From a virus (taxonomy: Duplodnaviria; Heunggongvirae; Uroviricota; Caudoviricetes), in IMG/VR virus record IMGVR_UViG_2778261231_000011: a DNA stretch of 4,141 bases; one strand, given 5' to 3'. Positions 1 to 4,141 of the stretch are shown here, piece by piece. The notes below the pieces were generated by a model that had not been told where the DNA came from, ran no database searches, and saw only the letters and a program-made list of their open reading frames with translations. Position numbers and translations under genes: made by a program. How positions within the stretch are numbered: position 1 is the first letter of the stretch; each line of letters starts with the position of its first letter.

Positions 1-1143
1 CTATGCTGTTTTGATATCTACGATAACCCAGTCTTTACCACGATCATCATTGTATCGGTCGGTCATTTTTCTGGATTTATGGCCTAACAACTTTTGCGTA
101 TCCAGACCCTGTTCCCGATATAACCGTTCTGACAGAGATCGCTGCTCATGAAATGTGGGCGCAGTTCCTTGCTCCCATTTTATGCCACATTTTTCCCTGG
201 CCTTTTTAAAAGCCGTTGTCAGAGTATTTGCAGAAACCTGGTCTCCTCTGTTTGCTTGAGAGGTAGTGTGACGGTAATGGACCAGATATTTACTAACAAC
301 AGCATCCCTGCACTGAGATATAACTTCACGAAGGGTAATATTCAGAGCATCGCATTTCAGGTTAAGCGGAATAGCAAGTTTTGAACCGGTTTTTTCCTGA
401 GTAATGTGCAACATGTCGTCCCATATATCAGAGAATTTCAAATTGCAGATATCGCCTAAACGTTGTCCAGTAACAAGAGCAAGTAGCATGCCGCATTTTA
501 AATAGGGCTGCCGTCTGCTTACGCTTTCAAATATTGCCTGCCATTCGGGCAGTGACAATCTTTGGCGGTTTACTCGATTTCGCGGTTGTTTTGTTGCCTG
601 CGCTGGGTTAAATCCTGGCGGAACATGTCCTGCGTGTTGTGCTTCTTTGAAGACGTCGATCAACACCATTCTCACGACTTGCGCCATCCTGTTATGACCT
701 TCAGCCTTTACAGCATCAATTATTTCGGCAATATCAAGTGCGGTAATATCCTTGAGGTGTTGCATTCCACAATGCTCACGGAAAAGACGAATGGGTTTGC
801 CTTTTTGCCGATAGGAGTTGGGTCTTAGTTCATTATGTTGCAGCCTGTCCTCCTGGATAGAAATATATTTATCAAGCCATTCTGTCACCGTAATGTCTGA
901 GCGCCTGCCTTTCATTCTTTCCAGACGCTCATTGACGCTTAATATTTGTCTGGTACGTTGTTCAGCAATAATGGTATTTGCTTCAGTAGCAACTTGTTTT
1001 GCTTCATTCTCATCAGTTCCTAAGCTATGAAAACGACCGGATAGTGGATGTTTGTATTGCCAATATACCTTTCCGGTTCGCTTATCTAATTTGCAATATA
1101 AATTGGGTATAGAGATTTTGTGAGATCGGGGTCTAGCAGCCAT
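1..1143 (-). CDS. int: Site-specific tyrosine recombinase (lambda Int family integrase), 380 aa, complete with stop at 1-3
   Basis: Full-length minus-strand ORF. The N-terminus (RPRSHKISIPNLY...) resembles the lambda Int arm-binding domain. The C-terminal catalytic region aligns by eye with lambda Int: TGQRLGDICNLKFSDI (Arg), QEKTGSKLAIP (Lys), TFHEQRSLSERLY (His-x-x-Arg), LLGHKSRKMTDRYNDDRG (His and the Tyr nucleophile). Its start overlaps the upstream xis-like ORF as in lambda. Confidence 0.93.
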   Translation of the reverse strand: MAARPRSHKISIPNLYCKLDKRTGKVYWQYKHPLSGRFHSLGTDENEAKQVATEANTIIAEQRTRQILSVNERLERMKGRRSDITVTEWLDKYISIQEDRLQHNELRPNSYRQKGKPIRLFREHCGMQHLKDITALDIAEIIDAVKAEGHNRMAQVVRMVLIDVFKEAQHAGHVPPGFNPAQATKQPRNRVNRQRLSLPEWQAIFESVSRRQPYLKCGMLLALVTGQRLGDICNLKFSDIWDDMLHITQEKTGSKLAIPLNLKCDALNITLREVISQCRDAVVSKYLVHYRHTTSQANRGDQVSANTLTTAFKKAREKCGIKWEQGTAPTFHEQRSLSERLYREQGLDTQKLLGHKSRKMTDRYNDDRGKDWVIVDIKTA

Positions 1144-1369
1144 CAGCGATTATCCGTTGGAGTTTTGGGTTTGCGTTTATTGGGAGTTGCGGTTCTGCCA
1201 GCGTTCCTACAAAACGGGAATTTCGGTCAATCATCCAGTAGCGACCAACTTTTATAGCGGGTGGGGCCATCATTTTCCCTTGCGCGTATTTTTTCAGAAC
1301 TCGCTCACTTGGTGCTAAGTCCCCAAATTCTTCTTTAGCCCAGTCCTGTAAAGTGATTAGTCGAGACAT
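1133..1369 (-). CDS. xis: Excisionase (lambda Xis-like winged-helix), 78 aa
   Basis: The N-terminus MSRLITLQDWAKE and the PPAIKVGRYW motif resemble lambda Xis (MYLTLQEW ... PPPVKDGREY). A strong Shine-Dalgarno (AGGAGG on the minus strand, reverse complement of 1372-1380) sits 4 nt before the ATG. The ORF overlaps the int start by 11 nt (1133-1143), matching the xis-int arrangement. Confidence 0.82.
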   Translation of the reverse strand: MSRLITLQDWAKEEFGDLAPSERVLKKYAQGKMMAPPAIKVGRYWMIDRNSRFVGTLAEPQLPINANPKLQRIIADGC

Positions 1370-1508
1370 TTGTCCTCCTCTTAGCTGCTGAGGGAGTTTG
1401 TGACCGATATATCTGACATGATATTAAGCTCATGGCAGGTACATCTCTTGACTGGTCATAGAGATAAATTTAATGCTGAGAAATGCAGTATTGAATTTAT
1501 CAATTTTT
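1370..1508 (-). promoter_or_regulatory. AT-rich intergenic region between the small-gene cluster and xis-int; candidate internal promoter or regulatory region
   Basis: This is a 139 bp non-coding gap, AT-rich, containing a short inverted repeat (ATATC-n6-GATAT at 1409-1424). No strong sigma70 consensus could be defined by eye on either strand. Confidence 0.2.
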
Positions 1509-1748
1509 CTATTTCCTGCGTATGGCACGTAACTTCTTAATGTGTTCTGCCGTTTCGATCTCTTCTGCTATCCGATCTGCATCAGCTTTATTCACAGGTT
1601 CAAAGTCATGATTAAAGCGGAACATGCTGGCGATACATGTTCTGCCTTTTCGGATGTAGTGAACTTTGTTGTGGGTAGAACGCAGGATTTTGCAGGGAGT
1701 GCCGTGGTGGTCGACGTACCAGGTGTCAGGAAAAATGATTCTGAACAT
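1509..1748 (-). CDS. Hypothetical small prophage protein, 79 aa, His/Cys-containing N-terminal half and charged C-terminal helix
   Basis: Minus-strand ORF with a good ribosome-binding site (minus strand reads tGAGGTgtaaaaATG). The sequence is protein-like, with a charged C-terminal segment AEEIETAEHIKKLRAIRRK. It sits where lambda carries its ea/orf accessory genes after xis. The family was not recognised with confidence. Confidence 0.55.
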   Translation of the reverse strand: MFRIIFPDTWYVDHHGTPCKILRSTHNKVHYIRKGRTCIASMFRFNHDFEPVNKADADRIAEEIETAEHIKKLRAIRRK

Positions 1749-1795
1749 TTTTACACCTCAGTTGGACGATGTTGAAATTTGCTGCTTTGAGGCCA

Positions 1796-2014
1796 TCACA
1801 ATCCCCATTGTTTGTTCTTAAGTTCGATCTCCTCCTGGCAACTTGCACAAGTCCGACAACCCTGAACGGCCAGGCGTCTTCGTTCATCTATGGGATCGCC
1901 ACACTTACAACAATGAGTGGCAGATATAGCCTGGTGGTTCAGACGACGCATTTTTATTGCTGTATTGCGCTGTAATTCTTCGATTTCTGATGCTGAATCA
2001 ATGATGTCTGCCAT
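1796..2014 (-). CDS. DksA/TraR-family C4 zinc-finger protein, 72 aa (TraR-like modulator of host RNA polymerase)
   Basis: The motif HCCKCGDPIDERRRLAVQGCRTCASCQ matches the CxxC-(n)-CxxC zinc finger and the conserved G(N/D)PI(P/D)E-ARR stretch of F-plasmid TraR (CEACGNPIPEARRKIFPGVTLCVECQ). Length and position are typical of prophage TraR homologues. Confidence 0.85.
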   Translation of the reverse strand: MADIIDSASEIEELQRNTAIKMRRLNHQAISATHCCKCGDPIDERRRLAVQGCRTCASCQEEIELKNKQWGL

Positions 2015-2063
2015 CTTCCATTAATCCCTGAATTGTTGGTTAATACGCTTGAGGGTGAATGCG

Positions 2064-2091
2064 AATAATAAAAAAGGAGCCTGTAGCTCCC
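2064..2091 (-). terminator. Candidate intrinsic (rho-independent) terminator on the minus strand
   Basis: The minus-strand RNA would read G-GGAGC-UACAG-GCUCC-UUUUUUAUUAUU: a 5 bp GC-rich stem (plus 2076-2080 pairing with 2086-2090), a 5 nt loop, and a U-tract (plus-strand A-tract 2064-2075). It lies between the stop of the 71-aa ORF and the start of the TraR-like gene. Confidence 0.4.
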
Positions 2092-2112
2092 TGATGATTT
2101 TGCTTTTCATGT

Positions 2113-2328
2113 TCATCGCTCCTTAAAGAAGCCGTTTAACATGCCGATCGCCAGGCTTAAATGAGTCGGTGTGAATCCCATCAGCGTTACCGTTTCGCGG
2201 TGCTTCTTCAGTACGCTACGGCAAATGTCATCGACGTTTTTATCCGGAAACTGCTGTCTGGCTTTTTTGATTTCAGAATTAGCCTGACGGGCAATGCTGC
2301 GAAGGGCGTTTTCCTGCTGAGGTGTCAT
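2113..2328 (-). CDS. Hypothetical small basic protein, 71 aa (alternative in-frame upstream start at 2394 would give 93 aa)
   Basis: This is the listed ORF 2113..2394, called here from the internal Met (MTPQQENALRSIARQ...). That ATG forms an ATGA overlap with the stop of the upstream 27-codon ORF and has a GGGA 8 nt upstream. The 2394 start has no visible Shine-Dalgarno. The protein is net basic. Confidence 0.5.
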   Translation of the reverse strand: MTPQQENALRSIARQANSEIKKARQQFPDKNVDDICRSVLKKHRETVTLMGFTPTHLSLAIGMLNGFFKER

Positions 2329-2408
2329 TGAACAAGTCCCATGTCGGCAAGCATAAGCACACAGAATATGAAGCCCGCTGCCAGAAAAATGCATTCAGTG
2401 GTTGTCAT
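2325..2408 (-). CDS. Unlisted 27-aa hydrophobic micro-ORF (MTTTECIFLAAGFIFCVLMLADMGLVQ), possible small membrane peptide
   Basis: Found by reading the minus strand between two listed ORFs. Its ATG (2408-2406) overlaps the TGA stop of the 63-aa ORF, and its TGA stop (2327-2325) overlaps the ATG of the 71-aa ORF, both as ATGA. The core is hydrophobic, long enough for one transmembrane helix. It falls below the ORF-track size cutoff. Confidence 0.3.
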   Translation of the reverse strand: MTTTECIFLAAGFIFCVLMLADMGLVQ

Positions 2409-2596
2409 ACCTGGTCTCTCTCATCTGCTTCTGCTTTCGCCACCATCATTTCCAGCTTTTGTGAAAGGGATGCGGCTAACGTATGAAATTCTTCGTCTGT
2501 TTCTACTGGTATTGGCACAAACCTGACTCCAATTTGAGCGAGGCTATGTGCCATCTCGATACTCGTTCTTAACTCAACGGGAGATGCTTTATGCAT
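2405..2596 (-). CDS. Hypothetical small acidic protein, 63 aa
   Basis: Minus-strand ORF MHKASPVELRTSIEMAHSLAQIGVRFVPIPVETDEEFHTLAASLSQKLEMMVAKAEADERDQV. It is net acidic, with a purine-rich stretch (GGGGGG) a few nt upstream of the ATG. It is the first gene of the leftward coupled cassette. The family was not recognised. Confidence 0.5.
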   Translation of the reverse strand: MHKASPVELRTSIEMAHSLAQIGVRFVPIPVETDEEFHTLAASLSQKLEMMVAKAEADERDQV

Positions 2597-3150
2597 ACAG
2601 CCCCCCGTTTATTATTTATCTTCTCAGCCAGCCGCTGTGCTTTCAGTGGATTTCTGATAAACGCCTTTACCCGAATCAGGTAAACACAAAAGACAAACTA
2701 ACAAAAGACAATATAAAACCTTTTTCGTCAGAGAATTCTGGCGAATCCTCTGACCAGCCAGAAAACGATCTTCCTGTGGTGAAACCGGATGCTGCAATTC
2801 AGAGCGGCAGCAAGTGGGGGACAGCAGAAGACCTGACCGCCGCAGAGTGGATGTTTGACATGGTGAAGACCATCGCGCCATCAGCCAGAAAACCGAATTT
2901 TGCAGGGTGGGCTAACGATATCCGCCTGATGCGTGAACGTGACGGACGTAACCACCGCGACATGTGTGTACTGTTCCGCTGGGCATGCCAGGACAACTTC
3001 TGGTCCGGTAACGTGCTGAGTCCGGCCAAACTCCGCGACAAGTGGACCCAGCTCGAAATCAACCGAAACAAGCAACAGGCTGGCGTGACAGCCGGCAAAC
3101 CAAAACTCGACCTGACGAACACTGACTGGATTTACGGGGTGGAGCTATGA
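2548..3150 (+). CDS. O: Replication protein O, C-terminal (P-interacting) domain only; N-terminally truncated with a non-homologous GTG-initiated 5' extension; possibly a pseudogene or remnant
   Basis: From about 2685 onward the translation (TKDKLTKDNIKPFSSENSGESSDQPENDL...WGTAEDLTAAEWMFDMVKTIAPSARKPNFAGWANDIRLMRERDGRNHRDMCVLFRWACQDNFWSGNVLSPAKLRDKWTQLEINRNKQQAGVT...KPKLDLTNTDWIYGVEL) matches, from memory, the linker and C-terminal domain of lambda O. The stop overlaps the P start as ATGA, as in lambda. The first roughly 45 codons show no O similarity. The frame opens at 2527 and the only upstream start is GTG 2548 (GAGG 4 nt upstream); the first in-frame ATG is 2584. Confidence 0.7.
   Translation: MPSRYSFLTQREMLYAYSPPFIIYLLSQPLCFQWISDKRLYPNQVNTKDKLTKDNIKPFSSENSGESSDQPENDLPVVKPDAAIQSGSKWGTAEDLTAAEWMFDMVKTIAPSARKPNFAGWANDIRLMRERDGRNHRDMCVLFRWACQDNFWSGNVLSPAKLRDKWTQLEINRNKQQAGVTAGKPKLDLTNTDWIYGVEL
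2681..2740. other. Remnant of a lambda-type replication origin: AT-rich unwinding segment without the upstream iterons
   Basis: An AT-rich run carries the direct repeat ACAAAAGACAA twice (2686-2696 and 2701-2711), followed by TTTTTCGTCAGAGAATTCTGGCGAATCC with an EcoRI site at 2733-2738. This matches my recollection of the right half of ori-lambda, which lies inside O. No 18-19 bp iteron repeats are visible in the 250 bp upstream. Confidence 0.5.
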
Positions 3151-3848
3151 AAAACATCGCCGCACAGATGGTTAACTTTGACCGTGAGCAGATGCGCCGG
3201 ATCGCCAACAACATGCCGGAACAGTACGACGAAAAGCCGCAGGTACAACAGGTAGCGCAGATCATCAATGGTGTGTTCAGCCAGTTACTGGCAACTTTCC
3301 CGGCGAGCCTGGCTAACCGGGACCAGAACGAACTGAACGAAATCCGCCGCCAGTGGGTGCTGGCTTTCCGGGAAAACGGGATCACCACAATGGAACAGGT
3401 TAACGCAGGAATGCGCGTAGCCCGTCGGCAGAATCGACCATTCCTGCCATCACCCGGGCAGTTTGTTGCCTGGTGCCGGGAAGAAGCATCCGTTAACGCC
3501 GGGCTGCCAAACGTCAGCGAGCTGGTTGATATGGTCTATGAGTATTGTCGGAAGCGTGGCCTGTATCCGGATGCAGAGTCTTATCCGTGGAAATCAAACG
3601 CGCACTACTGGCTGGTTACCAACCTGTACCAGAACATGCGGGCCAATGCGCTTACTGATGCGGAATTACGGCGCAAGGCTGCCGATGAACTGACTTGTAT
3701 GACCGCGCGAATTAACCGTGGTGAGGCGATACCTGAACCAGTAAAACAACTTCCTGTCATGGGCGGTAGACCTCTAAATCGTGCACAGGCTCTGGCGAAG
3801 ATCGCAGAAATCAAAGCGAAGTTCGGACTGAAAGGAGCAACTGTATGA
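3147..3848 (+). CDS. P: Replication protein P (lambda P family; DnaB helicase loader), 233 aa
   Basis: The translation (MKNIAAQMVNFDREQMRRIANNMPEQYDEKPQVQQVAQIINGVFSQLLATFPASL ... AKIAEIKAKFGLKGATV) is recognised as near-identical to bacteriophage lambda P at the same length. ATGA overlaps link it to O' upstream and ren downstream. Confidence 0.93.
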   Translation: MKNIAAQMVNFDREQMRRIANNMPEQYDEKPQVQQVAQIINGVFSQLLATFPASLANRDQNELNEIRRQWVLAFRENGITTMEQVNAGMRVARRQNRPFLPSPGQFVAWCREEASVNAGLPNVSELVDMVYEYCRKRGLYPDAESYPWKSNAHYWLVTNLYQNMRANALTDAELRRKAADELTCMTARINRGEAIPEPVKQLPVMGGRPLNRAQALAKIAEIKAKFGLKGATV

Positions 3849-4141
3849 CGGGCAAAGAGGTAATTATTCATTATCTGGAGACGCACAAGAGCTTCTGTGC
3901 GCAGGACGTTGCTGCGGCAACAGGTGTGACAGTAACCTGCATAAATCAGGCAGCAGCTAAAATGGCGCGGGCAGGAATCCTGGTCATTGATGGTAAGGTC
4001 TGGCGAACGGTGTATTACCGGTTCGCTACCAGAGAAGAACGGGAAGGAAAGGTGAGCACGAACCTGATTTTTAAGGAGTGTCGCCAGAGTGCCGCGATGA
4101 AGCGGGTGTTGGCGGTATATGGGTTATTAGTTATTACTTGA
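3845..4141 (+). CDS. ren: Ren (Rex-exclusion resistance protein) homologue, 98 aa, complete with stop at 4139-4141
   Basis: The translation MTGKEVIIHYLETHKSFCAQDVAAATGVTVTCINQAAAKMARAGILVIDGKVWRTVYYRFATREEREGKVSTNLIFKECRQSAAMKRVL closely matches lambda Ren as I recall it. It sits immediately after P with an ATGA overlap. The last roughly 8 residues may diverge from lambda. Confidence 0.82.
   Translation: MTGKEVIIHYLETHKSFCAQDVAAATGVTVTCINQAAAKMARAGILVIDGKVWRTVYYRFATREEREGKVSTNLIFKECRQSAAMKRVLAVYGLLVIT

Follow-up and report, generated by a model that had tools for sequence, protein, structure and literature searches.

A λ Orf73-type TraR-family gene, probably silent, in an icd-integrated prophage remnant

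Introduction

TraR-type proteins are a well-described means by which phages and plasmids reprogram host RNA polymerase (RNAP) without ppGpp. The described protein closest to the one considered here is Orf73 of bacteriophage λ. Purified λ Orf73 competes with DksA for E. coli RNAP, using the same binding site (Gopalkrishnan et al., mBio 2022, PMC9239242). It inhibits the rrnB P1 promoter without ppGpp and with an IC50 of about 50 nM, equal to that of TraR; rpsT P2 is inhibited too, and D3N and D6N variants of the protein are much poorer inhibitors of both promoters (PMC9239242). Whereas DksA is fully active only with ppGpp, TraR and Orf73 need none; Orf82 of phage P2 likewise binds RNAP and inhibits rrnB P1 (PMC9239242). 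In TraR, residues R48 and R49 make contacts with the rim helices and with β′ Si3 (PMC9239242). Unlike TraR, λ Orf73 activates the promoters tested weakly if at all, which its authors suggest may be explained by two extra cysteines (PMC9239242); given this weak or absent activation, the statement that Orf73 works exactly like TraR is true for inhibition only.

The effects of λ Orf73 in cells have also been described. Induced Orf73 complements a deletion of dksA, and when it is made from pL in a defective prophage the level of pre-rRNA falls to 29% and that of rpsT mRNA to 45%, while host growth is slowed (PMC9239242). Transcription of the gene starts at pL soon after induction, ribosome profiling cited in the same study detects the protein at that early stage, and wild-type λ lysogens treated with mitomycin C yield 3-4-fold more phage than orf73 mutants (PMC9239242). 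In the uninduced λ lysogen at 30 °C the presence of orf73 has essentially no effect (ratios of 0.95 for rrn and 0.93 for rpsT; PMC9239242).

Here we describe a gene of this type in a 4141-base stretch of phage-derived DNA, referred to below as the window. We present evidence that it very probably encodes a TraR-branch protein of the DksA/TraR family, orthologous to λ Orf73, whose function at RNAP can be assigned by homology, and that in the prophage remnant in which it now resides it is likely a silent passenger.

Results

A minus-strand gene encodes a 72-residue member of the TraR/DksA family

An open reading frame (ORF) on the minus strand of the window, at positions 1796-2014, begins with an ATG at 2014, ends with a TGA stop codon at 1798-1796 and encodes a product of 72 amino acids, MADIIDSASEIEELQRNTAIKMRRLNHQAISATHCCKCGDPIDERRRLAVQGCRTCASCQEEIELKNKQWGL. 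The initial annotation had proposed a TraR/DksA-like zinc-finger gene here, and its coordinates, stop codon included, proved exact; the strand, which it did not state, is the minus strand. Since the 4.1-kb window contains 41 ORFs of at least 30 amino acids, the length of this one is insignificant by itself, and it is homology that argues for a real gene. The Pfam family PF01258 (zf-dskA_traR) matches residues 33-64 (E 1.3e-8; 35.2 bits against a cut-off of 24.9), and PHROG 54, described as a DksA-like zinc-finger protein, matches the full length (E 3.7e-25). A phmmer search of PDB sequences returned TraR of the F plasmid over essentially the whole length of the protein (5w1s_M, E 2.9e-5, and 6n57_M), and YbiI (2KGO) was the second-best PDB match by both sequence and fold, with a sequence match covering only residues 29-67. 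A large protein collection holds 226 homologues, and all of those with names are called TraR/DksA family. When phage genomes were searched by tblastn, the protein was found to be 90% identical to the product of the λ gene lying between orf61 and ea22, which the λ imm434 record annotates as a DksA/TraR C4 zinc-finger protein; direct alignment gives 89% identity to λ Orf73 and 32% to F TraR, and identity to a protein of phage 186 is about 39%. The ratio dN/dS (Nei-Gojobori), based on small counts, is about 0.2 in comparison both with λ and with a second E. coli allele. Across 44 homologues the start codon and the N-terminal residues MADIID are kept, and the ribosome-binding site of the gene is weak.

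The curated subfamily models allow the placement of the protein to be refined. Against the NCBIfam model TIGR02419 (C4_traR_proteo) it scores 53.6 bits (E 2.5e-14), short of the cut-off of 59.7. F TraR, used as a control, passes with 80.5 bits, and λ Orf73, whose function has been validated experimentally, scores 54.7 and misses the same cut-off as the window protein. The shortfall may thus reflect a limitation of the cut-off, which leaves out a proven functional member. Two equivalog models are missed by far more, that for F TraR (NF010268) with 27.9 bits against 108 and that for YbiI (NF008243) with 42.4 against 96, and scores so far below the cut-offs mark the window protein clearly as a family relative and no orthologue of either. 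No DksA model was among the four NCBIfam families returned for the protein at E ≤0.01, and at 72 amino acids, compared with 151 for DksA, it is not DksA proper.

Homology to λ at the DNA level runs at 97% identity across positions 1819-2660 and stops at 1819, inside the 3′ end of the orf73-type gene, so that the last residues of the protein belong to a different module of the mosaic. In the alignment of 44 homologues the C-terminus of the window protein resembles EEIELKNKQRG, an ending that is common in the Enterobacter and Citrobacter homologues. We also note that a 12-codon ORF, MASKQQISTSSN, begins at an ATG overlapping the orf73 stop codon (window 1796-1819); it may be the stub of an ASCH-domain gene that is present at that position in one related genome (L003).

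The gene is widespread. Copies with at least 90% nucleotide identity are found in 3305 of 5426 complete E. coli genomes (about 61%), frequently more than one and up to six per genome, and genes identical to it at 100% of DNA positions carry the RefSeq name 'TraR/DksA family transcriptional regulator'. Phage PhiR47_2 (L002; PV340567.1), deposited as a complete genome, encodes a 100% identical 72-residue protein at positions 1925-2143; the allele thus occurs in a phage whose whole genome has been recovered. The deposited annotation of PhiR47_2 omits this gene, and two plus-strand ORFs are called nearby instead.

The zinc-binding cysteines and the acidic tip residues are present

The initial annotation had suggested alignment with TraR and DksA as a check on the four cysteines and the conserved acidic residues of the coiled-coil tip, and this alignment finds all of them in place. 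For DksA we used the C-terminal two-thirds of the E. coli protein, with the sequence confirmed against 1TJL, and the window protein aligns only to DksA residues from about 69 to 151. The N-terminal motif D3-x-x-D6-x-A8 aligns with D3, D6 and A8 of TraR and with D71, D74 and A76 at the tip of the DksA coiled coil; the zinc cysteines C35-x2-C38-x17-C56-x2-C59 align with C37, C40, C58 and C61 of TraR and with C114, C117, C135 and C138 of DksA; and R46 and R47 align with R48 and R49 of TraR. Conservation was computed on the alignment of 44 homologues, with identities as low as 60%. No variation occurs in it at D6, A8 or C35, and D3, C38, C56, C59, R46 and R47 are conserved in at least 90% of the sequences. 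The window protein, like λ Orf73, has six cysteines, and of the two extra ones, C36 and C53, only C53 is conserved within the Orf73-like subfamily. W70 of the window protein takes the place of an arginine found in most homologues of this alignment.

An AlphaFold2 model built on the same 44-homologue alignment has a mean pLDDT of 82.7 and consists of a helix at residues 5-23, a zinc-knuckle region and a helix at residues 57-70. The modelled protein thus has the architecture of the TraR branch, with one helix at either end of a globular zinc domain, all within 72 amino acids. When this model was compared with the PDB using Foldseek, the top match was TraR in its cryo-EM complex with RNAP (6n57_M; TM 0.59 over 71 columns), followed by YbiI, TraR in 5w1s and DksA-RNAP complexes. 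The fold match reaches beyond the zinc knuckle.

The gene lies in an integrase-proximal leftward block

The genes on the minus strand are ordered orf63, an orf61-like gene, a terminator, the TraR-like gene, a DUF4222 gene, xis and int, an order that bears out the placement of the gene in an integrase-proximal accessory block by the initial annotation. The first intact gene of the leftward block in the remnant is orf63 (DUF1382; positions 2405-2596; Pfam PF07131, E 3e-31; PHROG 292). It is followed in the same leftward operon, upstream of the TraR-like gene, by the orf61-like gene (2113-2394), which matches PHROG 303 (E 1.7e-42) and is annotated as orf61 in PhiR47_2. The orf61-like ORF can be read as 93 amino acids, all of which are covered by PHROG 303; shorter calls are found elsewhere, of 71 amino acids in the RefSeq record of L003 and in assembly gene calls and of 51 amino acids in the λ imm434 record. 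A 31-residue ORF at 2021-2116, which overlaps the terminator and has no family match, was treated as spurious. Directly downstream of the orf73-type gene, at the position that ea22 and ea8.5 occupy on the λ map, is the DUF4222 gene (1509-1748; Pfam PF13973, E 5.2e-19; PHROG 285). The excisionase gene follows at 1133-1369 (Pfam PF07825), as annotated also in PhiR47_2 and L003, and the λ-type tyrosine integrase gene at 1-1143 (Pfam PF09003 and PF00589) adjoins icd in the source genomes (L003, L005-L010). All of these genes lie on the minus strand. An AT-rich inverted repeat of 16 pairs (1463-1501) lies between the DUF4222 gene and xis; 15 of 200 shuffled sequences folded at least as well as its RNA (z -1.5). 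When the window was scanned against Rfam with gathering thresholds, no known RNA family was returned.

A 4.9-kb deletion removed the control region of the prophage

Bases 1-2660 of the window match lambdoid phages at 97-99.5% identity and cover int, xis, DUF4222, orf73, orf61, orf63 and a 3′ stub of orf60a. Bases 2658-4141 correspond to the 3′ half of replication gene O followed by P and ren, a segment located several kb from the first in those phages. The two parts meet at 2658-2660, where a TAA is common to both sides and the stub of orf60a is joined to the interior of O, a junction established by comparison with L008, L006, L010 and phages; the segments that meet there are 2569-2660 on the orf60a side and 2661-3150 on the O side. 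Each part is 100% identical to L008, in which they are about 4.9 kb apart; in the two relatives that lack the deletion, L008 and L009, both sides of the junction agree with the window at 100% or 99.96% identity, with about 4.9 kb in between. The deletion is recent, judging by flanks that are 100% identical to those of the parent L008. By way of the exact variant of Ren we located the whole 4141-base window, contiguous and at 100% identity, in two genomes, L006 (GCA_900604275.1) and L010 (GCA_002545375.1). An assembly chimera at the junction was considered and rejected, since all 4141 bases recur without a difference in two NCBI assemblies that are independent of each other. The exact junction had no match in 185,579 GTDB species-representative genomes, and no match spanning it was present in the 5426 complete E. 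coli genomes.

Relative to L008 the remnant has lost the 5′ part of orf60a, exo, bet, gam, kilR, the gene for the S24-peptidase repressor, the cro-like gene (YdaS), the gene at the cII position (YdaT) and the 5′ half of O, and with these its early leftward control region. Four of the five iterons of the replication origin, which presumably differ from the λ type, are deleted as well; the last one, TTTACCCGAATCAGGTAAA, remains at 2666-2684 together with an AT-rich tract (2666-2740). Through these losses the element has become a small remnant that should be unable to replicate. In L008 the stretch at 6054-6644 belongs to a Rac-like immunity region with kilR, the S24 repressor, YdaS and YdaT.

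The prophage adjoins icd, and in L006 ren is followed by an HD-domain gene, IS1 transposase genes, an uncharacterised 193-residue ORF, an autotransporter gene, ymgD and minCDE. The last 21 nucleotides of the ren-like gene (window 4121-4141) diverge from ren of PhiR47_2, giving a 98-residue variant that ends in VYGLLVIT, and the end of the window is another mosaic boundary, beyond which the HD-domain gene lies on the opposite strand in the source genomes. We also note that a single icd prophage lineage is present in at least four derivatives degraded in different ways (L003, L005, L007 and L006/L010), comprising two different deletions of the immunity region, a disruption of that region flanked by transposase genes and an internal deletion from orf61 to orf60a. 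The genes int-xis-DUF4222-traR are intact in all of these, in a sample too small for selection to be inferred.

A terminator and a weak predicted promoter lie upstream of the gene

An intrinsic terminator on the minus strand, at 2064-2092, separates orf61 from orf73 and lies 50-78 nucleotides upstream of the start codon. It was found by a terminator scan and has a GC-rich stem of 8 bp, a loop of 3 nucleotides and a U-tract, its tail reading UUUUUUAUUAUU (RNA folding energy -10.2 kcal/mol, z -2.66). Its sequence, AAAATCATCAGGGAGCTACAGGCTCCTTTTTTATTATT, is that of the predicted terminator t2 of λ and φ24B (PMC4195576, Table 4), and in λ transcript levels are lower downstream of t2 than upstream (PMC4195576).

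Overlapping the terminator on the same strand, at 2065-2097, is the weak promoter p1, predicted by BPROM (PMC4195576, Table 3), with a -35 element TCATCA at 2097-2092 and a -10 element TTTTATTAT at 2073-2065. The p1 sequence predicted in λ and φ24B is exactly kept in the window, and this BPROM prediction makes p1 the only candidate for expression of orf73 independently of pL. Its -35 element matches the consensus at three of six positions, and the best -10 matches at four to five of six with poor spacing; a consensus promoter scan did not flag it. Consensus scans of the window and of L006 positions 7500-13000 returned no promoter-like site above chance upstream of the gene on the minus strand, and such scans return fewer sites overall than shuffled controls. 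In φ24B the level of orf73 mRNA is high after treatment with H2O2, higher than that of the genes upstream of it (PMC4195576). In the parent L008, a search of the interval from kilR to the repressor gene (6054-6644) for an N-type antiterminator gave no convincing ORF.

The control region having been lost and a terminator lying just upstream, the sequence context suggests that the orf73-type gene of the remnant is intact but most likely silent or nearly so. With the repressor and the early leftward control region lost, a terminator upstream of the gene and no promoter-like site above chance found there on the minus strand, constitutive expression from a cryptic element, which the initial annotation had raised as an alternative, is unsupported.

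Discussion

The orf73-type gene described here is a known family member, characterised by experiment and annotated as a matter of routine. The experiments on the 89%-identical λ Orf73 (PMC9239242) make it likely that its product acts in the secondary channel of RNAP and represses rrnB P1 independently of ppGpp. It is through that protein, together with the zinc cysteines and acidic residues present in the window protein, that the proposal of ppGpp-independent reprogramming of transcription made in the initial annotation gains its support. By homology to the characterised proteins, the window protein would bind E. coli RNAP directly and not DNA. Its N-terminal helix would enter the secondary channel and bring D3, D6 and A8 near the active site, while the globular zinc-ribbon domain, with C35, C38, C56 and C59 and the R46/R47 pair, would rest on the rim helices and β′ Si3 and the C-terminal helix would touch β Si1. 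The expected consequence is that open complexes would be destabilised at kinetically sensitive promoters, such as rrn P1 and ribosomal protein promoters, without any need for ppGpp. In the intact parent phage the gene would be part of the early leftward operon, and its product, whose λ orthologue appears shortly after either induction or infection, may divert host transcription from ribosome synthesis and so raise phage yield. A role in the switch from lysogeny to lytic growth, also envisaged in the initial annotation, fits well with the production of λ Orf73 from pL early after induction and with its effect on phage yield (PMC9239242). In the remnant the allele, though intact, would most likely be carried along by a decaying prophage with little or no expression.

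It could be argued that there is no functional gene at all, the ORF having arisen by chance or encoding a generic zinc-ribbon DNA-binding protein unrelated to RNAP. The ORF is short, its ribosome-binding site is weak, the annotation of PhiR47_2 contains no call for it and one curated subfamily cut-off, that of TIGR02419, is missed. Such a reading nevertheless sits poorly with homology to TraR and Orf73 over the full length, with a start codon and MADIID N-terminus kept in 44 homologues, with a dN/dS of about 0.2, with a fold match outside the zinc knuckle and with the detection of λ Orf73 early after induction by ribosome profiling (cited in PMC9239242); we regard it as scarcely credible, and the data on homology and conservation effectively refute it. 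A protein with a TraR-like fold might instead have its main role elsewhere, in blocking the initiation of host replication (the 'bin' phenotype of orf73, ea22, ea8.5 and orf55) or in biasing the decision between lysis and lysogeny. Earlier genetics cited in PMC9239242 does tie the orf73 cluster to inhibition of host replication initiation and to the lysis-lysogeny decision, and both TraR and Orf73 inhibit dnaA P2 and P1 at high concentration, with IC50 values of about 0.4-2 μM (PMC9239242). These dnaA promoters, however, need far more protein than rrnB P1 does, about 8-fold more for P2 and about 34-fold more for P1; dnaA mRNA is lowered weakly if at all in vivo, and the authors see the effect on replication as possibly indirect, acting through rRNA transcription and supercoiling (PMC9239242). 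Moreover, ea22, ea8.5 and orf55 are absent from the window, where DUF4222 stands in their place. A main role of this kind therefore seems unlikely to us.

A different question is whether the gene, accepted as a TraR-family member, has been domesticated by the host, such that transcription from p1 or by read-through would supply a low-level, ppGpp-independent mimic of DksA that tunes host promoters for rRNA, stress responses or amino-acid synthesis. The exact conservation in the window of the p1 sequence predicted in λ and φ24B is in keeping with this, as are the level of φ24B orf73 mRNA above that of its upstream genes after H2O2 (PMC4195576), the intactness of the gene and its identity to the parent copy, and the persistence of int-xis-DUF4222-traR in the four differently degraded derivatives of the icd prophage. 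We nevertheless think it quite improbable, given that p1 is weak and is missed by the consensus scan, that the rrn and rpsT ratios of 0.95 and 0.93 in the λ lysogen at 30 °C argue against meaningful pL-independent expression of the λ copy, that the deletion, its flanks still matching the parent at 100% identity, is so recent that retention of the gene says nothing about selection, and that expression of Orf73 slows growth. The more specific proposition that transcription of the remnant gene from p1 yields a low-level DksA mimic shifting host rRNA and stress promoters, and that retention of the block in independently degraded derivatives reflects selection, strikes us as very improbable. We accordingly favour for the remnant gene the reading set out above, of a λ Orf73 orthologue that is likely a silent passenger.

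The finding matters little beyond correct annotation, and the NCBI pipeline names the gene routinely. The experiments that the initial annotation had proposed were already published in 2022 for the 89%-identical λ Orf73 (PMC9239242), and what they would address is established knowledge and no new lead. The aspect specific to the window is its context, an icd prophage with a recent 4.9-kb deletion. Of some value is the question whether orf73, with its many copies in defective prophages, is ever expressed from them and then alters growth-rate control in the host; as a remnant with neither a repressor nor an early leftward promoter, the element described here offers a clean natural test case for the expression of orf73 in defective prophages, while being in itself no evidence for such expression.

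Among the known systems, E. coli DksA (1TJL) shares the C4 zinc finger and the DxxDxA tip motif with the window protein. DksA, however, is a protein of 151 amino acids with an N-terminal region and a two-helix coiled coil, of which the window protein has an equivalent of the second helix only. E. coli YbiI, P2 Orf82 and the TraR-like proteins of phage 186 share the zinc finger of the DksA/TraR C4 type. F-plasmid TraR (5W1S, 6N57), the best structural match, is nearly the same size (73 amino acids, against 72) and has in common with the window protein D3, D6 and A8, the four zinc cysteines with equal spacing, equivalents of R48 and R49 and the C-terminal helix; identity between the two is nonetheless only 32%, and the window gene is borne by a phage rather than by a tra operon.

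The closest likeness is to λ Orf73, to which the protein is 89% identical over its full length. The first 36 residues, DxxDxA included, are identical, and the two proteins have the same CxxC-17-CxxC arrangement, the same two extra cysteines and the same RR pair. The differences are eight substitutions (window to λ: K37E, A49V, E62D, I63L, K66I, N67S, W70R and L72S), together with a C-terminus that is one residue shorter in the window protein, and five of the eight lie in or just past the C-terminal helix, which in TraR contacts β Si1. In genomic setting the two differ in that the window gene is followed by DUF4222 and λ orf73 by ea22 and ea8.5, and in that the prophage in the window is integrated at icd and had an immunity region of the Rac-like type, here deleted. 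Within the leftward operon, the gene occupies the same place as in λ, after orf63, orf61 and the t2 terminator.

What the first reader, a model, noticed from the sequence alone, without database searches (positions are those of the whole stretch)
2113..2596. Three small minus-strand ORFs chained by ATGA overlaps, including an unlisted hydrophobic peptide
The acidic 63-aa ORF, a 27-codon hydrophobic ORF (MTTTECIFLAAGFIFCVLMLADMGLVQ) and the basic 71-aa ORF are joined by two consecutive ATGA stop/start overlaps (2405-2408 and 2325-2328). This signature of translational coupling is unlikely to arise twice by chance in non-coding sequence. An acidic protein, a membrane-type micro-peptide and a basic protein translated in fixed proportion resembles small toxin/antitoxin-like, Kil-like host-takeover or anti-defence cassettes in lambdoid accessory regions, but no family could be assigned.
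Basis: seen in the sequence. Interest (0 to 1): 0.6.

Follow-up and report, generated by a model that had tools for sequence, protein, structure and literature searches.

The report
Hidden 27-codon membrane-peptide gene in lambda
Between two known small early genes of lambda-like phages (orf63 and orf61) lies an unannotated 27-codon gene for a very hydrophobic peptide; it evolves like a real protein and was unknowingly hit by a published "orf61" mutation.

Summary
On the minus strand, orf63 (2405-2596), a 27-codon ORF (2325-2408) and a 71-codon ORF (2113-2328) are chained by two ATGA overlaps.

The flanking genes are not family-less. They are orf63 (DUF1382, PDB 8DSB) and orf61 (phrog_303) of the lambdoid exo-xis region. 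No toxin-antitoxin or defence family matched.

The 27-mer (MTTTECIFLAAGFIFCVLMLADMGLVQ) is identical in phage lambda itself and present in 175 phage records. The stretch holding it occurs in 3541 of 5426 complete E. coli genomes. RefSeq lambda and PGAP do not annotate it, and I found no paper that mentions it.

In about 247 related sequences there was no credible indel. The piN/piS ratio in its frame is 0.07-0.10, like orf61 (0.06) and orf63 (0.17). The other two frames, including the annotated 93-aa and lambda 61-aa orf61 N-terminal extension, give 1.2-2.4.

I conclude that it is a real, translationally coupled gene for a small hydrophobic peptide, probably membrane-inserted, and that orf61 starts at 2328. 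The published lambda "orf61" frameshift (deletion of C at lambda 30957) falls in codon 18 of this ORF.

It is a new member of a known kind. Its function is unknown.

The parts
2405..2596 (-). orf63 (63 aa, acidic, DUF1382), the upstream gene of the chain
   Evidence: Pfam DUF1382 E 3e-31; PDB 8DSB E 2e-33; phrog_292; pI 4.96 and Shine-Dalgarno pairing -9.4 kcal/mol; piN/piS 0.17-0.19
2405..2408 (-). First ATGA overlap: orf63 stop TGA and the 27-mer start ATG
   Evidence: Read in sequence. Kept in all but one of about 247 relatives and in the divergent 1H12 lineage
2325..2408 (-). 27-codon ORF MTTTECIFLAAGFIFCVLMLADMGLVQ, proposed small hydrophobic (membrane) peptide gene
   Evidence: Identical ORF in lambda, L004 3226-3309. 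175 phage records at >=92.6% identity. No credible indel in about 247 sequences. piN/piS 0.07-0.10 against 1.2-2.4 in the other frames. 83% of heterozygosity falls at its third codon positions, permutation p 0.005-0.006. In the 1H12 lineage 5 of 7 differences are synonymous. GRAVY 1.62, beyond what composition gives. SD pairing -5.6 kcal/mol at spacing 6
2325..2328 (-). Second ATGA overlap: 27-mer stop TGA and orf61 start ATG (GTG in about 15% of relatives)
   Evidence: Read in sequence. The A>G change at nt 81 is synonymous for Q27 and turns ATG into GTG
2113..2328 (-). orf61, 71-aa form (basic, three-helix protein), the downstream gene of the chain
   Evidence: phrog_303 positions 23-93/101. 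PGAP annotates the 71-aa form. AF2 pLDDT 83.6 with three helices. piN/piS 0.06. Weak SD pairing of -3.9 kcal/mol. In L008 an unrelated gene ends 8 nt before this start
2329..2394 (-). Alternative 22-codon N-terminal extension of orf61 (93-aa annotation from ATG 2394), rejected as coding
   Evidence: Frame B piN/piS is 1.2-1.6, and 9 of 10 alleles found in two or more haplotypes are nonsynonymous there. No SD (-3.8 kcal/mol at spacing 13). A polymorphic TGA/GGA lies just upstream. The literature notes that residues 1-23 do not model consistently (PMC8614690)
2021..2116 (-). 31-codon ORF linked to orf61 by a third ATGA (2113-2116); the likely real start is ATG 2110 (29 aa) behind AAGGAG
   Evidence: piN/piS 0.27-0.31 in frame against 0.8-2.8 out of frame, and most relatives have GTG at the overlap codon. 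Annotated as a 29-aa CDS in phage 21 and phage 4A7. A 31-aa peptide gene 'orf2313' was reported from lambda ribosome profiling (PMC8614690)
2074..2092 (-). Terminator-like hairpin followed by a T run, inside the 31-codon ORF and downstream of orf61
   Evidence: The position matches the predicted terminator t2 between orf61 and orf73 in PMC4195576
2569..2660 (-). 3' remnant of orf60a (DUF1317), overlapping the start of orf63; similarity to exo-xis regions ends at 2660
   Evidence: PGAP annotation of L257 mapped onto the window; breakpoint located

Best explanation
The 84 nt between orf63 and orf61 are a genuine protein-coding gene of the lambdoid exo-xis (early, pL-transcribed) operon. It encodes a 27-residue, strongly hydrophobic, single-helix peptide that most likely inserts into the inner membrane. 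The proposed mechanism has three steps. A ribosome finishing orf63 at UGA reinitiates on the overlapping AUG, helped by a modest Shine-Dalgarno site. It translates the 27-mer and terminates at a second UGA. That UGA overlaps the AUG or GUG of orf61, whose own ribosome-binding site is weak, so orf61 translation depends largely on this relay. The true orf61 product is therefore the 71-aa three-helix protein starting at 2328. It is not the 93-aa form, and not lambda's 61-aa form, which is a frameshift allele. Shown here: the ORF, both overlaps, its conservation, amino-acid-level purifying selection in this frame only, and hydrophobicity beyond what composition gives. Inferred: translation in vivo, coupling, membrane insertion, and any effect on the host.
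For: 1. Anatomy: both ATGA overlaps are present.
2. Conservation: the identical ORF is in lambda itself. It is in 175 phage records, 138 of them with an identical peptide. The orf63/27-mer/orf61-start stretch is in 3541 of 5426 complete E. coli genomes.
3. Frame integrity: spacing is identical in 247 of 249 anchored sequences. The two exceptions are an in-frame duplication inside orf63 and an error-ridden assembly.
4. Selection: piN/piS is 0.07-0.10 in the 27-mer frame, against 0.06 for orf61 and 0.17 for orf63. The two other frames give 1.2-2.4. piS is the same as in the neighbouring genes, 0.055-0.08.
5. Codon positions: the four commonest polymorphisms are all synonymous third positions in this frame and nonsynonymous in the orf61-extension frame. 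Permutation gives p 0.005-0.006.
6. Independent lineage: in 1H12, 7 of 84 nt differ; 5 are synonymous and the ORF and both overlaps are intact.
7. Initiation signals: SD pairing is -5.6 kcal/mol for the 27-mer and only -3.9 for orf61. About 15% of relatives use GTG for orf61.
8. Hydrophobicity: GRAVY 1.62 and a 21-residue window of 2.42, reached by fewer than 1% of open shuffles.
9. Other orf63 homologues overlap directly with a real downstream gene (Klebsiella phage), so the slot after orf63 is normally a coupled gene.
10. Genetics in the literature: the published 1-bp deletion called an 'orf61 frameshift' (PMC4195576 Table 1) maps to codon 18 of the 27-mer and had a phenotype in lambda, where orf61 proper is already frameshifted.
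11. Circumstantial: phi24B lacking the exo-xis region induces degP (log2 -3.0) and htpX (-2.4) less than wild type (PMC10789677 Table 4). These are envelope-stress genes.
Against: There is no direct evidence of translation. According to the review PMC8614690, the lambda ribosome-profiling study reported extra peptides of 7 and 31 aa in this region, not one of 27 aa. That study's paper was not readable here, and footprints over this ORF would have been credited to the annotated orf61. The selection signal rests on few events: 24 variant alleles, three of which carry most of the heterozygosity. The raw synonymous/nonsynonymous count is only marginal (10/14, p 0.04-0.08), and sequences share ancestry. 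The family is narrow (E. coli and Shigella lambdoid phages, >=92% identity), so there are no distant homologues to test. The peptide has no basic residues flanking its hydrophobic core, which is unusual for a membrane anchor. orf61 can exist without it (L008). No family matches it.
Confidence: 0.65

Rival explanations
1. The bridging ORF is translated only as a relay. Its translation carries ribosomes from orf63 to the poorly initiating orf61, and the peptide itself has no function and is degraded.
For: orf61 has a weak SD site (-3.9 kcal/mol) and a GTG start in about 15% of relatives. Both junctions are ATGA. orf61 functions in another context without the ORF (L008). The peptide has no relatives or family.
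Against: A pure relay needs only an open frame. Here amino-acid changes are rare and at low frequency (piN/piS 0.07-0.10, as low as in orf61). The peptide is far more hydrophobic than composition predicts. 209 of 246 sequences encode the identical peptide while synonymous sites vary freely.
Confidence: 0.15
2. The 27-codon frame is spurious. The region is the N-terminal part of a longer Orf61: 93 aa from ATG 2394, as annotated for phi24B vb_24B_7c and in many GenBank records, or 61 aa in lambda.
For: The longest ORF runs from 2394. Many database records and PHROG phrog_303 use the 93-aa form. The exo-xis literature uses it (PMC8614690, PMC6213356).
Against: The extension frame has piN/piS 1.2-1.6, and 9 of 10 recurrent alleles change its amino acids. 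There is no SD site before ATG 2394. The lambda-specific upstream start is closed by a TGA in about 75% of relatives. PGAP calls the 71-aa form. The 71-mer folds confidently on its own (pLDDT 83.6), whereas residues 1-23 of the 93-mer model inconsistently (PMC8614690). The mosaic junction in L008 lies directly before the 71-aa start.
Confidence: 0.1
3. The stretch is a non-coding spacer kept for an RNA or DNA element (regulatory RNA, terminator, protein-binding site), and the open frame is incidental.
For: The nucleotide sequence is highly conserved among lambdoid phages. Promoter and terminator elements have been predicted nearby in the literature (PMC4195576).
Against: Diversity at frame-A synonymous sites equals that of the neighbouring genes, so there is no extra nucleotide-level constraint. 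Variation has three-base periodicity. No Rfam family matches at E<=1. The RNA folds worse than its shuffles (z +2.07). No promoter-like or terminator-like site lies inside 2325-2408.
Confidence: 0.05
4. One reading: the trio is a toxin/antitoxin-like or anti-defence cassette. The hydrophobic peptide would be a membrane toxin, and an acidic or basic partner would neutralise or regulate it.
For: The peptide's size and hydrophobicity resemble type I toxins such as DinQ, TisB and ShoB (established knowledge). Orf63 expression lowers host survival, and Orf63 has a hydrophobic cleft that binds a single helix (PMC10869804). The exo-xis region raises degP and htpX expression (PMC10789677).
Against: There are no hits in PADLOC, NCBIfam, Pfam or PHROG functional categories. 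No antisense RNA or promoter was found on the opposite strand. The genes are internal to a long early operon rather than forming an autonomous module. Orf61 fold searches give only generic helical bundles. Published phenotypes concern lysis-lysogeny timing, not addiction or defence (PMC6213356, PMC5575149).
Confidence: 0.05

Closest known systems
Exo-xis region of lambdoid and Shiga-toxin phages (conserved block orf60a-orf63-orf61-orf73-ea22; Wegrzyn and Donaldson laboratories)
   Same: The window carries this block: orf63 (DUF1382, PDB 8DSB), orf61 (phrog_303), an orf73-type TraR/DksA zinc finger (1796-2014) and a DUF4222 gene, next to xis and int. It is 95-99% identical to lambda, phage 21, 933W and phi24B.
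   Different: The 27-codon ORF is not among the genes named in that literature or in RefSeq lambda. It lies inside what is annotated as the N-terminus of orf61. In this window the block is also cut off from exo and pL by a junction at 2660.
Small single-helix membrane proteins of enterobacteria under 50 aa (for example KdpF, AcrZ, MgtS; surveys by Hemm, Storz and colleagues). From established knowledge.
   Same: Size, one hydrophobic helix of about 21 residues, missed by annotation pipelines, and recognised through conservation and ribosome-binding context.
   Different: It is phage-encoded and initiated by stop-start overlap inside an operon. It has no basic residues flanking the helix (net charge -2). 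Its partner and localisation are unknown.
Type I toxins (DinQ 27 aa, TisB 29 aa, ShoB 26 aa, Ibs 19 aa, Hok/Gef). From established knowledge.
   Same: Very short hydrophobic peptides. The circumstantial link to envelope stress in the literature would fit a membrane-active peptide.
   Different: No antisense RNA antitoxin, no own promoter or long structured leader, operon-internal coupling, and no sequence similarity.
Translationally coupled overlapping genes with AUGA junctions (trpE-trpD and trpB-trpA in E. coli; O-P and P-ren in lambda)
   Same: The same four-base stop-start overlap. O'-P (3147-3150) and P-ren (3845-3848) in this very window use it.
   Different: Here a micro-ORF sits as the middle link of a relay of three (with the 31-codon ORF, four) small genes.

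Membership tests
Lambdoid exo-xis conserved block | orf63 homologue (DUF1382 / IPR009814) | tested here: met
   Pfam E 3e-31, full length; PDB 8DSB E 2e-33
Lambdoid exo-xis conserved block | orf61 homologue directly downstream of orf63 | tested here: met
   phrog_303 E 3e-35; 96-99% DNA identity to lambda, 933W and phi24B
Lambdoid exo-xis conserved block | Location between exo and xis on the leftward early transcript | tested here: inconclusive
   Met in related phages and E. coli genomes. In this window xis and int are present, but exo and pL are replaced by ori/O'-P-ren after position 2660
Small membrane protein (single transmembrane helix, under 50 aa) | One hydrophobic segment long enough to span a bilayer | tested here: met
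   21-residue window C6-V26 has mean Kyte-Doolittle 2.42; 19-residue window 2.33. No dedicated transmembrane predictor was available
Small membrane protein (single transmembrane helix, under 50 aa) | Translated and found in the membrane fraction | not testable with these tools
   Needs tagging and fractionation, or ribosome profiling
Protein-coding gene (general) | Purifying selection on amino acids in its own frame only | tested here: met
   piN/piS 0.07-0.10 against 1.2-2.4 in the other frames; permutation p about 0.005; 1H12 lineage 5 synonymous and 2 nonsynonymous. Few events, so moderate power
Type I toxin-antitoxin | Antisense or overlapping small RNA antitoxin with its own promoter | tested here: not met
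   No Rfam match at E<=1. No promoter-like site on the + strand within 2300-2450.
Type I toxin-antitoxin | Toxicity of the peptide on overexpression | not testable with these tools
   Experiment needed
Type II toxin-antitoxin or known anti-phage defence system | Similarity of any component to known toxin, antitoxin or defence profiles | tested here: not met
   PADLOC 0 hits, NCBIfam only noise, Pfam none. Fold searches of Orf61 give generic helical bundles only
ZapA (the name PGAP gives many orf61 proteins) | Match to Pfam ZapA above the gathering score, or a ZapA-like fold | tested here: not met

The most novel reading that the evidence does not exclude
The 27-residue peptide is a functional, membrane-active micro-protein of lambda and Shiga-toxin phages that accounts for part of the phenotypes so far credited to orf61. 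In lambda PaPa orf61 is already broken, and both the published frameshift and the deletions remove the peptide. It may act together with Orf63, for instance as the natural single-helix ligand of Orf63's hydrophobic cleft. It may also be the source of the envelope-stress (degP, htpX) signature of the exo-xis region.
Probability: 0.2. Interest if true: 0.7.

Novelty: new member of a known kind. Interest (0 to 1): 0.55.

Why it matters
Lambda is among the best-annotated genomes in biology, and its exo-xis region is studied as a modulator of Shiga-toxin prophage induction. If the 27-codon ORF is a real gene, three consequences follow.

- The orf61 annotation needs correcting: 61 aa in lambda and 93 aa in phi24B and many other records should become 71 aa plus a separate micro-gene.
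- Published orf61 frameshift and deletion phenotypes become ambiguous. The mutations destroy the micro-gene as well, and in lambda they mostly destroy only that.
- A membrane peptide becomes a concrete candidate for the unexplained host effects of the region (survival, adsorption, chaperone and envelope-stress expression) and for the unknown helical partner of Orf63.

The stretch that holds it is in about two thirds of complete E. coli genomes, usually in several copies.

Tried and rejected
1. Distant homologues of orf61 (P0120, P0124) turned out to be indel-ridden assemblies, not diverged genes, so they were unusable.
2. The genome-contig scan with Orf63 returned mostly lambda-identical contigs in assemblies of unrelated species (contamination). 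It added no new diversity.
3. The 27-mer was too short for the search for related loci and the search for homologous proteins. tblastn against phages found no relative below 92.6% identity.
5. The lambda ribosome-profiling paper (PMC3718152) is not held. The peptide sequence occurs in no held paper and not in the supplements of the O157 Sakai small-gene paper.
6. Rfam, RNA folding and promoter/terminator scans gave no support for an RNA or DNA element in 2325-2408.
7. PADLOC, NCBIfam and Pfam gave nothing for the 27-mer or for a toxin-antitoxin or defence reading.
9. A scan for more members of the divergent 1H12 lineage found only one further contig.
10. Contig L226 has the same length as the window (4141) but is not the same sequence.

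Full report
**What is in the window**

The minus strand carries a phage-21-type integrase (1-1143) and excisionase (1133-1369). These are followed upstream by a DUF4222 gene (1509-1748), a TraR/DksA zinc-finger gene of the orf73 type (1796-2014), a 31-codon ORF (2021-2116), a 71/93-codon ORF (2113-2328 or 2113-2394), the 27-codon ORF (2325-2408) and a 63-codon ORF (2405-2596). The stretch 1400-2660 is 94-99% identical to the region between exo and xis of phage 21, lambda-like coliphages and Shiga-toxin phages. The finding therefore lies in the well-known lambdoid exo-xis region, which is transcribed early from pL in intact phages (PMC8614690).

**The observation**

Both ATGA overlaps are present at the stated coordinates. 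The three ORFs have the stated lengths and charges: pI 4.96, GRAVY 1.62 and pI 10.0. Chance alone would give such a perfectly bridging ORF at roughly a few per thousand. The frame stays open in 42% of spacer shuffles. The spacer length must be in the right phase (1/3). Both overlap contexts must be present, which I estimate at about 0.02. Fewer than 1% of open shuffles are as hydrophobic. A third ATGA (2113-2116) continues the chain into the 31-codon ORF.

**Identity of the flanking genes**

- The 63-mer is lambda Orf63: Pfam DUF1382 E 3e-31, PDB 8DSB E 2e-33, phrog_292. It is a dimeric two-helix, one-strand protein with 'pro-lytic' phenotypes. It has a hydrophobic cleft that binds a single helix, and its natural partner is unknown (PMC10869804).
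- The 71-mer is orf61: phrog_303, matching profile positions 23-93 of 101. PGAP often names it 'cell division protein ZapA'. That name rests on a sub-threshold Pfam match of 16.1 bits against a cut-off of 23.8.
- No toxin-antitoxin or defence profile matches any of the products.

**The 27-codon ORF in other genomes**

Phage lambda has the identical ORF at lambda 30925-31008 (L004 3226-3309). RefSeq lambda does not annotate it. Phage 21, phage 4A7 and PGAP on E. coli genomes do not either. PGAP leaves a 76-nt gap between the 71-aa orf61 and orf63. The exact peptide has been called as a 'hypothetical protein' on 981 contigs and has a UniRef entry. No held paper contains the sequence, and the exo-xis literature does not mention it. 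tblastn finds it in 175 phage records, 138 of them identical and none below 92.6% identity. The stretch 2300-2660, which holds it, occurs in 3541 of 5426 complete E. coli genomes, with a median of two places per genome.

**Is it coding?**

I collected about 247 copies from IMG/VR and metagenome contigs, using anchors in orf63 and orf61.

- Frame integrity. Spacing was identical in all copies but two. One exception is an in-frame 6-nt duplication inside orf63. The other is an error-ridden assembly. 209 of 246 encode the same peptide. One has lost the start codon, four have Q27stop and one has lost the stop codon.
- Commonest polymorphisms. The four commonest (nt 72 A>G, n=91; nt 12 T>G, n=60; nt 81 A>G, n=38; nt 39 C>T, n=7) are all synonymous third positions in the 27-mer frame. 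All four are first positions, and nonsynonymous, in the orf61-extension frame.
- piN/piS. The ratio is 0.07-0.10 in the 27-mer frame, 0.06-0.07 in orf61 and 0.17-0.19 in orf63. The two other frames of the same 78 nt give 1.2-1.6 and 2.0-2.4. piS is alike in all three genes (0.055-0.08), so there is no extra nucleotide-level constraint.
- Calibration. The 31-codon ORF, for which the literature cites ribosome-profiling support (PMC8614690), gives 0.27-0.31.
- Periodicity. 83% of heterozygosity sits at third positions of the 27-mer frame (permutation p 0.005-0.006).
- Independent lineage. The most divergent lineage (phage 1H12 and one IMG/VR contig) did not match my anchors and so is independent of that set. 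It differs at 7 of 84 nt. Five differences are synonymous third positions and two are adjacent replacements (A20S, D21G). The ORF and both overlaps are intact.

Caveats: the number of independent events is small. The raw allele count is only marginally biased (10 synonymous to 14 nonsynonymous, p 0.04-0.08). No distant homologues exist.

**Where orf61 starts**

The 93-aa form (ATG 2394) and lambda's 61-aa form read through the 27-mer region in another frame. That frame shows no constraint, has no Shine-Dalgarno site, and its lambda-specific start is closed by a TGA in about three quarters of relatives. In L008 an unrelated 251-aa gene ends 8 nt before the MT... start of orf61. Lambda's orf61 is a frameshift allele, with A7 instead of A6 in a run of A. 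Only 21 of 236 loci have A7, and 16 of those are identical to lambda. This agrees with the remark that lambda Orf61 looks truncated and unstructured (PMC8614690).

**How it most likely works**

orf63 has a good ribosome-binding site (-9.4 kcal/mol), the 27-mer a modest one (-5.6, spacing 6) and orf61 a poor one (-3.9). About 15% of relatives start orf61 with GTG. The simplest model is a termination-reinitiation relay, orf63 to 27-mer to orf61. In this model the peptide is itself a selected product: a single hydrophobic helix (C6-V26), probably in the inner membrane. Other orf63 homologues overlap directly with a real downstream gene. In a Klebsiella phage that gene is a methyltransferase, and in another element it is a 71-aa protein. 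This fits the view that the slot after orf63 holds a coupled gene. The RNA of the region is less structured than its shuffles (z +2.07), and no Rfam family matches.

**Link to published genetics**

The 1-bp deletion used as the 'orf61 frameshift' in lambda (primer CTTCATATTCTGTGTG*TTATGCTTGCCGACAT, deleted C; PMC4195576 Table 1) maps to lambda 30957, which is window 2357. That is the first base of codon 18 of the 27-mer. It delayed phage development after induction (PMC4195576). Deletions of the annotated orf61 in lambda and phi24B (PMC6213356) would, by the annotated coordinates, also remove the 27-mer. Infection with phi24B lacking the exo-xis region gives lower degP (log2 -3.0) and htpX (-2.4) expression than wild type (PMC10789677 Table 4). 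This is compatible with, but does not prove, a membrane-perturbing product in the region.

**Verdict**

The flanking genes are already known. The toxin-antitoxin or anti-defence reading is unsupported. The 27-codon ORF is best explained as a real, unannotated, translationally coupled gene for a small hydrophobic peptide, and orf61 should be read as 71 aa. It is a new member of a known kind (small membrane proteins, coupled micro-ORFs). Interest is moderate, because it sits in lambda itself and changes how published mutants should be read.

Noticed in passing
window 2660-2684 (junction), 2684-4126: Similarity to exo-xis regions stops at 2660, inside orf60a. From 2684 the window is 93.9% identical to lambda 39119-40562: the ori AT-rich part just after iteron 4, the O C-terminus, P and ren. 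So exo through the N-terminal half of O, including the immunity region and pL, is missing. None of 5426 complete E. coli genomes holds this junction. It is either a rare deletion derivative or an assembly chimera. In this context the three ORFs have no known promoter.
   Followed up: partly
L004 (lambda 30839-31024), window 2272-2278 A-run: The reference lambda orf61 is a frameshift allele, with A7 instead of A6 in a run of A. Its annotated 61-aa product joins the out-of-frame 27-mer region to a truncated orf61. 215 of 236 loci have A6. Of the 21 with A7, 16 are identical to lambda.
   Followed up: yes
window 2357 (lambda 30957): The published 'orf61' frameshift mutation (deletion of C; PMC4195576 Table 1) lies in codon 18 of the 27-codon ORF. 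It would turn the peptide into a 42-aa product and break the overlap with orf61.
   Followed up: yes
window 2021-2116 and 2074-2092: A 31-codon ORF is joined to orf61 by a third ATGA. In most relatives the overlap codon is GTG, and the ATG at 2110 behind AAGGAG (29 aa) is the likelier start. piN/piS is 0.27-0.31 in frame. The ORF contains a terminator-like hairpin that matches the predicted t2 of the literature. It probably equals the 31-aa 'orf2313' reported from lambda ribosome profiling (PMC8614690, PMC4195576).
   Followed up: partly
L131-L144 (genome-contig hits): Lambda-type exo-xis sequence (Orf63 95% identical to the window's; the A7 loci among them match the lambda allele) occurs on low-coverage contigs in assemblies labelled Shewanella, Bradyrhizobium, Pseudomonas, Paenibacillus, Kitasatospora, Oceanobacillus and others. 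This is almost certainly lambda control or marker DNA contamination.
   Followed up: partly
L007 1250-2560: In an E. coli genome (GCA_026134875.1) an IS3-family element is inserted in orf61 after codon 26 or so. orf63 and the 27-codon ORF upstream remain intact.
   Followed up: no
L008 1738-2716: A metagenome contig has orf61 directly behind an unrelated 251-aa gene, with no orf63 and no 27-mer. This mosaic junction lies right at the 71-aa start. The middle of this orf61 copy also reads in another frame for about 12 codons, either from compensating indels or from sequencing errors.
   Followed up: partly
window 2113-2328: Many RefSeq and GenBank records name orf61 'cell division protein ZapA'. 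The only basis I could find is a sub-threshold Pfam match of 16.1 bits against a cut-off of 23.8. No ZapA-like structure appears among the listed fold-search hits.
   Followed up: yes
window 3147-3150 and 3845-3848: The O'-P and P-ren junctions on the + strand are also ATGA overlaps. This stop-start arrangement is the normal style of gene junctions in this phage group.
   Followed up: no

Follow-up and report, generated by a model that had tools for sequence, protein, structure and literature searches.

A lambdoid prophage remnant at icd and a recurrent deletion endpoint in the replication origin inside O

An integration block joined directly to a truncated O-P-ren replication block raises the question of whether such a locus is a small integrative element, a functional replication or interference module, or the scar of a deletion. 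The stretch of DNA analysed here (4,141 nt in full; hereafter the window) very probably forms the left end of a lambdoid prophage that was inserted at the icd attachment site, has decayed heavily and can no longer excise, and what it contains is an ordinary deletion scar in a dead prophage rather than a working element. Its first 2,596 nt carry, on the minus strand, a phage-21-type int-xis-accessory block; at 2658–2660 this is fused to O, of which the 3′ half remains, and P and ren come next (Table 1). The left arm (1–2660) shares 99.5% identity with phage PhiR47_2; the right arm is 99.8–99.97% identical to the O-P-ren allele of the relatives L007 and L008, and 2658–4122 matches O-P-ren of intact phages at 96%. 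Both sides of the join are collinear with separate but correctly oriented parts of intact lambdoid genomes (96–99.9% identity). As originally predicted, cI/cro/cII, the recombination genes and the N region are all absent between the two blocks, and no cI, cro, cII, N, full-length O, Q, lysis or structural genes were found from icd to the host ycgH region. An Rfam search of the window returned no match.

Table 1. Features of the window, with the basis of each assignment
Feature	Position	Strand	Basis
Integrase, 380 aa, phage-21 type (icd integration)	1..1143	-	Pfam Arm-DNA-bind_1 and Phage_integrase
Excisionase, 78 aa	1133..1369	-	Pfam Exc; same sequence as PhiR47_2 Xis
Long hairpin of 16 pairs with a T-rich run behind it, between xis and DUF4222 gene	1463..1501	+	Terminator-like scan
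DUF4222 gene, 79 aa	1509..1748	-	Pfam PF13973
TraR/DksA-type zinc-finger gene, 72 aa	1796..2014	-	Pfam PF01258; same annotation in related phages
orf61-like gene, 93 aa	2113..2394	-	PhiR47_2 annotation orf61; one substitution
orf63 / DUF1382 gene, 63 aa, last intact left-arm gene	2405..2596	-	Pfam PF07131, full length
Fortuitous upstream extension of the O frame, from GTG 2548 or ATG 2584 (gene finders)	2548..2658	+	Antisense of orf63 5′ end plus spacer
Remnant of parental orf63-orf60a intergenic spacer	2597..2657		Agrees with PhiR47_2 and L007 at each base as far as the junction
Deletion junction, TAA	2658..2660		Equals last 3 nt of iteron 4, O coordinates 528-530
O′ remnant, ~163 C-terminal codons of the 339-codon O (linker and P-binding half)	2659..3150	+	Sequence comparison
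Iteron 5 (TTACCCGAATCAGGTAA), sole surviving copy of five	2667..2683	+	Pattern search
Origin A-rich tract, two 15-nt direct repeats ACAAAAGACAAACTA / ACAAAAGACAATATA	2686..2715	+	Sequence
Replication protein P, 233 aa, intact	3147..3848	+	Pfam PF06992; 98% identical to lambda P
ren, 98 aa	3845..4141	+	87% identical to lambda Ren

The left arm retains an integrase that aligns end to end with lambda Int structures. The motifs TGQRxGD, KTGxK, HExRSLS and GHKS and the C-terminal Tyr, which we take to be catalytic, are all conserved, in agreement with the prediction that the catalytic features are kept. The int DNA shares 97–99.5% identity with phage 21 and PhiR47_2; compared with the plaque-forming phage PhiR47_2, Int carries two substitutions and Xis none. 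The leftward block ends at 2596, as anticipated, with the start codon of the orf63/DUF1382 gene, whose reading frame is identical in PhiR47_2.

Mapping of the 2400–2750 region against lambdoid phages, the check proposed in the original prediction, placed the junction to the base. The TAA at the join is present in both parents (GGATAA/CAG on the left, CAGGTAA/ACGCC on the right). One illegitimate recombination event at this microhomology connected the orf63/orf60a spacer, part of the leftward early operon, to the end of iteron 4 inside O. The comparison shows that orf60a, exo-bet-gam-kil, the immunity region, pL, pR, cro, cII, O codons 1–176 and four of the five iterons were deleted. Measured against an intact PhiR47_2-like phage, the loss amounts to 6,268 bp (~6.3 kb); if the ancestor was an L007-like remnant with an earlier deletion of its own, it comes to 1,352 bp. 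Homology to O had been expected ~90 bp past 2596 and inside the AT-rich half of the origin; it actually starts at 2658–2661, which is 62–65 nt past 2596 and upstream of the last iteron.

Repeats may be joined wrongly in short-read assemblies, and the N-termini of lambdoid O proteins are mosaic, with in-frame allele boundaries at O coordinates 96–99 and 167; the join could in principle be chimeric, made during assembly, or it could mark a genuine alternative N-terminus of O that has its own iterons. We consider this extremely improbable. Four independent assemblies, drawn from three sources (two from NCBI, one from ENA, one from Logan), contain all 4,141 bases at 100% identity, so the junction is no assembly artefact, and the two sides of the join overlap by 3 nt, much less than the k-mer length of any assembler. 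The junction region is also found on three shorter Logan contigs, and 14 contigs in a larger collection carry the junction; GCA_900604275.1 and GCA_002545375.1 are among the carriers. It had no exact match among GTDB species representatives or in closed E. coli genomes (0 of 5,426). As for an alternative N-terminus, which the original prediction had named as the finding that would overturn it, the 2548–2680 stretch proved to be the 5′ end of orf63 and the orf63/orf60a spacer of intact phages; 2548–2657 reads as orf63 antisense plus this spacer, and Pfam Phage_rep_O is absent.

The translation of the O′ remnant equals the O protein of L007 from KRLYPNQ onward and is ~97% identical to lambda O residues 160–299. 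The N-terminal DNA-binding domain is missing, as predicted: Pfam Phage_rep_O lies at residues 51–145 of the intact 339-aa O, and a Pfam search of the O′ ORF found no domain. A PDB sequence search with full-length O returned no solved relative. The iterons, said to be missing altogether, are only partly so: four were lost, and the fifth is kept together with the A-rich tract behind it. The intact allele has five copies of TTACCYRAATCAGGTAA, as seen in L007 and L008 (L007 additionally retains cII and the 339-aa O), and the pattern search found one site in the window versus five in intact O, with a chance expectation of 0.01–0.02. Homology between this allele and lambda begins directly 3′ of iteron 5. 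Among the requirements of a replication module, full-length O, the iteron array and pR are absent, and the A-rich tract and intact P are present. A single iteron without the DNA-binding domain of O should permit no origin function.

The surroundings in the source genomes read icd, int through ren, an HD-domain gene, IS1 and then ycgH-ymgD-minE, with int starting 113 nt from icd in L009–L012; icd is the attachment site of phage 21 and e14. The search for att repeats on the right side of the element proved negative: no attR or icdC copy was found within 9 kb downstream, the only copy of the icd 3′ end being attL, and IS1 abuts host DNA. The K-12 segment from icdC through ymgF is missing, and K-12 homology picks up again between ymgF and ycgH; IS1 stands in place of the remaining prophage and ~8 kb of host DNA. 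This shows a separate, IS1-associated deletion that took everything to the right of one HD-domain gene, attR included, and presumably left Int and Xis without a partner att site.

An autonomous integrative or satellite element, excised and mobilised by a helper lambdoid phage that supplies O, would account for the intact Int and Xis, near-identical to those of a plaque-forming phage, and for the presence of one iteron, the A-rich tract and P. However, IS1 and host genes, reached ~2.4 kb past ren, stand where attR/icdC should be, both flanks are merely collinear with ordinary phage genomes, and genes for packaging or helper exploitation are absent. Neither an initiator of its own nor a cognate origin is in place, the DNA-binding half of O being missing and one of five iterons remaining; according to PMC6022878, lambda loses function when even one iteron is lost (ori98). 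We regard such an element as highly improbable. Of the two readings originally offered, the missing attR at icd and the IS1 in place of the remaining prophage argue for the scar in a cryptic prophage over the small integrative element, and the collinear flanks, the 3-nt microhomology join and the icd site agree with this.

K-12 DLP12 (exoD′-′peaD-renD), O157:H7 AC-3, Z1323CEC0014, 19AR1724 and wlxctx60 are built in the same way but break at other points. In DLP12 (intD-xisD-exoD′-′peaD-renD::IS3-emrE), too, an internal deletion has brought an int-xis left arm directly up against a truncated replication module of the lambda type, with ren behind it; DLP12 has likewise lost its immunity region, pL/pR and recombination genes, and was later eroded further by IS elements. 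Unlike the window, DLP12 lies at argU and has a different integrase, and its deletion begins in exo and reaches P (O coordinate 1407), with O wholly gone and P truncated, whereas the window breaks in the orf63/orf60a spacer and at O 528 and keeps P intact. Defective prophages at the icd site of other E. coli, such as AC-3, Z1323CEC0014 and 19AR1724, share the integrase family, attachment site and O-P-ren allele family with the window, and as in the window, independent deletions cross their immunity region. Their breakpoints run from downstream of xis to O 232, from exo to O 783, and from DUF1317 to cII with full O retained. They keep the downstream emrE/ybcK/nin/Q/lysis genes that the window lineage lost to the IS1-associated deletion.

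The position of the break inside O is shared. Five independent deletions and possibly a sixth, the window being one, stop within 13 nt (O 526–538) at the spacer between iterons 4 and 5, with three of these events (L288, L297 and L307) represented by one assembly each. Their left partners are the orf63 spacer, lambda ea22, bet, gam and kil, scattered over several kb. The endpoints fall on both edges of the iteron 4/5 spacer, the last in the array, and involve microhomologies of 3–5 nt; the GGTAA and TTACC motifs at the remaining four iterons were never used. The binomial P for such a recurrence is ~2e-5 to 3e-4. The clustering of five or six endpoints within 13 nt suggests an origin-linked deletion hotspot, and the right-hand break of the window appears to be non-random, located at this recurrent endpoint. 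The junctions of L288, L297, L103 and L307 are absent from closed E. coli genomes, and IMG/VR-wide scans excluding the intact-origin base yielded no hotspot events besides L288, L103 and L307. We found no description of such an endpoint in open-access papers.

Several candidates were set aside during this survey. Breaks at O coordinates 96–99 and 167 were dropped as truncations, being the allele or mosaic boundaries of in-frame alternative N-termini. L246 was rejected because a Tn5/Nextera mosaic end lies next to the lambda ori (artefact or lambda contamination), and contigs of ~48.4–48.5 kb in unrelated genera were likewise treated as artefact or lambda contamination. L218 and L289 proved to be iteron-to-iteron recombinants rather than junctions with foreign DNA.

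How might the origin define one end of a deletion? Most likely, the recurrent endpoint marks a fixed DNA end or a stalled fork at the origin, which would then have been joined through microhomology to a variable site on the left. In a more specific and tentative version, the fixed end or stationary fork would sit where the unwound or primed origin stops on its left side, and the joining would proceed by template switching or by asymmetric resection and microhomology joining; the same event would kill the origin and remove pR. Laboratory precedent exists in the RK- (replicative-killing) survivors of trapped lambda prophages described by the Hayes laboratory, whose lesions end pR-O-P expression or origin function (PMC6022878). 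The same paper reports that P kills even when expressed at trace level, and that cells which outlive in-situ origin firing have either deletions or insertions within O/P or large deletions that remove the immunity region; loss of pR together with O/ori is thus the type of lesion that survives. Unlike the window, these survivors were lab-selected in lambda, and the passages of PMC6022878 consulted here mention no preferred endpoint in the last inter-iteron spacer. We hypothesize that the natural deletions may have arisen under RK-type selection. That the scars are footprints of origin firing in trapped prophages, at a previously undescribed hotspot, is a tentative proposal that we consider less likely than not. 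If it is true, natural genomes would preserve a map of the sites at which DNA is held or broken by the origin complex in vivo.

The right-arm genes were predicted to be intact. For P this is correct, as the gene is full length and its start overlaps the stop of O (ATGA). For ren it is essentially so, with the exception of the stop codon: 4125 is T versus G in the nearest alleles (TGA>TTA), which adds five codons and lengthens the protein from 93 aa to 98 aa. In this lineage the frames of O′, P and ren are all open, as they also would be in a functional module. Against a relative with the full iteron set, the right arm shows one difference in 3,921 bases; the intact P and ren therefore reflect recency and give no sign of selection, and the three genes probably look intact because the deletion is very recent.

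The native cro/pR region is deleted, and a consensus scan found no sigma-70-like promoter on the plus strand past 2069. At the upstream ORF starts, GGGAG directly abuts ATG 2584 with zero spacing, and GAGG lies four nt 5′ of GTG 2548. The 188-aa ORF from ATG 2584 was matched by exact protein look-up; the 200-aa version from GTG 2548 was not on record by the same look-up. Going by these features of the sequence, O′, P and ren would be promoterless passenger DNA. A weak or read-through transcript may nevertheless cross 2400–2700, which we count against this reading.

The original prediction went further and suggested that O′ could act as a decoy and that the module might interfere with the replication of superinfecting lambdoid phages or of the host. 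In a domesticated O′-P-Ren, an expressed P-binding half of O would titrate the element's own P, protecting the host, or that of a superinfecting phage, giving partial exclusion, and the recurrent endpoint would then reflect selection for an exact domain boundary. PMC6022878 presents the C-terminal region of O as the proposed P-binding domain and reports P toxicity 12–15 fold lower when O and P are co-expressed; the open frames, and the retention of the same O′ fragment by several independent deletions, also fit. However, there is no promoter-like site upstream, the ORF starts in fortuitous DNA with a poor Shine-Dalgarno context, and one substitution per 3.9 kb relative to the full-iteron relative means too little time for visible selection. 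Other lineages sharing the endpoint have a broken P (L006, L307), an O′ split by IS3 (L297) or a truncated ren (L103/L212, L288). Searches of O′, P, Ren and the adjacent 515-aa HD-domain protein against PADLOC (PADLOC-DB) returned nothing. Among experimental precedents, the interference idea comes closest to the inhibition phenotype, in which a non-replicating fragment of the lambda replication region on a plasmid can interfere with superinfecting phages of the same replication type (PMC3349717). This requires intact oop with its promoter pO and iterons 3–4, but not the AT-rich part (PMC3349717); in the window, in contrast, the cII/O junction region with oop/pO and iterons 1–4 is deleted, and only the last iteron is left. 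The decoy thus finds no support here, and a domesticated module is very unlikely.

Read as a deletion scar, the locus is one more decaying lambdoid prophage of little consequence, with a DLP12-like layout long known, and is best annotated as pseudogene and remnant DNA and not as a replication or interference module. It does offer a clean, datable case of stepwise prophage erosion, with an internal microhomology deletion, the removal of attR and host genes through IS1, and one point change that came later. The endpoint that recurs in the last inter-iteron spacer suggests that origin activity steers part of prophage decay, and it is relevant to the handling of the leftward side of a lambda-type origin by the O-some. 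A minor observation concerns the other end of a related deletion: in the O157:H7-type event (O coordinate 232), the left end lies directly after the hairpin that separates xis from the DUF4222 gene.

The window falls cleanly into two parts when compared with 50,697 phage records, none of which covers both contiguously. The left part, 1-2660, corresponds to the int side of phage-21-like lambdoid genomes (identity 99.5% with PhiR47_2, 97% with phage 21); its six leftward genes, all within 1-2596, are int (380 aa), xis, a DUF4222 gene, a TraR/DksA zinc-finger gene, an orf61-like gene and orf63/DUF1382. Positions 2658-4122 match O-P-ren of intact phages (~96%); three rightward reading frames occupy 2548-4141, namely a 200-aa ORF ending in 163 codons that make up the C-terminal part of lambda-type O (hereafter O'), P (233 aa) and ren (98 aa). 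GC content rises from ~0.44 to ~0.56 across the junction. Base-by-base comparison with both parents places the crossover in the TAA at 2658-2660 (left parent ..GGATAA/CAGAAAGG.., right parent ..AATCAGGTAA/ACGCCTTTACCC..). With both arms mapping separately to lambdoid phages, the fused int-xis/O'-P-ren layout of the original prediction is real and its reading as a deletion scar in a cryptic prophage is right, with two factual corrections: O homology begins 62 nt, not ~90 bp, after 2596, and not all iterons are lost.

The window's own O-P-ren allele was found on two IMG/VR contigs: L007, 99.8% identical and still possessing 'cro, cII and a 339-aa O, and L008, 99.97% identical over 3,921 bases, which begins within O, leaving the iteron array as the only part visible upstream. 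Compared with L007, 1,352 bp are missing from the window; compared with a PhiR47_2-like intact phage, 6,268 bp are missing, the latter stretch comprising orf60a, exo, bet, gam, kil, a toxin-antitoxin pair, cI, cro, cII and O codons 1-176. L007 has undergone a deletion of its own (orf60a' joined to 'cro), and the window deletion may therefore represent a second step of erosion, but it would have erased the evidence either way. L007 (1123-1125) and strain 19AR1724 (L005 8987-8988) share a left breakpoint with differing right ends, reaching 'cro in the former and the middle of cII in the latter, which suggests successive nibbling deletions within one lineage.

The full window is 100% identical in assemblies GCA_900604275.1 (L009) and GCA_002545375.1 (L010), one ENA contig and one Logan contig; the junction is also present on three shorter Logan contigs, and the 188-aa product from ATG 2584 is recorded on 14 contigs. 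In L009 the prophage is preceded by purB-hflD-mnmA-nudJ-rluE-icd, then int, while ren is followed by a leftward 515-aa HD-domain gene, IS1 and a ycgH-like autotransporter-ymgD-...-minE-minD. Compared with K-12, the sole icd 3' end copy is the attL one; IS1 (L009 ~13,996-14,763) joins the remnant to DNA lying between ymgF and ycgH in K-12, and the rest of the prophage, attR/icdC and ~8 kb of host genes (iraM, ycgX, bluR, bluF, ycgZ-ymgA-ariR, ymgC, pdeG and ymgF) are lost. Because only the attL end is left, the ~6.6 kb remnant is predicted to be unable to excise despite Int and Xis that are essentially wild type. The alternative of a small integrative element is not supported: the comparison with K-12 recovered attL only, and IS1 abuts host DNA.

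The 515-aa gene (L009 11914-13461, minus strand, opposite ren, 356 nt downstream of the window) encodes a protein with a weak HD-domain match and no PADLOC matches. It occupies the position of the defence gene PD-lambda-1 in phage PhiR26_1, with DNA similarity to that region limited to 237 nt.

The window is an ordinary, rare new member of a well-known kind of object; none of 5,426 closed E. coli genomes has its junction. In K-12, DLP12 (intD-xisD-exoD'-'peaD-renD::IS3-emrE) likewise has an integration arm fused to a truncated replication module, although its break lies inside P (O coordinate 1407). Other strains carry independent deletions at the same icd site: O157:H7 AC-3 (hairpin downstream of xis to O 232), Z1323CEC0014 (exo to O 783) and 19AR1724 (DUF1317 to cII, full O kept).

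Intact O of this type contains five copies of the palindromic iteron TTACCYRAATCAGGTAA (O 442, 471, 490, 514 and 537), with an A-rich tract after the last one. Only this tract and the fifth iteron (2667-2683) are left in the window, so the proposed absence of iterons holds for the other four. According to PMC6022878, O comprises an N-terminal DNA-binding domain, a flexible linker and a C-terminal P-binding region; the O' kept here is equivalent to lambda O from ~residue 150 on (~97% identical from residue 160), and the predicted loss of the DNA-binding domain stands. Internal origin deletions between identical iterons also occur: iteron 1 x iteron 5 in L218 (~3113), a contig with this origin type (an out-of-frame loss of 95 bp), and ITN1 x ITN4 in L289, in lambda-type O.

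Truncations of this O type were collected from 211 contigs with the last iteron and A-rich tract, and from 135 hits of an anchor placed within the C-terminal half of O, in which breaks right of the iterons are not censored.

True deletions truncating this O type (L numbers, comparison contigs or genome loci; positions in brackets)
O coordinate	Locus	Left partner	Microhomology
215	L086, L096, L176	just upstream of DUF4222 gene	
232	L001 (O157:H7), L031, L062	hairpin downstream of xis	
526	L103/L212 (L103 ~6427)	gam	GGTAA
526	L307 (~57)	56 nt only	
528	window (2658-2666)	orf63/orf60a spacer	TAA
528	wlxctx60 (L006, ~3007)	lambda ea22	TAA
538	L288 (~5343)	kil	TACC
538	L297 (~3096)	bet	TACC
783	L004	exo	

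The right endpoints of five, possibly six, independent deletions fall in the same 13 nt (O 526-538, the iteron 4/5 spacer), with differing left partners and 3-5 nt microhomologies. In wlxctx60, a lambda-int prophage remnant at ybhC, lambda sequence up to 29984 precedes O'; the kil, bet and gam flanks were confirmed by annotation in closed genomes. L288, L297 and L307 are represented by one assembly each, the overlaps being far too short for assembler joins. No deletion ends were found at the other eight iteron edges (442-513) or in O 539-693 among the sampled truncations. With the window as seed and wlxctx60 left out, having been found by junction search, three of seven other events lie within 10 nt of the window endpoint (binomial P 1.6e-5 to 3e-4, by span assumed). 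Genes right of the endpoint decay independently: P is broken in wlxctx60 and L307, L297 has IS3 within O', and ren is truncated in L103/L212 and L288. Since these parts are separately broken across lineages, selection for a working O'-P-ren unit does not explain the clustering. The last inter-iteron spacer is an apparent deletion hotspot, for which the searchable literature yielded no prior description, and it is the single item worth following up.

The fixed right end, variable left ends and short microhomologies are compatible with a DNA end or a stalled fork being retained at one specific origin position. We speculate that this position could be where the opened or primed region stops on its left when the origin fires, or the right-hand side of the O complex bound to iterons 1-4, and that deletion would be completed by template switching or by asymmetric resection and microhomology joining; PMC3985674 gives background on the O-some and on the directionality of replication. 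One step would remove pR and inactivate the origin; lesions of this kind survive loss of repression in prophages unable to excise (PMC6022878). The main alternative to such an end or fork is that DNA structure alone, for instance palindromes or bent DNA, is responsible.

Whether O'-P-ren does anything was also considered. pR and cro are deleted, and a consensus scan found no promoter-like sites on the plus strand downstream of 2069. Upstream of 2659 the frame runs through spacer DNA and the opposite strand of the orf63 start, not an alternative O N-terminus, and hence the ORF start codon is accidental; GGGAG directly abuts ATG 2584 with zero spacing, and GAGG lies 4 nt upstream of GTG 2548. 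The right arm differs from L008 only at 4125 (G>T), which converts the ren stop TGA to TTA (Leu) and extends Ren from 93 to 98 residues; P is intact as predicted, and ren is open but has lost its stop codon. With one difference in 3,921 bases, intact P and ren point to a recent deletion, not to selection. As P is lethal even at trace expression (PMC6022878), a viable chromosome with an intact P gene is best explained if that gene is silent. Where lambda replication fragments have been shown experimentally to interfere, oop/pO and iterons 3-4 are required (PMC3349717), whereas the window has neither, and O', P and Ren gave no PADLOC model matches; the suggestion that O' acts as a decoy appears unsupported.

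GTDB assemblies from unrelated genera (Shewanella, Pseudomonas, Neobacillus, Oceanobacillus and others; L293, L299, L305 and further loci) also contain exact lambda-type O, in three cases on ~48.4-48.5 kb contigs and frequently with low coverage, most likely reflecting lambda DNA contamination. L297, a piece of E. coli prophage, has been placed in the bin of a 'Candidatus Nanosynbacter' MAG. In the IMG/VR contig L246 (~241), a Tn5/Nextera mosaic end (..GTGTATAAGAGACAG) abuts lambda ITN4, and this candidate was rejected as an artefact of the library or construct. Between xis and the DUF4222 gene, the window carries a 16-pair hairpin with a T-rich tail (1463-1501), directly abutted by the left end of the widespread O157:H7-type deletion (O 232); it may be another structure-associated deletion endpoint.

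Follow-up and report, generated by a model that had tools for sequence, protein, structure and literature searches.

The overlapping 5′ ends of an O′ open frame and a DUF1382 gene very probably represent the scar of a single deletion in a decayed lambdoid prophage

How do two open frames on opposite strands of a phage-derived DNA come to start inside one another? The locus that raises this question lies in a stretch of 4,141 nucleotides (here called the window), in which the 5′ end of a plus-strand frame related to the lambda replication protein O, labeled O′, overlaps the 5′ end of a minus-strand gene for a 63-amino acid protein. The window is the left portion of a decayed lambda-like prophage of E. 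coli that adjoins icd, and it comprises the following genes.

1–1143, minus strand: integrase (ORF list, Pfam, and public gene calls)
1133–1369, minus strand: excisionase (Pfam)
1509–1748, minus strand: DUF4222 gene (Pfam), among the leftover genes of the exo-xis region
1796–2014, minus strand: TraR/DksA zinc finger gene (Pfam), leftover gene of the exo-xis region
2113–2328, minus strand: 71-aa gene in the orf61 position, leftover gene of the exo-xis region
2405–2596, minus strand: intact DUF1382 gene of 63 aa with an ATG start, homologue of lambda orf63 (PF07131)
2548–3150, plus strand: chimeric O′ frame, 200 aa from GTG 2548 or 188 aa from ATG 2584 (ORF list and codon walk)
3147–3848, plus strand: intact replication gene P, 233 aa (PF06992, E = 9e-62)
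3845–4141, plus strand: ren-like gene, 98 aa (“protein ren” in public sources)

The genes int and xis are located directly downstream of icd (as seen in L005 and L006), a site that is also used by prophages with the same integrase elsewhere. The order of the whole region reads phoQP-purB-hflD-mnmA-nudJ-rluE-icd, followed by int, xis, DUF4222, TraR, the 71-aa gene, DUF1382, O′, P, and ren. The start of P overlaps the stop codon of O′ (ATGA), just as P starts at the O stop codon in lambda, and the identical P protein is present in many intact prophages. All 4,141 bases recur at 100% identity in L005, L006, L007, L008, and L013, which stem from different samples.

A codon walk shows that the O′ frame is closed upstream by a TGA at 2524 and that GTG 2548 and ATG 2584 are its only ATG, GTG, or TTG codons before the O-derived part; later starts occur at GTG 2776, GTG 2779, ATG 2851, ATG 2860, and GTG 2863. 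Both early starts fall inside the minus-strand 63-aa gene, which the ORF list places at 2405–2596, and the overlap with this gene amounts to 49 nt from GTG 2548 and to 13 nt from ATG 2584. The geometry is thus exactly as given in the preliminary description, which had allowed O′ these two starts and located both within the 63-aa gene. The latter is a full member of the DUF1382/Orf63 family: its product matches PF07131 with E = 3e-31 over profile positions 1–60 of 60 and is 95% identical to lambda Orf63 and 100% identical to its counterpart in L016, an undeleted relative of the window.

We compared the window with L016 and found two blocks of 100% identity. Window positions 2044–2660 correspond to L016 1–617, and window positions 2658–3873 correspond to L016 5512–6727. 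Relative to L016, 4,897 bp (L016 618–5514) are missing. At the joint, the left parent (GATAA/CAG) reads GGATTTCTGATAA up to the breakpoint and CAGAAAGG beyond it, whereas the right parent (GGTAA/ACG) reads CTAAATCAGGTAA up to the breakpoint and ACGCCTTT beyond it. The TAA that both parents have in common is present as a single copy in the window. The left breakpoint is situated inside the homologue of orf60a/DUF1317, and the right breakpoint is situated at O codon 176/177 (of 339), where iteron 4 of the replication origin (ori) ends. The features around the joint are as follows.

2548–2657, plus strand: 5′ extension of O′, very probably accidental, antisense to the 5′ end of DUF1382 and to the DUF1317 3′ remnant
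2569–2660, minus strand: 3′ remnant of DUF1317 (lambda orf60a), last 30 codons and stop, by comparison with the intact 60-aa gene
2658–2660, no strand: deletion junction, TAA microhomology common to both parents
2658–3150, plus strand: O-derived part, linker and C-terminal domain, O codons 177–339 and stop (L016 comparison)
2658–2661, no strand: tail of iteron 4
2662–2665, no strand: CGCC spacer
2666–2684, no strand: iteron 5 of ori, the last to survive, TTTACCCGAATCAGGTAAA (L016 iteron array)
2685–2725, no strand: A+T-rich origin segment, retained (read from the sequence and from its lambda-ori position relative to the iterons)

The preliminary description had attributed the 5′ extension of O′ to a recombination junction at which an open frame arose by accident. 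The comparison with L016 maps such a junction to 2658–2660 and supports this interpretation almost to the base. The overlap of the two 5′ ends is therefore not a chance curiosity, as it is the direct product of this junction. An artificial joint made during assembly is next to inconceivable. We counted no point in its favor, and the same sequence runs across the junction in the isolate assemblies GCA_900604275.1 (a 1.26-Mb contig) and GCA_002545375.1 as well as in independent metagenome and run assemblies. On the left side, the homology stops at 2660 in 75 loci that possess an intact neighboring gene. Because both flanks of the window match L016 at 100% identity, the deletion must be recent.

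The deleted stretch removed the start and the first 30 codons of DUF1317, so the 60-aa ORF that overlaps the exo stop no longer exists; the intact gene in L016 matches PF07026. From the leftward arm, the deletion also took exo (YqaJ), bet (RecT), gam, and kilR, as assigned from the L016 and L017 gene tables and the lambda map. The lost control genes are the S24/HTH repressor, YdaS in the cro position, and YdaT in the cII position. Lost replication DNA includes O codons 1–176 with the DNA-binding domain of O and four of the five iterons. Judged by the gene order of lambda, both early promoters most likely lay in the deleted stretch as well. The lambda exo-xis region has the same order orf61-orf63-orf60a-exo and the same 28-nt overlap between the end of orf60a and the start of orf63, whereas the window retains only half of orf60a and has most likely lost the natural source of transcription.

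The O-derived part of O′ is well defined. Residues 38–200 of O′ are identical to residues 177–339 of the 339-aa O protein of L016. Residues 57–200 (from about nt 2716) are nearly identical to the C-terminal part of lambda O, to which similarity becomes continuous only from about nt 2725, and the DNA similarity to most other lambdoid O genes begins between 2658 and 2684, varying with their iterons. Residues 1–37 match no O protein. The preliminary description had noted a lack of O similarity over the first ∼45 codons; the lack itself is real, but with an O of the matching type the boundary moves to codon 38 (nt 2658/2659). The parental O hits PF04492 (Phage_rep_O) at residues 51–145, all of which are deleted, and a Pfam search with the 200-aa O′ gave no match. 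In comparison with lambda O, O′ thus retains the C-terminal, P-interacting half, but has neither the N-terminal DNA-binding domain PF04492 nor the native conserved N terminus, and only one of five iterons is left. A protein cluster that contains O′ has 586 members, and most of the named members listed are called “replication protein O, partial.”

As in lambda, the origin is located within the O gene and consists of iterons followed by an A+T-rich stretch. The O gene of L016 contains five 19-bp iterons of the form TTTACC-N7-GGTAAA at about 5427–5538, ahead of the A+T-rich stretch. This palindromic, five-copy arrangement of the parent, of which the window keeps the last copy, differs from the iterons of lambda. 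Iterons 4 and 5 are separated by a 4-nt spacer that reads CGCC in the window and in L016 and GGCG in phage PhiR70_1 and L001 (compared at window 2655–2671, L003 about 1990–2010, and L001 about 4262–4280). This spacer forms the loop of a perfect hairpin, GGTAAA-NNNN-TTTACC. The loop is thus inverted between the two alleles, as is characteristic of template switching in a hairpin. The iteron half-site GGTAA(A) also resembles the motif that is enriched at deletion breakpoints (see below), possibly by coincidence.

Does the extension of O′ behave like coding sequence? We counted substitutions at 2548–2658 in each frame among 23 haplotypes from 85 loci. In the plus frame of the O′ extension, 2 changes are synonymous and 17 are non-synonymous. 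The minus-strand frame of DUF1382 shows the opposite pattern, with 5 synonymous changes and 1 non-synonymous change, and the minus-strand frame of DUF1317 has 9 synonymous and 8 non-synonymous changes. The O′ extension is without coding constraint. The substitutions fit the minus-strand genes to which the extension lies antisense and not the plus frame, which further backs the reading as an accidental frame.

These counts also bear on the idea of a true divergent pair of overlapping genes, each with its promoter inside the other, which we consider highly improbable. The geometry alone speaks for such a pair, but the substitution pattern of the plus frame argues against coding, and the arrangement arises from one recent deletion and is confined to one lineage. 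The junction was found in none of 5,426 complete E. coli genomes and in none of 80 viral contigs that encode a DUF1382 protein 98–100% identical to that of the window, and exact-pattern scans of GTDB, with one genome per species, gave no match. The preliminary description had reasoned that overlapping divergent 5′ ends would require each promoter to sit inside the other gene. The overlap is real, but by the gene order of lambda neither gene had a promoter of its own at this place, since both are internal operon genes.

Could O′ nevertheless be made and serve a function? GTG 2548 is preceded at a distance of 4 nt by a Shine-Dalgarno (SD)-like GAGG with an anti-SD duplex energy of –8.4 kcal/mol, which lies within the range of the real genes in the window (–3.3 to –12.0 kcal/mol). 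ATG 2584 directly abuts a GGGAG, which is too close for efficient use. Given an mRNA, translation of O′ from GTG 2548 would thus be chemically feasible. A consensus scan for σ70-like sites across 2200–3000 yielded none, but the same scan also misses the early promoters expected in L016, and its silence is accordingly weak evidence. A terminator-like hairpin at 2632–2649 is at chance level.

A functional O′ might act as a free O C-terminal domain that binds P and thereby buffers the toxicity of P or hinders the replication of incoming lambdoid phages. The frame is intact, in phase, and furnished with the SD-like sequence before GTG 2548, and both P and ren are intact. Away from the origin, too, O and P are known to interact, and the lethality of P is limited when O is co-expressed (PMC6022878). 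Moreover, fragments of the lambda replication region are able to inhibit lambdoid phages (PMC3349717). We still regard this function as unlikely. By the gene order of lambda the natural promoter is removed, and the admittedly insensitive consensus scan found none in its place; the extension carries no coding constraint; and an in-phase fusion had a prior chance of 1 in 3. In other lineages, the remaining O fragments are of very different lengths and are pseudogenes in the NCBI annotation. Finally, the window equals L016, leaving no time for selection to act. Given this identity and the recent event, decay of O′ is not yet to be expected, and the sequence cannot yet show it.

The overlapping starts are, with high probability, the scar of one 4,897-bp deletion that fused leftover pieces into an accidental open frame. 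Here the junction, its two parents, the deleted content, and the absence of coding constraint on the extension are established, and the course of events would be the following. One illegitimate deletion would have joined the middle of orf60a/DUF1317, from the distal end of the leftward early operon, to O codon 176/177, from the rightward early operon, through the 3-bp TAA microhomology. The frame antisense to DUF1317 and DUF1382 would by chance have been open back to the TGA at 2524, and the join would by chance have been in phase. The outcome would be a 200-codon ORF, the first 37 codons of which are meaningless antisense, with two fortuitous starts inside the DUF1382 gene. DUF1382, P, and ren would be leftovers whose operon promoters were most likely lost.

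Most likely, O′ is therefore a pseudogene fragment, and the locus is no working divergent pair. Arguments that weaken the deletion scar as the full account are the SD-like GAGG before GTG 2548, which would permit translation given a transcript, the low weight of the promoter scan, the identity to L016, and the recurrence of TA at similar joints (see below), which suggests that the deletion was perhaps not random. Transcription of both arms is now presumably weak or absent. The remnant would be uninducible, would express neither kil nor Red functions, and would possess an origin that cannot fire. The deletion presumably persisted because it removed induction, the kil functions, and in situ replication from ori (replicative killing). 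When non-excisable lambda prophages are induced, the surviving cells carry mutations in O, P, or ori (PMC6022878). The window resembles these RK− survivors, in which loss of O, P, or ori rescues cells with a trapped inducible prophage (PMC6022878), and its deletion takes the N terminus of O and the iterons. In contrast to the window, the RK− mutants come from laboratory selections and mostly carry small lesions, whereas selection of the natural deletion is inferred.

The calling of O′ as a gene has left traces in public records. The 188-aa version that starts at ATG 2584 is called in 14 contigs, which comprise the two E. coli isolate assemblies together with metagenome and run assemblies; a look-up of the 200-aa product with the GTG start in public records gave no match. 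In several contigs the public calls shorten the DUF1382 gene to 37 or 49 aa, apparently an annotation artefact that avoids overlap with the called 188-aa O′ ORF. Examples of such shortened calls, equivalent to window 2405–2596, are found in L005 (9822–9935), L007 (2766–2915), and L008 (2597–2746). We recommend annotating the 188/200-aa ORF as a pseudogene fragment of O and keeping the DUF1382 gene at its full 63 aa.

As a kind of feature, a defective lambdoid prophage with a deletion of the immunity region is ordinary and already well known. The repressor, cro, and recombination genes are absent, both flanking arms are present, and the promoters are inferred to be lost, which places the window in the class of DLP12. 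DLP12 of E. coli K-12 (xisD′-exoD′-peaD′-renD) is the closest textbook relative of the locus. Like the window, it is lambdoid, has lost its immunity and early-control region by internal deletions, carries int at one end, and shows remnants of the leftward arm joined directly to remnants of rightward replication genes, with ren next. Unlike the window, DLP12 is integrated at argU rather than at icd, and its joints connect the xis side with orf60a and exo with P, with no O left. The window, in turn, keeps DUF1382, other exo-xis genes, and an intact P. Different deletions affect this region in same-integrase prophages at icd and in DLP12-type prophages at argU. Their arrangement is as follows, and the O pieces of these parallel loci are those annotated by NCBI as pseudogenes.

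L102: xis side joined to O
L103: DUF1317 joined to YdaT
L104: exo joined to O
L001: DUF1317 joined to a regulator fragment; a second deletion lies within O
L002: DUF1317 joined to O; a second deletion lies within P
K-12 DLP12: two joints, xisD side with orf60a and exoD with peaD (P)

The joints of such deletions showed a pattern that we had not anticipated. We mapped them on an ancestor model of 14.7 kb, composed of window 1–2660 and L016 from 618 to its end. TA lies within the microhomology at 13 of the 14 joints for which both parents are known, usually as exactly 2 bp, whereas TA makes up 5.6% of the dinucleotides in the model DNA (naive binomial P = 7e-16, from a small sample of joints collected around one gene). 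Outside the hotspot S1 described below, the proportion is six of seven. The exception is the joint of L102, which has no TA. The homology ends of L033 and L101, which lie outside this set of 14 joints, are likewise without TA and are perhaps mosaic boundaries.

Several positions are used repeatedly. The hotspot S1 (GCGCC-TA-CCCGG) lies in DUF1317 codons 9–10, at model 2722–2723 (L016 679–680), 63 nt to the right of the left breakpoint of the window and thus in DNA that the window has lost. Its left half has at least 13 different right-hand partners, including O (at two positions), P, YdaT, several positions in the nin region, the start of a tail-fibre gene, and a helicase gene. Its right half is joined to 2 left-hand partners, one of which is the xisD joint of K-12 DLP12. 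Joints at S1 were seen in L001, L002, L029, L049, L069, L092, L103, L105, L109, L111, L112, L113, and L124. Both breakpoints of the window are also reused. The left TA (2658–2659) recurs in L062 with another partner (GGGTA/CCTTCTG...), and at the right TA, where iteron 4 ends, the O-internal deletion of L001 has its own right breakpoint (window 2658–2661 versus L001 4265–4272). Model sites 7810 and 8664 have two different partners each.

The joints share a preference beyond TA. Both joints of DLP12 (L121, K-12 MG1655; 2573–2574 and 2877–2878) are 2-bp TA joints at GGTA, namely GAGGTA/CCCGG, which connects the xisD side to the orf60a hotspot, and GGAGGTA/CGAGT, which connects exoD to peaD. GGTA or TACC accounts for about 14% of TA sites but, in our own tally, for roughly two thirds of about 18 distinct breakpoint sites. 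Of the four CCGGTA sites that the 14.7-kb model contains, two serve as breakpoints.

These patterns could reflect a break-and-join activity at TA that prefers GGTA/TACC, repeatedly trims lambdoid prophages, and also made the junction of the window. The frequency of TA inside and outside S1, the many partners of S1, the reuse of both window breakpoints and of model sites 7810 and 8664, the DLP12 joints, and the enrichment of GGTA/TACC and CCGGTA all argue for it. Against it stand the TA-free joint of L102, the occurrence of sites in both orientations, and the lack of an extended consensus past (G)GTA. Since many joints involve S1, the events are only partly independent as evidence for TA, and the sample is small and was gathered around one gene. 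On balance, such an activity is a serious possibility, although we would not call it probable. Candidates may be a serine recombinase that works on quasi-sites built around a TA core, a deletion linked to a transposase or to IS excision, for instance after a former IS insertion at the hotspot, or a nuclease whose TA ends are subsequently ligated. This explanation concerns only the origin of the scar; its reading as a deletion scar stands either way.

A more specific claim, that the scar of the window is one product of a hitherto undescribed TA-directed and GGTA-preferring process that reuses positions (the two breakpoints of the window, at least 15 partners of the orf60a hotspot, and both DLP12 joints), is put forward somewhat more tentatively. 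Literature searches on prophage deletion breakpoints that recur or lie at TA turned up nothing relevant. If the claim is true, a specific enzyme or DNA structure, and not random illegitimate recombination, would account for part of the “grounding” of prophages, and with a specific activity the long-standing question of prophage decay would become directly testable.

Other explanations for the TA joints were considered and set aside. TA is far too frequent for plain random microhomology, and for selection of stop codons at the joint there is no consistent frame. The sfx sites of the Rci shufflon were considered because of the similarity of breakpoint sites S4 and S7 to the right arm TCCGGTACGTGG; however, the joints lie at TA inside the arm, and the crossover core GTGCCAA (7 bp, 5′ of the right arm) is absent at the joints. 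Integron core sites were dropped: the product GCCTAAC resembles an inverse core site, but the crossover is one base off. Cuts by type II restriction enzymes (CCNGG, GTAC, and GGTNACC) fit only S1 or only the product. Sites of Din-family invertases and the Tn3 res site have the wrong central dinucleotide, and TTAC targets of the IS608 type have the wrong cut position.

The locus represents a cleanly resolved case of a single deletion that disarms a lambdoid prophage. int/xis, the exo-xis genes, P, and ren presumably remain as silent spare parts that can recombine into incoming phages. The exo-xis genes orf63 and orf60a of lambda are early genes with an effect on the lysis–lysogeny decision (PMC5575149, PMC6213356, and PMC10869804). 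No known RNA of Rfam matches in the window. An A+T-rich inverted repeat of 16 pairs lies between xis and DUF4222 (1463–1501, plus strand). Between the 71-aa gene and the TraR gene, a strong terminator-like hairpin (2092–2074, minus strand) consists of an 8-bp stem followed by TTTTATTATT and may be the terminator of the leftward operon.

The host flanks are 97–98% identical to complete E. coli genomes. For the nudJ-rluE-icd flank (L005 4701–7417), identity to three such genomes, L102, L103, and L104, is 97.4–98.0%, which looked low for a comparison within a species; either the icd-proximal DNA or the host lineage may be divergent. In the lineage of the window, ren is followed on its 3′ side by an HD-domain gene and then by IS1, and the remainder of the prophage is absent; an autotransporter gene, ymgD, and minE lie beyond IS1. 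In relatives, two genes that probably serve as anti-phage cargo occupy the region 3′ of ren (L005 11914–14748; L017 7351–10760): one encodes a 515-aa HD-domain protein, the other a 500-aa SNIPE/T5orf172 protein.

Follow-up and report, generated by a model that had tools for sequence, protein, structure and literature searches.

What does the AT-rich, repeat-bearing segment inside an O-like reading frame of this lambdoid DNA represent: a replication origin that could still be used, or the stump of one that has been lost? The question was addressed within a window of 4,141 nt (the whole stretch of DNA analysed), with L007, the intact icd-integrated prophage of E. coli B-1109, as the BLAST reference. 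The ORFs of the window comprise six that run leftward followed by three that run rightward, and the DUF1317 remnant is listed with them:

1-1143, minus strand: tyrosine integrase of the lambda-Int family (380-aa ORF; Pfam Arm-DNA-bind_1 and Phage_integrase).
1133-1369, minus strand: excisionase (78-aa ORF; Pfam Exc, E=6.7e-6; annotated as excisionase in relatives).
1509-1748, minus strand: DUF4222 gene (Pfam PF13973, E=5e-19).
1796-2014, minus strand: TraR/DksA-type zinc-finger gene (Pfam PF01258, E=1.3e-8).
2113-2394, minus strand: small hypothetical gene (longest ORF 93 aa; no Pfam match above the cut-off).
2405-2596, minus strand: intact DUF1382 gene (Pfam PF07131, E=3e-31; annotated as DUF1382 in relatives).
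2569-2660, minus strand: 3' half of a DUF1317 gene (92 of 183 nt), the left side of a deletion (DUF1317 is annotated at L007 4015-4197).
2584-3150, plus strand: 188-aa fusion ORF (also called as a gene in public assemblies).
3147-3848, plus strand: replication protein P, the helicase loader, at its full length of 233 aa (Pfam PF06992, E=8.8e-62).
3845-4141, plus strand: ren-like gene of 98 aa (ORF; no Pfam match).

In relatives, the small hypothetical gene is annotated as a 71-aa product corresponding to 2113-2328, and the ren-like position is annotated either as 'protein ren' or as 'exclusion protein Ren'. In four relatives (L003, L004, L006 and L008) icd is followed immediately by the integrase, so the element of the window was taken to be a prophage at the icd site. 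The window thus reads as one end, the left, of a defective lambdoid prophage that sits beside icd in the chromosome of an Escherichia host.

The sequence around the start of the O-like region contains five features on which the argument turns:

2658-2660, unstranded: deletion junction with a 3-bp microhomology, TAA (BLAST segments against L007 overlap by exactly 3 nt).
2661-2665, plus strand: last base of iteron 4 (A, 2661) and the CGCC spacer between iterons 4 and 5 (2662-2665), identical to L007 9004-9008.
2666-2684, plus strand: sole surviving iteron, TTTACCCGAATCAGGTAAA, a 19-bp interrupted palindrome corresponding to the fifth of five parental iterons (consensus search).
2685-2725, plus strand: AT-rich, A-strand-biased origin segment with both ACAAAAGACAA repeats, the presumed unwinding element (composition and lambda alignment).
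2727-2738 and 2743-2754, unstranded: inverted repeat GTCAGAGAATTC / GAATCCTCTGAC holding an EcoRI site (repeat finder; 12-nt arms, 92% complementary).

The motif ACAAAAGACAA occurs exactly twice in the window, both times on the plus strand (2686-2696 and 2701-2711, a spacing of 15 nt), and a repeat finder returned the pair as 15-nt units. Two such matches were obtained in none of 200 dinucleotide-preserving shuffles, even when one mismatch was allowed. The segment that holds them, 2685-2725, is identical in sequence to the parent and has the composition of an AT-rich origin element, with 76% A+T and 23 A against 8 T. The G+C minimum of the surrounding region falls at about 2680-2719 (0.25; the window as a whole has 0.47), together with a strong A-over-T skew. 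The sole GAATTC of the window follows at 2733-2738, and the inverted repeat around it is carried by lambda in identical sequence.

Alignment to the lambda origin, a check proposed with the original prediction, placed 2661-2740 on lambda 39096-39175 column for column and without a gap; this lambda stretch takes in iteron 4, the AT-rich part of ori and the EcoRI site. Identity amounted to 31/41 positions over the AT-rich part (2685-2725 against lambda 39120-39160) and to 46/56 when the comparison was extended to cover the EcoRI site (2685-2740 against lambda 39120-39175), with the EcoRI site aligned to lambda position 39168. The iterons of the origin in P22 gene 18 are likewise followed by this pair of repeats (ACAAAAGACAATAT / ACAAAAGACAATAA). 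Given the alignment to lambda and the occurrence in P22, the ACAAAAGACAA repeat is a conserved feature of lambdoid origins and no chance match. The two direct repeats and the adjoining EcoRI segment (site starting at 2733) that had been noticed from the sequence are therefore real. Their assignment to the AT-rich element of ori-lambda holds in part: a lambdoid AT-rich segment does lie within the O coding sequence, but the parental origin is not of the lambda type.

This distinction rests on the iterons. Directly abutting the AT-rich segment, in the slot occupied by lambda ITN4, stands TTTACCCGAATCAGGTAAA; the annotated iteron 4 of lambda (39101-39118) lies opposite window 2666-2683, and only 9 of 18 positions are identical between the two. 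In the O genes of PhiR70_1 and L007, the parental iterons are five 19-bp interrupted palindromes of consensus TTTACCyrAAwsAGGTAAr, followed directly at the 3' side of the array by CACAAAAGACAAACTAACAAAAGACAA. In intact relatives the start-to-start spacing of the five is 29, 19, 24 and 23 nt. When the window was searched with this consensus at up to three mismatches, a single site was recovered (2666-2684), and shuffled sequences gave none. Copy numbers across loci were determined by searching for a 17-nt core pattern, TTACCYRAAWSAGGTAA, which is present in five copies each in L001, L002, L003, L006 and L007 and in one copy in the window and in L008-L014. The window thus holds no array of at least four 18-19 bp iterons, having one iteron where intact relatives have five.

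No degenerate iterons were detected upstream of 2685 by a repeat finder (seed 7), by TRF (minimum score 30) or by the consensus search at three mismatches; the complete iteron at 2666-2684 was the sole yield. Furthermore, the sequence to the left of 2660 is not derived from an origin, since it is 100% identical to the DUF1317 and DUF1382 genes of intact prophages. Lambda-type iterons (TCCCTCAAAACGAGGGA) were also sought in the window at up to three mismatches and none was found; the origin accordingly lacks lambda specificity and falls outside the ori-lambda specificity group formed by lambda and 434. The 5' half of the parental O gene shares 75.6% DNA identity with P22 gene 18, and the protein alignment shows an O whose N-terminal half resembles that of P22 and whose C-terminal half resembles that of lambda. 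By sequence comparison, the parental origin is of a five-iteron, P22-gp18-like type, combined with a lambda-like O C-terminus and P. Such a mosaic five-iteron origin is already present in many deposited phage genomes and holds nothing surprising for a specialist. It does show that a search for lambda-type iterons alone is not enough to find or score lambdoid origins.

Comparison with L007 revealed how the array came to be truncated. Apart from one deletion of 4,897 bp, window and L007 differ by 2 mismatches in 4141 nt: window 1-2660 corresponds to L007 1447-4106 with 1 mismatch (99.96%), window 2658-4141 corresponds to L007 9001-10484, likewise with 1 mismatch (99.93%), and L007 4107-9003 is absent. 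Since both BLAST segments overlap by TAA, the window can be described as an L007-type prophage with a single deletion. The flanks of the junction are imperfectly similar (TCTGATAA versus TCAGGTAA, 6/8), and the combination of microhomology and imperfect flank similarity is typical of illegitimate recombination. On the right, the break (L007 9001-9003) falls among the final bases of iteron 4, which occupies L007 8986-9004.

Independent sequences agree on where the two halves meet. The match to phage O genes begins at window position 2658, and several complete E. coli genomes contain a 100% match to 2658-2800 inside a full-length O. Conversely, intact DUF1382-DUF1317 pairs match up to 2660, with identity to intact DUF1317 genes of 100% ending at that position. 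In B-1109 a 100% match to the left side is also present, some 5 kb from the O match. Such an arrangement, in which one junction is flanked on either side by sequence colinear with an intact prophage and the genes in between are gone, is that of a defective prophage derived by deletion. The deleted interval comprises the 5' half of DUF1317, exo, bet, gam and a kil-like division inhibitor, together with an S24-peptidase (cI-like) repressor, a cro-like regulator, a YdaT-domain gene at the place of cII, and the initial 530 nt of O, which encode the origin-binding domain (PF04492) and contain iterons 1-4. Both regulator genes, cI-like and cro-like, and what lies between them (L007 6832-7856), the site of a lambdoid pR, are within the deletion. 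The window is best read as a deletion-derived defective prophage, a new allele of a well-known form of decay. Its origin once worked like one of the lambdoid O/P kind, but as it stands it is short of three defining elements: the iteron array, the DNA-binding domain of the initiator and the activating promoter.

The 188-aa ORF is a product of the same event. Its first 26 or so codons are antisense to DUF1382/DUF1317, and from 2661 onwards it encodes the C-terminal ~162 residues of O, beginning at about residue 178 of the intact protein. This remnant is the part of O that is nearly identical to lambda O: window 2726-3150 and lambda 39161-39585 agree at 410 of 425 positions. No Pfam family was assigned to the fusion ORF, whereas intact O has PF04492 at residues 51-145; an initiator with an N-terminal origin-binding domain (Phage_rep_O) is thus missing around the origin segment. 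The helicase-loader gene P, by comparison, lies immediately 3' of the O remnant, as at an origin of this kind. An alternative GTG start at 2548, giving 200 aa, had no record in an exact-protein look-up. A promoter consensus scan of 2000-3300 returned one plus-strand site (2040-2069, 9/12), approximately 500 nt upstream, and shuffled sequences gave no fewer; the scan is crude and would be compatible with a weak promoter. With the pR-type region deleted and the consensus scan at shuffle level, no nearby activating promoter for the origin was recognised. The proper label for the ORF at 2584-3150 is a truncated O pseudogene fused to antisense sequence, and the prophage is best classed as replication-defective, with no immunity region.

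Several known systems place this remnant in context. Ori-lambda (lambda 39034-39160) occupies the same site in O, at the boundary of two protein domains, and has the same order of iterons, an AT-rich, A-biased segment of ~40 bp and the EcoRI palindrome; it is followed by the O C-terminal part described above (410/425) and then by P and ren, as in the window. It differs in iteron sequence and in iteron number (four, against five in the parent and one in the window), and from the window both the N-terminal domain of O and the repressor/cro control region have been deleted. The origin in P22 gene 18 has iterons of the same type as the parent (ATTTACCAGATCGGTAAAAC and similar, four copies) that lead directly into two ACAAAAGACAAT repeats, but the C-terminal domain of gp18 is of another kind, and the next gene is gene 12, an annotated helicase, instead of lambda P. 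The closest likeness is to the phages 4A7, Lambda_4C10, Perceval, 1W, 3W and PhiR70_1, whose O genes are 96-98% identical to the parental one. Phages of the 4A7/PhiR70_1 type have five iterons at the same spacing and the same AT-rich segment, with P, ren and emrE downstream; they are complete genomes with a full origin, whereas the window is without iterons 1-4 and everything from DUF1317 to mid-O.

The region has been lost more than once. Three further deletions of this interval, all independent, are found in sister prophages at icd and are given here in L007 coordinates beside that of the window:

L003, missing 4170-8065: O and origin intact.
L004, missing 4849-9255: origin wholly lost; exo fused to a 237-nt O remnant.
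L006 (O157:H7 strain), missing 2956-8704: O N-terminus lost; all five iterons kept.
Window, missing 4107-9003: one of five iterons kept.

The repressor/cro region, gam and kil were lost in all four deletions and bet in three of the four, while int-xis and P-ren were kept in every one. The simplest reading is that deletions which disable induction, kil-type killing or origin firing would be tolerated or favoured; deletions of this interval probably persist since a prophage dangerous to its host thereby loses its control and killing functions. If deletions are tolerated or favoured in this way, the exact breakpoint within the iteron array would be incidental. The four independent icd deletions of one interval are a natural parallel to the laboratory experiments that select for cells surviving prophage replicative killing.

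DLP12 of E. coli K-12, a cryptic lambdoid remnant with int, xis, an exo fragment, an O/P fragment, ren and emrE, is a classic case of the same decay, in which genes of the left operon are brought up against the replication genes by an internal deletion while int-xis and P-ren remain. Relative to the window, it has another insertion site, another integrase and other breakpoints, and the deletion in the window cuts within the iteron array. Among the sister prophages, L004 has the exo fusion to the O remnant, and P, ren, emrE and a ybcK-like recombinase come after it.

We consider it highly probable (about 0.88) that the origin stump is a deletion relic of a decayed prophage, with the parent, breakpoints and iteron count described here, and that it does not fire. 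Of this, the anatomy, the parent, the breakpoints, the iteron count and the natural character of the junction follow from the sequence comparisons. The leftward DUF1317 gene, cut in its middle, was fused to the rightward O gene within the last bases of iteron 4, probably by illegitimate recombination at TAA. The origin parts kept in this way, namely iteron 5, the AT-rich segment with its ACAAAAGACAA pair and the EcoRI palindrome, now lie inside a meaningless fusion ORF. With one iteron, the multi-iteron initiator assembly should be unable to form; the resident initiator has lost its DNA-binding domain; and the deleted interval takes in the repressor/cro region, the expected place of a lambdoid pR. 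The remnant should consequently be incapable of firing as an origin, with or without a helper.

Published work on lambda supports this expectation. In the mutants r95, r96, r98 and ti12, lesions in the iteron or AT-rich part of the origin inside O render the phage replication-defective (PMC6022878); the first three are in-frame ori-lambda deletions of 12-24 bp, and loss of a single iteron or of 12-15 bp of the AT-rich segment has this effect (PMC6022878). These are laboratory-selected in-frame deletions of 12-24 bp or a point change, whereas the window carries a natural 4.9-kb deletion which, unlike the lesions of the r mutants, also takes the initiator DNA-binding domain and the control region. 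Transcription is required for ori-lambda activity (PMC5043065), and Stx phages replicate efficiently only when their two extra, weakly bound iterons are present as well (PMC7466680). Given that small ori-lambda deletions inactivate the origin, that transcription is required and that even weakly bound iterons count towards efficient replication in Stx phages, the stump should not initiate replication. A single lambda iteron does bind O in vitro (PMC7466680), which makes residual binding of cognate O to the surviving iteron plausible; the iteron may still serve as a binding site for the cognate O of a superinfecting phage.

It could be argued from this binding that the stump is a minimal usable origin, in which one iteron and the unwinding element suffice for opening of the DNA and some local replication when a superinfecting or co-resident phage of the 4A7 type supplies cognate O together with P. 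The last iteron, the AT-rich segment and the palindrome are indeed intact and identical to the parent, P is intact, and the in vitro binding of O by single lambda iterons points the same way (PMC7466680). We nevertheless regard this as very unlikely, given that losses of one iteron or of 12-15 bp of AT-rich sequence already make lambda replication-defective (PMC6022878), that even weakly bound extra iterons are needed by Stx phages for efficient replication (PMC7466680), and that the repressor/cro region, site of the lambdoid pR, is deleted. In the literature, judged from later open-access summaries, we found no measurement of the minimum iteron number of a P22-like five-iteron origin. Were the stump active, it would provide a natural test of that number; nothing here points to activity.

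Alternatively, the locus might be an anti-phage module that has been retained, its iteron acting as a decoy for incoming O, or its O C-terminal fragment, P or Ren disturbing superinfecting lambdoid phages. Plasmids bearing ori-lambda iterons block lambda replication (PMC3349717; PMC4488673), P or its N-terminal part, when expressed, prevents O complementation (PMC6022878), and both P and the ren-like gene are intact in the window. The published effects, however, need multicopy plasmids (20-40 copies with four iterons each) and, in one of the systems, ITN3-4 and oop transcription (PMC3349717; PMC4488673); the one chromosomal iteron here falls far short of that as a decoy. The consensus scan gave no convincing promoter upstream of the fusion ORF. 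Moreover, the intactness of P and ren calls for no selection, because the deletion is young (2 substitutions in 4141 nt). A retained anti-phage role is in our judgement very improbable. A broader proposal is that the stump acts as a chromosomal trap or dominant-negative module against superinfecting phages of the same origin specificity, or as a minimal origin that fires, with local over-replication, once such a phage provides O, and that the recurrent sister deletions were partly selected for such a module: we hold it to be quite improbable.

The original prediction had placed the locus among ori-lambda derivatives that have lost all four iterons, with the breakpoint at the boundary between iterons and AT-rich segment near 2685. 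In its favour are an AT-rich segment homologous to that of lambda, and the absence of both lambda-type iterons and a repeat array upstream of 2685. Against it stand a perfect cognate iteron at 2666-2684, a junction at 2658-2660 and a parent with five P22-gp18-like iterons; as a whole, this version is refuted by the L007 junction comparison together with the iteron searches, and we give it almost no weight. Parts of it survive. The breakpoint does fall inside the origin, in the end of iteron 4, albeit some 25 nt further left than supposed. The array is mostly gone, as had been stated, but one complete iteron is left, and the parent had five iterons in place of four of the TCCCTC type. Similarly, the recommended repeat search upstream of 2685 found no four-iteron array but did leave that one iteron. 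The prediction that the remnant would be unable to initiate replication is a reasonable one, in view of the inactivating ori-lambda deletions of 12-24 bp (PMC6022878) and the need for transcription (PMC5043065). A helper supplying lambda O would be the wrong test, and an uninformative one, because the iterons are of another specificity; cognate O would come from phages of the 4A7/PhiR70_1 type.

Returning to the reading as a deletion relic, its junction was traced in public assemblies. An exact look-up of the 188-aa fusion ORF returned 14 contigs, drawn from two NCBI assemblies, an ENA metagenome and several Logan assemblies. The junction proved reproducible, its 37-mer being present in all seven loci that were fetched (L008-L014); these loci are 100% identical to the window wherever they cover it, four spanning the full window and three a part. 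That an assembly or chimeric artefact has joined two parts of a normal prophage might be suspected from the absence of the junction in complete RefSeq E. coli genomes (0/5426) and of its 37-mer in GTDB species representatives and IMG/VR, but with the junction and 100% identical flanks recurring in independent NCBI, ENA and Logan assemblies, including one NCBI contig of 1.26 Mb, the idea is scarcely credible. Since junction and flanks are 100% identical in independent assemblies, the deletion is real and belongs to one lineage; it is also recent, as only two substitutions separate the window from the B-1109 prophage. In one carrier of the junction, L008, the prophage matches L007 only up to L007 12921, and IS1 genes lie just beyond.

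The intact O gene of the icd-integrated prophage of E. coli B-1109 (L007), referred to here as the parental O, is a mosaic (loci compared: L007 8474-9493, L016 551-1366 and L015 87-986). The N-terminal half is a relative of P22 gp18 and is accompanied by P22-type iterons. The C-terminal half closely matches lambda O, with near-identity, and a lambda-type P comes after it. Such an arrangement fits the known two-domain design, in which the origin lies at the domain boundary.

In the window, public gene callers assign a 188-aa protein to positions 2584-3150 (+). Residues 1 to approximately 26 of this product derive from the antisense strand of DUF1382/DUF1317, and the remainder constitutes the C-terminal part of O. 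Against Pfam the fusion ORF gave no match; it falls in a cluster with hundreds of E. coli entries named 'replication protein O, partial'. Pseudogene is the annotation that this stretch should carry.

At 2632-2649 (+), just left of the deletion junction and within the DUF1317 remnant, there is also a terminator-like hairpin with a run rich in T directly behind it. If functional, this predicted terminator would further restrict rightward transcription into the O remnant, P and ren.

Comparison with L007 revealed three more independent deletions among the sister prophages at icd (L003, L004 and L006).

Deletions in icd prophages (L007 coordinates).
Window: 4107-9003
L003: 4170-8065; origin left intact
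L004: 4849-9255; origin absent
L006: 2956-8704; origin intact behind a truncated O

The repressor/cro control region, gam and kil are gone in all four cases and bet in three of the four; int-xis and P-ren are retained throughout.

Examination of L008 (9995-10748), the 1.26-Mb contig carrying the window, showed that its match to the B-1109 prophage ends at L007 12921, at or inside a DUF4041 gene. Past the end of this similarity lie IS1 genes and then an autotransporter gene. Thus, the prophage in L008 has undergone at least one further truncation.

The longest ORF at window 2113-2394 (-) encodes 93 aa; in relatives, a 71-aa product with an internal start is annotated. Its sole Pfam hint, at E=0.008 and thus sub-threshold, pointed to a zinc-binding DNA-binding domain of viral type.

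Of the two positions at which the window and the B-1109 prophage differ, one is the mismatch at 4125, where the TGA stop of B-1109 becomes TTA (4124-4126). Because of this change the ren-like ORF is five codons longer in the window, at 98 aa versus the 93 aa annotated in B-1109. In the deposited genomes of phages that carry this replication module, and likewise in the sister prophages, ren is directly followed by emrE, encoding a small multidrug efflux protein.

Positions of emrE.
L001 (deposited phage genome): 3058-3390
L004 (sister prophage): 8338-8670
L006 (sister prophage): 5862-6194

B-1109 and the lineage of the window possess an HD-domain gene after ren in place of emrE.
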